64,000 bases of DNA from Gemmatimonadota bacterium (GTDB taxonomy: Bacteria > Gemmatimonadota > Gemmatimonadetes > Longimicrobiales > Gaopeijiaceae), in contig JAXHMG010000003.1 of assembly GCA_034521595.1 (NCBI GenBank), positions 2,656,001 through 2,720,000 on the forward strand, written 5' to 3'. Position 1 is the stretch's first letter, and each line of letters begins with the position of its first letter. A program made the position numbers and the translations under genes. Positions 1-64,000 of the stretch are shown here, piece by piece. The notes under the pieces were generated by a model. It saw only the letters and a program-made list of their open reading frames with translations. It searched no databases and was not told where the DNA came from.

Positions 1-2
1 AC

Positions 3-1298
3 ACCGCGACGCGCCTCGCTGAATCGATCGCGCTGCTCTCCCGCGACACCGGACACGCCGTGGCGGGGCTCGGGGCGCCCTGGGCCCTCCCCGGCCGAGC
101 GCACGTTCTCGTCGGGACGCCCGCCGATGTGCTCGCCACGATCCGCGAGGACGGAATCTCGCTCGACGCGGTGCGTGCTCTCGTGCTCGACCAGGCACAG
201 GCCGTCGAGCGGCTCGGAGGCCTGGATTCGGTCGAGGAGATCCTCCAGTACCTACCCGAGGGCACGCAGCGCGTCCTCACCGCCCTGCCGGTGACGCCGG
301 CGGTCACCACCTTCGTGGAGCGCCACCTCAAGCGTGCGGTCACCATCCCGTCCGCGCATGACCCGTCGGGCACGCCGAGACGCGGCACCGTGCGATACCG
401 CGTCGTGAACGAGCCCGCGGATGAAGCACTCGCAGCCGTCACCGCCCAGCTCTTCGAGGACGGAGCCCGCCACGTCCTCGTCTTCTGTCGCAACGAAGAC
501 AGAGCCGCCGATGCTGGAGACCGGCTGACGTTGAGGGGCTTCGTGGCGGGAGCCCCCGGCGAGACCGACGTTCCCGTGTGGCTGGGCGTGGACGCGCTGG
601 AAGCGAGAGGGGCCATCGAAGGCGCGGACGGCGTCGTCGTGGTCAGCGCCGACGTGCCTGCGGACCCCGACACGCTCGACCGGCGACATGGGAGCACGGA
701 GGCAGGCGTCGTTCTCCCCCTGAGCCGCGAGGTGGGACACCTGCGGGACGTGGCGCGACGCACCGGTTACGAGCTCACGCCCTTCCCGGAGCCTGCCCAC
801 CGGGCGCCCGAGAGCGTACGCGAGTTGCACGAGACGTTGGAGGCCGCGTTGAGGTCCGAGGACATCGGGCCCTACCTCTTCGCGCTCTCTCCGCTCTTCG
901 AGCGTCATGACCCGGCTGAGATCGCCGCGGCAGCCGTCGCTCTGCTGCGAGGTGGAAAGGGGGGAGCATCAGCGACCGCCAAGCACGAGGCCGAGCCATC
1001 TCACTCCGCGACGCCCTCGTGGGCCAAGCTCTTCGTGAGCGTGGGCAGCCGTGACGGGTTGGTCCCCGGCGACCTGCTCGGCGCCGTCACGGGCGAGACG
1101 GGCGTGGCGGGCGACACGGTCGGCCGCATCGACATCAAAGAGAGCCACACCCTCCTCGAGGTCCACGACTCCGTGGCCGCCAGGGTGATCCAGGCGCTCA
1201 ACGGCATCACGATCCGCGGACGTTCCGTGCGTGCCGACTTCGACCGCCCTCGCCGGACCTCCGCCCCGGCCGGGCGACGGAAGGCTCCGCGAAGCTGA
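3..1298 (+). CDS. DeaD/CsdA-like DEAD-box-fold protein with C-terminal DbpA RNA-binding domain; helicase motifs degenerate; 5' end lies outside the window
   Basis: Frame open from base 3. VLVGTP, LVLDQAQ and VLVFCRNE align with DEAD-box motifs Ib, II and IV. C-terminal LFVSVGSRDGLVPGDLLGAVTGETG...GRIDI...ALNGITIRGR is a DbpA-type RRM. Confidence 0.8.
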   Translation, partial: TATRLAESIALLSRDTGHAVAGLGAPWALPGRAHVLVGTPADVLATIREDGISLDAVRALVLDQAQAVERLGGLDSVEEILQYLPEGTQRVLTALPVTPAVTTFVERHLKRAVTIPSAHDPSGTPRRGTVRYRVVNEPADEALAAVTAQLFEDGARHVLVFCRNEDRAADAGDRLTLRGFVAGAPGETDVPVWLGVDALEARGAIEGADGVVVVSADVPADPDTLDRRHGSTEAGVVLPLSREVGHLRDVARRTGYELTPFPEPAHRAPESVRELHETLEAALRSEDIGPYLFALSPLFERHDPAEIAAAAVALLRGGKGGASATAKHEAEPSHSATPSWAKLFVSVGSRDGLVPGDLLGAVTGETGVAGDTVGRIDIKESHTLLEVHDSVAARVIQALNGITIRGRSVRADFDRPRRTSAPAGRRKAPRS

Positions 1299-1331
1299 AG
1301 CTCGTTCCGTCCACACCGGTCCTCGAGCTAT

Positions 1332-1371
1332 GAAGAGAGGCCGCGTCGCCGTGGCGACGCGGCCTCTCTTC
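1332..1371. terminator. Perfect 19-bp inverted repeat, probable bidirectional terminator
   Basis: GAAGAGAGGCCGCGTCGCC-GT-GGCGACGCGGCCTCTCTTC, between the convergent helicase-like and HU genes. Confidence 0.8.
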
Positions 1372-1454
1372 GTTCCGCGATCCGTGTACGTCCTCTCCCT
1401 CCGCCGGAGATGCGTTCCGGCATCCCTACGGGGTCGGGACCGATCCGGGCGAGA

Positions 1455-1739
1455 CTACTGGATGGCGTCTTTCAGGCCCTTGCCGGCACGGAAGCCGGGA
1501 GTCTTGGTCGCCGCGATCTGGATGCTTTCACCCGTGCGGGGATTCCGCCCCATCCGTGCCTTGCGCTGCTTGGCCTCGAACGTGCCGAAGCCCGTGATCT
1601 GGACGCGCGTGCCATTCTTGAGCGCCTTGGAAATGACACCCTCGTCGGGTGAGAAGAGGGCATCCACGGCCCGCGCGGCGTCGGCCTTCGTCATGCCAGT
1701 GTCGTTGGCAAGTGCGTCCACGAGTTCGGACTTGTTCAT
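1455..1739 (-). CDS. hup: HU family DNA-binding protein
   Basis: MNKSELVDALA...VQITGFGTFE...RMGRNPRTGE...FRAGKGLKDAI. Confidence 0.97.
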   Translation of the reverse strand: MNKSELVDALANDTGMTKADAARAVDALFSPDEGVISKALKNGTRVQITGFGTFEAKQRKARMGRNPRTGESIQIAATKTPGFRAGKGLKDAIQ

Positions 1740-1892
1740 CTGGCAGCTCCTGTGACTGGGAATAGGAAGAGGTCGCGGCCGGAGCCGCCCTTCATTCGGA
1801 CCCTGGAGAGCGTGCTCCGGAGGAGTGGACGATCACTCGAAAAGCCGCATAAAATCAAGAGTTCCCGGGCCCGGTCAGTCTGAATACGACCA

Positions 1893-1921
1893 ACGGTAAG
1901 CCTCGCCTGTGGGACCGTCAA
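1893..1921 (-). promoter_or_regulatory. Putative sigma70 promoter of hup
   Basis: Minus strand TTGACG-N17-TACCGT, about 150 nt upstream of the HU start. Confidence 0.55.
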
Positions 1922-1999
1922 GGGAAGGATTCGCCGGACAGGCGCCGCAGCGCGCGCATTCCGCGGGGGGCTCGCTCCCGTTCGGAGCGCTCCGCGCAC

Positions 2000-2197
2000 C
2001 TACACGGCGGCTTTGTTGCTCGCCTTCTTGAACATGGAATAGACGAAGAATCCGAGTGCCGCGACGAGCGCGAGCTTCACGGTCAGAGCGACCAAGCCCA
2101 TCAAGAGGCCCAGCGCGGGGATGACCACCGCGGCGAGGAGCTTGAGCAGGATCAGGCCGGCGACACCGGCCGCCGTGAGCGTGGCGAACGTTTTCAT
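2000..2197 (-). CDS. Small membrane protein, 65 aa
   Basis: Two long hydrophobic segments and a basic C-terminus; GGAG RBS-like sequence upstream. Confidence 0.7.
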   Translation of the reverse strand: MKTFATLTAAGVAGLILLKLLAAVVIPALGLLMGLVALTVKLALVAALGFFVYSMFKKASNKAAV

Positions 2198-2316
2198 GGA
2201 AGACTCCGAAGTGAACGTGTGCAGAGGCGCTTCGGCATTCCCTACGGCCCCGGCGGTCGGCGGGTTTCGGAATCGGCGGGCAAGGGCACGGCACGGTCGT
2301 GGCGCACCCCGACCTC

Positions 2317-2532
2317 CTACTTGTAGCGGTAGGTCACCCGTCCGCGGGACAAGTCGTAGGGCGACATCTCCACCTTCACCCGGTCACCTTCGAGCACCCG
2401 GATGTAGTTCTGTCGCATCTTGCCCGACAGGTAGGCCAACACCTCGTGATCGTTCTCGAGCGTGACCCGGAAGGTCGCGTTAGGAAGCACTTCCGTGACC
2501 GTGCCCTCGATCTCAATTGCGTCTTTCGCCAC
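2317..2532 (-). CDS. infA: Translation initiation factor IF-1
   Basis: [23 protein letters not shown]...[36 protein letters not shown]. Confidence 0.98.
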
Positions 2533-2574
2533 GCGTATCCGTAGCCTGCGTTAGAGTTTTTCTGGAGAAATCGA

Positions 2575-2603
2575 ACGCTACACAGGGCCCGGCTCCGGGG
2601 CAA
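2575..2603 (-). promoter_or_regulatory. Putative sigma70 promoter of infA
   Basis: Minus strand TTGCCC-N17-TAGCGT, just upstream of infA. Confidence 0.5.
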
Positions 2604-2623
2604 CGGCTCCGGACCGCGGACCG

Positions 2624-5008
2624 TCACATGCGGAATCGGTAGCTGAGCTTCACGAACAGCCCGTCCTGCGTCGGACGGAGGTCGCGGAAATCAAAGGCCA
2701 CGGGGTCCCGCATGTCCCGTGAGTAGCCGACGAAGAAGACGGTTCCCGGCGAAGGCTCGTACGATACCAGTCCTTCGACATGGAAGTCGTTCCGGTCCGA
2801 GCCCCCGCGGGCCGAACAGTCCCCGCCCGAACAGCCCAACAGACCTCGTCCGGACTCCGGGTCACGGAGCGCGCGCGACTCCTGCGCGGAATACTCGAAG
2901 ATGCCCCGAACGAACAGCGACCTGGAAAACTGGTACTGGGCACGGACGCGGGGGATCACGGCGGACGAGTGCTCCGATCCGTCCCGCTTCCGGACCAGCC
3001 GGGTCTGTCTCACGCCGAGCTCCGCCGTCAGGGACCGAGTCGGGAAGAGATTGACGCCGACCTCACTGGAATAGGAAGTCGCCGGCTCCACCGCGACGCC
3101 GAACGAACGGTCGAAGATCGGCGTATCTTCGACCGTGAAGCGCCAATTACCGCGCACCCGCTGCCATTTGTTCACCCACATGCCGACCGTCAGCCCGTCG
3201 AGTCCGTCGAAGTGCCCCTGGTCGGGTCGGAACGGCCGCACCGTCCCTGAAGCGTCCTCGACGAACAGGCCTTCGTACTCGGAAGGTTGAAAGGCGAACC
3301 GCCCGCGCGTGTAGTTCCCCCAGAACGTGACGTTGTCTCGGAATTGGAAGCGCCACCCGAGCTGGGCCCGGACCTCCTCGGCCTCCTCCCCCGCCCAGAA
3401 GCGGTCATGGTCCCAGAACGACCGCAGATTGAAGGACGGGTGGATGGACTGGAGAATCCCTCCGGAAGGGGCGTACCAATTATACGAGACCCGGCCCTCG
3501 AGCTTGGTGTCTCCCACGCGCCGGAAGAAACCGCTGCCCGCGCGGAAGTCCGGATCGGTATCGTGAAACTCACCGTTGAAGGAGAGCTCACGCCCCGAGC
3601 GCTCGACGCGTCCGAACAGGAAGCGCCCGTCCATGCGTTCCGTGGGGGCGGAAGGGTCGCGCGTGAAGCTCGCCGCCGACATGAGCGAAACCATGTACCT
3701 GGAGCCGAAGGCCAAACGAGCGTCAGCACCGGCCAGGCGGTTGTAGTCCGCCGAGCCCGCGGTGCGGTCGGTATATACGCCCCCGACCGTGGATCCCTCG
3801 CCGACGTCGGTCCTGACACGCAATAGATTCACGGCCGTGTTCCGCCCGGCGTCGTCAAAGCCCTCGTCGAGCGCACCCAGGTAACCCACGTTCGTGCCCC
3901 CGACCTTCCCCGTGAGCTTGGCCCCGGCGATCGGGTTGACCACCGAGCGGGTGTAGACCAGCCGGCGTGGCATGGAGAAGATCTCCGTCCCTTCGAGAAA
4001 GAACGGGCGCTTCTCGGGCAGGAAGATCGCGAACCGTTCGTTCACCGAGATCTGGCCGGCATCGGCTTCGACCTGGCTGAAATCCGGGTTGAACGTGGCG
4101 TCGAGCGTGAGGTTGGACGTGACTCCGTACGTGGCGTTGAGCCCGAAGGACGCGGTCGGATCCTCGTGCCGGAAGCCTTCCCCGCCCGGATCGAGCGTGC
4201 CCACCCGCGAGCCGGTGAGCACCGGGTTCACCTCCATGAACAATCCCGGATCGAGGCCCTGGAGTCCGGTAAGCTCACCATACTGGGAGAGTTGGTTCGC
4301 CACGTCCGAGCTCTGCGGCGCCCATGAGCTCATGAAGCCCGAGCGTTGGACTCTGCGGACCACTTGGATCCCCCAAGCCTGTTGCGCACGCTGAGGGAAG
4401 CGCAGGCTCTTGAACGGGATCCTGACCTCCACCTGGTACCCCTCACCAGTCACCCGGGCCTCGGAATCCCAGATGAAATCCTGATTCTCGTCGATGGGAG
4501 GTCCGAAGTTGCGTCGTCCCCCGCCACCACTTTCGCTCCACATGCCGTCGTGTTGCACACCATACGGGTTCACCGTGAACACGAACGCGCTGCGCTGATC
4601 GTCGTAGGTGTCGAGGAGGATACGGACCCAGTCGTCCGTGCGCTGAAAGCCGTCCCGCTCCGTCAGCGTCGCACGGATGTCCTCCGGCTGCGAATCCATC
4701 GCCCGGATACCGAGGTAAAGGGCCTCCTGGTCCACGAAGACCAGGACTTCGGTAGCCTGACTCGCGGAAACGCCTTCGTCGGGCTGGAACTGAGTGAAGC
4801 CGTGGAGCACGGCGGCTTGGCTCCAGGTCGGCTCGTCGAAACGTCCGTCGACCTCGATCGCGGCGCCGCTCACGGACGGCGTCTCGATGCGTGTCTCTCC
4901 GACCGAGCCGTCGTAATAGGCCGAGGCACCGGGGTCGGCCGTGTCGGCCGTGTCGGCCGGCAGAGCCAGGGCGGACACGAGAAGGGGCAGGAACGTGGTA
5001 TATATCAT
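2624..5008 (-). CDS. Exported DUF5916-type protein (N-terminal CBM9-like domain plus beta-barrel)
   Basis: Signal peptide; IEVDGRFDEPTW; NPDFSQVEADAGQI...FLPEKRPFFLEG; C-terminal FVKLSYRF barrel strand. Confidence 0.85.
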   Translation of the reverse strand: MIYTTFLPLLVSALALPADTADTADPGASAYYDGSVGETRIETPSVSGAAIEVDGRFDEPTWSQAAVLHGFTQFQPDEGVSASQATEVLVFVDQEALYLGIRAMDSQPEDIRATLTERDGFQRTDDWVRILLDTYDDQRSAFVFTVNPYGVQHDGMWSESGGGGRRNFGPPIDENQDFIWDSEARVTGEGYQVEVRIPFKSLRFPQRAQQAWGIQVVRRVQRSGFMSSWAPQSSDVANQLSQYGELTGLQGLDPGLFMEVNPVLTGSRVGTLDPGGEGFRHEDPTASFGLNATYGVTSNLTLDATFNPDFSQVEADAGQISVNERFAIFLPEKRPFFLEGTEIFSMPRRLVYTRSVVNPIAGAKLTGKVGGTNVGYLGALDEGFDDAGRNTAVNLLRVRTDVGEGSTVGGVYTDRTAGSADYNRLAGADARLAFGSRYMVSLMSAASFTRDPSAPTERMDGRFLFGRVERSGRELSFNGEFHDTDPDFRAGSGFFRRVGDTKLEGRVSYNWYAPSGGILQSIHPSFNLRSFWDHDRFWAGEEAEEVRAQLGWRFQFRDNVTFWGNYTRGRFAFQPSEYEGLFVEDASGTVRPFRPDQGHFDGLDGLTVGMWVNKWQRVRGNWRFTVEDTPIFDRSFGVAVEPATSYSSEVGVNLFPTRSLTAELGVRQTRLVRKRDGSEHSSAVIPRVRAQYQFSRSLFVRGIFEYSAQESRALRDPESGRGLLGCSGGDCSARGGSDRNDFHVEGLVSYEPSPGTVFFVGYSRDMRDPVAFDFRDLRPTQDGLFVKLSYRFRM

Positions 5009-5094
5009 CAGCGTGGGTGTGGGCTGCGAAACGTCTTACGAGAGCGCCTGTGCCGACGGAACACTCGCCGCACGAGCGGCCGTGCCCCATCGTG

Positions 5095-5361
5095 ATGGTG
5101 CGCAGATTAATAAAGACACTCGAACCACCCCAGCCGTTGAACTCTCCACCGACATCCCACGGCGGCTATTCGGAGGAGCACCGGAAGGCGATTCGGCGCT
5201 CCGTGCGCGGCGGAACCGACCCGACCTGCCCCATTTGCTCCGTGCCGATGGATCGCCGCCCCGTGCCACCGAGGCCGGACGTCTCCTACGTCCGGGATCG
5301 ACTGTGGCTGACGTGTCCCTCGTGCGGGCGGTCCCTGGTCGTGGATCTGCGGGGGCCCTGA
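5095..5361 (+). CDS. Small zinc-ribbon protein (CPIC...CPSC)
   Basis: Two CxxC motifs; fills the gap between DUF5916 and the PorV-like gene; start could instead be TTG 5137. Confidence 0.55.
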   Translation: MVRRLIKTLEPPQPLNSPPTSHGGYSEEHRKAIRRSVRGGTDPTCPICSVPMDRRPVPPRPDVSYVRDRLWLTCPSCGRSLVVDLRGP

Positions 5362-5440
5362 CCCGGCGGTGGCGCGCGACCCGGGCAGCTCCGAAGTTGG
5401 ACACTCGTCCCGCCTCCATCCTCTCGACTCACCGTTCACC

Positions 5441-6352
5441 ATGGTCCGCACCATCCCACTCGCGCTCACAGCGTTCTTCACCGTCGGCGTCGTGACTCCC
5501 CTCACGGCCCAGAGCGGCTACCCGGCGCTCGGACCCGATCTGCCCTCGTCGACGCGAGCGATGGCCCTCGGGGGCGCGTACGTGATGGACGCGGGGCGCG
5601 CCGACGCGGTGTTTCGGCATCCCGAGCTTCTCCGCGGTGCCGGGGACATGACACTCGACCTGCAGCGATGGGGAAGCGCGGCGAGCACGGCGTCGGTGTC
5701 CGCCGCCACTTCGTGGTTCGGAGGAGATCTGGGCGTGGGCGTGGGAGTCCAAACGGTCCAGCAAACCGGAAATCCCGGAAGCGACGTCGACGGCCCGTAC
5801 GCTCAAGACCCGATGTTCGTGCACGGCGGCATCGGCATCTCCGAGCGGGCCGCGGTGCTCGGCCTCTCGGCCGCGCTCGAAGAGGTGGACTGGGGCCTGT
5901 CGTTACGGCTGACCGAGGCGTTCGTGGGAGTCCCCGGCGTCGACCGGTACTCCGACCTGGAGCTGGGGTTCGGCGCGGCGCGGGAGGTCGGGCCCGTGAC
6001 CGTCGGCGCCGCGTACCACGACGTGCTGAGGAGCGTCTCCGAGCTCACGGTCGGAGTCGGCGGATACGGGTGGGAGCTGGGCTTCCTGGACGTCGGGCTG
6101 AGCGGTCGCCTGGACTACTACGATGCGGACATCCAGGTGGGCGGAGGTCTCGAGCTCGGGTACTGGCCGATTCGCGGGCGAACCTTCATCGCGCGAATCG
6201 GTGCGCAGACGACTCCCGATCCGACCGCAGCTCGTCCGTTCACCTTCGGTTTCGCCTATTGGGGTGACGCGTTGACCGTGGAATGGGCGTTCCAACCCTT
6301 CGACGGGATGCCCGAGAGCGGCACGCACCGCTTCTCCGTGGGCTGGCGTTAG
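5441..6352 (+). CDS. PorV/FadL-like outer-membrane beta-barrel
   Basis: Signal peptide; STRAMALGGAY and AVFRHPELL N-terminal motifs; C-terminal HRFSVGWR. Confidence 0.7.
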   Translation: MVRTIPLALTAFFTVGVVTPLTAQSGYPALGPDLPSSTRAMALGGAYVMDAGRADAVFRHPELLRGAGDMTLDLQRWGSAASTASVSAATSWFGGDLGVGVGVQTVQQTGNPGSDVDGPYAQDPMFVHGGIGISERAAVLGLSAALEEVDWGLSLRLTEAFVGVPGVDRYSDLELGFGAAREVGPVTVGAAYHDVLRSVSELTVGVGGYGWELGFLDVGLSGRLDYYDADIQVGGGLELGYWPIRGRTFIARIGAQTTPDPTAARPFTFGFAYWGDALTVEWAFQPFDGMPESGTHRFSVGWR

Positions 6353-6367
6353 CAGCCCACGGCCGGT

Positions 6368-8272
6368 TCACGGGCTTTCGACACGCGCCTCGAGAAAACC
6401 GGGATCGAGCTCACCGAGCCCGATCTGGTCGATGGCTAGCTCGCCGGCCGGGACGGCGTCGAACACGAACCGGACCTCCCGCAGGCGGGACACGTCGATG
6501 TCCGGCGATCGTGCCGCGAAATCGGACAGCGGAATCGCGTACGTCTGCTGAATGAGCTCCCAGTGCTCGCGGAATCGCTCGCGCTCCCGGTCCCGCCGCC
6601 GGAGCACATAGGTTTCCAGCGGCCTCCGGATCGCGCCATAGGCGCTCAAGGCCACCCGGGAGGACTGGCCGGCCGCGTCGACGATCTCGACCGTCACGTC
6701 GACAGCCGGCGGGTCTTCATCGACAGTGTCGGAGGGGGAGCCCTCCGACTCGTCTCCCGAGGGTGAAGGAACCTCGTGGGTCGGCGCGAGCATGAAGCTG
6801 AGCGCATGGTCCGCACCGACATTCCACCGCTCCACCACCTCGGCCGGTATCTCGACCACGTACCGTGCCGTGTCCGCCGGCGTGCCTTCCAGCCCGTCCG
6901 GTCCGTAGTTCCAACCGACCAGAACGGACTGGTTCTCCTGAGACGCCGAAGTGTTATTCCGGTTGCTCGACCGGAGCAGCAACATCGTTTCCTTCCACGA
7001 CGCGAGCCCCTCCCCCCGGATCCGCACACCCGGCTCCGTCCCGGTCGTGACGTCGATATCCTCCTCGAACGTGGCCAACGGACGAAAGGAGCTCGTCTCG
7101 AACCGCGTGACGTACATCGTCTCGGGGAGCCACTCGCCGACCGTCCGGTGATCCCGGAACATCGGCAGGTAGGAGCGATCGCCCGTGAGGACGACGTCGA
7201 GGAACGCGGAGATGTAGAGCTCGGCGACGCGTCGCTGGTCCTCCCCCGGGATGAGCGGACGCAAGTCGAGGATGCGGCCACTCCTCGGCCCGTTGTCGTG
7301 TGGGCCCCACACGGTGTTCCACTGCCCGTGGTTCGCACGGTAGACGTAGATGGCCGACTTCAACCTGAAGTGATCGGGGTCCGTGAAGCGAACCCGGTCG
7401 TAGAGCCGGACCCCGTGGAAGCTCGTCACGTCCCCGTCGTGCGACCCGTGAAAGGTGAGGTAGCTCACGTCTTCGACCACGACCCTCCGCCCGGTCGGGA
7501 GATACTGTCCGTCGACCGGAGCGATCGACACGATGCCTCCGATGTCGAAGCCGAAGTCGAACTCCAGCGTGGCGTCGTCGGGATAGTGGTCGAGGCGGTT
7601 GAAGGCGGCCGCGTTCGCGACGGCCTCACCGCCGCGCGAATGCCCGATCAAAGCGATTCGCTCCAGATCGACCTTGCCTTCGAAGGGATTTCCGTCCTCT
7701 TCGTGGAAGCCTTCGAAGAGCTCCAGATGCTTGAGCAGGAACCAACCGCGCGCGTCGTTCTCTTCACGGATGCTTCCGTTCAAGAAGTTCTCGTCGACGC
7801 TCGCGAGAATGTAGCCGCGGCTCGCCAGAAGCTCGCCCAGATAGCCGTAGCCGGGATCGGAATAGTCGCGCATGTCGTGATTCCCGTGCACCACGAGCAC
7901 CAGCGGGAACGGTCCCTCCCCGTCCGGATACCAGACCCGCGCGTTCAGGGGCATCTCCTCCGGTCCGAACCCCCAGTATTCGTTCCGCTCCTCCTCCGAC
8001 TCGCCGAGCTCGAGAAGCTTCGACGCATCGACCGACGGAGTGCGCATCGTGACTGAATCTCGGTACTCGGGGCGGTTCGCGTCCGTACCACTCCCGTAGT
8101 AGAGCGTGCGCACATCGTGTGGCCCCATGCGGCCCGGGTCGGGGGCATCGAGGACCTGGCGCGCGAGCACTTGTTCCGCGTCGCTCGGGGTGAGCTCGAG
8201 CGCGGGGGTGCACGACGCGGCGGCTGCGAGCGCCAGGGTGATCCCGGCGCGATGTCGTGTGATAGGTCTCAT
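6368..8272 (-). CDS. Alpha/beta-hydrolase lipoprotein (chlorophyllase/dienelactone hydrolase-like) with C-terminal beta domain
   Basis: Lipobox-like AAAASC; PLVLVVHGNH; nucleophile motif GHSRGG; ANHGQWN. Confidence 0.8.
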   Translation of the reverse strand: MRPITRHRAGITLALAAAASCTPALELTPSDAEQVLARQVLDAPDPGRMGPHDVRTLYYGSGTDANRPEYRDSVTMRTPSVDASKLLELGESEEERNEYWGFGPEEMPLNARVWYPDGEGPFPLVLVVHGNHDMRDYSDPGYGYLGELLASRGYILASVDENFLNGSIREENDARGWFLLKHLELFEGFHEEDGNPFEGKVDLERIALIGHSRGGEAVANAAAFNRLDHYPDDATLEFDFGFDIGGIVSIAPVDGQYLPTGRRVVVEDVSYLTFHGSHDGDVTSFHGVRLYDRVRFTDPDHFRLKSAIYVYRANHGQWNTVWGPHDNGPRSGRILDLRPLIPGEDQRRVAELYISAFLDVVLTGDRSYLPMFRDHRTVGEWLPETMYVTRFETSSFRPLATFEEDIDVTTGTEPGVRIRGEGLASWKETMLLLRSSNRNNTSASQENQSVLVGWNYGPDGLEGTPADTARYVVEIPAEVVERWNVGADHALSFMLAPTHEVPSPSGDESEGSPSDTVDEDPPAVDVTVEIVDAAGQSSRVALSAYGAIRRPLETYVLRRRDRERERFREHWELIQQTYAIPLSDFAARSPDIDVSRLREVRFVFDAVPAGELAIDQIGLGELDPGFLEARVESP

Positions 8273-8377
8273 TCGGCACAGGTTAGCGGGGTGTCGACGG
8301 ACGGGGCAAACTCCGGCGGGGTGCCGTGCCCTGGGGTCCGCGGTTACCGTTCGGCTCACCCCAACCAGGAGCTACGG

Positions 8378-8860
8378 ATGGCCAACCCCACGGTCACCTT
8401 CCAGACGACCCACGGCACCTTCGAAGCCGAGATATTCGAAGACCAGGCTCCCGCGACGGCAGGCAACTTCCTCGAGCTCGTTCGCGACGGCTTCTACGAC
8501 GGCGTGGTGTTTCACCGGATCATCGAGGGGTTCGTGATCCAGGGGGGCGATCCCACCGGAACGGGGCGTGGCGGTCCCGGCTACTCGATCGACGACGAGT
8601 TCGCTCCGGGTCTTTCGCACACGGGCGAAGGGATCCTGTCGATGGCGAACGCCGGGCCCAACACGGGTGGGTCACAGTTCTTCGTCACCCTCGCGGCGAC
8701 ACCGTGGCTCGACGGGAAGCACGCCATCTTCGGTCGCGTGACCGACGGAATGGACGTGGTGCGGGAGATCGGGGACGTCGATACCGGACCGGGCGACCGC
8801 CCCAAGGACGACGTGGTCATGGAGAAGGTTACGGCCACGGAGTCTTCCGCCAGGGGATAG
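8378..8860 (+). CDS. ppiA: Cyclophilin-type peptidyl-prolyl cis-trans isomerase
   Basis: FYDGVVFHRIIEGFVIQGGDPTGTG; LSMANAGPNTGGSQFF; WLDGKHAIFG; AGGAG RBS. Confidence 0.95.
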   Translation: MANPTVTFQTTHGTFEAEIFEDQAPATAGNFLELVRDGFYDGVVFHRIIEGFVIQGGDPTGTGRGGPGYSIDDEFAPGLSHTGEGILSMANAGPNTGGSQFFVTLAATPWLDGKHAIFGRVTDGMDVVREIGDVDTGPGDRPKDDVVMEKVTATESSARG

Positions 8861-8869
8861 CATCTCGCC

Positions 8870-9235
8870 TCACCGGGCGCCCGTGGCCCCACCTCGCGCC
8901 CGGCGGGGCTCGTCACCACCGCGCGCCCACTGCTCGAGGCGGCCGACCAGCGTGTCCGAGCCGGCCTTGCTCGAGCCGAAGAGCCCGTCCTCACCTCCGT
9001 CGGCCTCCATGCGTTCCGCGACTCCGTGCAGGTTCAGCCAAGCGTCGAAACGCTCGCTGATCCGGAGAACCGAGTAGAAGAGCCGGGGCCGTTTTCCCCG
9101 GCCCGCGACGAGATCGACGAGCATCGCGATGATCGAGACGTTGAAGACGATGACATCCTTCATGCCGTCGACGGCGAGCTTGAGCTGGAAGATCGCGAAG
9201 TCGCGGAAAGTGACGCCTCTGGATGCCACGTTCAT
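8870..9235 (-). CDS. Hypothetical protein, 121 aa
   Basis: Plausible composition and codon usage; fills the intergenic gap. Confidence 0.65.
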   Translation of the reverse strand: MNVASRGVTFRDFAIFQLKLAVDGMKDVIVFNVSIIAMLVDLVAGRGKRPRLFYSVLRISERFDAWLNLHGVAERMEADGGEDGLFGSSKAGSDTLVGRLEQWARGGDEPRRARGGATGAR

Positions 9236-9489
9236 GTCTCGATGCCTTCGGTTCTGTGGTTCGGGATGTCACGGTTCGGAACGCCGGCAGCGGGACCATT
9301 CCCGCGCTCACGCGGCCCTACGCGGTTCCCCCCACGGATGATTCACGGCGCCTCGGCCCGACCGTTGAACAACCGGTCCTCCCGACGTGTCATTCAAGCA
9401 GTGGGCGCCACCCGCATTCCAGGAACCTTACCTCGGGGGCGCCGTACGAAGAGATCCGCGGCCCTCGCCCCCACCGGAGCCCTTGGCCA

Positions 9490-10320
9490 ATGCAGCGTAT
9501 CCTCCGAGCCGCTTTCGTCTCACTCGTGCCGGTCGCGCTCGTAGGTCTCGGAGCCCCGGCCCTGGTGAGCAACGGCGACGGCGAAGATTCCGGCCCCGCC
9601 GCGGCCGCGCCGACCGACCTTGCGGTGGACGAGCGCCCCGGCCGGTACCCCTTCTATTGGACCCGGGCGATCTACTCCAGCGGCTCGAGCGGTGGGTTCT
9701 ACGGCTGGGGGCGACGCGAAAGCTGGGCGACCGACTTCCCCAAGAGCGACCGCCAGTTCGTCACGGTGCTGAAGCGGCTCGTCGAGATCGACGTGTGGGA
9801 CGGCGAGAACGCTGTGCGGCTCGACGACCCGATCCTGAGACACTTCCCCCTCCTGTATATGGTGGAGGTCGGATACATGGACCTCGGCGACTCCGAGGTC
9901 GAAGGGTTGCGCAGCTACCTGGAGGCCGGTGGATTCCTCATCGTGGACGATTTCTGGGGTGCTCGGGAGTGGGCCGTGTTCCAGGAGAACATGGGGCGGG
10001 TCCTTCCGGACAAGCCCATCGTCGACCTTCCGCTCGAACACCCCATCTTCAGCACCTTCTACGACATCGAGGAGGTGAAACAGGTCCCCGCTCGCGGACG
10101 CGGGATTCCAGGTGGCCCGCCCGCTGCGGAGTGCCGCGGATGCGAGCCGACCGTGAGGGGGATCTTCGACGACGACGGCCGGCTCATGGTCGTCATCAAC
10201 TGGAACACGGACCTCGGCGACGCATGGGAGTGGGCTGAAGACCCCCGATACCCGTTGGAGTACTCGACGTACGCTTACCAGATGGGCGCGAACATGATCG
10301 TCTACGCCATGAGTCATTGA
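9490..10320 (+). CDS. DUF4159 domain protein (copy 1)
   Basis: WATDFPKSDRQF; LRSYLEAGGFLIVDDFWG; INWNTDLGDAWE; MGANMIVYAMSH. Confidence 0.9.
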   Translation: MQRILRAAFVSLVPVALVGLGAPALVSNGDGEDSGPAAAAPTDLAVDERPGRYPFYWTRAIYSSGSSGGFYGWGRRESWATDFPKSDRQFVTVLKRLVEIDVWDGENAVRLDDPILRHFPLLYMVEVGYMDLGDSEVEGLRSYLEAGGFLIVDDFWGAREWAVFQENMGRVLPDKPIVDLPLEHPIFSTFYDIEEVKQVPARGRGIPGGPPAAECRGCEPTVRGIFDDDGRLMVVINWNTDLGDAWEWAEDPRYPLEYSTYAYQMGANMIVYAMSH

Positions 10321-10348
10321 TGAACCTTCGGCGTGGGATCCGGCGCGC

Positions 10349-12634
10349 ATGAACACGGTGTTCGAGTTCCTGTTCAAGTACCGTCCGCTCGTCTTCGAGC
10401 AGGGCGACTTCACGCTCGCGGCCTCGGGAAGCGCGCGGATCTGGATCGGTGTGGCCGCGGTGGCGGCGATCGCCGTCACCGCTTCGTACACTTACGCTCG
10501 CGGACGCAGCACCCCCGTCGAACGCGGGATCATGGCCGCGCTGCGCGTCGGGCTGGTCCTTCTGCTCGCGTTCGCGCTCCTCCAGCCCACCCTCGTGGTC
10601 TCCACGGTGGTTCCGCAGCAGAACTTCGTCGGCGTGCTCATCGACGACTCCCGCAGCATGAGCCTCACCGACGGGGCGGAAGAGCCGCGCAGCGCGTTCG
10701 TCGATGCTGAGCTCGCCCCCGGCGACGGCAGCCTCGTGGACGCGCTCTCGGAACGGTTCGTCCTCCGTTATTTCCGCTTCTCCGACGTCGCCCGGCGCAT
10801 CAACGACTTCGGGGAGCTCGACTTCTCGGGCCCTCGGACCAACCTCGCGTCCGCGCTGGATCTGGCGCGCCAGGAGCTATCGGGCGTGCCGCTCTCGGGG
10901 CTCGTGGTCGTGAGCGACGGCGCGGACACGGGAGACCGTCCGATCACCGAGGCGCTCACGCCGCTGCAGGCCGCGCAGGTGCCGGTCTACACAGTCGGCC
11001 TGGGCGAGGAGGTCATCGAGCCGGATATCGAGGTGGGCCGGATCGAGGTGCCCCGAACCGTGCTCGAAGGGACCACGGTCATGGTCGACGTGGTCGTGAC
11101 GCAACACGGCATGGGGTCGGGGTCGGTGCCGGTCATCGTGGAGGACGACCAGCGGATCCTCACCGAGGAGACCATCGAGCTGGGCGAAGACGGGGATCCG
11201 GTGGTGGCTCGCGTCGGGTTCCAGCTCGACCGCGCGGGCCCGCGCCGCGTACGCTTCCGCATCCCCCCCCAACCCGGGGAACGGGTCGAGCGGAACAACG
11301 CCCGGGAAGTGCTCATCGAAGTCCGTGGAGACCGCGAGAAGATCCTCTATTTCGAAGGCGAGCCGCGGTTCGAGGTGAAGTTCACGCGCCGCGCCGTGGA
11401 GGACGACGAAAACCTCCAGCTCGTCATCCTGCAGCGGACCGCGGAGAGCAAGTTCTTGCGTCTCTCCGTGACCGACAGTACCGAGCTCCGGTTCGGCTTC
11501 CCGACGAGTCGAGAGGAGTTGTACCGCTACCGCGCCCTCGTGCTGGGCAGCGTGGAGGCGTCGCACTTCACCCACAACCAGCTCACGATGATCGCCGACT
11601 TCGTCTCGGAGCGCGGCGGGAGCCTGCTCTTCCTGGGCGGAAGAAGCGCCTTCGCCGAGGGGGGCTGGGCCGGTACTCCCGTCGAAGAGGTCATGCCGGT
11701 GACTCTGGGCGAGCCGGCGGGGGGGCCGGACGGGTTCTTCTCGGAGGTGCGGGTCCGCCCCACACCCGCGGGGTTGGCGCACCCGACCGTGCAACTCGAC
11801 ACGCCGCTCGACGAGGTGGCCGAGCGTTGGGACTCCCTGCCCCCGCTCACGATCGTGAACCCGGTGACCGGGACGAAGCCGGGCGCCACGACCCTGCTGG
11901 CCGGAGAGTCGCCGGATCTCGCTTCCGACCAGGTCGTGCTGGCCTTCCATCGCTACGGGCGTGGTAAGGCGGCCGCCTTCACCGTTCAGGATTCCTGGCT
12001 CTGGCAGATGCATGCCGACGTCCCGGTCGAGGACCGCAGCCACCAGGCGTTCTGGCAACAGATGCTGCGATGGTTGCTCGACGGCGTGCCCACTCCGGTG
12101 GCGGCGTCACTCGATCGAGAGCGCGTCGACCCGGGCACGGCTCTCCGGCTGACGGCCGCGGTCGCCGACTCCTCGTACATCGAAGTGAACGACGCGTCCG
12201 TGCTCGCCCGGGTGACCACGCCGACGGGAGCCATCGAAGAGGTTCCTCTTTCGTGGACGGTGGAGCGCGACGGACAATACGAAACCGAGTTCCGCCCGTC
12301 CGAGGTGGGGGACTACGAGGTCGAGATCGTGGCGGAACGGGGCGGCGAGGTCCTCGGCTCGGGCACGACGCACTTCCGGGCCGGCCCCGGCGACGACGAA
12401 TACTTCGATGCCGGACGCCGCACGTCCCTGCTCGAACGCATCGCCGACGAGACCGGCGGGCAGTCGTACACGCCTCGGTCGGTCGCTTCGTTGCCCGACG
12501 ACATCGCGGTCACCGGGGCGGGGGTCACTCTGGTCGAGGAGCGCGACCTCTGGGACATGCCCGCCATCTTCCTGGCGATGCTGCTCTTGATGGCGGCGGA
12601 GTGGAGCTTCCGGCGACTCCGGGGGCTGGTATGA
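10349..12634 (+). CDS. Membrane protein with vWA domain and class I glutamine-amidotransferase-like domain
   Basis: N-terminal TM helices; MIDAS DDSRS...T...SDG; DFVSERGGSLLFLGG; YGRGKAAAF...WLW; C-terminal TM followed by EWSFRR. Confidence 0.85.
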   Translation: MNTVFEFLFKYRPLVFEQGDFTLAASGSARIWIGVAAVAAIAVTASYTYARGRSTPVERGIMAALRVGLVLLLAFALLQPTLVVSTVVPQQNFVGVLIDDSRSMSLTDGAEEPRSAFVDAELAPGDGSLVDALSERFVLRYFRFSDVARRINDFGELDFSGPRTNLASALDLARQELSGVPLSGLVVVSDGADTGDRPITEALTPLQAAQVPVYTVGLGEEVIEPDIEVGRIEVPRTVLEGTTVMVDVVVTQHGMGSGSVPVIVEDDQRILTEETIELGEDGDPVVARVGFQLDRAGPRRVRFRIPPQPGERVERNNAREVLIEVRGDREKILYFEGEPRFEVKFTRRAVEDDENLQLVILQRTAESKFLRLSVTDSTELRFGFPTSREELYRYRALVLGSVEASHFTHNQLTMIADFVSERGGSLLFLGGRSAFAEGGWAGTPVEEVMPVTLGEPAGGPDGFFSEVRVRPTPAGLAHPTVQLDTPLDEVAERWDSLPPLTIVNPVTGTKPGATTLLAGESPDLASDQVVLAFHRYGRGKAAAFTVQDSWLWQMHADVPVEDRSHQAFWQQMLRWLLDGVPTPVAASLDRERVDPGTALRLTAAVADSSYIEVNDASVLARVTTPTGAIEEVPLSWTVERDGQYETEFRPSEVGDYEVEIVAERGGEVLGSGTTHFRAGPGDDEYFDAGRRTSLLERIADETGGQSYTPRSVASLPDDIAVTGAGVTLVEERDLWDMPAIFLAMLLLMAAEWSFRRLRGLV

Positions 12635-13710
12635 GCACGAAGCCCACGCCCGCGAGGAAAGCGGCCACGCGAGCGGGACCGGCATCCCGGGCTGGCAGGG
12701 TCGCGCTCGTCGGCATCTGGCTCTCCTGTCTCGCCGTCACGGCCTCGGTCACGCCCGCGTCGCTCGAAGCGCAAACCGGGACGCGCGCCTTGATCGTCGT
12801 GGGCCTCGGCGGCACCGACGAGTACCGCCAACGCTTCCACGAGCAGGCGACCACGCTGCGCTCCGCCCTCCTCGAGCGCTACGGTCTCGCGGAATCGAAC
12901 GTCGTTTATCTGGGTGAGCGGGTCGAGCTCGATCCGGAGGTCATCGACGACCGCTCGGTGCGGGAGAACGTGCTCGGCACCCTCGACCGTTTCGCGGAGG
13001 AGGCCGCCGCGGACAACCGGATTCTCGTGGTCCTCATCGGTCACGGGACCTCCGGGCCGAGCGGGACCAACTTCAACCTACCGGGACCCGACCTCGGGCC
13101 GGACGACTTCGCCGCCGCATTCTCGGCCTTCGATGCTCACCCGATCGCGTTCGTCCATACCGGAAGCGGGAGCGGAGCCTTTTTGGAGCCGGTGGCCGGG
13201 CCGAATCGCGTCGTCATCACGGCGACCCGAACGGGCCGTGAGCTGAACGCGACCCGCTTCGGCGAGCACTTCGTGGCCGCCCTGGCGGGTGACGGAGCCG
13301 ACATCGACCGCGACGGAAGGGTCTCCCTGAGGGAGGCCTACACGTACGCCAGGGCCGAAGTCTCACGGTATTACGAATCCGAGAACCAGATCCAGACCGA
13401 GCACGCCACCCTCGTCGACGAAGGCGTGACCGCCGCACCGGAGGACGAAGGCCCTGGGCGTCCCGCCGAGGGCCTCGCGGACGCCTACGCGTTCGGAAGC
13501 TCGGCATCGGCCGGCGTGCCGGACACCGACGACCCCGAGCTGCAACGACTCTACGACGAACGTGCGCAGATCCAGAGCCGCATCGACGAGCTCAGGGCAC
13601 GAGAAGGGTCGATGGACGAGGAAGCGTACCTCGACCGCATGGAAGAGCTGTTGGTGGAGCTCGGGCTCAAGAACCGTGAGATCCGTGCGGCCGGCGGAGG
13701 GACACGGTGA
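12631..13710 (+). CDS. Exported caspase/C13 (clan CD)-fold protein lacking the catalytic Cys, with C-terminal coiled coil
   Basis: ALIVVGLGG; LVVLIGHG; FVHTGSGSG; RVVITAT; ADIDRDGRVS; ATGA overlap with the previous gene. Confidence 0.7.
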   Translation: MSTKPTPARKAATRAGPASRAGRVALVGIWLSCLAVTASVTPASLEAQTGTRALIVVGLGGTDEYRQRFHEQATTLRSALLERYGLAESNVVYLGERVELDPEVIDDRSVRENVLGTLDRFAEEAAADNRILVVLIGHGTSGPSGTNFNLPGPDLGPDDFAAAFSAFDAHPIAFVHTGSGSGAFLEPVAGPNRVVITATRTGRELNATRFGEHFVAALAGDGADIDRDGRVSLREAYTYARAEVSRYYESENQIQTEHATLVDEGVTAAPEDEGPGRPAEGLADAYAFGSSASAGVPDTDDPELQRLYDERAQIQSRIDELRAREGSMDEEAYLDRMEELLVELGLKNREIRAAGGGTR

Positions 13711-16343
13711 AGGCCCGAACGGGGATCGGCCTGGTCTTCGCCCTGTGGATGGGGCCGTTGACCGCGACCGCGGTCACGGCCCAGAGCCAGGACATCGCGC
13801 GAGAAGCGCTCCGCACGGGCGCCTACGACGAGGCCGTGGAGGCGTTTACACGAGCGTTGCGGGCGGACCCGTCCGATGTCGCGGCGAGGCTCGGCCTCAT
13901 GGAATCGCTCATGGCCACGGGCCGCTACGAACGGGCGATCGAGGTCGGCCGGGACGGCTCCGATCCCGAAGCCACCGCCAATCATCTGGGAGAAGCGCTT
14001 CTCCGCGTCGGCCGCCGTGGCGCCGCGGAGGAGGCGTTCGCGCGTGCTGCGGACGCTGGAGGCAGGTGGAGCCTCACCGCCGAGGCCAATCTCGCGGAGG
14101 TTTTGTTCAGGCGAGGCGCCGTGGACGACGCCATGGAACGCTTCGACCGGTTCATCGACGTCTACAACGCCTCGTCCGGGCGTCTCGGCGCTCCCGATCT
14201 GGTGGCGGTCGGGCGTGCGGTGACGTATCTGGGACGGAAGCGTCCGGACCTGTTCCAGGACGCGTTGAGGGCCTTCGACGAAGCCACGGACGCGGAGCCG
14301 GGCTGGCACGCCGCCCGCGTCCGCGCCGGCGACCTGTTCCTGGAGAAGTACTCCAGCCCCGAAGCCAAGGTCGAGTACCAAGCCGTGCTCGCCACCAACC
14401 CGAACCACACGGGGGCCCTGTTCGGAATGGCGCGCGCGCTGGAGTTCGATCGCGACGCGTCGGCCGGCGGTTATCTGGAACGACTCCTCGAAGTCAATCC
14501 GAACCATGTCGAGGCCCGTGCCCTCCGGGCGCGACGCCACCTCACCCGCGGTGACTGGGATGCCGCTCGCGCCGAGGTCGACCGGGCGCTCGAAGTGAAC
14601 CCGTCCTCCCTTTCCGCGCTGACCGCGCTGGCAGGGATCCACTTCGTGACCGGGGACGACGCCGCCTTCGCCGAAACCCGGCGCAGGGTCTTGGAGTTGA
14701 ATCCGCGCCACGCCGGCATGGATGCGACGCTCGCCGACCTCGCGGTCCAAACCCGCCGGTACTCCGACGCGGTCGCACGTGCCCGGGCTGCGGTCGAGCT
14801 CGATTCGGCGTCGTGGGAAGCGTGGGGCCTGCTCGGGCTGAATCGCCTGCGCACCGGACGGATCGCCGAAGGGCGCGAAGCGCTGGAACGTGCCTTCGAA
14901 GGCGACCCCTACAACCCCTGGTTCAAGAACACGCTCGACCTGCTCGACACCTTCGACCGCTTCGACATCCACGAGACGCCGCGCTTCGAGCTCTTTCTGC
15001 ACGGTGACGAAGCCGACCTCCTGGCGACGTATCTGGCTCCGTTGGCGGAGGAAGCCTATACGGCGCTGGCCGAGCGTTACGGGGTCGAGCCCGAGCCGCC
15101 CGTTCGAGCGGAGTTCTACCCGAGCCACGCCGATTTCTCGGTCCGCACGCTCGGCGAAGCCGGCCTCGGCGCACTCGGGGTGAGCTTCGGCCCCGTTCTG
15201 GTCATGGACGCACCATCCGCCCGCACCCGGGGTGACTACAACTGGGCTTCCGTCTTCTGGCACGAGCTCGCGCACACCTTCCACCTCGCCATGACGGACC
15301 ACCGGGTGCCGCGGTGGTTTTCCGAGGGCCTGGCCGTCCACGAGCAGCGGAAAGCGCGGCCCGGCTGGGGGCATCGGCCCACCCTCTCGTTCCTCTCGGC
15401 GCTGCGCGACGGCCGGCTCAAGCCCGTGAGCGAGCTCAACGACGGCTTCATGCGCCCCGATTATCCGGAACAAGTCGTCCACTCCTACTACCAGGCGTCT
15501 CTGGTGTTCGAATGGATCGAAGAGCGCCACGGCTTCCAGGCCATCCGTTCGATGCTCGAAGGGTATCGGCACGAAGAGGACCCGGAGGCGCTTTTCGAGT
15601 CGGTGCTCGGCACACCGCTCGAGGCATTCGACGAAACGTTCGAGACCTATCTCGAAGAGCGGTTCGCCCGCCCTCTCGCCGGACTGCCCGATCGAGCCGA
15701 GCGTCCGGGCACGGGCGCCACTACGTCCGAGCTGGAAGACTTCGTCGAGCGCCGTCCGAACGACTTCGCGGCGCGCCTGTCACTCGGTGCGCGGCTCATC
15801 GAAGCAGGGCGCCTCGAGGAGGCGGAAGGACACCTCCGAGAGGCCGCGGAGATCTTCCCCGAGTACGCGGGGCCCAACGCCCCGCACCTCCAACTCGCCC
15901 GCCTGTACCGCGAGCAGGGGGACTTGGAGCGCGCGGTCGAGAGTCTCGCACGCCATGACGCGCTCGCGGAAGCCAGCTACGAGACACGGCTGGAGCGGGG
16001 CGAGCTGTTGGCCGAGCTCGGCCGGCCCGCCGAAGCCGCGGACGCCCTGGCCGAAGCGGTGCTGATCTGGCCCTACGAGCTGGACCTCCACCGGGAGCTG
16101 GCCGACCGGTACGCGGAGCTCGGCGACCACGACGCGGAAGTCCTGGAACGCCGGGCCGTGGTCGCGCTCGATCCGACCGACCGAGCTCGCGCGTACTACC
16201 GTCTCGCCCGTGCCGAGACGGACGCCGGTCGCACCGAGGAAGCAAGACGGTCCGTGCTTCGCGCGCTCGAGATCGCCCCCAACTACGAGGAAGCGCTCGA
16301 GCTGCTCCTGGAGCTGCGGGGTCGGGCCGGAGGCAACCGATGA
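13707..16343 (+). CDS. Exported TPR-repeat protein with central peptidase MA-like (gluzincin) domain
   Basis: Signal peptide; many TPR repeats; WHELAH...VPRWFSEGLA. Confidence 0.88.
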   Translation: MKARTGIGLVFALWMGPLTATAVTAQSQDIAREALRTGAYDEAVEAFTRALRADPSDVAARLGLMESLMATGRYERAIEVGRDGSDPEATANHLGEALLRVGRRGAAEEAFARAADAGGRWSLTAEANLAEVLFRRGAVDDAMERFDRFIDVYNASSGRLGAPDLVAVGRAVTYLGRKRPDLFQDALRAFDEATDAEPGWHAARVRAGDLFLEKYSSPEAKVEYQAVLATNPNHTGALFGMARALEFDRDASAGGYLERLLEVNPNHVEARALRARRHLTRGDWDAARAEVDRALEVNPSSLSALTALAGIHFVTGDDAAFAETRRRVLELNPRHAGMDATLADLAVQTRRYSDAVARARAAVELDSASWEAWGLLGLNRLRTGRIAEGREALERAFEGDPYNPWFKNTLDLLDTFDRFDIHETPRFELFLHGDEADLLATYLAPLAEEAYTALAERYGVEPEPPVRAEFYPSHADFSVRTLGEAGLGALGVSFGPVLVMDAPSARTRGDYNWASVFWHELAHTFHLAMTDHRVPRWFSEGLAVHEQRKARPGWGHRPTLSFLSALRDGRLKPVSELNDGFMRPDYPEQVVHSYYQASLVFEWIEERHGFQAIRSMLEGYRHEEDPEALFESVLGTPLEAFDETFETYLEERFARPLAGLPDRAERPGTGATTSELEDFVERRPNDFAARLSLGARLIEAGRLEEAEGHLREAAEIFPEYAGPNAPHLQLARLYREQGDLERAVESLARHDALAEASYETRLERGELLAELGRPAEAADALAEAVLIWPYELDLHRELADRYAELGDHDAEVLERRAVVALDPTDRARAYYRLARAETDAGRTEEARRSVLRALEIAPNYEEALELLLELRGRAGGNR

Positions 16344-17143
16344 CCGGGCTCGCTCGCTACGCGCTATGGGTCGCCTGCGCGGCCGGTGGAACCGCCGGAC
16401 TCGTGACCGTGAGCGCACCTCGGCACGTGGAGCCGCCAACGTCGTCCACTGCCAGGCAGGAGACACAGGAGATGACCGTGCCGTACGACGGCCGGTACCA
16501 GTTCGCCCGGATCCGTTTCGAGTCGAGGGGAAGAGGTGGGTTCGGCAGGTTCGGGCGCGGCCGCGAGCCGATGTGGGCTCACGACTATCCACGCGCTGAA
16601 CGCAACTTCCTGAGCATCCTCGACGAAACGACCTACATCGGTATCAACCCGGAGGGGATGAACGTCTTCACCGCGGACGACCCACGCCTCTTCCGGCATC
16701 CCGTCGCCTACATCGTCGAGGTGGGCGCGTGGCGGCCAACGGACGAGGAAGTGGAGGCGCTTTCCGCATACCTGCGGAAAGGCGGATTCCTGATCGTCGA
16801 CGACTTCCGAGGCCGGTCCGCGCTCGACAACCTCTCCCGCCAGGTGAACCGTATCTTGCCGGAGAGCCGGTTGCTGCCGCTCCACGAGGAGCATGCGATC
16901 TTCGACGCGTTCTTCCGGATCGTGCCCGACGAGGTCATCCCCCCGTACGGCAACCAACCGCCACTGTGGTTCGGCGTGTTCGAAGACAACGACCCGGACG
17001 GACGCATCCAGATGGTCGTAAACTACAACAACGATATCGGCGACTACTGGGAGTTCAGCGACCGCGGGTACTACCCGATCGATCTCTCGAACGAAGCGTA
17101 CAAGCTGGGCGTCAACTACGTCGTGTACGCCCATACGCACTGA
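16340..17143 (+). CDS. DUF4159 domain protein (copy 2)
   Basis: WAHDYPRAERNF; YLRKGGFLIVDDF; NYNNDIGDYWE; LGVNYVVYAHTH. Confidence 0.9.
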   Translation: MTGLARYALWVACAAGGTAGLVTVSAPRHVEPPTSSTARQETQEMTVPYDGRYQFARIRFESRGRGGFGRFGRGREPMWAHDYPRAERNFLSILDETTYIGINPEGMNVFTADDPRLFRHPVAYIVEVGAWRPTDEEVEALSAYLRKGGFLIVDDFRGRSALDNLSRQVNRILPESRLLPLHEEHAIFDAFFRIVPDEVIPPYGNQPPLWFGVFEDNDPDGRIQMVVNYNNDIGDYWEFSDRGYYPIDLSNEAYKLGVNYVVYAHTH

Positions 17144-17187
17144 TTCACGTTGGACCGACCTTCACGCCCTCGGGGCCAAGCAACCAA

Positions 17188-18240
17188 ATGGAGACAGCTT
17201 TGACGGACGAAGCGATCGGAACGCTCAACCTCGAGGACGCGGACGACATCGAACTCGCCGACCGGCTGAAGCGCGGCCGGGAAGAAGTCATCGTCGAGCT
17301 GAGGAAGCAGATCATCGGCCAGGACGATGTGATCGAGCAGATGCTGCTCACCCTCTTCGTCGGCGGCAACAGCCTCCTCATGGGGGTGCCCGGACTGGCG
17401 AAGACACTCCTCATCCAGACCGTCTCGGAGGTGCTGGACCTGGAGTTCTCCAGAATCCAGTTCACGCCCGACCTGATGCCGTCCGACATCACCGGTACGG
17501 ACATCATTCAGGAGGACGTGGAATCCGGACGGCGGGAGATGGTTTTCGCGCCCGGGCCGGTGTTCTCGAACATCGTCCTCGCGGACGAGATCAACCGGAC
17601 GCCCCCCAAAACCCAAGCCGCGCTGCTCGAAGCCATGCAGGAGCACCGGGTGACGGTGCAGGGGCGCACCTACGTCCTGGAAGAACCCTTCTACGTCTTC
17701 GCGACACAGAATCCGATCGAGCTGGAAGGCACGTACCCGCTCCCGGAAGCGCAGCTCGACCGGTTCATGTTCGAGATCGTCATCGAGCACCTTTCCGAGG
17801 AAGAAGAGCTCGAGGTGGTTCGCACCACCACGGCGATGCAGGACCCCCAGTTCAATCACGCGATCACCGGCCCCGACCTCGTCGCGTTCCAGGAGCTGAT
17901 CCGCCGCGTGCCGGTTTCCGAGTCCGTCCTCCGTTACGCGGTGAGCCTGGCCCGCACCAGCCGGCCCTCGCCCAACGGCGACTCTCCCGAGTTCGTGAAG
18001 AAGTGGGTCGCGTACGGCGCCTCCGTGCGCGCGGCCCAATACCTGGTGCTCGGCGCGAAAGCACGGGCCATCACGCGGGGACGCTACCACGTCACGTTCG
18101 AAGACATCCGGGCGCTGGCCCATCCCGTGCTGCGCCACCGTGTGCTCACGAACTTCCACGCCGAGTCGGAAGGCCGCAGTTCCGGGGAGCTCATCGACAT
18201 GCTGCTCGATGAGGTGCCCGTGCCTTCCTCCGGGATGTAG
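17188..18240 (+). CDS. moxR: MoxR family AAA+ ATPase
   Basis: GVPGLAKT; RIQFTPDLMPSDITG; LADEINRTPPKTQAALLEAMQE; TQNPIELEGTYPLPEAQLDRF. Confidence 0.96.
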   Translation: METALTDEAIGTLNLEDADDIELADRLKRGREEVIVELRKQIIGQDDVIEQMLLTLFVGGNSLLMGVPGLAKTLLIQTVSEVLDLEFSRIQFTPDLMPSDITGTDIIQEDVESGRREMVFAPGPVFSNIVLADEINRTPPKTQAALLEAMQEHRVTVQGRTYVLEEPFYVFATQNPIELEGTYPLPEAQLDRFMFEIVIEHLSEEEELEVVRTTTAMQDPQFNHAITGPDLVAFQELIRRVPVSESVLRYAVSLARTSRPSPNGDSPEFVKKWVAYGASVRAAQYLVLGAKARAITRGRYHVTFEDIRALAHPVLRHRVLTNFHAESEGRSSGELIDMLLDEVPVPSSGM

Positions 18241-18249
18241 GAGCGACCG

Positions 18250-19167
18250 GTGACGGCGAACGCCCGAAGCGCGGCACGTGGGGCACGGTTTCTCGACCCG
18301 GCGGTGCTCGCCCGGATCAGCAACTTGGAGCTGCTCGCGCGTACCGTGGTCGATGGTTTTCTCACGGGACTGCACCGGTCCCCGTACCTCGGGTTCAGCA
18401 CGGACTTCGCCGAGCACCGCCCGTATATGCCTGGAGACGACATCCGGCGCATCGACTGGCGGTTGTTCGCACGCACGGACCGACACTACATCAAGCTGTT
18501 CGAGGCGGAGACGAACGCGAACTTCGTGGTGCTTCTCGACGTCTCCCGCTCGATGAGCTATGGCAGCCACGAGGTGACCAAGCTGGACTACGCCCGCTAC
18601 CTCGCGGCCTGCCTGGGCTACCTTTCCAACCGCCAGCGAGACAGGGTCGGGCTCGTCACGTTCGATCGGGAGATCGTGGACTATCTGCCGCCCTCCATGC
18701 GCCCGATCGACACCATGCTCCACATGCTCGAGGCGATGCGCGCGGAACGTTCGGGCAACCTGGGACCGCCCCTGCTCCGAGCCACCGAGCTGCTTCGCCG
18801 CAAGGGCATCGTGCTGCTCGTCTCGGACTTCTACGAGGAGCCGGACGACGTTCTGGCCGCGGTCGCGCCGTTACGGTCGCGCGGTCACGACGTGCTCGTC
18901 GTGCAGGTTCTCGATCCGATGGAGCTCGAGTTCTCCTTCGAGGACGCGTCCGGCTTCGAAGACCTGGAAACGGGTGAGCAGATCCCCGTGGTGCCGGAAC
19001 GGCTCCGATCCGAGTATCGCCGCCTGATGGACGAGCATCTGGAAACGCTCGCGACCCGATTCTCGGCGAACGGGATCGACTACCTCCGGCTCGACACGTC
19101 GCAGCCGCTCGACGACGCGCTGCTCCGCTACCTTCTGGTCCGCGAGCGCATGAGGTCCACGCGATGA
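18250..19167 (+). CDS. DUF58 domain (vWA-like) protein
   Basis: GLHRSPYLGFSTDFAEHRPYMPGDDIRRIDWRLFAR; LLDVSRSM. Confidence 0.95.
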   Translation: MTANARSAARGARFLDPAVLARISNLELLARTVVDGFLTGLHRSPYLGFSTDFAEHRPYMPGDDIRRIDWRLFARTDRHYIKLFEAETNANFVVLLDVSRSMSYGSHEVTKLDYARYLAACLGYLSNRQRDRVGLVTFDREIVDYLPPSMRPIDTMLHMLEAMRAERSGNLGPPLLRATELLRRKGIVLLVSDFYEEPDDVLAAVAPLRSRGHDVLVVQVLDPMELEFSFEDASGFEDLETGEQIPVVPERLRSEYRRLMDEHLETLATRFSANGIDYLRLDTSQPLDDALLRYLLVRERMRSTR

Positions 19168-21290
19168 GCTTTCTCGTACCGCTGTTCCTGCTCGGGATGG
19201 TTGGACTCGCGATTCCTCTCGCGATCCATCTCACGCGACGTCAGCGCCGGAACGTGGTCGCGTTCCCCTCCCTCATGTTCCTCGCCAAGATCCCCTACCA
19301 GGAACAGCGGCGCCGCCGCATCCAGCACTGGTTCCTCCTTCTGCTGCGCGCCGTCGCGCTGGCCCTCATCGTCTTCGCCTTCGCCCGGCCGTTCTTCGAC
19401 CGTTCGGACCTCATCGCGGGAACCGCTTCGGGGCCGAGGGAAGTCGTCGTGCTTCTCGACCGATCCTACAGCATGGACGTCGAGGGCCGCATGGACGGAG
19501 CACGGTCCGAAGCGGAGCGGATCTTCGAGCAGCTCGGGCCACTCGACCGGGCCAGCTTGGTGACCTTCGACCGGAGCGCCGCCGTTCTCGTCCGCTCCAC
19601 CTCGGACCGGGGGCGCCTGCGCGCGGCGCTGGATACCGTGCGGAGCGGGTCGGACGTGACCCGATTCAGCCCCGCCCTGAAAGTGGCGCAGACCATCTTG
19701 GAGGAGTCCGAGCTACCCGCTTCGACGGTCCACCTGCTCAGCGACTTCCAGCGAACGGGCTGGTCCGACGACGAGAGCGTGCGCCTCCCGGCGGGGTCGG
19801 AGTTCGTGCCGGTGCCGGTCGGAGGGGAGGCACCGGAGAACGTCCAGGTGGCCGGAGTGTCGCTCCCCCGGACCGTGGACGCCGGCCGAGAGCGGATCAC
19901 GCCGACCGCTCGCGTGGTGCGGCGAGGAGGGGAGGGGCCCACCGAAGTTCCGGTGACGCTCAAGATCGACGGCCAGCCCGTGGAGACGGTCGAGGTGGAG
20001 CTCGGGGGTGAAGGCGCTGCATCGGTGACGTTCCAGCCCGTGACGTTGTCGCGCCCGCACACCCGAGGCACCGTTTCAACCCCGGAAGACGCCGTCCCCG
20101 CCGACGACCGAAGGCACTTCGTCGTCTCACCGGGGACGGTGCTCACGGTGCGCGTCGTCGGATCCACCTCCGGCGAGTCGGATCCGAACCTGTACCTCGC
20201 ACGGGCTCTGGGCATCAGCCAGGACGGACGCTTCGAGGTGACCACGCGGCGCAGGAACGGCCTCGTGCCGGCGGATACCGAGGGGGTCGACGTGCTCGTC
20301 CTCAACGACGTGCGCGTCGACGGGGCGGCGGCGGAGCGACTCCGCTCGTTCGTCGAGAACGGGGGCGGACTGCTGGTCGCGCTCGGAGAGAACGCCACCT
20401 GGCCGGCGTCCGCGGCGGACCTCCTTCCGGGCGACCCGGGTTCACCCCGGGACCGCGAAGCGGGACGGGGGGCCCGGCTCGGACAATTGGCATACGATCA
20501 CCCCGTCTTCGAGCCGTTCGCCGGCCCCAGGGGCGGAGGCTTCGGAAACGCACGCTTCTTCCGAGCGCGTGACCTCACGCCGACGGACTCGGCGGAGGTG
20601 CTGGCCCGCTTCGACGACGGCTCCGTGGCGCTCGCCGAAGCGACCCGGGGCGACGGCAGGGTCCTGGTCTGGACGACGACCCTCGACGCCTATTGGAACG
20701 ACCTCGCATTGCAGCCGGTGTACCTGCCATTCGTCCACCGAATGGCGGAGCACCTCGCCGGTCGCACGGAAGCCACGCCCTGGTTCACGGTCGGCCAGAT
20801 CGTCGACCTTTCGGATCCGGAGATGTTGGAGGCCGCGGGCCTGGACGCGTCCGCCGCGGAGCTCGAGGCGGGAGGAGAGCGCGTGGCGCTCGACCCGTCC
20901 GGAGCCGGCATACGGCTTTCGGAAGGTACCGAGAGCCAGTACCTGACCCTCGCGGAGCACGGGTTCTACATCATCCGCCCCCCGGGCGCCGACCCCGAGC
21001 GCCCCTTCACGCTGGCGGTGAACGTCGATCTCGAGGAGTCCGCGATGAGCCGGATCGACCCCGAGGAAGTCGCCCTCCGGGTGGAAGCCGCGACGGTCGC
21101 GAGCGAGGACGGCGGGACGACCGAGGCCGCCGCGCAGACCCTCCGCATGGAGGATCAGGAACGCCGACAGTCCCTCTGGCGATGGATCCTCGCGGGGGCG
21201 CTGGGACTACTTATTCTCGAGACCTTGATCTCGAACTGGGTGTCGCGCACGAAAGCGGTGGCGTCCCCTCAGACGGGAACGATAGGTTGA
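19164..21290 (+). CDS. BatA-domain plus vWA membrane protein
   Basis: MSFLVPLFLLG...IPLAIHL...FPSLMFL...LLLLRAVAL...FARP; MIDAS DRSYS; C-terminal TM. Confidence 0.9.
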   Translation: MSFLVPLFLLGMVGLAIPLAIHLTRRQRRNVVAFPSLMFLAKIPYQEQRRRRIQHWFLLLLRAVALALIVFAFARPFFDRSDLIAGTASGPREVVVLLDRSYSMDVEGRMDGARSEAERIFEQLGPLDRASLVTFDRSAAVLVRSTSDRGRLRAALDTVRSGSDVTRFSPALKVAQTILEESELPASTVHLLSDFQRTGWSDDESVRLPAGSEFVPVPVGGEAPENVQVAGVSLPRTVDAGRERITPTARVVRRGGEGPTEVPVTLKIDGQPVETVEVELGGEGAASVTFQPVTLSRPHTRGTVSTPEDAVPADDRRHFVVSPGTVLTVRVVGSTSGESDPNLYLARALGISQDGRFEVTTRRRNGLVPADTEGVDVLVLNDVRVDGAAAERLRSFVENGGGLLVALGENATWPASAADLLPGDPGSPRDREAGRGARLGQLAYDHPVFEPFAGPRGGGFGNARFFRARDLTPTDSAEVLARFDDGSVALAEATRGDGRVLVWTTTLDAYWNDLALQPVYLPFVHRMAEHLAGRTEATPWFTVGQIVDLSDPEMLEAAGLDASAAELEAGGERVALDPSGAGIRLSEGTESQYLTLAEHGFYIIRPPGADPERPFTLAVNVDLEESAMSRIDPEEVALRVEAATVASEDGGTTEAAAQTLRMEDQERRQSLWRWILAGALGLLILETLISNWVSRTKAVASPQTGTIG

Positions 21291-21314
21291 GGTGAGAGCC
21301 ACGCTGGAGGAGAC

Positions 21315-24300
21315 ATGACCGATTCGGAGCGAAGCATGGCGGACCGGAGATTGACCAACCTCGTCCGTACGGTCCGCAGACGCTGGAAGCTGCGTCTCGC
21401 GCTCCGTGGCCTCGCGTGGGCGACCGGCATCTCCGTCCTCGTCTTCCTCCTCGCGGGGGTGGCGGTGGAACGGGCCCGTTTCTCGCCGGAAGCCCTGCTC
21501 TGGCTGCGCCTCGCCAGCTGGGGCACGCTCGGCCTGACGTTCTTTCTCTTCGTCGTGCGCCCGCTCCTTCGACCGGTGACGGACAGCCAGGTGGCGCTGT
21601 ACCTCGAAGAGCACGAGCCTTCGCTCCAGCATGCCTTCGTGAGCGCGCTCGAAGCGTCGCGCAATCCGGGCTTTTCGCGGGGGCTGAGTGGACGGGTCCT
21701 GGAGCATGCCCTCGACCGTGCCGCCGCGGTCGAAAATGGGCGACGCGTGGAGCAAGGTGCGCTCTACCGCTTCGGGGGCGCGCTCACCGGTATCGTGGTG
21801 GCGAGCCTGCTCCTGGCGGTCCTCGGACCGACGTCTCTCCGCCACGGAGTCGGCGCGCTCCTCGCACCGACGCGCGACGCCGCCACCGTGAACCCGTACG
21901 CCATGGATGTGGAGCCCGGGAACACCGCGATCGCCCGTGGATCCGACCTCGTCGTACGCGCGGCTCCGCGAGGGTTCGAAGCCGGCGAGGTGTCGATCTT
22001 CACGAGCTCGGGTGAAGGAACGGGCTTCCAACGGCTCAGCATGCTCCCGAACGAGAGCGGATTGTTCGAGGTCATGCTTCTCGGCGTCGAACAGGATACC
22101 CGGTACTTCGTGGAGGCATCCGGCGTCCGCTCGCCCACCTTCACCGTCGAGGTGGCGGAGCTGCCCTACGTGGAGAACCTCGACCTCACCTACCACTTCC
22201 CCGACTATACCGGTCTCTCACCCAGGGTGGTCGAAGGCGGAGGAGACGTCGCGGCACTTCCCGGAACGGTCGTCGAGCTGAGCATCTCCTCGACGATCGC
22301 GACACCGGGCGGACGACTTCTGCTCGACGGCGAGGCCGCGAGCGAGCTCGAAGTCGGAGCGGACGGCACGCTCAGCACGCGGTTCACGGTGGAAGACACC
22401 GGCCTGTATGCGATCGAGCTGGCCCGCGACAACGGTGAGATGGTTTCGGCTTCTCCGGAGTACACCATCGACGTCTTGCAGGACATGGAGCCCTCCGTCC
22501 ACTTCTCGGAGCCCGGTCGGGATATGCCGGCCTCCCCCATCGAAGAGGTCTACCTCGAGATGGAGGCGCTCGACGACTACGGCATCGGGGATCTGCGGCT
22601 CGTGTACTCGGTCAACGGCGGAGCGGAGGACACGGTCTCGGTATTCCGCACGGACGGTCCACCCCTCCCGGAGGTCTCGGCCGGACATACGCTCTACCTC
22701 GAGGAGTGGCAGCTCGAGCCCGGAGATCTCGTCTCCTACTACGCGTTGGTGCGCGACAATCGCCGGCTCGGCTCGGAGCAGGTCGTCGCCAGCGACATGT
22801 ACTTCCTCAACGTGCGTCCGTTCGAGCGCGAATACCGTGAAGCGGAGCAGCAGGGCGGCGGCGGCCAAGCCGGCGGGGCCCAGGGGGCCGAGACGGCCCT
22901 GTCCGAGATGCAACGCCAGGTCATCTCCGCGACCTTCAATTTGATTCGCCAGCGCGACAGCTACGCCGAAGGCGAGTTCGCCGAGAACGTCGTCAGCGTC
23001 GCGCTCGCCCAGGAACGGCTCCGCGAGCAAGTCACGACCCTCCTCGAGCGGATGGGGAACCGCGGCTTGACCGAGGAGGACCCCGGATTCCGAGACGTCT
23101 CCGCGATCCTTCCCGACGCCGCGGACGCCATGACGCGCGCACACGAGCTCCTGACGGACGAGGCCCTCCAAGACGCCCTTCCGGTCGAGCAGAAGGCCCT
23201 ACGGTTCCTCCAACAGGCGGAAGAGACCTACGAGCGGTACGTCACCACCTCCCAGAACCAGCAAGGAGGGGGCGGCGGGGGTGGCAACCCGGCCGCGGAC
23301 GATCTCGCCGACCTGTTCGAGCTCGAGCTGGACAAGCTGCAGAACCAGTACGAAACCGTGCGGCGGGGTCAACAACAGCAGGCGGACGCCCAGGTCGACG
23401 AGATCATGGAAGAGCTCGAGGAGCTGGCGCGCAGACAGGAGCAGGAAGCGGAGCGGCAGCGTCGGCGCGCTCAAGCCGGCATGCAGGGCACTGCGGGCGC
23501 GGGCGCGTCTCAGCGGAATCTGGCCGACGAAACCGAAGAAGCGGCGCGACAGCTCCAGCGACTTGCACGCGAGCGCGCCGACCAGGAGTTGGAGCGGACC
23601 GCACGCGCCATGCAGGAGGCGGCGGAAGCCATGAGACGCTCCGCGTCCGAAGGTGGGAACACCGCCTCCACGGGAGCGTCGGAGGCCCTCCGCAGACTCG
23701 AAGACGCACGCCGGTCCCTCCAAGAGAACCGCGCCGGACGGGCGGGGCGCAGCGCCCAGGAGGCGCTACGCCAGGTGGACGAGCTACAGCGTCAGCAGCG
23801 CGAAGTGCAGCGGGCGGTGCGGGATCTTCCCTCCGGCGGCGAGGAACGCCGAGAGGTCGTGGACCGCTTGCGCGAGCGGAAGAACCAGATGACCGACGCG
23901 GTCCGGCAGCTCGAACAGGAGCTCGACCGCTCCGCGAGCTCGGCCCAGCAAGAAAATCCCCAAGCCGCCCGGAAGCTACAGGCAGGAGCCGACCGAATCC
24001 GGGAATCGAGCTTGAAGGAGAAGCTTCAGTACTCGCGGGGCACGATCGTGCAATGGGACCCCGAGTCCGCGTTGACGCTCGAGCTGGGGATCGAAGGTGA
24101 CCTGGAAGACGTGCGCGAGGAGTTGGAAGGCGCGTTGGAGGCGGCCGGCGCCCAGGAGCGCAACCCCCTGACTGAAGCGCTCGACGAAACGCGCGACCTC
24201 GTCCGGGGAATGGAGGCGATGGAGCGCCGTCTCAACGAAGGGTCCAGCCGCGCAGGTGAGCAAGCAGACGAGGCCGGCGACGCTGCCTCCGAGGCCGACG

Positions 24301-24800
24301 GGCAACCGGGCAGAACCCCCGAGGGCACCGGAGAGCCCGGAACGGGCGATACCGCCGGCGCCACGGAGGGCACGACCGACGAGCGGGCGACCGAGGCCCG
24401 CGCCGGAGGCGGTGGTGGCCGGACCCGAGGCGATCCACGGCGCCCCTCGGCGGAAGAGATCCGTCAGTACCGCAACGAGTTCGAGCGAAGGGCCGGACAG
24501 GTCCGAGACGTGCGCGAGCGGCTGGAGGAAGCCGGCCGGTCGACCGAGGACCTACAGTCCGTCCTCGACGCCATGGAGCGACTGGCGCAAGAAGGGGCGT
24601 ACGACGATCCGACTCAGGTCGCGCAGCTTCAGGCCGAAGCGCTGGAGGCGCTGAAACGGCTCGAGTTCGGGCTACGCAGGGAGGTCGAAGGCGAAACCCC
24701 TCAGCGCGCCACCCTCGGTGGATCCGACGACGTTCCCGACGGATATCGGGCGCTCGTCGAGGAATACTACCGAACGCTGGCGCGGGAGGGCGGACGGTGA
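21315..24800 (+). CDS. DUF4175-like large membrane protein with Ig-like domains and long Q/E-rich coiled coil
   Basis: Three N-terminal TM helices; YHFPDYTGL; ALDDYGI; C-terminal VPDGYRALVEEYYRTLA. Confidence 0.8.
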   Translation: MTDSERSMADRRLTNLVRTVRRRWKLRLALRGLAWATGISVLVFLLAGVAVERARFSPEALLWLRLASWGTLGLTFFLFVVRPLLRPVTDSQVALYLEEHEPSLQHAFVSALEASRNPGFSRGLSGRVLEHALDRAAAVENGRRVEQGALYRFGGALTGIVVASLLLAVLGPTSLRHGVGALLAPTRDAATVNPYAMDVEPGNTAIARGSDLVVRAAPRGFEAGEVSIFTSSGEGTGFQRLSMLPNESGLFEVMLLGVEQDTRYFVEASGVRSPTFTVEVAELPYVENLDLTYHFPDYTGLSPRVVEGGGDVAALPGTVVELSISSTIATPGGRLLLDGEAASELEVGADGTLSTRFTVEDTGLYAIELARDNGEMVSASPEYTIDVLQDMEPSVHFSEPGRDMPASPIEEVYLEMEALDDYGIGDLRLVYSVNGGAEDTVSVFRTDGPPLPEVSAGHTLYLEEWQLEPGDLVSYYALVRDNRRLGSEQVVASDMYFLNVRPFEREYREAEQQGGGGQAGGAQGAETALSEMQRQVISATFNLIRQRDSYAEGEFAENVVSVALAQERLREQVTTLLERMGNRGLTEEDPGFRDVSAILPDAADAMTRAHELLTDEALQDALPVEQKALRFLQQAEETYERYVTTSQNQQGGGGGGGNPAADDLADLFELELDKLQNQYETVRRGQQQQADAQVDEIMEELEELARRQEQEAERQRRRAQAGMQGTAGAGASQRNLADETEEAARQLQRLARERADQELERTARAMQEAAEAMRRSASEGGNTASTGASEALRRLEDARRSLQENRAGRAGRSAQEALRQVDELQRQQREVQRAVRDLPSGGEERREVVDRLRERKNQMTDAVRQLEQELDRSASSAQQENPQAARKLQAGADRIRESSLKEKLQYSRGTIVQWDPESALTLELGIEGDLEDVREELEGALEAAGAQERNPLTEALDETRDLVRGMEAMERRLNEGSSRAGEQADEAGDAASEADGQPGRTPEGTGEPGTGDTAGATEGTTDERATEARAGGGGGRTRGDPRRPSAEEIRQYRNEFERRAGQVRDVRERLEEAGRSTEDLQSVLDAMERLAQEGAYDDPTQVAQLQAEALEALKRLEFGLRREVEGETPQRATLGGSDDVPDGYRALVEEYYRTLAREGGR

Positions 24801-24806
24801 GTCCTC

Positions 24807-25187
24807 TCAGGAAGAGCCGTCGAGCACTTCCCTGACCTTCTCTCTGAGTCCGGCCACCGTGAACGGCTTGGAGATGTAGTTCACCTCGGCGACACGGATG
24901 CCCTGGAGGAGCACTTCATCCTCCGTGTACCCGGACATGAAGAGAAGCTCGGTGTCGGGATGAACCTCCCGGAAACGCTCGCCGAGCTCGCGCCCGCCGA
25001 GCCCCGGCATGACCACATCGGTGAGCAGAAGGTCGATCGCGCCATCGTGCTCGTCCGCGATCCGAAGCGCCTCTTCACCTCCCAAGGCTTCCAGGATCTC
25101 GTATCCATCACGCCGCAGCACTTTGCTCGCGACTCTGAGGACGGAGGGCTCGTCGTCGACGACGAGAACCGTCTTGACGGCACTCAT
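24807..25187 (-). CDS. Single-domain response regulator (receiver only)
   Basis: VLVVDDE; LLLTDVVMPGLGG; FMSGY; SKPFT; AAGGAGG RBS. Confidence 0.92.
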   Translation of the reverse strand: MSAVKTVLVVDDEPSVLRVASKVLRRDGYEILEALGGEEALRIADEHDGAIDLLLTDVVMPGLGGRELGERFREVHPDTELLFMSGYTEDEVLLQGIRVAEVNYISKPFTVAGLREKVREVLDGSS

Positions 25188-25454
25188 TGCTCCTCCTTCG
25201 CACTCGAAGTCGTGATCGGTGGTCCGAGCCGTGCTATACCCGCTTTCGCATCCGCCGCCCTTCGCTCGACGTTGCCCCGCGAGTCGGCGACGGAGCGACC
25301 GGAGGGGTGAATATTTACTGAATCTTCATCGTGAATGCCATGCCCTCCCGGGCCGCCGACACCTCCGGACGCGACTCCCAAGCCGTTAGATTCGACCATT
25401 CATGCCGCACTCGAGCCGTGCGGGTACTGACGACACGCATCACAGCGACGAGCC

Positions 25455-27137
25455 ATGTCCGGACCGCAGTTCATCTACCACATGCATCGGTTGTCCAAGA
25501 TCGTCCCGCCCAAGCACGAGATCTTGAAGGACATCAGCCTTTCGTTCTATCCCGGGGCGAAGATCGGCGTGGTCGGACCCAACGGCGCCGGGAAGAGCTC
25601 CCTACTGCGCATCATGGCCGGTCTCGACACGGACTTCCAGGGAGAAGCATGGGCGGCCACGGGAACCCGGATCGGATATCTTCCGCAGGAACCGGAGCTC
25701 GACGAGAGCCTGGACGTGCGGGGCAACGTGGACGAAGCGGTCCGGGAAACGCGTGACCTCCTGAAGCGTTACGAGGAGGTCAACCTCGCGTTCGGTGACG
25801 TCTCGAGCGACGAAGAAATGAACGCGCTCATCGAGGAGCAAGCCCGACTTCAGGACCGGATCGACGCCTCGGGCGCCTGGGAGCTCGACCGGAAGATCGA
25901 GATCGCGATGGACGCTTTGAGGCTACCACCGGGCGATGCGGACATCTCGACGCTCTCCGGAGGGGAAAAGCGACGGGTGGCTCTCTGCCGCGTGCTTCTG
26001 GAGCAGCCGGACATGCTACTCCTCGACGAGCCGACCAACCACCTCGACGCCGAGTCGGTCGCGTGGCTCGAACACCACCTCGCGGCGTTCTCCGGCACGA
26101 TCGTCGCGATCACGCACGACCGGTACTTCCTCGACAACGTCGCCGAGTGGATCCTGGAGCTCGACCGGGGCCAGGGAATTCCCTGGAAGGGCAACTACTC
26201 GTCCTGGCTGGAGCAGAAGAAGGAGCGACTCCGGATCGAGGAGAAACACGAATCCGCCCGTCAGCGGACCCTCGACCGGGAGCTCGAGTGGGTACACATG
26301 TCGCCGCAGGCCCGGCACGCGAAAGCGAAATCCCGCATCAACCAATACGAAGAGCTTCTCAACCGGGACGAGCGCGAACAGGTCCGGACTGCCGAGATCA
26401 TGATCCCCAAGGGGCCCCGGCTCGGCGACGTGGTCGTGCGCGCCGACGGAATCCGGAAGGGCTACGGCGACCACCTCCTGATCGACGACCTGTCCTTCGA
26501 TATTCCGCCGGGCGCCATCGTCGGGATCATCGGTGCCAACGGCGCGGGCAAGACCACGCTGTTCCGCATGATCGTCGGCGACGAGGAACCGGACGCGGGC
26601 ACACTCGAGGTCGGACAGACCGTGGAGCTCGCGTACGTCGACCAGTCGCGATCCGAGCTCGACCCGACCAAGACGGTGTTCGAAGAGGTGAGCGGGGGGC
26701 AGGAGGCGTTGCATTTCGGAAGGGCGGAAGTGAACCCGCGCGCCTACCTTTCGTGGTTCAACTTCCGCGGCTCCGACCAGCAGAAGAAGGTCGGCGTCCT
26801 GTCCGGCGGTGAGCGCAACCGTCTTCATCTGGCCAAGCTGTTGAAGTCGGGCGGGAACGTGATGCTCCTGGACGAGCCGACGAACGACCTCGACGTGGAC
26901 ACCCTGCGCGCACTCGAGAACGCGATCCTGGACTTCGCGGGATCGGTGCTCGTCATCTCCCACGACCGCTGGTTCCTGGACCGCATCGCGACACACATCA
27001 TCGCATTCGAGGGCGATTCCCGGGTCGTGTGGTTCGAAGGCAACTATCACGAGTACGAGGAGGATCGCCGTGCACGCCTCGGAGAGGACGCGGACCGGCC
27101 CCACCGCCTCCGCTACCGGAAGCTCGTCCGGGACTGA
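25455..27137 (+). CDS. ettA: Energy-dependent translational throttle protein EttA (ABC-F)
   Basis: [60 protein letters not shown]; second ABC domain; [10 protein letters not shown]-terminus. Confidence 0.96.
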
Positions 27138-27631
27138 TGACGCCGGCCGACACCAGTAGCCCGGAGGAACGTGACCGGCTGATCGCGGAGGCCCTCGAGG
27201 ACTCGGAAGCCCGTGACGAGCGCTACCGCCCCCCGTCGGAGCCCCCGAAGGACGACCGCTGGAAGGGGGCCCTCGCGCTGTGTTTGTTCATCCTCGCGGG
27301 AGTGGTGGCCATCGCGCCCCCGGGTTGGGTCGCGCCCGAGCCTCCGCCAAGGGTGCCGGACGGGGCACGCACGCTCGGAGCAAGGGCCGCCGTGTTCCTG
27401 CAGGCGCAGGAGATCGAGGCGTTCCGTCAGCGGAATCACAGGCTTCCGGACGACCTCACGGAGGTTTCCACGACCCTTCCCGGCATTCGGTACATCCGCT
27501 CCAACGAACGCGTGTATCAGGTAGTGGCGACGGACCCGGACGGACGCACCGTCGTATTCGACTCCACCGAGCCGCGGGACGAGCGTTCGGCACGCGTGCA
27601 CGCCTTGCTGCGCGAGATCGACGAGTCGTGA
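27137..27631 (+). CDS. Membrane-anchored hypothetical protein with a pseudopilin-like helix motif
   Basis: TGATG coupling to ettA; single TM; IEAFRQRNHRLPDDL. Confidence 0.65.
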   Translation: MTPADTSSPEERDRLIAEALEDSEARDERYRPPSEPPKDDRWKGALALCLFILAGVVAIAPPGWVAPEPPPRVPDGARTLGARAAVFLQAQEIEAFRQRNHRLPDDLTEVSTTLPGIRYIRSNERVYQVVATDPDGRTVVFDSTEPRDERSARVHALLREIDES

Positions 27632-28158
27632 GCCGATCCGGGCACGGTTCCCGCGCCGGGGCGAGCTTCGCCGACGTCATGCTCGTCCTCGCCGCCCTAT
27701 CGCTCGTTCTCGCCGTGCTCTATCCCCACTGGAAGGCCCGGATGCTGCAAGATCGTGTGGACACGGCCGTCGACAGGGTCGAGCAGCTGATCGAGGCGGC
27801 GGAAGAGGCAAGGAACGAAGCAGGCACCTGGCCTCCCACGGCGTCCGACGAGGAGCTCACGCCCGCCCCTCCTGCGAGCGAAGGTGAAGTCGAAGGCGCA
27901 GGGCCGACCCTCGAATGGCGACGCCTGGAAAGCGTCGAGGTACCCTCGCCCCCGTCGGCGAACACCGACCCGAGCGGGGAGGGAGCGGATCAGGAACCGG
28001 GCACGCGCTCACCGGTCTTCTTCCATCGGGGCGCCGTGTCCGTACACACGGCGAACGAATCGGTGCTCGACGCGCTCTCACGGCGCTACCCCGGGTCCGT
28101 GGTGCACGATACGGTCTGGACACTGCTACTTCCACGGGTTCCCGCCGCGCCCGACTGA
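27628..28158 (+). CDS. Type IV pilin/pseudopilin-like protein
   Basis: GTGA overlap; RAG|ASFADVMLVLAALSLVLAVLYP prepilin-like N-terminus; EEARNEAGTWPP. Confidence 0.6.
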   Translation: MSRSGHGSRAGASFADVMLVLAALSLVLAVLYPHWKARMLQDRVDTAVDRVEQLIEAAEEARNEAGTWPPTASDEELTPAPPASEGEVEGAGPTLEWRRLESVEVPSPPSANTDPSGEGADQEPGTRSPVFFHRGAVSVHTANESVLDALSRRYPGSVVHDTVWTLLLPRVPAAPD

Positions 28159-28267
28159 CCGTTCTCGTCGCGCGGGCACCGCGTCGATCCTTATCAACAC
28201 GGGCCGAAACCGTCACATTAACAGGTCCGCCTCGGTTTCAGGCACTCGCGTAATCAATCCGTCATCC

Positions 28268-31200
28268 ATGATCCAAATCCAGCGCAGGCCGGAGATCGCG
28301 CTCCAGGAAGTCCTGGAAGCCGTACGCTCACGCTACGATCTGGACGGCACGCTCACACCCCTTCCCGGCGAGCGGGACCAGAACTTCCTGCTCGACACCT
28401 CGGACGGAAACCGTTACGTGGTGAAGATCAGCTCCCCCGAAGAGCCCGATCCCATTCTCCGGTTCGAGACGGAGATGCTGGTCAAGCTGTGCAGCGAGAC
28501 GGAAGGGCTCGTACCGGGCGTCAAAGAGGCGCAGTCCGGCGAGCACCTCGTGGAGTTCGATGACAGCGCCGGCAACACCCAGCGCCTCAGGATCGTCGAC
28601 TTCCTGCCGGGCACCTTGCTGGCCAACGCCCGTCCCCGCACGGACGCGCTCTTCTACGACTTCGGCAAGCGCGTGGCCGAGCTCGACAGCGCCCTCGGCG
28701 GCTACCCGGACCATCCTCCCGCGCGGTTCAACTTCGATTGGGCGCTAGGGAGCGCGGGGAGCGTCATGGAGCGGTGTCTCGAGCTCTTCACGGGGGAGCG
28801 CCGCGGGCTGATCGAGAACGCGCATCGATCGTTCGATGAGCGCGGGCACGATTTCCTGGGCCTGGGCTCGCAGATCATCCACGGCGACGTGAACGAGCAC
28901 AACGTCCTGGTCTCGGATCCCGACGGAACACGCCGGTACGTGACGGGATTCATCGATTTCGGCGACGCCCATTCCGCGCCCCGGGTCTTCGACCTGGCCA
29001 TCGCGGTCGCGTACGCCACGCTCGGAGTGTCCGATCCGATCTCGGCGGCGGCCACGATCGTGCGGGGGTTCAACGACACGACCCCCCTTCTCCAGTCCGA
29101 GATCGACGTGATCTTCACTCTGGCACGCGCACGGCTCGGCCAGAGCGTCAGCATCGCGGCCTGGCGGCGGAATCAGGGTGAAGCCGTGGACCCATCGCGG
29201 CACGTCTCGGAAGAGCCCGCCTGGGAGCTCCTACGTAAGCTCGACGACGTGCCGGACAAGTTCCTGCGAGGCGTGCTCCGCGACGCCTGCGGCCTGTCCG
29301 CGAACGTGCGCACTCCGGCGTTGATGGAGTGGCTCGACGAGCAGGAGTGCAGCCCGGTCATCGACGTGCCCGAAGAGGACGGCGCGTTGACGGTCCTCGA
29401 CCTGAGCGTGGACAGTCCCGACCTGGACGGTCGCGACACGGACGACACCGAGCGTTTCGCGACGCGGATCGCTCGGCTGATCGAAGACGCGGGCGCCCGG
29501 ATCGGCATCGGGCGCTACCTCGAGCCCCGCGGCTTCTACCTGACCGACCAGTTCGCCGGTCGCGAGGGCGATCCCCGTGAACGGCGCACGATCCATCTGG
29601 GCCTGGACCTCTTCGTGGAAGCCGGAACGGACGTACGGGCCCCCCTGGACGGGAAGGTCCGCGTCATCGAGACCAACGCGGCCCGCCTCGACTACGGTCC
29701 CACGGTCGTGCTCGAGCACCTTTCGCCGCACGGCCGGTTCTGGACGCTCTACGGACACCTCGAGCAGACATCCGTCGACGAGCTCGAGATCGACCAGCAG
29801 CTCCAGGCCGGCGAGACGTTCGCCCGGATCGGGGCCCCTCCCGAGAACGGAGATTGGCCGCCCCACCTCCACCTGCAGCTCGTCACCCACTTCCTCGGAC
29901 ACGGCGGGGACTTTCCCGGCGTGGCCCTCCCCAGGGAACGCACCGTTTGGGCCTCGTTCTCACCGGACCCCAACAGCCTCCTGGGCCTGCCGGTCGAAAC
30001 GACCTACCTCGAAGAGGACAAGGACCTGCTGGAGCGACGGGGAAAGGCGCTTCCGGCGAATCTGTCGCTCTCGTATGCATCGCCGATCCACGTGGTGCGC
30101 GCCCGCGGAACCCGGCTGTACGATCCGTTGGGACGCAGCTACCTCGACTGCGTGAACAACGTGGCCCATGTCGGCCACGAGCATCCGTCCGTCGTGCGTG
30201 CCGGCCGTCGACAGATGGCCGTGCTCAACACCAATACCCGGTACCTCCATCGGAACGTGATCGAGTACGCCGAGCGACTGGCGGAGCTCCTACCGGAGCC
30301 GCTGTCCCGCTGCTTCTTCGTCAACTCGGGGAGTGAAGCCAACGAGCTGGCGCTCAGGATGGCCCGGTCCCACAGCAACGGCTCCGGGGTGGTGGCTCTC
30401 GAGGGTGGCTACCACGGGCACACGCAGACCTTGGTCGACGTCAGCCACTACAAGTTCGCGGGCAAGGGCGGCCGGGGCGCGCCACCCTGGGTGCGCACGA
30501 CGCCCGCGCCCGACGTGTACCGAGGTGCGTACGGTCGGAACATGCCCGACCGGGCCAGCCGGTACGCCGGGCACGTGCGTGACGCGCTGGCCGACCTGCG
30601 CGGCGCTTCGATCACGCCGGCGGCCTTCATCGCGGAGACGTTCCTCTCGTGCGGCGGGCAGATCGAACCGCCGCAGGGGTATCTCGCGGCGGCCTACCAG
30701 CACGCCCGTGCCGCGGGCGCGGTCTGCATCGCCGACGAGATCCAGACCGGCTTCGGACGGATCGGGAGCGACTTCTGGTCGTTCGAATCACAGGACGTCG
30801 TGCCCGACATCGTCACGCTGGGCAAGCCCGTCGGCAACGGTCATCCGATCGGCGTGGTCATCACCACCCCGGAGATCGCCGAGTCGTTCGACAACGGCAT
30901 GGAGTTCTTCAGCACGTTCGGAGGGAATCCGGTCTCGGCGGCGATCGGGCTGGCGGTGCTGGACGTTCTGGAGGAGGAGGATCTCCAGGACCGGGCGGCG
31001 GTGCTGGGCGGCACGCTCAAGGGCTCGCTGGCGTCGTTGGCCATGCGCCACGACGTGGTGGGCGACATCCGGGGACGCGGCCTGTTCCTGGGGATCGACC
31101 TCGTATCCGACCGTGCGTCGAAGAGGCCGGCGCCCGAAGTCGCCCGCTACGTCATCGACCGCCTGGCGGAGCGCGGCGTGTTGGTCGGGGTGGACGGACC

Positions 31201-31357
31201 TGAACACAACGTGCTCAAGATCAAGCCACCGATGCCGTTCTCGGAGGAGGACGCGGAACGGTTGGTCGAGGAGCTCGACACGGTGCTCGGCGAGGACGCG
31301 GTCCAATGGCTGGCCGACCACGCCGAAGCCGCGGACGAGGGCAGCGACGCGGTCTAA
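28268..31357 (+). CDS. Fusion protein: APH-like kinase, M23 peptidase-like domain and class III PLP aminotransferase/phospho-lyase
   Basis: GERDQNF, IIHGDVNEHN, IDFGD (kinase); HLGLD...LYGHL...WPPHLHLQ (M23); YLDCVNNVAHVGH, SGSEANE, DEIQTGFGR, TLGKPVGNG (class III PLP). Confidence 0.92.
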   Translation: MIQIQRRPEIALQEVLEAVRSRYDLDGTLTPLPGERDQNFLLDTSDGNRYVVKISSPEEPDPILRFETEMLVKLCSETEGLVPGVKEAQSGEHLVEFDDSAGNTQRLRIVDFLPGTLLANARPRTDALFYDFGKRVAELDSALGGYPDHPPARFNFDWALGSAGSVMERCLELFTGERRGLIENAHRSFDERGHDFLGLGSQIIHGDVNEHNVLVSDPDGTRRYVTGFIDFGDAHSAPRVFDLAIAVAYATLGVSDPISAAATIVRGFNDTTPLLQSEIDVIFTLARARLGQSVSIAAWRRNQGEAVDPSRHVSEEPAWELLRKLDDVPDKFLRGVLRDACGLSANVRTPALMEWLDEQECSPVIDVPEEDGALTVLDLSVDSPDLDGRDTDDTERFATRIARLIEDAGARIGIGRYLEPRGFYLTDQFAGREGDPRERRTIHLGLDLFVEAGTDVRAPLDGKVRVIETNAARLDYGPTVVLEHLSPHGRFWTLYGHLEQTSVDELEIDQQLQAGETFARIGAPPENGDWPPHLHLQLVTHFLGHGGDFPGVALPRERTVWASFSPDPNSLLGLPVETTYLEEDKDLLERRGKALPANLSLSYASPIHVVRARGTRLYDPLGRSYLDCVNNVAHVGHEHPSVVRAGRRQMAVLNTNTRYLHRNVIEYAERLAELLPEPLSRCFFVNSGSEANELALRMARSHSNGSGVVALEGGYHGHTQTLVDVSHYKFAGKGGRGAPPWVRTTPAPDVYRGAYGRNMPDRASRYAGHVRDALADLRGASITPAAFIAETFLSCGGQIEPPQGYLAAAYQHARAAGAVCIADEIQTGFGRIGSDFWSFESQDVVPDIVTLGKPVGNGHPIGVVITTPEIAESFDNGMEFFSTFGGNPVSAAIGLAVLDVLEEEDLQDRAAVLGGTLKGSLASLAMRHDVVGDIRGRGLFLGIDLVSDRASKRPAPEVARYVIDRLAERGVLVGVDGPEHNVLKIKPPMPFSEEDAERLVEELDTVLGEDAVQWLADHAEAADEGSDAV

Positions 31358-31372
31358 GCAGCCCGTGCTAGC

Positions 31373-32668
31373 TCAGCGTTCCCCCGGAGGGCTCAAGACC
31401 TCGAATCTCCGTTCCTGCTCGAGGCCGTCGACCGTCATGCGCACGCGATAGACACCGGGCGGGACCACGCCCGTCCCGTCGCCCTCGCTCGGAGACAGAT
31501 CCCAGACGATTCGATGGACGCCACTGCGCGTACCGGGGATCTGGCGGTCTTCTTCCTGTTCGTCGGTCTCTTCGGCCGGACCCGTGAACGATGTGAGCAC
31601 GGTGCCCTGTCCGTCGAGCACCTCCAACCGGACGCGGCGCACGAATGACGGCAGCAGGTAATCGAAGATCGCTCCACGTCCGTCGTCGACGTACGTGGGG
31701 GAGGGCTCGAAGAGATACGGCTCTCCCGTCGCGAGCCCGTCCATGACCTGCCGCAGCGGCTCGATCTCGTCCATCACGAAATGGCCCCGGCCCGCCGTGG
31801 AGACGAGCAGGTCCCTGCCGACCACGCGTATATCCGTGACTTCGGCCTCGGGAAGGTCGAACTGGAAGCGGTCCCAGGAATTCCCGGTGTCGAACGATAC
31901 GAACACCCCGTCCGACGTGCCGGCGAAGACCAAGCCGTTCCCTTCGGGATCTTCCCGGACCACCGTGATGCGCGAAGAGGCAGCGATCTCGCTGCCGGCT
32001 CGGCTCAAGAGCGTCCATTCGACACCGTAGTCGTCGGTGCGGTAGAGGAACGGAACCGGCTCGTCCGACTCCTCGCCGGCCATGGCCACATAGGCCCTCC
32101 CCCCCGCATGGACGGACGGTTCCAGGGCAACCGTGCGCATCCGGGCAGCCGGAGCCGGGACGTCACGCTCGAGCCACGACCGTCCGCCGTCACGCGTGAG
32201 GTATACCCGGCCGTCAGCGGACCCGACCCAGATCAAGCCCGGCTCGAGCGGGCTCTCCGCCACCGACGCGAGCACTGGTGCGCCGGACGGATCCGCCCCA
32301 TCGGACGATTCCCGTCCGGCCGAGTCGTCTTCCCAGCTCGCCAACTCGGGACTGATGCCGAGCCACGACGTGCCGCCATCCGTGGAACGGTGCACCCGCC
32401 GGCCCACCCGATACCACACATCCGGGTTGTGCGGCGAAGGCACGGGCATCCCGACGGCCGACACTCGGAAGTCGTCGAGGGGCCGGGCCAGCGCATCGAG
32501 CGCTCCGTCCCGCTCGACCTCCAACGGCCGATACGCCAGTCCCTGAAACACTCGGTCGAGCCTCGACGTCCGTTCTTGGGCGAGCGCGGGAAGGACGCAC
32601 GTGAGGAGCCCGACCGCACAGAGCCCCAGCCCGACGAGGACGGTGCGCGTGGCACGTATCGGCGTCAC
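31373..32668 (-). CDS. Exported BNR/Asp-box (VPS10-like) beta-propeller protein, short form
   Basis: Signal peptide; repeated SxDGGxSW / TxDGGxSW / TDDYG / SFDTGNSW Asp-boxes; FlgD-like C-terminus GVHRIVWDL...PGVYRVRM. Confidence 0.8.
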   Translation of the reverse strand: MTPIRATRTVLVGLGLCAVGLLTCVLPALAQERTSRLDRVFQGLAYRPLEVERDGALDALARPLDDFRVSAVGMPVPSPHNPDVWYRVGRRVHRSTDGGTSWLGISPELASWEDDSAGRESSDGADPSGAPVLASVAESPLEPGLIWVGSADGRVYLTRDGGRSWLERDVPAPAARMRTVALEPSVHAGGRAYVAMAGEESDEPVPFLYRTDDYGVEWTLLSRAGSEIAASSRITVVREDPEGNGLVFAGTSDGVFVSFDTGNSWDRFQFDLPEAEVTDIRVVGRDLLVSTAGRGHFVMDEIEPLRQVMDGLATGEPYLFEPSPTYVDDGRGAIFDYLLPSFVRRVRLEVLDGQGTVLTSFTGPAEETDEQEEDRQIPGTRSGVHRIVWDLSPSEGDGTGVVPPGVYRVRMTVDGLEQERRFEVLSPPGER

Positions 32669-32679
32669 GTCGTGTCGTC

Positions 32680-33420
32680 TCACCGGCCCCCTCCCGCACC
32701 GCAGGGTTCCCCCTCGGTGCGCCCGAGCGCGGGAGTCAGCCAATCGGCAAACACCTCGCACGCCTCGGTCAACGCGTCCTCGTCACTCCGCCCCGAGCTC
32801 TTGAGGACGTGGAATCCATGATCCGCTCCTTCCACCACGTGGAGCTCCGCGTCCGGCGCCGCATCGGCGAGGAGGGGGCGCAGGAGGTCCAGGTTCGCCA
32901 ACCGGTCCCGCGTGCCCTGGAGGAACAGCATGGGAACATCGATGTCGGCGAGGTGCCGTCCACGCTCCGCGGACGTGCGTCCGGCCGGGTGCAGCGGAAA
33001 GCCGAAGAACGCCAAGCCCCGGATGCCCGGCAGCGGAGTCTGGGCCTGGGCCAACGAGGTCATGCGACCTCCCATCGATTTTCCTCCCGCGATCAGCGGA
33101 ACGCCGGGGCAGAGGCGAGTGGCCTCTTCCACCGCGCCCCGCACGGTCGCCAGCAGCACGGAACGGGGATCCGGCGCCTTGCGTCCCGCCGCCATATACG
33201 GAAACGCGTACCGCAGCGTGGAGACCCCGAGCTTCCCGAGGTGCTTCGCGGTCGCCTCCATGAAAGGATGCCGTATGCCCGCACCCGCCCCGTGACCGAA
33301 CACGAAGAGGGCCCGGGGCGCATCCGGCCGCGTCAAAAGGCCGGGCACGGGTCCACGCCCGTGCTCGCAGGGGCAAGCTACTTCCGTGACCTCGAGCTCT
33401 CCCTCCACGGCTTCCGTCAC
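32680..33420 (-). CDS. Alpha/beta hydrolase (KANL3/Tex30-like, dienelactone hydrolase family)
   Basis: HGAGAG; GGKSMGGR; GFPLHP; LFLQGTRD; GADHGF. Confidence 0.88.
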   Translation of the reverse strand: MTEAVEGELEVTEVACPCEHGRGPVPGLLTRPDAPRALFVFGHGAGAGIRHPFMEATAKHLGKLGVSTLRYAFPYMAAGRKAPDPRSVLLATVRGAVEEATRLCPGVPLIAGGKSMGGRMTSLAQAQTPLPGIRGLAFFGFPLHPAGRTSAERGRHLADIDVPMLFLQGTRDRLANLDLLRPLLADAAPDAELHVVEGADHGFHVLKSSGRSDEDALTEACEVFADWLTPALGRTEGEPCGAGGGR

Positions 33421-33424
33421 CGCG

Positions 33425-34087
33425 CTACCCCCCGAGCCCCACCCGGAGACCCAGGCTGAGAATCGGCCAGATTTCCATATACCGCGGTAAGTCCTCCTCG
33501 AAGCTCCGAGCTTCGGCGTCGAGCCTCTCCCGAAACTCCGGATCGTCCACCAGCGTTCCCTCCTCGGCGTCGAGGGATACACGGGTGTCATTCATGAACG
33601 CGACCCCGAGATCGAGCGACAGTCCGATTCCGCTCGACGTGTGCTTGCCGAAGCCCACCAGGATGTACGGTGCCCGGTTCTCGGATTCGAGCACGCCGGT
33701 CAGCGTGCCGATCTCCTCGGGCGTGAACGTCCGCCCTCCGAGGTCCTGCGGCGCGGCCGGAGTCGCGCGGAGCGTGACGTCGTCGGACTTGAAGAGGAAT
33801 CCGCCCCCGAGCCGCATCACCTCGTTCAGATAGAGATCGAGCCCGATGTTCGACCACCGCTCCGGGAGCTCGAGCGTCAGGTCGATGCCGTCCAACGTGC
33901 CGTCGATCTCGAACGGCAGCAGCCCGATCCCGCCGCGCACGACCAACCGGTTCCCCAAGGGAATAGCCGCCTCCGCGCCCAAGCCCAGAGTTCCTCCGCG
34001 TGCCGCGACGCCAAGCGCTTGTGCCGTGGCAGCCTGAGGGAACGAGCCCGCGATCACGAGGGCGAGGGCCAGCAGTCCGGTTCTCAT
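33425..34087 (-). CDS. Putative outer-membrane beta-barrel protein
   Basis: Signal peptide; GTLGLGAE; APYILVGFG; C-terminal WPILSLGLRVGL. Confidence 0.7.
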   Translation of the reverse strand: MRTGLLALALVIAGSFPQAATAQALGVAARGGTLGLGAEAAIPLGNRLVVRGGIGLLPFEIDGTLDGIDLTLELPERWSNIGLDLYLNEVMRLGGGFLFKSDDVTLRATPAAPQDLGGRTFTPEEIGTLTGVLESENRAPYILVGFGKHTSSGIGLSLDLGVAFMNDTRVSLDAEEGTLVDDPEFRERLDAEARSFEEDLPRYMEIWPILSLGLRVGLGG

Positions 34088-34094
34088 CTCGATA

Positions 34095-34913
34095 TCAGCT
34101 CGTCTGATGGAGGTGCACGTCTCGCTGAGGATAGGGGATCGAGCAGCCCGCGGCCTCGAGGTTCTCCTTGAGCGCACGGATCAGATCCCATCGGGTCGGC
34201 CAGTAGTCGGACGCTCGGACCCAGGGCCGCACGACGAGGTTCACGGACGAATCGCCCAACTCATGTACCGCCACCACGGCTTCAGGGTCCTCGAGCACCC
34301 GTGAATCCGAAGCGAGAACATCCTGGCAGGTACGCACGGCCACCCCGAGGTCATCGTCGTATCCGACACCGATCACCAGGTCGATCCGGCGCGTGTCGTT
34401 GGCCGAGTAGTTGCGGATGGTCTGGCCGAACACCTGCGCGTTGGGGATCCGGATCTCGACGTTGTCCGGCGTCGCGAGCACGCAGGAGAAGATGCCCACC
34501 GCACGGACGGTGCCGGCCTGTCCCCCGATCTCCACGTAGTTCTCGATCTCGAACGGTCGGAAAGAGAGGAGCATCACGCCGGCCGCGAAGTTCGAGAAGG
34601 TGTCCTGAAACGCCAACGCGATCGCGAGACCCGCGGCACCGAGCACCGCGATGAACGAGCCGGTCGCGACTCCGAGCGTACTCACGGCAGCGACCACCAC
34701 CAACGCCACCACGCCGACATAGACGATCCCGGCGACGAAAGGAGCCAGCATCGGATCGACGCTGCTGCGGGCTAGCGCGCCCTGGGACAGCCTCCTCGCC
34801 CATCGAGCCGCGACGAGACCGATTCCGAGCACGGCCAGAGCCCCGAGAACCTTGGGCATCCACTGCGCGATGACGGTCGACACGCTCGTCATGAGTACGT
34901 CGGGATCGATCAT
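34095..34913 (-). CDS. mscS: Small-conductance mechanosensitive channel
   Basis: AVLGAAGLAIALAFQDTFSNFAAGVMLLSFRPF; IPNAQV; RRIDLVIGVGY; IPYPQRDVH. Confidence 0.93.
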   Translation of the reverse strand: MIDPDVLMTSVSTVIAQWMPKVLGALAVLGIGLVAARWARRLSQGALARSSVDPMLAPFVAGIVYVGVVALVVVAAVSTLGVATGSFIAVLGAAGLAIALAFQDTFSNFAAGVMLLSFRPFEIENYVEIGGQAGTVRAVGIFSCVLATPDNVEIRIPNAQVFGQTIRNYSANDTRRIDLVIGVGYDDDLGVAVRTCQDVLASDSRVLEDPEAVVAVHELGDSSVNLVVRPWVRASDYWPTRWDLIRALKENLEAAGCSIPYPQRDVHLHQTS

Positions 34914-35075
34914 GAGACCCCCAGCTCCGAGTGAAGAACACGGCAAGAATCCGGTGGAAGGTGCGCCCGCCCTTCGTGGGGCGCCAGGTAGCGTTTCTTC
35001 GAGCGGAGGAATGTACGTCCACTCGGCTTGCCGTCCGCGGCACCCACCGCGAACATCCGTTCACATGCTCACCGC

Positions 35076-35738
35076 ATGCCCCACTTCCGAGCCTTTTCCG
35101 ACGCGAACGAGCGCGTGACCTACTTCGCCGCAGCCCTCGCCAGCCCCATTCTCGGCGTGCTCCTCTACCGCTCGCTCCATGGGAGGGACCGTGCGGTCCG
35201 TCTGGTCGATGGGTTCGTGTACGTGGCGGTGCCCGTGCTCGTCGCCATCCAAGTCCTCCCCGAGGCCATCGAGGATCGCGCGCCATGGCTGCTCCTCGTG
35301 GTCGCGGCGGGCGCCCTCGTGCCCACGGCTTTCGAGCGCGCTTCGCGATCCCTCGCGGATTATACCGACAACCTCACCATCCTCGTGAGTTTGTCGGGCC
35401 TGATCGTACACGCGGGATTGGAAGGAGCCCTCCTCGCACCCGGCGTGTCCCCGATCGATCCCGCGTTCGGATGGGCGGTCGTGTTGCACCGCATTCCCCT
35501 GGGACTCGTGATCTGGTGGCTGGTTCGGCCGCGACACGGAACCGCCCTGGCCGCCGCGGCCGTGGGCTCCCTGGTCCTTGCAACGCTGGTGGGCGCATTC
35601 GTGGGTGGCGAGCTTTCGGGACACAGTCACGGCAGCGGGTTCGAGTACCTCGAGGCATTCGTCGCGGGCACGCTCCTCCATGTGGTTTTCCATCAAGGAC
35701 GCCACGACCACACCCACGGACACGACCATGTCCACTGA
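35076..35738 (+). CDS. ZIP-like putative divalent-metal transporter with His-rich C-terminus
   Basis: Multiple TM helices; VHAGLEG and LHRIPLG motifs; HSHG loop; HDHTHGHDHVH tail; start could be GTG 35115. Confidence 0.65.
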   Translation: MPHFRAFSDANERVTYFAAALASPILGVLLYRSLHGRDRAVRLVDGFVYVAVPVLVAIQVLPEAIEDRAPWLLLVVAAGALVPTAFERASRSLADYTDNLTILVSLSGLIVHAGLEGALLAPGVSPIDPAFGWAVVLHRIPLGLVIWWLVRPRHGTALAAAAVGSLVLATLVGAFVGGELSGHSHGSGFEYLEAFVAGTLLHVVFHQGRHDHTHGHDHVH

Positions 35739-35807
35739 CATCACCTCTCGGCGCAAGACATGTCACTCGCGAAATCATCCCCCCGATCTCGGAGCGGAGG
35801 TTGACCC

Positions 35808-36353
35808 ATGCACGCATTGATACGCCACGTCCTGCTCGCCACCCTCCTCTTCGTGGCGCCGGCAACCACTTCGGGGCAGGATTCCGCCGAAGCCGGACCG
35901 ACGATCGACTCCGGCGGTGCGGTCTTCCCTGTCAGCCCGACTCTGGAAACCCCGACCGAGCTGGACTACCGTGTCGCGTTCGATGTCGCTGACGGCTCGG
36001 GACCGGAGCAGGTCAGCGTTTCGCTCAACACGGTCGCACGCTTCCTCAACATGCACGCCCGGGCCGGCGTCCCGGCCGAGGGGATCGACGCCGCGATCGT
36101 GATCCACGGCACCGCGGTGATGGACGTCCTGAACGCCTCCGCCTACCACCGGCGGGAGGGCACACGGAACCCGAACGCGCCCCTGATCCGGGAGCTGCTC
36201 GACGCGGGCACGCGCATCATCGTCTGTGGCCAGAGCGCCGCCTCACGCGGCGTCGATTCGACCGAGTTCATCGAGGGTGTCGACGTGGCGTTATCGGCCA
36301 TGACCGCCTTCGTGATTCTCCAGTCCGAAGGATACCGGGTGAACCCCTGGTAA
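35808..36353 (+). CDS. Exported DsrE/DsrF-like family protein
   Basis: Signal peptide; YRVAFDV; VARFLNMH; AIVIHG; IIVCGQS; GGAGG RBS. Confidence 0.85.
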   Translation: MHALIRHVLLATLLFVAPATTSGQDSAEAGPTIDSGGAVFPVSPTLETPTELDYRVAFDVADGSGPEQVSVSLNTVARFLNMHARAGVPAEGIDAAIVIHGTAVMDVLNASAYHRREGTRNPNAPLIRELLDAGTRIIVCGQSAASRGVDSTEFIEGVDVALSAMTAFVILQSEGYRVNPW

Positions 36354-36364
36354 GAGGCAGGCCC

Positions 36365-36393
36365 TTGCCATAACTGCACTTACACTCTAACCT
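36365..36393 (+). promoter_or_regulatory. Putative sigma70 promoter of gltBD
   Basis: TTGCCA-N17-TAACCT in an AT-richer intergenic region upstream of gltB. Confidence 0.6.
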
Positions 36394-36465
36394 TGGTATC
36401 CCCGCCGAAAGAACGCTCGGCAACCCTGCCGGGACGTTTCCCAGTTGTATCGTGGAGTTGCTCGC

Positions 36466-39400
36466 ATGCGTTATCAAAGCAGGCGGGGCGCGTCTGTGCG
36501 TCCATATGATAGGCCCGCGCCAGGGTCCACTCGGAGTCAATACCTTCCCGCTCGGCAGGGTCTGTACGACCCCAGCAACGAACACGACGCATGCGGCATC
36601 GGCTTCGTGGCCAACCTGCACGGCTCGAAGAGCCACGACATCGTCGACCAGGCCCTCCAGATTCTCATCAACCTCGACCACCGGGGCGCGGTCGGTGCTG
36701 ACCCGACCATGGGCGACGGAGCGGGCATCCTCGTGCAGATGCCGCACGCGCTCCTCTCCGAAGTCGCGCCCGAGGCAGGCATCGACCTTCCCGAGCTCGG
36801 CGAGTACGGCGCGGCGAATGTCTTCCTTCCCAACGACCCGGATCTCCGACAGCGTTGTGAAGGGATCCTCGAGAAGTTCGTGGCGGCCGAGGGACAGCAG
36901 GTCCTCGGATGGCGGGACATGCCCGTCGACCGGAGTGTGCTGAGCGACACGGTGCGTGCCACGGAGCCCGTCATTCGACAGCTCTTCGTCGGTCGCGGGC
37001 CGGATTTCGAGGGCGATCAGGACGCGTTCGACCGCAAGCTCTTCGTCATTCGCCGGCAGGCCGAGCTCGAAGTCGCGGCCCTCGGTGACGAGCGAGCGGC
37101 GGACTTCTACGTCTGCTCGCTCTCCACGCGGGTGCTCGGGTACAAGGGCATGATCCTCGGGGAATACGTCGGCCCTTATTACGACGACCTCTCCGACCCA
37201 CGCCTGGTCACGTCTCTCGCGCTCGTGCACCAGCGATTCTCGACGAACACCTTCCCGAGCTGGAGCCTCGCGCAGCCCTTCCGGATGATCTGCCACAACG
37301 GCGAGATCAACACGCTCCGCGGGAACCTCAACTGGATGAACGCTCGGCGGGCCGCGATGCAGTCTTCGGTGCTCGGCGACGACCTCGAGAAGCTGTGGCC
37401 GCTGATCCCCGAAGGTCAGTCCGACTCGGCCGGGCTCGACAACGCGCTCGAGCTCTTGGTGCGCGGCGGCTACTCCCTCGCTCACGCGATGATGATGCTG
37501 ATCCCGGAGGCGTGGGAAGGAAACCGCCTCATGGATCCGAAGCGGCGGGCGTTCTACGAGTACCACGCAGCCCTGATGGAGCCGTGGGACGGCCCGGCCT
37601 CGATCGCCTTCACCGACGGCCGTCAGGTCGGCGCGACCCTCGACCGTAACGGGCTCCGCCCCTCTCGCTACGTCGTGACGGACGACGGCCTCGTGATTCT
37701 CGCCTCGGAGGCGGGTGTGCTCCCGATCCCCGAAGAGAAGATCGTCAAGAAGTGGCGGCTTCAGCCGGGCCGGATGCTCCTGATCGACACCGAAGAGGGC
37801 CGCATCATCGACGACGAGGAGATCAAGGCGGAGCTGGCGTCCACGCATCCGTATCAGGAGATCCTCGACCGCACGCAGGTCCTCGTCGAGGACCTGCCCG
37901 AGTGCGCGCCGGAGCACCCCAACGTCTCCGAATCGCTGCTCGACCGTCAGCAGGCCTTCGGATACACCCAGGAGTCCCTCAGGCTGCTGCTCGCTCCCAT
38001 GGCGTCCGAAGGGAAGGAAGCCACGGGGTCGATGGGCGACGACACGCCGATCGCGGCGATGTCGGACCGTCCCAAGCTCCTCTACTCCTACTTCCGGCAG
38101 CGCTTCGCGCAGGTGACCAACCCCGCGATCGACCCGATCCGGGAATCATTGGTGATGAGCCTGGTCTCGATGATCGGGCCGCGTCCGAATCTTCTCGAGT
38201 TGGACGACAAGGAATCGCACATGCGGTTGGAGGCCCGCAAGCCGATCCTGACGAACCACGACCTCGATAAGATCCGCTGCATATCCAAGTTCCATAAGGG
38301 GCGGTTCCAAGCGGTGACGCTGGACACCACCTATCCCGTCGAGGACGGTCCGGACGGCCTGTCGGACGCACTCGAGGCGCTGTGCCGGCAGGCCGAAGAA
38401 GCCGTGTTGGACGGAGACAACATCATCGTGCTGTCGGACCGGCGGCTCTCGGCCGAAAGGATCGCGATCCCCGCGCTCCTCGCCACGGGCGCCGTACACC
38501 ATCACCTGATCCGCCGTGGACTGCGCACCCAGGTAGGCCTGGTCGTCGAGACCGGGGATGCTCACGAGGTTCACCACCTCGCCGTCCTCGGCGGGTACGG
38601 CGCCGAAGGCATCAACCCCTACATGGCGTTCGAGACGCTCACCGACATGGTCGACCGCGGCGACCTTCCCGAAGGGATGTCGGTCGAAACGGCCCACGAG
38701 AACTACGTCAAAGCAGCCGGAAAGGGCCTTCTCAAGGTGATGTCCAAGATGGGCATCTCCACCTTCCAGTCGTACTGCGGCGCCCAGATCTTCGACGCGC
38801 TCGGGCTCCAGCGCTCGTTCGTCGACAAGTACTTCTTCGGGACGCCCACGGCCATCGAAGGTATCGGCCTGGCGGAAGTCGCCCAGGAGACGTTCCGGCG
38901 TCACCAAGAAGCATTCGGCACCGCTCCGGTGTTCGAGCACGCCCTCGACCCTGGTGGCGATTATCAATTCCGCCTGCGCGGGGAGCGCCACTACTGGACG
39001 CCCGACTCGGTGGCTTCGCTACAGCACGCCGTGCGTGGAAACGCGGTCGACCGTTATCGCGAGTACGCCCGACACGTCAACGACCAGAGCGAGCGGCTCA
39101 TGACGCCGCGGGGGCTCTTCGACCTGAAGCCCTCGAACGCTCCGGTGCCACTCGACGAGGTCGAGCCGGCCGAGGAGATCGTAAAGCGGTTCGCCACCGG
39201 CGCCATGTCCTTCGGAGCCCTGTCTCGGGAGGCACACACGAATCTGGCGATCGCCATGAACCGCATGGGCGCGAAGTCCAATAGCGGAGAAGGAGGTGAG
39301 GAACCGGACCGGTTCAAGGCACGCCCCAACGGCGACCATCTCAACTCCGCGATCAAGCAGGTGGCGTCGGGCCGCTTCGGGGTCACGACCGAGTACCTGA

Positions 39401-41200
39401 TGAGCGCGGACGTCATGCAGATCAAGATCGCGCAGGGGGCGAAGCCCGGTGAGGGGGGTCAGCTCCCGGGGTTCAAGGTCGACGGGAGCATCGCCAAGGT
39501 GCGTCACTCGACACCCGGAGTGGGGCTCATCTCCCCGCCGCCCCACCACGACATCTATTCGATCGAGGACTTGGCCCAGCTCATCTACGATCTCAAGAAC
39601 GTGAACCCCGGCGCGCTGGTGAGCGTGAAGCTCGTTTCCGAGATCGGGGTGGGTACCGTCGCGGCCGGCGTCTCCAAGGCGCACTCGGACCGGGTCACCA
39701 TCGCGGGCCACGACGGCGGAACGGGCGCGAGCCCGCGCACGTCCATTCACCACGCGGGGTCTCCCTGGGAGATCGGCCTGGCGGAGACCCAGCAGACGCT
39801 CGTGCTCAACCGGCTGCGCGGCCGGATCACGGTACAGGTCGACGGCGGGTTGCGCACGGGCCGCGATGTCGTCATCGGGGCCCTCCTGGGTGCCGACGAG
39901 TTCGGCTTCTCGACCGCGCCGCTCATCGCCTCCGGCTGCATCATGATGCGCAAGTGTCATCTCAACACCTGTCCGGTCGGCGTCGCCACGCAGGACCCCG
40001 AGCTCCGGAAGCGCTTCACCGGGCTACCGGAGCACGTCATCAACTACTTCTTCTTCCTGGCTGAAGAGGTGCGGGAGCTGATGGCGGAGCTCGGATTCCG
40101 GACCTTCGAGGAGATGATCGGCCGCTTCGACCGCCTCGATATGCGACGGGGGATCGAGCACTACAAGGCACACGGCCTCGACCTGACCCCGCTTCTCACC
40201 AAGCCCGAGGTCGGGCCGGAGATAGCGATCAGCAACACCGAACAGCAGGAGCACGATCTCGACACCGTGCTCGACCGTACGCTGATCGAGCAGGCCATGC
40301 CGGCCCTGGAGCACGGTACGCCCGTACGACTGGAGCACGCGATCCGGAATACCGATCGCACCACCGGCGCCATGCTTTCGGGCGAGGTCGCACGTCGCTA
40401 CGGACACGCCGGACTGCCCGACGAGACCATCCACGTGAAGCTCACCGGAAACGCCGGCCAGAGCTTCGGAGCGTGGCTGGCGCACGGCATCACGCTCGAG
40501 CTCTCGGGAGACGCGAACGACTACGTGGGCAAGGGCCTCTCCGGCGGGCGGATCATGGTGTACCCACAGGAGCGCGCCGCCATCACGCCGGAACGGAGCA
40601 TGATCGTGGGCAACGTGGTGCTCTATGGAGCCATCACGGGTGAAGCTTATTTCCGAGGGGTAGCCGCGGAGCGTTTCGCGGTGCGGAACTCGGGGGCGTG
40701 GGCCGTGGTCGAGGGCGTGGGAGACCACGGGTGTGAGTACATGACCGGAGGTGTCGTCGTGGTGCTCGGACCGACCGGGCGAAACTTCGCCGCCGGGATG
40801 TCCGGAGGGATCGCGTACGTCCTCGACGATGAGCGCGACTTCAGCCTGAAGGTGAACCCCGAGATGGTGGAGTTGGAGCACGTCGTGGACGAACGGACGC
40901 CGGAAGAGCGCGCGGCCGACGCCCAGCCGGACGCGAAGCTCTCCGAGGTCGCCCGGGACATGCGTGCACAGGACGCTTCACGCCTCCACCGGCTCCTCGT
41001 CCGGCACGCGCACCATACGGGGAGCGAGCGTGCGAGAGAGATCCTCGAGAAGTGGGACGAATACCTTCCCAGCTTCGTCAAGGTGATGCCCACGGACTTC
41101 CGGAGGGCCCTGACCAAGCTCGCGAAAGACGCGGGAACCCCCGGCGAGCCCCGGACACGACCCGCATACCAGCCGAAGCCCGCCGTGGGGAGCTACCAAG

Positions 41201-41208
<8 letters not shown>
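36466..41208 (+). CDS. gltB: Glutamate synthase large subunit
   Basis: EHDACGIGF (N-terminal nucleophile Cys); [48 protein letters not shown] domain. Confidence 0.98.
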
Positions 41209-42611
<1,403 letters not shown>

Positions 42612-42619
<8 letters not shown>

Positions 42620-42640
42620 GCCACTACACGATAGGCCACT
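42612..42640. repeat. 14-bp tandem direct duplication across the gltD stop codon
   Basis: CACGATAGGCCACT at 42612-42625 and 42627-42640. Confidence 0.85.
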
Positions 42641-42946
42641 GTCGGGGGCACGTCAGGGCGTTGGCCCGACGAGCCGAGCACCGGTCGACACTTCCGAGTT
42701 GCGTCGAAGGGCCCGAACCCGAACACTACTTCCCATGTGAGCGGAACGGCGAGCCCGTGAGGGTCCTGCTCCCCCGTGCACGCGGCATCACGCTGCGAGC
42801 GGGCGCGAGGGAGCGGACCCAACACGGGGCTGTTCGGTAGTTGTTGGGAGGCGCCCTGTACATGATGGAGGGGGCGCCCCGGGATGTCGTGACCCGCGGC
42901 GGTGCGCGCCGCGGGATCTTGGTCGATCAATACGAGAGGTACTCGG

Positions 42947-45313
42947 ATGAAGATGTCGAGACGTTGCCTTTTACTAGCGCTCGCCGCCGTTTGGGCGGCT
43001 CCGTTGAGCGCTCAGTCGTTCGGTAACTCGGTCACGGTAGGCGACCGCGAGGTGTTCGTCGGAGAGCCCACGCACGAGATGCGGTCGGGCGTGCTCTACG
43101 TCTTCCGCCCCGACGACTCGGGCGAATGGACTCGAGTCCAGCGCCTCGAAGCTTCCGACGGTCAACCCGGCGACCGATTCGGCATCCGGTCGACGATCCA
43201 CGAAGACGAGCTCTACGTCTCGGCCACGCGCATCGACGACGGAACCGGAGCGGTCTACGTCTTCCGCAAGGACGGGGACGAGTGGGTCGAATCCGGCCGG
43301 CTCGTGACGGATGACCGCTCCCCGGCGGACAGCCTGGGGAGCGGGCTCGACGTGCAAGACGACTGGGCCATGGTCGGAACCATCGGCCAGAACGAAGGGC
43401 GCGGAGCGGTCTACGCCTTCCGCCGTGACGGCGACGAGTGGGTGCAGCACACCAAGCTCGCTCCGGAGAACCTCCAGGCCGAGGACCGTTTCGGCAGCAC
43501 CGTATCGCTCCAGAACGGGTGGGCGCTCGTCGGAGCCCCCTCGCGCGGTGACGAACAAGGCGCGGTCTATACCTTCCGCTACAACGCTTCGTCCGACGAG
43601 TGGGAACCGCGGGGCACCCTCCAGGCACCGAACCTGCAACCGCAGTCGGGCATGGGAAGGGACATCGTGCTGCGTGACGGAACTGCGCTCGTGACGGCCC
43701 CCGGATTTCTGCAAGGCATGGGACTCGTGTTCGCTTACACGCTGGCTAACGAGTCCTGGGAGCTGACCGCCATGCTCTCGCCCTTCCAGATGGAGCCCGG
43801 AGGGCAGTTCGGCTCGTCTCTGAGCTTCGACGGACAAACCGCGCTCATCGGAACGCCCGGCGCCTCGTCCGGAGAAGGGCGCGTCTACGCATTTCGGAAA
43901 GACGAGGAGACCGGAGAGTGGGCTGACGCCCGCCGTCTCGCTCCCGAAGACCTTTCGTCCCAGGATTTCTTCGCGGCCACCGTGGACCAGGCCGGAGGCG
44001 TGGCGGTCGCCGCTTCTCTCGGTCAGGACTACGAAGCCGGCGCCGCCTACGTGCTCGAGCGTTCGGGCAACGAATGGGAGACGGTCGACCGTATCACCGG
44101 CGAAGTCATCGGAATGGAAGCCGTCACCGGGGACGAAGTTCCGTGCTCGGACGACGGTGAGGCGGTCATGTTCGACTGCTCGTCGGTGGACCTGGTCTCG
44201 TTCCTCCCCCTCGGCGACATGGGCGCGGGACGGGGCGTGCGCGCCAACGACGTGTGGGGGTGGACCGACCCGGAGACGGGACGTGAGATCGCACTCGTGG
44301 GCATGACGGACCAGACGGTGTTCGTCGACGTCAGCGACGCGGGGAACCCCTCGTATCTGGGCCGACTCCCCATGACCGAGACGGCCGACGGCTCGACCTG
44401 GCGGGACATGAAGGTCTACGACGATCACATGTACGTGGTATCCGACGGGGCGGGCGAGCATGGCATGCAGGTCTTCGACCTCACCCGGCTCCAGGGGCTC
44501 GACGGCTCGGATCCGGTGACCTTCGACGCGGACGCGCTCTACGACCGCATCAACAGCGCGCACAACATCGTCATCAACGAGGAGACCGGGTTCGCGTACG
44601 CGGTCGGAGCCAGCGCCGGTGGCGACACGTGCGGCGGCGGGCTTCACATGATCGACATCAACCAGCCGACCAACCCCACGTTCGCGGGATGTTTCCAGGA
44701 CACGTCGACCGGACGCCAGCGCACCGGCTATTCGCACGATGCCCAGTGCGTCATCTACCGCGGCCCCGACGAGGACTACCAGGGTCAGGAGATCTGCTTC
44801 GGCTCCAACGAGACGGCGCTCTCGATCGCGGACGTCACGGACAAGGACAACCCCGTCGCGGTGTCGACCGCCACCTACCCGAACGTGGCATACTCCCACC
44901 AGGGCTGGCTCTCCGAGGATCACCGGTACTTCTTCATGAACGACGAGCTCGACGAGATGGGCGGTAACGTGCCCAACACGCGCACGCTCGTCTGGGACAT
45001 CGCCGACCTCGAAGATCCCATTCTCGCCAACGAGTACTTCCACGAGACGAACGCGATCGACCACAACCTGTACGTGCTCGGAAACACGATGTACCAGTCG
45101 AACTACACGAGCGGATTGCGGGTGCTCGACGTTTCCGACCCGGTGAACCCGGCGCCGGTGGGGCACTTCGACACCGTCCCGTACGGAGGCGACGAAGCGG
45201 AGTTCAACGGGTCATGGTCGAACTATCCGTATTTCGAGAGCGGTGTGGTCATCGTCACGAGTCAGCGAGAAGGACTGTTCGTCGTGCGGTACCGCCCGCG
45301 CTCGATCTCCTGA
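42947..45313 (+). CDS. Choice-of-anchor B family protein with N-terminal FG-GAP repeats
   Basis: Signal peptide; FG repeats (GDRFG, DRFGS, GQFGS); NDVWGWTDPETGRE; WRDMKVY; AHNIVIN; YSHQGW; IDHNLY; GSWSNYPYFESG. Confidence 0.9.
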   Translation: MKMSRRCLLLALAAVWAAPLSAQSFGNSVTVGDREVFVGEPTHEMRSGVLYVFRPDDSGEWTRVQRLEASDGQPGDRFGIRSTIHEDELYVSATRIDDGTGAVYVFRKDGDEWVESGRLVTDDRSPADSLGSGLDVQDDWAMVGTIGQNEGRGAVYAFRRDGDEWVQHTKLAPENLQAEDRFGSTVSLQNGWALVGAPSRGDEQGAVYTFRYNASSDEWEPRGTLQAPNLQPQSGMGRDIVLRDGTALVTAPGFLQGMGLVFAYTLANESWELTAMLSPFQMEPGGQFGSSLSFDGQTALIGTPGASSGEGRVYAFRKDEETGEWADARRLAPEDLSSQDFFAATVDQAGGVAVAASLGQDYEAGAAYVLERSGNEWETVDRITGEVIGMEAVTGDEVPCSDDGEAVMFDCSSVDLVSFLPLGDMGAGRGVRANDVWGWTDPETGREIALVGMTDQTVFVDVSDAGNPSYLGRLPMTETADGSTWRDMKVYDDHMYVVSDGAGEHGMQVFDLTRLQGLDGSDPVTFDADALYDRINSAHNIVINEETGFAYAVGASAGGDTCGGGLHMIDINQPTNPTFAGCFQDTSTGRQRTGYSHDAQCVIYRGPDEDYQGQEICFGSNETALSIADVTDKDNPVAVSTATYPNVAYSHQGWLSEDHRYFFMNDELDEMGGNVPNTRTLVWDIADLEDPILANEYFHETNAIDHNLYVLGNTMYQSNYTSGLRVLDVSDPVNPAPVGHFDTVPYGGDEAEFNGSWSNYPYFESGVVIVTSQREGLFVVRYRPRSIS

Positions 45314-45333
45314 TCGAAGCTGGAGGACACGCG

Positions 45334-47190
45334 TTGCCAGACGCGCATGACACGGACCGGCGAGGAGTGCCGCCGCTCGCTGCGGTGCTCCTCGCCTTGC
45401 TCGCGGGGTCGGCCGGATGCGCCGGAGGTGCGAGCTCCGACCCCGATGCTCCGGCGCCGAGCGGATCGGAAGCGTTCTCGCGGGACATCACGCCGTTCGA
45501 GGTTCTCGATGCCGACGGCACCCCGTACGAGCATCCGTTCCTCGGCGGCTACAACCTTCCCCGGCCTCAACTCGTGGACATCGACGGTGACGGAGACCTG
45601 GACCTCTTCATCCAGGAAGAATCCGGTAAGATCGCCTTCTTCGAACACGTGCCGGAAGAAGAGCCCCGCTTCCAGTGGCGAAGCGATCACTTCCAGGAGC
45701 TCGACGTCGGCGAGTGGTACCGGTTCGTCGATCTCGACCGTGACGGAATTCCGGATCTCCTGGCGGAACAGCCGTACAGCTACGTCCGCTACTACAGGAA
45801 CGTGGGCACCGCGACGGAGCCCCGTTTCGAGCTCGCCGCCGACAGCCTCAAGGACACCTCCGGAGAGCCCATCTTCTCCGACCGCCAGAACATCCCCAAC
45901 GCCACCGACATCGACTGCAACGGGCGTATGGATCTCCTCGTGGGCCGCCTGACCGGAACCATCACCCGGTATCAGGAGAGCGGAACCGACGAGCGGGGGG
46001 CGCCGATGTTCGAGCACATCAACGACCGCTTCGAAGACATCGAGATCGTGGCTCAGTTCGGGAGCCTCCACGGGGCGAACACGATGGCCTTCGGGGACAT
46101 CGACGCAGATGGCGACCAGGACCTCTTCTGGGGTGACTTCTTCGAGCCGGGCATTCTCCTCATCGAGAACGGCGGCACCTGCCAGTCGCCCTCATATCGA
46201 GGCACGCCCCGCCCCTTCCCGCTCGGTGACCCGCTCCTGACGAGCGGTTACAACGCTCCGACCGTCGGGGACGTGGACGGGGACGGCCTTCCGGACATGA
46301 TCGTCGGGGTGCTCGGAGGCGCGTTCAATCCCAACACGACGAGCGTCGACAACCTCAACTACCTCCGACAGCGCCAGGACGGTGGCTTCGAGCACGTGAC
46401 GTCCCGACTGATCTCGATGATCGACGTCGGCAGCGAGAGTGCGCCCGTCCTCGTCGACCTGGACGGCGACGGCGACCTCGATCTCGTGGTCGGCAACAAG
46501 ATCGACCAGGATGACAGTCAGAACGGAAGTCTCACCATCTTCCTGAACGAAGGCACGCCCACCGCCCCTCGCTTCGAAGAAGGGGGGCGGTTGGAGCTCG
46601 GAGGTGGTTATCACCCCGTGCCGGCCTTCGGCGATCTGACTGGGGACGGAGAGGCGGACATCATGCTCGGCACCTGGTCCGACGAGGTCCGCTACCTCTC
46701 CGGCGAGAGCTCCGATCCGACCGAGTTCGAGCTGGTGGACTCGGCATTCGTCACGATCCCGAGAGGTCGCAACACGACTCCGACACTCGGTGACCTCGAC
46801 GGCGACGGAGACCTCGACCTCCTGGTCGGCGAGGCGTCCGGGACCCTCAACTACTACGAGAACGTGGGCACGCGGACGCGACCCGAGTTCGAGCTGGCCG
46901 CCGAGGACTTCGCGGATATCGATGTGGGCCGCCGCAGCGCACCGCGTTTGCACGACCTCGACGGGAACGGCCGACTCGACCTCCTCGTGGGCTCGGAGGA
47001 CGACGGCGTGCACGTCTATCGCAACGTCGGGACGGCCACCGAAGCCGAGTTCGTCCGTGACGGATCGTTGCCCATTCCCGTGCACGGGCTCGCGGTACCG
47101 GCGTTGGGCGACGTGACGGGGAACGGAATGGACGACCTCGTGCTCGGCGGCATCGGCGGAGGGCTGCTGTTCTACCACGGCGGGCGGTAG
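45334..47190 (+). CDS. FG-GAP/VCBS repeat lipoprotein
   Basis: GGAGG RBS with TTG start; lipobox SAGC; many DxDGDGDxDL repeats. Confidence 0.88.
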   Translation: MPDAHDTDRRGVPPLAAVLLALLAGSAGCAGGASSDPDAPAPSGSEAFSRDITPFEVLDADGTPYEHPFLGGYNLPRPQLVDIDGDGDLDLFIQEESGKIAFFEHVPEEEPRFQWRSDHFQELDVGEWYRFVDLDRDGIPDLLAEQPYSYVRYYRNVGTATEPRFELAADSLKDTSGEPIFSDRQNIPNATDIDCNGRMDLLVGRLTGTITRYQESGTDERGAPMFEHINDRFEDIEIVAQFGSLHGANTMAFGDIDADGDQDLFWGDFFEPGILLIENGGTCQSPSYRGTPRPFPLGDPLLTSGYNAPTVGDVDGDGLPDMIVGVLGGAFNPNTTSVDNLNYLRQRQDGGFEHVTSRLISMIDVGSESAPVLVDLDGDGDLDLVVGNKIDQDDSQNGSLTIFLNEGTPTAPRFEEGGRLELGGGYHPVPAFGDLTGDGEADIMLGTWSDEVRYLSGESSDPTEFELVDSAFVTIPRGRNTTPTLGDLDGDGDLDLLVGEASGTLNYYENVGTRTRPEFELAAEDFADIDVGRRSAPRLHDLDGNGRLDLLVGSEDDGVHVYRNVGTATEAEFVRDGSLPIPVHGLAVPALGDVTGNGMDDLVLGGIGGGLLFYHGGR

Positions 47191-47196
47191 GTCCGC

Positions 47197-48090
47197 GTGG
47201 CCACTCCTTCTTCGTCCGGGCCGGTGTTCGGCCTCGTCGACGCCGGTCGGTTGGGTGCGAGCCTCGCGGAAGCCCTGCGACGAGCCGGTCACACGGTCGT
47301 CGCCGTGAGTCGGCGTGACCCCGAACAGGCCCGAGCGCTGGCCCGGCGCCTGGGGGACGGGGTGCTCGGAACGAGTGACCCGCAGGCGGTCGTCAAGGCC
47401 GCGGACGCGGTGTTTCTCACGAGCCCGGACGACCGCATCGGGTGGCTCGCCCGGGAGCTGGCGTTCCGGTCCGACCAGATCGTTATTCATTGCTCGGGCG
47501 CCACCCCCGTGTCGGTCCTCGCACCCGCACGTGCTGCCGGAGCCGAGACGGGCGGCTTCCATCCTCTGCAAACGTTCCCCGACGAGCATGGCGCGGACCG
47601 CTTCGCAGGGGTCACGTTCGGCATCGAAGCCGAAAGGCCCTCCCTGCTCCAGCGGCTTCAACGGCTGGCCGTGGAGCTCGGAGGGACGTCGGTCACGCTC
47701 GACGAGGAATCACGGCCGCTCTATCACGCATCGGCGGTGATGGCCGGACCGCTCACGGCGGCCCTCGCCGGTCTCGCCTCCGAGCTCTGGACCCGATTCG
47801 GACACGACCGAGAGGCCGGGCTGCGGGCGTTGAGCCCCCTCCTGAAGGCAACGACCGACCACCTCGCCATGCTGGGCATCCCCGCGGCGATGACCGGTCC
47901 CTACGTGCGCGGCGACCTCGCTCCGGTCCGTGCGCATCTCGCCGCGCTGGGCGACGCCGACCCCGAGGTTCTCCGCGCGTACGCGTCGCTCGCCCTCGCA
48001 CAGCTTCCGCTCGCAGCGGAGCGTGGCAACATTCCTGAAGACCGGATGCGAGAGCTACACTCGCTCCTGGCGGACGCGGCACGGACGTAG
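47197..48090 (+). CDS. panG: Rossmann-like plus DUF2520 oxidoreductase, probable PanG-type ketopantoate reductase
   Basis: IHCSGA; FHPLQTF; LYHASAV; TGPYVRGD; lies directly upstream of panB-panC. Confidence 0.75.
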   Translation: MATPSSSGPVFGLVDAGRLGASLAEALRRAGHTVVAVSRRDPEQARALARRLGDGVLGTSDPQAVVKAADAVFLTSPDDRIGWLARELAFRSDQIVIHCSGATPVSVLAPARAAGAETGGFHPLQTFPDEHGADRFAGVTFGIEAERPSLLQRLQRLAVELGGTSVTLDEESRPLYHASAVMAGPLTAALAGLASELWTRFGHDREAGLRALSPLLKATTDHLAMLGIPAAMTGPYVRGDLAPVRAHLAALGDADPEVLRAYASLALAQLPLAAERGNIPEDRMRELHSLLADAART

Positions 48091-48132
48091 GACACCGCGT
48101 CCTCCCCCCACAGGGAGAGCAGATTGCCAGAG

Positions 48133-48981
48133 ATGAGAACGACACTCCGCGACGTGCGGCGGCTGCTGGACTCGAGCGAGCCCATTCCGATGGTCACCGC
48201 GTACGACTACACCTCGGCGCTCCTCGCCGACCGAGCAGGCATTCCGATGATCCTGGTCGGCGACAGCATGGCGCAGACGATGCTGGGCTTCGAAGACACT
48301 CTTCCGGTCACCGTGGACGACATGGTCCGGCACACGGCGGCGGTCGTCCGCGGGACGAGCCGCGCGTTCGTCGTCGCAGACATGCCGTTCATGAGCTACC
48401 AGGCGAGCTTGTCCGACGCGCTCCGAAACGCCGGGCGGCTGCTCAAGGAAGGGGGCGCGCAGGCGGTGAAGCTCGAAGGGGGCGCCTCCATGGTGGAGAC
48501 CGTACGCGCGCTCGTCGGATCCGGCGTGGCCGTGATGGCCCACCTGGGTTTGACGCCTCAATCGGTCCATCAGCTCGGAGGCTATGGGGTGCAGGCACGC
48601 ACGGCGGCCGCCGCGCGAACGTTGCTCGACGATGCACGCGCCCTGGAGGAAGCGGGCGCGTTCGCGCTCGTCCTCGAGCTCGTCCCGGCGGAGCTCGCCG
48701 CGGAAGTGACCGAAGAGCTCTCGATCCCGACGATCGGCATCGGCGCCGGCGAAGCGTGCGACGGACAGGTCCAGGTGTGGCACGACCTGCTGGGCCTGTC
48801 GGTGGACTTCACCCCGCGGCACGCCAAGCGATACGCGGAGGTCGGCACCGTCGTGCGGGAAGCGTTGGAGCGGTGGGCCGAAGACGTACGCGAACGGCGC
48901 TTCCCGACCGACCAGCAGACCTCGCATCTGACCGAAAGGATCGACCTGGGAACGAAGACCCTCGAGCCGGACCGGGAATGA
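48133..48981 (+). CDS. panB: 3-methyl-2-oxobutanoate hydroxymethyltransferase
   Basis: MVTAYDY; LVGDS; VADMPF; VKLEGG; HLGLTPQS; PTIGIGAG. Confidence 0.97.
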   Translation: MRTTLRDVRRLLDSSEPIPMVTAYDYTSALLADRAGIPMILVGDSMAQTMLGFEDTLPVTVDDMVRHTAAVVRGTSRAFVVADMPFMSYQASLSDALRNAGRLLKEGGAQAVKLEGGASMVETVRALVGSGVAVMAHLGLTPQSVHQLGGYGVQARTAAAARTLLDDARALEEAGAFALVLELVPAELAAEVTEELSIPTIGIGAGEACDGQVQVWHDLLGLSVDFTPRHAKRYAEVGTVVREALERWAEDVRERRFPTDQQTSHLTERIDLGTKTLEPDRE

Positions 48982-49021
48982 CTTCCGCCGAACGCTCCAC
49001 GCATACGAAGGAACGGACCCC

Positions 49022-49855
49022 GTGCGCGTGATCGAGACCGTGGCCGAGATGCACGAGGCGCGCCACGAGCTCGAGGAGCCGGTCGCTATGGTGGCGACGC
49101 TCGGCGGCATGCACGCGGGACACGAAGCTCTCCTCGAACGCGCACGAGACGTCGGCGCCTCGCTCGTCGCGTCCCTCTTCCTCAATCCGACGCAGTTCGA
49201 CGATCCCGAGGACCTCGAGCGTTACCCGACGGACCGCGCCCGTGACCTCGAGATCTTCGAGCGGCACGGGGTCGATATCGTGTTCGCGCCCTCGGCCGAG
49301 GAGATGTATCCCGGCGGGGCGAGCACGGAAGTCGACCCGGGCCCTGTCGGGCGCGTTCTCGAAGGTGCCCACCGTCCCGGCCACTTTCGGGGAGTGGCCA
49401 CCGTCGTGGCCAAGATCCTGACCGTGCTCCGCCCGGACATCGCCGTCTGGGGCGCGAAGGACGCACAGCAGAACGTGGTCATCCGCCGCCTTTCGACCGA
49501 CCTCCGCATGTCCGTGCGCCACCTCGTCGTCCCCACCGTGCGCGCGACGGACGGCCTCGCCATGAGCTCGCGGAATCGCCACCTCTCTGGAGCGGAACGC
49601 GCCCAGGCCACCTCCCTGTACCGAGGTCTCCGAACCGCGCTGGACCTCTGGAAGGAGGGCCTGCGCGATGCCGACAAGCTGCGCGACGCCGTGCGCTTCG
49701 AGATGTCGGTGCAACCGTCCGTGGAAGTCGAATACGTGAGCCTGGCCGACCCCGAGACGCTGGAGGAGCTCTCCCGCGCCACATCCGAGGCCCTTCTTTC
49801 GGTTGCGGCACGCGTCGGCCGAACCCGACTCATCGACAACATGACGCTGGGTTAG
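49022..49855 (+). CDS. panC: Pantoate--beta-alanine ligase
   Basis: HAGH; FLNPTQF; RPGHFRGVATVV; GAKDAQQ; DGLAMSSRN; RLIDN. Confidence 0.96.
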   Translation: MRVIETVAEMHEARHELEEPVAMVATLGGMHAGHEALLERARDVGASLVASLFLNPTQFDDPEDLERYPTDRARDLEIFERHGVDIVFAPSAEEMYPGGASTEVDPGPVGRVLEGAHRPGHFRGVATVVAKILTVLRPDIAVWGAKDAQQNVVIRRLSTDLRMSVRHLVVPTVRATDGLAMSSRNRHLSGAERAQATSLYRGLRTALDLWKEGLRDADKLRDAVRFEMSVQPSVEVEYVSLADPETLEELSRATSEALLSVAARVGRTRLIDNMTLG

Positions 49856-49981
49856 CAGCCCTCGACGCCGTCGGAGCACGGCAGGCGCTCCTTTCGGTTG
49901 CGGTGACCGTCCCCTTTCGGTAGCCTCAGTCGGCTACAGACGACACGCGAGGACACCCCCCCACTTCGACGTCCCTCCGAC

Positions 49982-51145
49982 GTGACTCCCGAATCCTTCC
50001 TTGCACTGACCGAGAGGAATGCCGACCCGGCCTTCCTCCTTTCTTCGCATGGCACCGTCGTAGCCGCGAACCCCAGTGGCTCGTCGACGCTCGGCTGCAC
50101 CGCGGTGAGCCCGGACTGCGGCATGGACCTCGGGGACTTCGTCGACGACTCGGAAGGAGCCTTCGAGGCGCATCTCCGCAGCTGGGTCGCCTCCGGCGTG
50201 CCCATCAGCCGCCCGATCCGCCTGAAAGATCCGGACGGCCGCCGACGCCGTTACCGGGGCGAAGGGCTCCGGGTCACAAGCCCCGGGCCGCAGGTCGACC
50301 CTCTGGTGCTGCTCCACTGCGTGCCCCTCGACGCACGGGCGGAGCGCCGATCCACCCTCGCACCGCAGCGATCGGCATCCGAAGGAAAGGAGCCCAGGAC
50401 CGTCGGCAAGATGGAAGCCATGGGCAACTTGGCCGCCGGCATCGCGCACGATTTCAACAATCTGCTGACGGTGATGAAGGTCGAAGTCGAACTCGCGATG
50501 GAGCACGACGAGGTCCCGGCCGAGATCGTGGACTCGCTTCTCTCGACGCACGCTGCCGTGCTCCGCGCCGAGTCCCTGGTCGACGGCCTCCTCGCGTTTT
50601 CGAGGCACCAGCTCGTTCGGACTTCTCGAACCGACCTGCGGCGACTGGTCGAGGGGACGATTCCGAGGGTCCACACCATCACCGACCCGGCCGAGCCGGT
50701 CGTGGATCAGGCAGATGCGCCCCTTCCCGTACAGATCGATCCGGAGCACATGGAGACCGTGCTCCTCGCCCTCGTCCGGAACGCTGTAGAGGCGACGACC
50801 GCCGAGCCGTTCGTGAGCATCCGGACGCGCAGGGAGGTGCTCGGCCCGGACTTCGTGCGCAGGAACGCCGGCTCCAGCGAGGGAGAGTTCGCGGTCCTCG
50901 AAGTCGCGGATCGGGGAACGGGCATCCCACCCGAAGTCGCCGCTCGCATGTTCGAGCCGTTCTTCACGACCAAAGGGAGAGGCTACGGTCGTGGCCTCGG
51001 GCTGGCGCAGGCGTTCGGCATCGTGAAGATGCTCGGCGGTTACGTGAAAGTGGACACGGACCTCGGTGTGGGATCGACGTTCACCGTATACCTGCCGCTT
51101 CAGGGAGACCTACAGGGCGACCCAGAGCGTACGGAAGACGCTTAG
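49982..51145 (+). CDS. Cytoplasmic sensor histidine kinase (PAS-like, HisKA, HATPase)
   Basis: AGIAHDFNNLL; LVRNAVEA; DRGTGI; FEPFFTTKG; GRGLGL; GSTFTVYLP. Confidence 0.9.
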   Translation: MTPESFLALTERNADPAFLLSSHGTVVAANPSGSSTLGCTAVSPDCGMDLGDFVDDSEGAFEAHLRSWVASGVPISRPIRLKDPDGRRRRYRGEGLRVTSPGPQVDPLVLLHCVPLDARAERRSTLAPQRSASEGKEPRTVGKMEAMGNLAAGIAHDFNNLLTVMKVEVELAMEHDEVPAEIVDSLLSTHAAVLRAESLVDGLLAFSRHQLVRTSRTDLRRLVEGTIPRVHTITDPAEPVVDQADAPLPVQIDPEHMETVLLALVRNAVEATTAEPFVSIRTRREVLGPDFVRRNAGSSEGEFAVLEVADRGTGIPPEVAARMFEPFFTTKGRGYGRGLGLAQAFGIVKMLGGYVKVDTDLGVGSTFTVYLPLQGDLQGDPERTEDA

Positions 51146-51192
51146 CAGCCCACGGGCGGAGGGACACGCCCCTCAGCACGCAGCCAGGCCCG

Positions 51193-52041
51193 CTACGGAA
51201 GGTGCTCGACGAGGAGTTGCTGAAGGGTCTCTGGATCGTCCGCGTTGACCCAGTGCCCTCCGTCGACCCGGTGGAGTCGCACCCGACCGTCCGTGGCCCG
51301 GCCCGCCGCCTCGACGCGGGCGCAGGCGTCCTCGTCCAGCACGGTGGAAGCGCTCGCCTTGATCATGTGCACGCGGGCTTGGGCGGGCGGCGCCTCCAGC
51401 ACCGGCCACGCATCCGTGTCGAAGAAGTCGCGAAGCAGGGCCTCCATCTCGTCGGGGTCGACCCGCCACACGAGCTCGTCTCCGACCGGGGAGCGGACGA
51501 GGTTCGTGGCCATCCACTGCGCGACCGGATTCGGGAAGCCCGACGCCTCCACGGCCGCGATCCCCTCGGCACGGTCGGCGAACGGGCCCGGATTCCGTCG
51601 GAGCACCTCGAGCATGGTCCAAGCGCTTCCCTCCGGGGTCCGCGCCGCGGGTGTCGAGTCCACGACCCAGACGCTCCGGGGCACCTCCACCGAGCCCACA
51701 TCCCCGCGGCTCGTTCCGGCGTCACGTAGGTACAGGAGGGCGACCTTCCCTCCGAACGAGTGCCCGAGCACCGCGGTGGGCGCGATCCCGAGATGCTCGG
51801 CCAGCCGCTTGAGGTCGTCCACGCACGCTTCGAGGGTATGCGGCGGCTCGAAGCCCCCCGAGTCACCATGCATCCGAAGGTCGACGGGAATCGCACCCCA
51901 CTCGGGCCGCTCGCGGACCAAGCGCCGAGCCACGGAAGACCAGTTGCGCCCCGCCCCGTAGATTCCGTGCAGGACGAACATCCATCGGTCGGGGTTCGCG
52001 TCGGGGGCTACGATGTGGTCGTGGGCGAGAATCGGTGGCAT
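51193..52041 (-). CDS. Alpha/beta fold hydrolase (YbfF/ABHD11-like esterase)
   Basis: LHGIYGAGRNW; DLRMHGDS; GHSFGGK; GGHWVNAD. Confidence 0.9.
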   Translation of the reverse strand: MPPILAHDHIVAPDANPDRWMFVLHGIYGAGRNWSSVARRLVRERPEWGAIPVDLRMHGDSGGFEPPHTLEACVDDLKRLAEHLGIAPTAVLGHSFGGKVALLYLRDAGTSRGDVGSVEVPRSVWVVDSTPAARTPEGSAWTMLEVLRRNPGPFADRAEGIAAVEASGFPNPVAQWMATNLVRSPVGDELVWRVDPDEMEALLRDFFDTDAWPVLEAPPAQARVHMIKASASTVLDEDACARVEAAGRATDGRVRLHRVDGGHWVNADDPETLQQLLVEHLP

Positions 52042-52164
52042 GTCGGACCAGGTTTCGGGAGATCGTGGCACGCGAAAGGGGAACGGGCGCCCGCAACCTG
52101 CCCGATCCCCACGGAGGAATCAATCGTGTGCCGCCAGGCCCCGCGGTGATCCGGGAGCCCAACG

Positions 52165-52614
52165 TCATTCCACGACCATGGACTCCGCGATCAGCACCAA
52201 GCGCTCCACCGCGACTTCATGACCGGTGGCGTCGAGCTCGGGGCCTTCCATGGCAGTTGGCAAGGCATTCACGAGCCGCCAGGTCTGCACGACACCACTG
52301 CGGTCCTCGGCCAGGAGCTGGATGAGGACCGTCCGCCGGTCGGCCGAGCCGCGCAACGAGGCATCCAGCCATTCGTGCAAGATGGTGTCGCCGATGAGCC
52401 CCCTGCTCAGCGTCGCCGTGATCGGGCTCGCACGTCCGGGGATGAGCCGCGGCGCATTCGTCTTGTAATTCCCCGCACGGTATTGGAGCATCTCCACCGA
52501 CCGGTCGAGTCCGCTCACCGCGCTGAACCCCGCCTGCACCGATTCGGGGTCGAGCCCCTCGAATGACACGAGGAAGTTGAAAGAGCCATAGGGAGTTTCG
52601 CGAAGCACGGGCAT
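52165..52614 (-). CDS. Phage tail-tube protein, T4 gp19 / eCIS Afp1-like
   Basis: PYGSFNFLV...AGFSAVSGL...YRAGN...IPG...TLSRGLIG...EW...RRTVLIQL...VQTWRLVNA...GPELDATGHEVAVERLVL; 149 aa. Confidence 0.88.
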   Translation of the reverse strand: MPVLRETPYGSFNFLVSFEGLDPESVQAGFSAVSGLDRSVEMLQYRAGNYKTNAPRLIPGRASPITATLSRGLIGDTILHEWLDASLRGSADRRTVLIQLLAEDRSGVVQTWRLVNALPTAMEGPELDATGHEVAVERLVLIAESMVVE

Positions 52615-52615
52615 A

Positions 52616-53131
52616 TCAGCCTTCCTGTCGGATGAGATCGTCAAAGACCAGCTCGAGCTCCTCGAGCGCGATGTCGCCGTGAAGCGCATCGTACCGTGGG
52701 CCGGCCCACCGCAACGGCCATGCGCTGGTGATCTTCCAGGTGTACAGGGTCCGTCCCCCGGCACTTTCGAGATGCCCGATCACCACCTGCCGAATCGCGG
52801 GCTTACCGCTCAACGCTTCCCGCCGCCATTCGTAGAGGGTCCGGTCTCCGTCCAGCGCCCGGGTCAACAGGAGCCTGCCGGGACACGCCGGAGCGCTCCA
52901 CAGCACACGCTCCGGATCCCCCGGATCCTCTTTCCGGCTGAGCTCATCCACCTGCGAAGCGAGCTCGAGCCCGGAAACCCGCGTGCACGAAATCGGTATG
53001 CCGGCGATCTCGACCGTGAAATGGGCGGCCACGGTTACCGCGTCGTCCCCACCCCGCCATGGCAGCGGCGTGCGACCCCGCGGGTCCGAATGTGGCGGCT
53101 CGGGCCGGGGAGGCTCGTTCGGTAGCGTCAT
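52616..53131 (-). CDS. Second, more divergent gp19-like tail-tube protein (Afp5-like)
   Basis: HFTVEIAG...RVSGL...LLLTRALDGDRTLYEWR...TWKITSAWPLRWAGPRYDA...IALEELELVFD. Confidence 0.8.
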   Translation of the reverse strand: MTLPNEPPRPEPPHSDPRGRTPLPWRGGDDAVTVAAHFTVEIAGIPISCTRVSGLELASQVDELSRKEDPGDPERVLWSAPACPGRLLLTRALDGDRTLYEWRREALSGKPAIRQVVIGHLESAGGRTLYTWKITSAWPLRWAGPRYDALHGDIALEELELVFDDLIRQEG

Positions 53132-53376
53132 TCGTCCAGCTCATTAATTGGGCGGCGGCGAGGGTGTCCGACGGTGCGGGTCGATGAATACAGGGTTTCC
53201 GTAAGCGTCTTCCGACATCATGCTCCACACACGAGTCTGCCGCCAGGCGCCAGCTGTTCACATCCACGTCGACGGGAACCGGGCATGGCCAACAAGCTAA
53301 CCAACCTACGAGATGTCCATGCCCGCGTGCAGCCGAGACCGCACGACCTCGACCGTGCGGTTTCGGGTCCCCGGTC

Positions 53377-54132
53377 GTGACGCCCCGGCCGGTGCGCACC
53401 ATCGACGACGTCATCAGCGACCTGGACGGAGTCGTGCGCACGTGCCACGAGCGGGGGAGTCGGGCGGGCTACTTCCCCGCGCTGTACAGGCGCGTCACGG
53501 TAGAAGTGCGTGACTGGATCCGTGAGGGACGTTTCGACGACGGAGCGCGCATGGAGCGCTTGGACGTCCTCTTCGCCGACCGATATCTCGAAGCGTGGCA
53601 ACAGCGGGAACGTGGAGAACCGACGAGCCGTTCATGGGGGGTCGCGTTCGACGCGACCGAGGCCTGGTGGCCCATCGTGCTCCAGCACCTCCTGCTCGGG
53701 ATCAACGCGCACATCAATCTGGATTTGGGGATCGCCGCGGCCCGCACGGCACCGGGGGCCGACATTCACGGTCTCGGCGACGATTTCCGTCGGATCAACA
53801 ACCTGCTCGCGTCCATGATCGATGACGTCCAGAAGCGTCTAGCCGACGTTTGGCCATTGTTGCGGCTCCTCGACTGGCTCGGGGGCGACGCCGACGAGGC
53901 CACGATCCACTTCAGCATCGAGCGGGCCCGGGAAGCGGCATGGGCCCTCGCGGTTCGGCTTTCGGCGCTTCCGGAGGCGGCGTGGGCGCACGAGATCCAG
54001 ACCACCGACCGGCTCGTGGCGACGCTCGGACGGGTCGTGCGTCACCCCGGCCCGGGGCTGGGCACCGTGCTCCGGGGTGTCCGCCTCGGCGAGCTCCGCT
54101 CCCCCGAGGGGGTCATCGAGCTCCTTTCCTGA
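53377..54132 (+). CDS. DUF5995 family protein
   Basis: TIDDVISDL; GYFPALYRRVT; RMERLDVLFADRYL; LLGINAHINLDL. Confidence 0.85.
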   Translation: MTPRPVRTIDDVISDLDGVVRTCHERGSRAGYFPALYRRVTVEVRDWIREGRFDDGARMERLDVLFADRYLEAWQQRERGEPTSRSWGVAFDATEAWWPIVLQHLLLGINAHINLDLGIAAARTAPGADIHGLGDDFRRINNLLASMIDDVQKRLADVWPLLRLLDWLGGDADEATIHFSIERAREAAWALAVRLSALPEAAWAHEIQTTDRLVATLGRVVRHPGPGLGTVLRGVRLGELRSPEGVIELLS

Positions 54133-54231
54133 GGAGACGGTCCCAGCGTACCCTCCCTGCACGCACTCACCCGTCGAGGAGTCATCCCCCCGGTGTGTAC
54201 CCAACACCGGCGACTCTGCGTGTTCGCATCG

Positions 54232-55476
54232 TCAGTGGCCCAAGGCGATCCGGATCTCGTCGACCACGGTCGCTTCCGATTCCGCTTCCAGCCCGTCGGA
54301 CAGCGCGGCCAGAGCGTCCGGTGTCCCGATCTCGCCGAGGGCCCAGGCCGCGTGTTCCCGCGCGAGCGGGGCAGGGTCGGACAGCGCCGCGGTCAGCACG
54401 GGGATCGCCTCCGGCGAGCCCCAGTTCCCCAACGCAACGCAGACGTTGCGCGCGAACCCAGCCCGCCCCGCCCGGCGTATCGCCGAGGCCCGGGAGAACG
54501 ACTCCCACGCGCGCTCATCCAGGGCCGTCTCCAACAAGTCGACGAGCGGGGACGCGAGCGTGCCGGGGTGGGGCTCCGGCGGGCTCTCGGCAGTCGCCTC
54601 CACGCCCGGCGGCCGCTCGCCCGGACCCCGCGCCGCGTATCGGCCCTCCGGGTCGGGCGCGGCAAAGCGCCGGTTCCACGGACACACCTCCTGACATATG
54701 TCACACCCGAAGACACGGTTCCCGATAGCGGGCCGTAGCTCCCGGGGGATGGAACCCTGCAGCTCGATGGTCAGATACGAGATGCAGCGCCGGGCGTCCA
54801 TGACCGGAGCACCGTCTTCGTCACGGCCGAGCAACGCGCTCGTCGGGCAAGCGTCGAGGCAGGCCCGGCAGGTGCCACAGTGATCTTCGGTGAAGGCCTC
54901 GTCGGGAGGGAGGGGGATTTCGAGCAGGAGCGCCCCCAGGAAAAAGTACGAGCCGCGGCGGGGATGGATGAGCATCGTGTTCCGCCCGAACCACCCGAGG
55001 CCCGCCCGGCGGGCCAGCTCTCGCTCCAGGACGGGACCCGTGTCGACGTACACGCGCCCCGGCCTGTCCTCGCGCCGGAGACGTTCGGCGAGCCACCGCT
55101 GCAGCCGCTGGAGCTTCCGCCGCACGACGCGGTGGTAATCCGCCCCACGCGCATACCGGGCGACGACGCCGATCGCGGGATCGTCGGGTACACCGGGTGG
55201 GTCGTCAGGGAGATAGGCGTCCGCGACGACGAGCACCGATCGCACGCCGGGGAGCGACGCATGCAGAGCCTCCCGCCGGGCGATGGCGTCGGGCCGGGCA
55301 AGGTAGTCCATCGTGCCATGGTGGCCCCGCTCCAGCCAGCGCCGGTAGAAGGCCCCGTGCTCGCTGTCCTTGGCCTCCGCGATACCGGCGCGGTCGAAGC
55401 CCACCCGAACGGCTTCGGCCTTGAGGTCTTCGGCGAGCCCGGCGTCGCCGGAACGCTCCGGATCCCACGCGCTCAC
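54232..55476 (-). CDS. queG: Epoxyqueuosine reductase
   Basis: HGTMDYL; VARYARGADYH; VDTGPVLERELARRAGLGW; CGTCRACLDACPT; CISY; GCDICQEVCPWN; HEAT repeats. Confidence 0.95.
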   Translation of the reverse strand: MSAWDPERSGDAGLAEDLKAEAVRVGFDRAGIAEAKDSEHGAFYRRWLERGHHGTMDYLARPDAIARREALHASLPGVRSVLVVADAYLPDDPPGVPDDPAIGVVARYARGADYHRVVRRKLQRLQRWLAERLRREDRPGRVYVDTGPVLERELARRAGLGWFGRNTMLIHPRRGSYFFLGALLLEIPLPPDEAFTEDHCGTCRACLDACPTSALLGRDEDGAPVMDARRCISYLTIELQGSIPRELRPAIGNRVFGCDICQEVCPWNRRFAAPDPEGRYAARGPGERPPGVEATAESPPEPHPGTLASPLVDLLETALDERAWESFSRASAIRRAGRAGFARNVCVALGNWGSPEAIPVLTAALSDPAPLAREHAAWALGEIGTPDALAALSDGLEAESEATVVDEIRIALGH

Positions 55477-56711
55477 CGTCGATCTCCGGCTGCCGGCACG
55501 CGGTAGGCGCGCCCTTTCCAGCGCACGTTCCGCCCGCGCACCCAGGAGCGCAGGAAGATGTAGCTGGTGAGCACCGCACCGAGGGGATAGAGCAGGCCGT
55601 ACCGCGCCCCAGCGCCCATCCGCAGGGAGAAGTACCCGAACTGGGCCACGCTGGCGGAAACAGCCAAGGCCGCCCACGTGAGCGATACGGTGGGCTCGAG
55701 ACCGCCGAGTAGCAGGGGCCGGCCCGTGAGCACCTCCGTGCCTGCCAGAAGAAGCACGGCGGGAGGCACGAGCCAGAGGAGCGCCCCCAGCACCAATGCG
55801 ACCGGCGGAACGAGGGGACGCGCCCACCGGGGGAAGCTCTGTTGTCCCCCGAGGACGAGGTTCTTCGACCAACCGTCGATGAGCTCCCGGAGCGATCGGT
55901 ACATGCGCGTCTCCAACGCGTCTTCCGCCCCCCGGACCCGGAGCCGCATGCCGGCCCGCTTTACGTGCTGCGCCAGAGCCAGGTCCTCCACGACCTCGTC
56001 CCGGACGACCTCGTGCCCTCCCACACGCGCATACGCCTCCCTCGGCATCATGATGAACTGCCCGTTCGCGATCGCGTCCCGCCACCGGTCGTTCGCCACG
56101 GTGCGCTCGAAGTCCGGGAAACGGAAGAGCATGCCCAGAAACACGTGGGGTTGGAGGAGGCGCTCCCAGAAGGTGTCCATCCGTTGCCGTCCGACGAGGG
56201 TGAGCAGGTCGGCGCGCTCCTGCCGCAGACCCGTGAGAGCTCTTTCGAGCAAACGAGGTCCGTGCACCGTATCCGCGTCGGTGAAAAGAAGGACCTCACC
56301 CCGCGCGGCCCTCGCGCCTTGATGGCACGCCCAGGGCTTTCCGAGCCAGCCCTCGGGAAGGGTCGCTCCTTCGACGACGGTCAATCGGTGGGCAGCTCCG
56401 GCGGCGGTCGCCCGCGCGACCTCTCCCGTACCGTCTTCGCTACGATCGTCGACCACCACGACCTCGAAATTCGGATATCGGGACGCCGTGAGCGAGGCGA
56501 GACACGCCCGGATGTTGTGCGCCTCGTTCCGGGCGGGAACGACAACGGTGACCAAAGGCCAATACGGCTCGTCCGGTCGTTCGTGCTCCCCGCGGACGAT
56601 CGGGCGCTCTCCCTCGCCCGCCACGGGAAGCGAAGACGGAAAGCGGACCCCGAACCGGACGAACGCCAGGCAGGCCAACCAGGGCAACGCCAGGGCCAAC
56701 GCGACGATCAT
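55473..56711 (-). CDS. Family 2 glycosyltransferase (carotenoid/hopanoid GT-like), membrane-bound
   Basis: VVPARNE; VDDRSEDGT; GWLGKPWAC; FTDAD; ANGQF; VEDLALA; WKGR. Confidence 0.9.
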   Translation of the reverse strand: MIVALALALPWLACLAFVRFGVRFPSSLPVAGEGERPIVRGEHERPDEPYWPLVTVVVPARNEAHNIRACLASLTASRYPNFEVVVVDDRSEDGTGEVARATAAGAAHRLTVVEGATLPEGWLGKPWACHQGARAARGEVLLFTDADTVHGPRLLERALTGLRQERADLLTLVGRQRMDTFWERLLQPHVFLGMLFRFPDFERTVANDRWRDAIANGQFIMMPREAYARVGGHEVVRDEVVEDLALAQHVKRAGMRLRVRGAEDALETRMYRSLRELIDGWSKNLVLGGQQSFPRWARPLVPPVALVLGALLWLVPPAVLLLAGTEVLTGRPLLLGGLEPTVSLTWAALAVSASVAQFGYFSLRMGAGARYGLLYPLGAVLTSYIFLRSWVRGRNVRWKGRAYRVPAAGDRR

Positions 56712-57067
56712 TCCGGCCCGCTGTCACGGCCCGACTGCGAATCCCCGTCGATCTTCGGTGTCCACCGATCCGAGTCGCGCTCACGGTATTTCTCCAGCAC
56801 CTGCTCCAGCGACTCTCCGAGATCGATGTCCTGTTGGTTCGCCATCGCGAGGAGCACGAACAGCACGTCGGCCATCTCGAGCGCCAAGTCCTGCTCGGCC
56901 TCCTCGTCCTTCTTGATCTTGTGCCCGAATCGGTGGTTCATCTCCCGTGCGAGCTCACCCACCTCTTCGATGAGGCGGGCCAGGTTCGTGAGGGGCGGCC
57001 AGTAACCTTCCTCGAACCGGGAGATCCAGGCGTCGACCCGGGCCTGGGCTTCGGAGAGCTCCATCAC
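56708..57067 (-). CDS. MazG-like nucleotide pyrophosphohydrolase (YpjD-like)
   Basis: QARVDAWI; PLTNLARLIEEVGELARE; EMADVLFVL. Confidence 0.9.
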   Translation of the reverse strand: MMELSEAQARVDAWISRFEEGYWPPLTNLARLIEEVGELAREMNHRFGHKIKKDEEAEQDLALEMADVLFVLLAMANQQDIDLGESLEQVLEKYRERDSDRWTPKIDGDSQSGRDSGPE

Positions 57068-58107
57068 GGCTCCAAAACGATCTTGCCGAACACGCCGCCG
57101 CCTTCGAGCAGCTCGTGAGCGCGGCGCGCTTCCGCAAGCGGCAGGGTCTCGTGAATGACGGGCTGTAGAGCTCCCGAGAAGACCATCCGCATGACCCGCC
57201 GGAACTCGCCCGGCGTGCCCATCGTGCTCCCAAGAATAGAAAGTTGTTTCCAGAATATCAATCTAATATCCGAGACCCCCTTAGGACCCGTGGTGGCACC
57301 CGACGTCACGAGACGGCCACCCACGGCCAGAGACCGGAGACATTGCTCCCAGACGGCCTCTCCGGCCGTGTCGTAGACGAGGTGAACGCCACGCTTTCCG
57401 GTCTCCCGCCAAACCTCGCGCGAAAAGTCCACGTCGGTGCGATCGTATACCCGGTGGGCTCCCATCGCTTCGATGCGCTCGACGTTCTCGGTGCCGCTCG
57501 TCACCGCGTAGACCTCTGCGCCCGCCGCTACGGCGATGGACACCGAAGCCGTCCCGACCCCCCCGGACGCCCCCGTGACCAACACCCGCTCGCCAGCGCG
57601 CAGCGCCCCCCTCGTGATGAGGGCGCGCCAAGCGGTGACGAAGGACAGTCCCGCCGCGGCCGCCTTCGCCGACGGCACGCCCTCGGGAATCTCGAGGAGG
57701 TTGGCGGCGGGAACGACCACATACTCCGCAAAGCCGCCCTGCGTGTGCTCTCCCAGAATATGAAAAGCAGATTCTAGAATCGACTCTCCACGATCCTCGG
57801 CCTCGTACCACTGGTATCCGACCGACGGATCGACGACCACACGCGTTCCCAGGGGCACCCCTTCGACGCCCGCGCCGACGGACTCCACCGTCCCCACGAT
57901 GTCCGATCCCCCGATGTGGGGCATCGGCGTCTCGATGGGCAGCCCCCTCCGCACCCACAGATCCAGATGGTTCATGGCCGCCGCCTCGACCTGAAGCCGA
58001 ACCTCGCCCGGCGCCGGATCGGGGACTGCGACGTCGTCACGGACCTTCACGACCTCCGGTCCACCGAACTCTGAAAAAACGGCGGCACGCATCGTCTGGG
58101 GCATCAT
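57064..58107 (-). CDS. MDR-family dehydrogenase / NADPH:quinone oxidoreductase
   Basis: MRAAVFSEFGGPEV; NHLDLWVRRG; PHIGGSD; GGFAEY; GASGGVG; GSTMG; GKIVL. Confidence 0.9.
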   Translation of the reverse strand: MMPQTMRAAVFSEFGGPEVVKVRDDVAVPDPAPGEVRLQVEAAAMNHLDLWVRRGLPIETPMPHIGGSDIVGTVESVGAGVEGVPLGTRVVVDPSVGYQWYEAEDRGESILESAFHILGEHTQGGFAEYVVVPAANLLEIPEGVPSAKAAAAGLSFVTAWRALITRGALRAGERVLVTGASGGVGTASVSIAVAAGAEVYAVTSGTENVERIEAMGAHRVYDRTDVDFSREVWRETGKRGVHLVYDTAGEAVWEQCLRSLAVGGRLVTSGATTGPKGVSDIRLIFWKQLSILGSTMGTPGEFRRVMRMVFSGALQPVIHETLPLAEARRAHELLEGGGVFGKIVLEP

Positions 58108-58244
58108 TCCTGACCTGTGGGAGTGGGTGCAACGAGCCTGACCCCGGAGCGCGGGGACCGCGACCCATCTCGAGCCTCCGCGGTCGCGCTCCTCGAAGTG
58201 TAGTGCACTGTACCCCGGCGCCGGTAGGCGCGAAAATGTATCCC

Positions 58245-58610
58245 ATGAGCAACGACGGAGCCGACTCACCGGAACCGACACCCGAATACCTCGACGACTC
58301 GACCCTCGGAGGGTACTTCGAGACACACGATCGCCCACCCGCCTTCGAGGGGTCCGACGGTCTCCCGTACACCGTCTCGATCGAGATCGAACGAACCGGC
58401 GATCTCCGGCTGCCGTACTGCGGGTACCTGGTCTTTCCCCGATGGGCGGAGACGGGGGTAGGCATCATTGGACACGTGGAAACCGAGACCCTGAGCGAGG
58501 GGCGAAGCGAGGGCGATGTTCGGACAACCCTCGACGCGCTCACGCTTTACGACGTGCAGGATCTCCTCGAACGAGCCATCGCCGCGCGAGAGAGTGACGT
58601 CGATGACTGA
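58245..58610 (+). CDS. Hypothetical protein upstream of queE
   Basis: Coding-like composition; overlaps the queE start by 8 nt. Confidence 0.7.
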   Translation: MSNDGADSPEPTPEYLDDSTLGGYFETHDRPPAFEGSDGLPYTVSIEIERTGDLRLPYCGYLVFPRWAETGVGIIGHVETETLSEGRSEGDVRTTLDALTLYDVQDLLERAIAARESDVDD

Positions 58611-59268
58611 ATTCCTGCGGATCACCGAGATCTTTCATTCGATCCAAGGTGAGTCGACCTGGGCGGGGCTTCCGTGCACCTTCGTGCGCCTCACCGGGTG
58701 TCCGCTCCGCTGCTCATGGTGCGATACCGAGTACGCATTCCACGGTGGTGAGCGTCGTACGTTCGCATCGGTGCTCGAAGAGGTGGCCAAACACCCCACC
58801 TCGCTCGTCGAGATCACCGGAGGGGAGCCCCTCGCGCACCCGGGCTCCTTCCGGCTCGCCGAGGCCCTGCTGGCGCAAGGGTACACGGTCCTCGTCGAGA
58901 CATCGGGCGCGTTCGACGTCTCCGCTCTCGATCCTCGGGTCCACAAGATCATGGACCTCAAGTGTCCCGGCTCGGGGGAATCATCCCGAAACCTGTGGTC
59001 GAACCTGGAGCACCTCACGGGCCGAGACGAGATCAAGTTCGTGGTCTCCGACCGCGCGGACTACGAGTGGGCGCGATCCACCATCCGGGAGCGAGGCCTG
59101 GACGCTCGCGTCCATGAAGGACAATTGCGGGCTCTGCTGATCTCCCCCGTGTGGGACGCCGTCGACCTCGAAGGCTTGGCCGGATGGATCCTGGAGGACG
59201 GTCTTCCCGTCCGCTTCCAACTACAACTCCACAAGCTCATCTGGGGCGCCGACCGCATCGGAGTCTGA
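58603..59268 (+). CDS. queE: 7-carboxy-7-deazaguanine synthase (radical SAM)
   Basis: EIFHSIQGE; FVRLTGCPLRCSWCDT; TGGEP; ETSG; QLHKLIW. Confidence 0.93.
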   Translation: MTEFLRITEIFHSIQGESTWAGLPCTFVRLTGCPLRCSWCDTEYAFHGGERRTFASVLEEVAKHPTSLVEITGGEPLAHPGSFRLAEALLAQGYTVLVETSGAFDVSALDPRVHKIMDLKCPGSGESSRNLWSNLEHLTGRDEIKFVVSDRADYEWARSTIRERGLDARVHEGQLRALLISPVWDAVDLEGLAGWILEDGLPVRFQLQLHKLIWGADRIGV

Positions 59269-59273
59269 CCTTC

Positions 59274-59900
59274 GTGTCACAGGGTCCTCTCGAAACCGAC
59301 CCCCGCTTCTGGGTGCTCAGCGAAGCCCTCGCCTCGTACGCCGGGGACGACGACGACCCGCTCCTTTTCGACGAGGCGTACCTCCAGGCCGCGGTGGCTC
59401 TCGTCCTCCGCGCGCGCACCGACCTCGAGGTGCTGCTGATCAAGCGAGCCCAGTCCGAGCGCGACCCCTGGTCGGGACACATGGCGCTCCCCGGAGGGCG
59501 CCGCGACGACGACGACGACGACCTGCTCACGACCGCCGTCCGTGAAACCATGGAAGAGACCGCTGTCGATCTCGACCGAAACGGACGGATCCTCGGGCGA
59601 CTCGACGTCGTCGCACCCTCGAGTCCGCGCCTACCCAAGCTCACCATATCGCCGTTCGTGTTCGGAGTCCGAGCCGACGTGCCCGCTCACGTGGCCAGCC
59701 ACGAGATCGAGCAGGTGTACTGGGTTTCGGTAGATGAATTGCGGGATCCGGCCACGCACACGACGATAGAGATTTCCCTCCCCGGCGGCACTCGTCCCTT
59801 CCCGTGCTACGCAGTAGCCGGAGAGATCGTCTGGGGACTCACCCACCGCATCCTCCGCCAGTTCCTCCGCGTCTCCCCCGAGCTCGACCTCAACCCCTAG
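59274..59900 (+). CDS. Nudix hydrolase, CoA pyrophosphatase-like
   Basis: AAVALVL; LLIKRA; DPWSGHMALPGG...RETMEE; IVWGLT. Confidence 0.9.
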   Translation: MSQGPLETDPRFWVLSEALASYAGDDDDPLLFDEAYLQAAVALVLRARTDLEVLLIKRAQSERDPWSGHMALPGGRRDDDDDDLLTTAVRETMEETAVDLDRNGRILGRLDVVAPSSPRLPKLTISPFVFGVRADVPAHVASHEIEQVYWVSVDELRDPATHTTIEISLPGGTRPFPCYAVAGEIVWGLTHRILRQFLRVSPELDLNP

Positions 59901-59912
59901 CACCCCCCACCC

Positions 59913-60207
59913 CACCGTGACGGTGGAGGCCTCGGAGCCATGGTCTCTGGCGAGCGAGGGCTTGGATGCAACGCATCCGAGCGAAGCGGCCTAGCCTCCT
60001 TACCGTGACGGTGGATGGCCTCGGGGCCGCAGCCTCGACCGAGCGAGGGCTTGGATGCCCACATCCAAGCGAAGCGGCCCCTGCTCCCCCCACCGTGACG
60101 GTGGAGGCCTCGGGGCCAAGACCTCTGACGAGCGAGGGCTTGGATGCGAAGCATCCGAGCGAAGCGGCCCGAGTCCGGCAGAGGTCTTGGCCCCGAGGCC
60201 CCCCACC
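59913..60207. repeat. Three tandem ~89-bp structured repeat units ending in a 22-bp inverted repeat (REP/REPIN/MITE-like)
   Basis: Units start at 59913, 60001 and 60091 (ACCGTGACGGTGGA...GAGCGAGGGCTTGGATGC...CATCCRAGCGAAGCGGCC); 60106-60127 is the reverse complement of 60179-60200. Confidence 0.9.
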
Positions 60208-60209
60208 AC

Positions 60210-61301
60210 TCACTCCTCCACCCACTCCGCCAAGAACAGATTCGTCTCGTTCGGCTCGTCGTTGAACCGATTCGATCCGAACACGAGGTATTGGCCGTCC
60301 GGGCTGAATACCGGGAATCCGTCGAACTCTTCGGAGTAGGTCACCCGGGTCAGGTCGGTGCCGTCCAGATCGATCATGTAGATCTCGAACTCCCGCCCCG
60401 ACGGATCCTCGTGATTCGAGCTGAAGAGCACCTTTTCGCCGGACGGATGCCAGTACGGTGCGAAGTTCGCACCGCCGAGGTCCGTCACCTGCCGCTTGTT
60501 CGATCCGTCCGCGTCCATCACCCAGACCTCGAGGTTCCCGGGACGGATGAGCCCCTCGTCGAGGAGCCGCAGGTATTCCTCGGTCTCCGCACCTTCTTCG
60601 GGATAGTGCGCGCGCCAGATGATCTGGGACCCGTCCGGCGAATAGAACGCGCCGCCGTCGTAGCCGACCCGGTCGGTCAGTCGTTGGACGTCCGAGCCGT
60701 CGAGGTTCATGGAGTACAACTCGAGGTCCCCGTCTCGCACGCTGGTGAACACGACACGGTCCCCGACCGGTGACACGGTCGCTTCGGCGTCGTAGCCCGG
60801 TGTGTCGGTGAGTCGCCGTACGTCGGATCCGTCGACGTTCGCGGAAAAGATGTCGTACGTATCGTAGATCGGCCACACGTATCCCCGCGACATGTCGGGC
60901 TCCGCGGGGCACGAAGCGTCGTGGTGATGGGTAGAGGAGTACAAGATCCGCTCGCCGTCGGGGTAGAAGTACGAACACGTCGTGCGCCCCTCCCCGGTGC
61001 TGACCTCGGTCGACTCAAGCGTCTCCAGGTCGAGGAGGAAGATCTGGTCGCACTCCATACCGGGCTTCGTCGCTTGGTAGACCAGGGCCGAGCCGTCAAA
61101 GGCCCAATACGCCTCGGCGTTTTCGCCTCCGGAGGTCAGTTGTCGGAGATTTCTGAAGTGGTCCTCGCCCGGCATGGTCAGCGACTCGGGATCACCCCCG
61201 TCCCCACCGTCAGCGGCCGGCTCTCCCTCCGACCCGCACGAGGAGATAAAAAGGGCCACGACGAGTGCCATGCTCATCCATGCGAACGATCGCTGTCTCA
61301 C
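60210..61301 (-). CDS. TolB-like PD40-repeat beta-propeller lipoprotein
   Basis: Lipobox ISSC; RQLTSGGENAEAYW; GYDAEATVSP; GYDGGAFYSPDG; FDGFPVFSPDG. Confidence 0.9.
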   Translation of the reverse strand: MRQRSFAWMSMALVVALFISSCGSEGEPAADGGDGGDPESLTMPGEDHFRNLRQLTSGGENAEAYWAFDGSALVYQATKPGMECDQIFLLDLETLESTEVSTGEGRTTCSYFYPDGERILYSSTHHHDASCPAEPDMSRGYVWPIYDTYDIFSANVDGSDVRRLTDTPGYDAEATVSPVGDRVVFTSVRDGDLELYSMNLDGSDVQRLTDRVGYDGGAFYSPDGSQIIWRAHYPEEGAETEEYLRLLDEGLIRPGNLEVWVMDADGSNKRQVTDLGGANFAPYWHPSGEKVLFSSNHEDPSGREFEIYMIDLDGTDLTRVTYSEEFDGFPVFSPDGQYLVFGSNRFNDEPNETNLFLAEWVEE

Positions 61302-61337
61302 GACTCTTCTCCCTTGAGGCGATTGTTCCCGAAAACC

Positions 61338-62732
61338 GTGCGTGCCCTCGTCCCGAGCGCCGTCCTGCTCGCGCTCGGCGCCGTGGCGCCCGTCTCCGGC
61401 CAAAACTGTCCCGATCCCGACAGGCTCGCCGAGGGCACGACCGGCGCCATGGCTCACGTTCGCCACCTCGCCGACGACGACCTCGAAGGGCGTGCCGTCG
61501 GCACATCCGGGGCACGCTGCGCGGCAGCCTACCTCGCCGCGCGGTTCCACGCCCTCGGGCTCGATCCGGCGGGACACGAAGGTAGCTACTTCCACACCTT
61601 TCCCGTGAGGGCCGGAGCCGAGCTCGGCCCGGACAATACGTTCACCGTGGAAGGCGAGCGCCTGGCGCTGGGTCAAGACTGGGCACCATACGGTTTTTCC
61701 GCCAGTCGGGCCGTCGAAGCGCCCCTCGTGTACGGCGGTCACGGCCTTTCCAGCCCCGGCACAGCCCGTGACCGCTTCAGTCGCATCTCGATTTCCGGCA
61801 AAGTCGTCGTCGTCGAAGCCGGGGACCCGGACGCTCCTGGCGCATCGTCCCTGCGGGCGGACCCGCGTTTCAAAGCCACGGTCGCTGCGGGGCGCGGAGC
61901 CGCCGGAATGCTCATTCTGCTCCCCGAAGGTCTCGCGCTTCCGAACGTCACCGACGAGACGAGAGACGCCCTTCCGATTCCAATCGCGGCCATCGGCGGG
62001 GCGACGGCAGCCCGCGTCCGCGCCGCCGCGCGGCAGGACCACGTCGGGGAGCTCAGAACCGACGTCCGGCCGCTCCCGGTCGATGCGCAAAACGTCGTCG
62101 CGCGGCTACCCGGCACCGATCCCGAGCACGCTTCAGAGCACATCATCGTGGGCGCACACTACGACCATCTGGGGTTCGGTGGGGAGGGCTCCCTCGAACC
62201 GGGAAGCCGAGCCGTGCACAACGGCGCCGACGACAACGCCAGTGGCACCGCCGCCGTCCTCGAGATCGCACGGGCGCTCGTCGACGGTCCCCCACGTCCC
62301 CGAAGCGTGCTCTTTATCGCCTTCACGGGTGAGGAACGGGGTTTGTGGGGCTCGGCCCGCTTCGTGACCGACCCGACGATCGACCTCGAGCGCTCGGTCG
62401 CGATGCTGAATCTCGACATGGTCGGCCGGCTCGAAGACGGACCGTTGACCGTGCTCGGGGTCGGCACCGCCTCCCGCTGGCCGACCCTCCTCGACGAGGT
62501 CAACGACGCCCTCGCCGAGCCGCACCGAATCGTCAAACGGGCGAGCGGAAGCGGTCTGTCCGACCACGCCTCCTTCCATGCGGAAGGGATCCCGGTGCTC
62601 CACTTCTTCACCGGCACCCACGAGGACTATCACCGGCCGAGCGACGACTGGGAAAAGGTCGACGGCGACGGCCTCGATCGAATCGTCACATTCGTGTCTT
62701 GCGTCGTTGAACGCCTGGCCCGCCCACGATGA
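61338..62732 (+). CDS. M28 family aminopeptidase with PA domain
   Basis: Signal peptide; LADDDLEGR; GAHYDHLG; NGADDNASG; GEERGLWGS; NLDMVGR; SDHASF; DYHRPSD. Confidence 0.92.
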   Translation: MRALVPSAVLLALGAVAPVSGQNCPDPDRLAEGTTGAMAHVRHLADDDLEGRAVGTSGARCAAAYLAARFHALGLDPAGHEGSYFHTFPVRAGAELGPDNTFTVEGERLALGQDWAPYGFSASRAVEAPLVYGGHGLSSPGTARDRFSRISISGKVVVVEAGDPDAPGASSLRADPRFKATVAAGRGAAGMLILLPEGLALPNVTDETRDALPIPIAAIGGATAARVRAAARQDHVGELRTDVRPLPVDAQNVVARLPGTDPEHASEHIIVGAHYDHLGFGGEGSLEPGSRAVHNGADDNASGTAAVLEIARALVDGPPRPRSVLFIAFTGEERGLWGSARFVTDPTIDLERSVAMLNLDMVGRLEDGPLTVLGVGTASRWPTLLDEVNDALAEPHRIVKRASGSGLSDHASFHAEGIPVLHFFTGTHEDYHRPSDDWEKVDGDGLDRIVTFVSCVVERLARPR

Positions 62733-62874
62733 GGGAACCCTGCCGGCCGTGAGCGCGTGGCGCGATGCGCGGGCCGGCGCCAATCGAGCCCACGCACCGC
62801 GCCTGGATCCGCTCCGCTCCCGAAAAGCTCGCCCCTCGGTACGACCGTGAGAATGTCGGGATGGGACGGATCGC

Positions 62875-63999
62875 TCAGGTCACCGTCTGCCGCACGTGGA
62901 TGTCCCGCGCGGCCAACTCGGTCAGATAGGCCTCGAGGGGCACGCACTCCGCCGGGGTATGCACCCCCGGCGGGATCCGCCCGGTACCCTGCAAGCGCGC
63001 CACGGCGGCCAGGGAATATCCGGTCGTCCGCATCATCGCGCTGATCCCGTGCCGCATATCGGCCACGTCGAGCAGATCGTAGCGGATTTCCCGAGCGCCC
63101 TTCGCTCCACGTCCGGCGACCACCACACGAAGCGCGACCAAGTCTTCTGCATCCGGGTCTTCCAACGAGGGGCCAACCGCACGGATGAACATCTCGCGCG
63201 GGCTGACCCGGCAGCCGTCGAACGCGATGGGCTCGTCCGAGAGCAACCCCAGGTCACGGATCGCCTTCATGAGGTCGGCGTGGCCGGGATAGCGGAGGGT
63301 CTTGTAGGTCATCGAGGCGACACGGCCTTCGTAGTCGTACGGCATCGTGGAGATGCCCCCCGCGGTGAGGAAGGCTTCGAGCTCCCCGAGGGGCGCACCG
63401 AAATCGACGCGCTCGACCTCGGTCATCGGCTCGCGCTCCACCACCCGTCCTTCTTCCAGCTTAAGGACGGGCGTCGTGTAGTAGTCCAGGACCCCTTCGA
63501 GCGAATAGGCCACGCGGTAGTTCAACGGGGGATGGGGTATGCGGGGAAGGCCACCCACGTAGATCCGCACCGAGGCGACGTCCTCGAGCGCGTCGATCCC
63601 GCCGCGCGCGAGAATGTTGACCATGCCCGGCGCCAGCCCGCAGTCCGGCACGACGGAGATGCCGGCGCTCCGAGCCTCCGCGTCGAGCTCCTGCTGGCGC
63701 CGCACGATCTCCGTATTTCCTCCGAGGTCGCAGAAGTGCGCGCCCGCCTCCACCGCGGCGCGCGCGGCCTGGAGGTTGAAATGGTACGGGAGGGCGCACA
63801 CCACCACGTCGAAGCCGCGCACCGCCTCCCCGAGCGCGCGGGGATCCGAAGCGTCGAGTCGCCGGAGGTTCAACCGGTCCCCGAGGAGCGGCGCCAGGAA
63901 GGACGCGGGCCGATCGACGTTCTGGTCGGCCACCGTGACGGCCTCCACGTCGGTCGAGTTCGCGAGGTCGAACGCGCATGCGGAGCCCTGAGCCCCACC
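62875..63999 (-). CDS. Saccharopine dehydrogenase / lysine 6-dehydrogenase family protein; 5' end lies outside the window
   Basis: Rossmann N-terminus GAQGSACAFDL; CDLGGN; DCGLAPG; VGGLP; YKTLRYPGH; AMMRTTG. Confidence 0.9.
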   Translation of the reverse strand, partial: GGAQGSACAFDLANSTDVEAVTVADQNVDRPASFLAPLLGDRLNLRRLDASDPRALGEAVRGFDVVVCALPYHFNLQAARAAVEAGAHFCDLGGNTEIVRRQQELDAEARSAGISVVPDCGLAPGMVNILARGGIDALEDVASVRIYVGGLPRIPHPPLNYRVAYSLEGVLDYYTTPVLKLEEGRVVEREPMTEVERVDFGAPLGELEAFLTAGGISTMPYDYEGRVASMTYKTLRYPGHADLMKAIRDLGLLSDEPIAFDGCRVSPREMFIRAVGPSLEDPDAEDLVALRVVVAGRGAKGAREIRYDLLDVADMRHGISAMMRTTGYSLAAVARLQGTGRIPPGVHTPAECVPLEAYLTELAARDIHVRQTVT

Positions 64000-64000
64000 C

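Follow-up and report, generated by a model that had tools for sequence, protein, structure and literature searches.

Two adjacent genes on the minus strand of a Gemmatimonadota chromosome, here called tubeA and tubeB, are CIS-type tube genes that stand without an injection machine across the whole genome assembly. Contractile injection systems are treated as all-or-none machines. [quoted passage not shown] The window, i.e. the whole stretch of 64,000 nucleotides that was analyzed (G000:C3:2656001-2720000), belongs to an assembly of 3.49 Mb in 3 contigs with 67% G+C and an estimated completeness of 93.25% (genome G000). The sequencing runs that contain this DNA are salt pan metagenomes, which may be its source, and it makes up small shares of sediment runs; no RNA run is among those listed. 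The features of the locus are collected in Table 1.

Table 1. Features of the tube gene locus, with positions counted from the first nucleotide of the window
Feature	Position	Strand	Description
alpha/beta hydrolase	51193-52071	minus	Pfam Abhydrolase_6 and Abhydrolase_1; 93 nt downstream of tubeB
tubeB	52165-52614	minus	downstream tube gene, 149 aa, ATG start
coupling junction	52612-52626	minus	AGGAAGG 52626-52620, TGA 52618-52616, base 52615, ATG 52614-52612; read from sequence
tubeA	52616-53131	minus	upstream tube-fold gene, 171 aa, ATG start
DUF5995 gene	53377-54132	plus	Pfam PF19458, E 7.6e-73; divergent neighbour of tubeA

A reading of the letters alone (hereafter the sequence-only reading) had proposed that the locus holds two adjacent gp19-type open reading frames, and profile searches show these to be real, since both score above the cut-off of PF06841 (Phage_T4_gp19, 28.2 bits). 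TubeB reaches 100.2 bits (E 1.1e-28) and tubeA 56.8 bits (E 2.7e-15), each across profile positions 2-133 of 134, and a Pfam scan at E <=1 returned this family as the sole one for both proteins, the Hcp family not being listed. The expectation that both would also belong to TIGR02241 (conserved hypothetical phage tail region protein; cut-off 62.4 bits) held for tubeB with 90.9 bits and did not hold for tubeA, which stayed below the cut-off with 55.9 bits. The equivalogs CIS1_fam (cut-off 220) and CIS5_fam (cut-off 260) were not reached by tubeB (21.6 and 72.5 bits, respectively) or, for CIS5_fam, by tubeA (47.6 bits).

The close spacing of the two genes and the ribosome binding site AGGAAGG within the 3′ end of tubeA, which the sequence-only reading had taken as signs of translational coupling, are read directly from the sequence. 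The tubeB frame is also open from an upstream GTG (52764), and all orthologues use the ATG at 52614. The TGA-N-ATG junction with its gap of 1 nt is kept in six of the eight loci in which the tubeB start could be located. The other two have gaps of 7 and 29 nt, and in a ninth locus the junction pattern did not match. A/T-ending codons had been thought to set the tube genes apart from their surroundings. They do not distinguish them, because the GC3 values of tubeA (0.78) and tubeB (0.82) fall within the range of ten neighbouring genes (0.74-0.86), and the G+C content of the pair lies inside the neighbours' range as well.

Both proteins are predicted to possess the tube fold, consisting of a beta-sandwich, one helix and a long hairpin. 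The underlying AlphaFold models have pLDDT values of 75.8 (tubeB) and 74.5 (tubeA), with low confidence in the hairpin regions and with values mostly below 50 for residues 1-33 of tubeA. In Foldseek searches, the top matches of both models were eCIS inner tubes (probability 1.00, TM 0.52-0.70), namely those of PVC, AFP, AlgoCIS, Anabaena CIS and Streptomyces CIS, and phage tubes and Hcp followed far lower. The E values ranged from 4e-9 to 1e-7 for tubeB and from 1.8e-9 upward for tubeA (PVC, AFP and AlgoCIS inner tubes). On the level of structure and of sequence, phage tubes match the pair only at E 1e-4 and weaker.

Comparison with solved tubes reveals that tubeB is a near-canonical inner tube protein of the Cis1/Afp1/Pvc1 type. 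E values for its profile against solved Cis1-type tubes run from 8.1e-36 to 6.7e-24, with 9r9h_B (8.1e-36) at the head and 7b5h_AN, 7adz_1a, All3324, AlgoCIS Cis1, Afp1 and Pvc1 among them, and the profile matches these main tubes more strongly than Pvc5 or Afp5. Thirty-seven strongly conserved positions are common to tubeB and 59 first tubes embedded in eCIS loci, and only three eCIS-conserved positions are relaxed in tubeB. The four substitutions of tubeB that are specific to its clade all map to the long hairpin (residues 37-55) or next to it.

TubeA, which shares 27% identity with tubeB in a profile alignment, is a remodelled and diverged tube paralogue in which the hairpin region is changed and the N-terminus bears a proline-rich arm. 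Its profile matches the same set of solved tubes much more weakly. Two motifs of Cis1-type tubes, YRxGN and PYGxFNF, are missing from tubeA, and it does not resemble the Cis5-type tube that comes second in eCIS loci; it is of neither the first-tube nor the second-tube type. The arm comprises about 30 residues, is predicted to be disordered and precedes the remodelled gp19 domain; we consider the long tubeA start to be real because the first residues of the arm recur in distant members of the family. This family counts 22 proteins, and its own motifs are strongly conserved across the 21 that were aligned. TubeA-type proteins are rare, with 9 of 1.84 billion representatives matching at E 1e-30 or better. 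In a tree of 141 tube domains, tubeA occupies a long branch beside the Gemmatimonadota tubeB clade with 85% support, a value below the threshold for starred branches, which suggests that tubeA may have originated from a lineage-specific duplication.

We searched for the remainder of an injection machine in the window and beyond it. The sequence-only reading had recognized no machine genes within the 64 kb, and Pfam annotation of 36 further window ORFs agrees, giving no sheath, baseplate or spike family and, with regard to a myophage or prophage remnant, no terminase, portal, capsid or integrase family. The result extends to the whole assembly. PF06841 matches tubeA and tubeB alone, and Phage_sheath_1, Baseplate_J, GPW_gp25, Phage_GPD and VipB/TssC (T6SS sheath) all remained without a Pfam match in G000; Phage_sheath_1C yielded one sub-threshold match of 15.3 bits. 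A tblastn search of G000 with the ORFs of five eCIS loci from the same order returned only the tube pair and unrelated flank genes, and a search with the sheath of a congener returned nothing. We further employed six local HMMs made from eCIS proteins of the phylum and from lone sheaths, which covered sheath, terminator, baseplate, hub, Cis7-type and tube proteins, together with one for DUF5995, and obtained significant matches in G000 to the two tubes and DUF5995 only. A 15.7-bit 'sheath' match at the start of contig C2 proved to be a chance match to an antitoxin-like ORF, after which another small ORF comes. Hence, Pfam, tblastn and phylum-specific HMMs gave no sheath, baseplate or spike gene in the rest of this 93% complete genome. 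As 7% of the marker genes are missing, we refer to machine genes as not found rather than absent. An assembly break that splits a normal eCIS cluster, which had also been considered, is excluded because the pair is located 2.7 Mb into a 3.1-Mb contig.

A baseplate was not found in the related genomes either. Baseplate_J and gp25 were without a match in all three pair-bearing congeners (G002, G003 and G004), with G033 as a positive control. These searches bear on the view that the pair provides spare or alternative tubes for a complete contractile injection system whose genes lie in the 7% of the genome that was not assembled or have diverged beyond detection. The completeness of 93% leaves room for such a system, and orphan hcp islands of T6SS are thought to act in this manner according to the accessible text of PMC13098142. 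However, six machine families, the same-order eCIS proteins and the local HMMs were all without a match, the G003 assembly, which is 98% complete in 7 contigs, likewise contains no match to Baseplate_J and gp25, and a Pfam scan of the neighbouring genes revealed no effector-immunity pair beside the tubes. We regard this as the least probable of the explanations weighed here. The earlier suggestion of a detached module that supplies an eCIS encoded elsewhere thus finds no backing, as no eCIS gene was detected in G000 and Baseplate_J was found in none of the seven GTDB genomes of the clade.

The pair is present in four of the seven genus genomes. Besides G000, these are G002, G003 and G004, in which the two genes are adjacent, tubeB shows 70-74% identity and exactly two PF06841 matches are found per genome. 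Further carriers are the GTDB species genomes L044-L047 (54-66% identity) and the contig L030, the only relative that a search of metagenome contigs for related loci returned. The closest tubeB relatives that are not orphans share 45-48% identity and are located in eCIS loci of the same order. Both reading frames are intact in five lineages. Ratios of dN/dS were calculated by the method of Nei-Gojobori for the 10 pairs among these lineages (dS 0.4-1.2) and amount to 0.22-0.34 for tubeA and 0.16-0.41 for tubeB, figures that are rough because dS is near saturation. Between G000 and G003, the values are 0.23 for tubeA and 0.19 for tubeB, as compared to 0.15 for QueG, 0.30 for GT2, 0.14 for MazG and 0.16 for DUF5995, and protein identities are similar for the tube genes (67-72%) and these controls (67-77%). 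As judged by these ratios, the tube genes are under purifying selection, with a constraint like that of the flanking housekeeping genes.

This constraint argues against a slowly decaying, functionless leftover of a lost eCIS cluster, a possibility that the sequence-only reading had also raised. Such a leftover would be in line with the repeated origin of orphan tube modules from eCIS tubes (see below), with the genome L125, which contains an orphan pair together with a fragmented eCIS cluster, and with the missing pair in three of the seven genus genomes. However, the frames have stayed open at dS of about 1, dN/dS is like that of the flanks, the coupling junction is conserved, and the tubeA family retains its own motifs. 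Because frames and junction are kept at such ratios, we do not consider the pair a decaying remnant and rate this explanation as very improbable.

We then compared the chromosomal surroundings of the pair. The gene order around it is panB, panC, histidine kinase, hydrolase, tubeB, tubeA, DUF5995, QueG, family-2 glycosyltransferase, MazG and alcohol dehydrogenase, and 18 further ORFs scanned in the first 36 kb of the window are ordinary cellular genes. The esterase and DUF5995 neighbours noted from the sequence were identified by Pfam as listed in Table 1. The hydrolase may be co-transcribed with the tube pair, though it is not specific to it. In congeners, its orthologues (63-74% identity) hold this position whether or not the pair is present, and the hydrolase was on these grounds rejected as a candidate effector. 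The DUF5995 gene has an uncertain relation to the pair and is probably not part of the module. In G003, its orthologue (68% identity) lies directly upstream of a lone sheath gene. As a general partner DUF5995 was rejected: it occurs in 10 of 301 phylum genomes, in unrelated contexts and in some cases fused to cNMP-binding domains, and in 3 of 10 clade genomes, on other contigs or in other contexts, adjoining a CIS gene in G003 only.

In G000, G002 and G003 alike, the pair sits in the interval that the hydrolase and QueG genes enclose. The corresponding interval of G005 and G001 holds a MacB/FtsX permease with a PadR or PAS kinase gene and no trace of a tube gene, and in G004 the pair is located at another site, after an MFS transporter gene. 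Since both the content of the interval and the site of the pair vary among congeners, we consider the pair an accessory module whose slot in the chromosome is variable.

The variability of the slot and a patchy distribution would also suit an anti-phage device in which tube subunits made by the host join or close off the tails of infecting myophages as these grow, so that tail assembly fails. Tube subunits could co-polymerize via their conserved interfaces, and the changed hairpin region of tubeA could serve as a terminator. On the other hand, a search of PADLOC-DB 2.0 at E <=0.01 gave no match for tubeA, tubeB, DUF5995, the hydrolase or the lone sheath of G003, and the neighbours are housekeeping genes rather than a defence island. 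Moreover, the pair evolves at the same rate as housekeeping genes, without any hint of an arms race, and is most closely related to the tubes of eCIS rather than to those of phages. We hold an anti-phage function to be improbable.

Relatives of G000 do contain sheath genes. Six of the seven GTDB genomes of the clade carry one Phage_sheath_1 gene each, located away from the pair, and no further CIS profile match was obtained in the available flanks of these lone-sheath loci. The lone sheath of G003 was also examined as a possible part of a prophage owing to the lower G+C beside it, and this was rejected because Pfam shows ordinary cellular genes there. Since six of seven clade genomes possess a lone sheath, a sheath may be the normal partner of the tubes, lost from G000 or left out of its assembly. 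This would amount to a dispersed set of sheath and tube without a baseplate, in which the lone sheath wraps a tube of tubeA and tubeB and forms a sheathed filament in the cytoplasm, the sheath of G000 being lost or in a gap. The distribution in the clade is consistent with such a set, and so are the 46 other genomes of the family in which no sheath was found and the pair is missing too, and the G003 sheath that adjoins the orthologue of the very DUF5995 gene that flanks the pair in G000. Against it, no sheath was found in G000 and G002, which both have the pair, G001 shows a weak sheath match (29.1 bits) and no pair, and the lone sheaths are of two sequence types that are dissimilar by eye; G005 and G006 have neither sheath nor pair. 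The co-occurrence of sheath and pair is weak evidence because it comes from incomplete genomes of related organisms. We judge a dispersed set of this kind to be unlikely, though worth keeping in view.

Whether sheath-less tube genes recur elsewhere was addressed in GTDB species genomes, in which the best 80 of 218 related loci were classified with local profiles. Fifty-nine of these 80 are canonical and contain Pvc16, sheath, tube, sheath, tube, Cis7-type tube, hub and baseplate genes, an order that Pfam confirmed on three loci. The other 21 of the best 80 are tube-only and belong to several phyla. Seven belong to the Gemmatimonadota clade, and the remaining 14 to Gammaproteobacteria (with three tube genes each), Burkholderiales, Acidobacteriota, Actinomycetota, Chloroflexota, Chitinophagales and one more member of the Gemmatimonadota. 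Tube-only modules span at least six phyla among the best 80 of 218 loci, a sample that is biased because the loci were found by patterns from the Gemmatimonadota clade. As some of the tube-only loci have short flanks, whole-genome searches were added, in which 13 of the 21 genomes were without Phage_sheath_1 and 18 without Baseplate_J; a complete 5.3-Mb Burkholderiales chromosome is counted among the tube-only genomes without a match. No family beyond the tube proteins recurs in the neighbourhood of more than five of the 21 loci. On the tree, the tube-only label requires five changes, of which at least three are forced by starred branches, which indicates more than one origin of the arrangement. 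An even sample of 301 phylum genomes contains 29 genomes with PF06841, 19 with Phage_sheath_1 and 12 with a tube and without a sheath. G192, an unpublished genome, is one of these 12.

We tentatively propose that the tube-only modules represent a recurrent and so far undescribed class, a generalization to which we give clearly less than even confidence. Such a module would combine a canonical stacking tube protein with one or two remodelled paralogues, co-translated and forming an autonomous cytoplasmic ring or tube that is free of a baseplate, often free of a sheath and not used for injection. The Gemmatimonadota pair would be one maintained example, with parallels in Gammaproteobacteria, Burkholderiales, Actinomycetota, Acidobacteriota and Chloroflexota.

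Of the four alternatives put forward in the sequence-only reading, a domesticated sheath-less tube or ring system fits best. Because selection keeps both genes and the rest of the machine went undetected, the tube proteins probably now serve some other purpose. In the accessory module that we favour, tubeA and tubeB would be made together through translational coupling and might assemble into hexameric rings or short tubes resembling those of Hcp, in which tubeB would be the subunit that stacks and tubeA would act as a specialized partner, for instance a nucleator, cap or adaptor. The assembly would act inside the cell without a baseplate and, in G000, also without a sheath, and by analogy with Hcp it could serve as a container or chaperone, or as a scaffold. 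Several observations weigh against this explanation. With an assembly of 3 contigs and 93% completeness, a partner may be missing; the pair is dispensable, being present in four of seven genus genomes with a slot free of any trace in G005 and G001; its flanking genes differ between genomes; and several origins of orphan modules also fit repeated partial decay of eCIS loci.

If the proteins self-assemble, the tube fold would be reused outside of injection as a container, chaperone or scaffold, and a minimal tube of two components would be at hand for structural studies and for protein engineering. For annotation, it follows that the label 'phage tail protein' on such genes does not indicate a prophage or an eCIS.

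We found no description of sheath-less gp19 tube pairs in the main texts of open-access articles and bioRxiv preprints. As far as the accessible portions of the eCIS surveys tell, these kept only near-complete loci (Geller et al. 2021, PMC8213781; Chen et al. 2019, PMC6899500), a criterion by which two-gene tube modules were excluded by design and never counted (PMC8213781) and by which the present locus does not qualify as an eCIS locus, and the available text of Chen et al. 2019 (PMC6899500) makes no mention of orphan or remnant loci. Loci of the kind that these surveys define are the gene source of the pair; the nearest non-orphan relatives of tubeB lie in such loci.

Compared with known systems, the pair shares its Pfam family and fold with the inner tubes Cis1, Afp1 and Pvc1 of extracellular and cytoplasmic injection systems (solved in 6rao, 6j0b, 7adz, 7b5h, 9qgl and 9r9h). 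The genes of these tubes, however, are clustered with the Pvc16 terminator, sheaths, the Cis5 tube, a Cis7-type tube, the spike hub and baseplate genes, none of which was found for the pair: no sheath, Afp11/Baseplate_J, gp25, Afp8/GPD or Afp16/Pvc16 is detected in the window or the 93% complete assembly. T6SS orphan islands, as described in the accessible part of PMC13098142, consist of hcp, vgrG and PAAR genes, including hcp-hcp pairs, away from the main cluster; orphan hcp islands mostly bring along genes for effectors and immunity proteins, and the complete T6SS that they are believed to serve lies at another site of the genome. The tube pair differs from these islands, to the extent that they are described there, in belonging to the gp19 family, in having no adjacent effector-immunity genes and in a genome in which no complete T6SS was found (no VipB/TssC). 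Within the same bounds, the orphan hcp island is still its closest analogy, as both are detached genes of the tube fold that sometimes come in pairs.

The interval between the alpha/beta hydrolase gene and queG, in which the tail-tube gene pair lies, is a variable slot within the genus. The tube pair is accompanied by the DUF5995 gene in the source genome (G000); it shares the slot with an amidohydrolase and transporters in the congener G003 and with an FtsX fragment in G002. The slot of two further congeners is occupied by MacB/FtsX genes, together with a PadR gene in G005 and a PAS kinase gene in G001.

A DUF5995 gene is also found elsewhere in G003, where it is located immediately upstream of a lone sheath gene, i.e. 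a sheath gene apart from any other gene of a contractile injection system (CIS). The DUF5995 protein encoded there is 68% identical to the one adjoining the tube pair in the window. The sheath protein itself comprises 382 aa with Phage_sheath_1 and Phage_sheath_1C domains, its surroundings contain DUF5916, LysE and VWA genes, and no further CIS genes were seen at this locus (L028).

Lone sheath genes were repeatedly observed in Gemmatimonadota genomes. When the available flanks of these genes were examined with CIS profiles, no match besides the sheath was obtained, and the sheaths fall into two sequence types when sorted by eye. One of these genomes, G070, harbors a lone sheath, and a PF06841 tube was not found in it. 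A small ORF of G000 on contig C2 was considered as a further sheath candidate and rejected, as the local sheath profile matched it by chance, at 15.7 bits, and its product, as read from the sequence, is probably antitoxin-like.

Locations of the features described in this part
Feature	Location	Genome or setting	Basis
Variable slot, alpha/beta hydrolase to QueG	window 52072-54231; matching intervals L016, L018, L136, L137	genus	
Two adjacent large FG-GAP repeat proteins	window 42902-47190	G000	
Run of DUF58, BatA/VWA and DUF4175 genes	window 18241-24800	G000, upstream of the FG-GAP repeat genes	
Small putative antitoxin-like ORF, then a second small ORF	G000:C2:83-400	extreme start of contig C2	
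Lone sheath beside DUF5995	L028:15683-17745 = G003:C1, about 970.7-972.7 kb	congener G003	Pfam
Further lone sheaths	L026, L121, L122, L123, L124; also L032	G004, G331, G329, G330, G332; G070	
Proteins of 300-335 aa with C-terminal tube domain	P0076, P0092, P0117, P0123, P0139, P0151 and others		
Three-gene tube-only modules	L048, L050, L051, L094	Gammaproteobacteria MAGs	
Apparently fragmented eCIS cluster	L125 = G337:C8:1-10000	Actinomycetota MAG	profile matches
Sheath-less cluster unlike the tube pair	L127:1897-12030; also L129, L130	G119; G156, G172	

Many of the distant matches to the profile of tubeA, the first gene of the pair, are proteins of 300-335 aa in which about 180 residues of unknown nature precede the tube domain. 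The four tube-only modules from Gammaproteobacteria MAGs each contain three tube genes, one divergent and two consecutive. The product of the final gene is 321 aa long and carries its gp19 domain at the C-terminus (Pfam, on L048). Clustering by blastp revealed one neighbor family common to L050, L051 and L094 among these four modules; Pfam, applied solely to the family member from L051, identifies it as a patatin-like phospholipase.

The extracellular CIS (eCIS) cluster of the Actinomycetota MAG appears to be broken up; its profile matches are many, short and in differing frames, and the same genome carries a divergent orphan tube pair at a separate locus (L061). Three other Gemmatimonadota genomes possess a different sheath-less cluster. 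Among its products are two proteins with OmpA domains, one of 505-578 aa without known family, and one or two of about 400 aa that bear an extension at the N-terminus as well as a single gp19 domain or two. The cluster further encodes an unknown protein of 320 aa, an fn3 protein of 656 aa and a member of the Hcp family. Among the matches listed, G245 and the unpublished genome G192 likewise gave weak double gp19 matches of this type.
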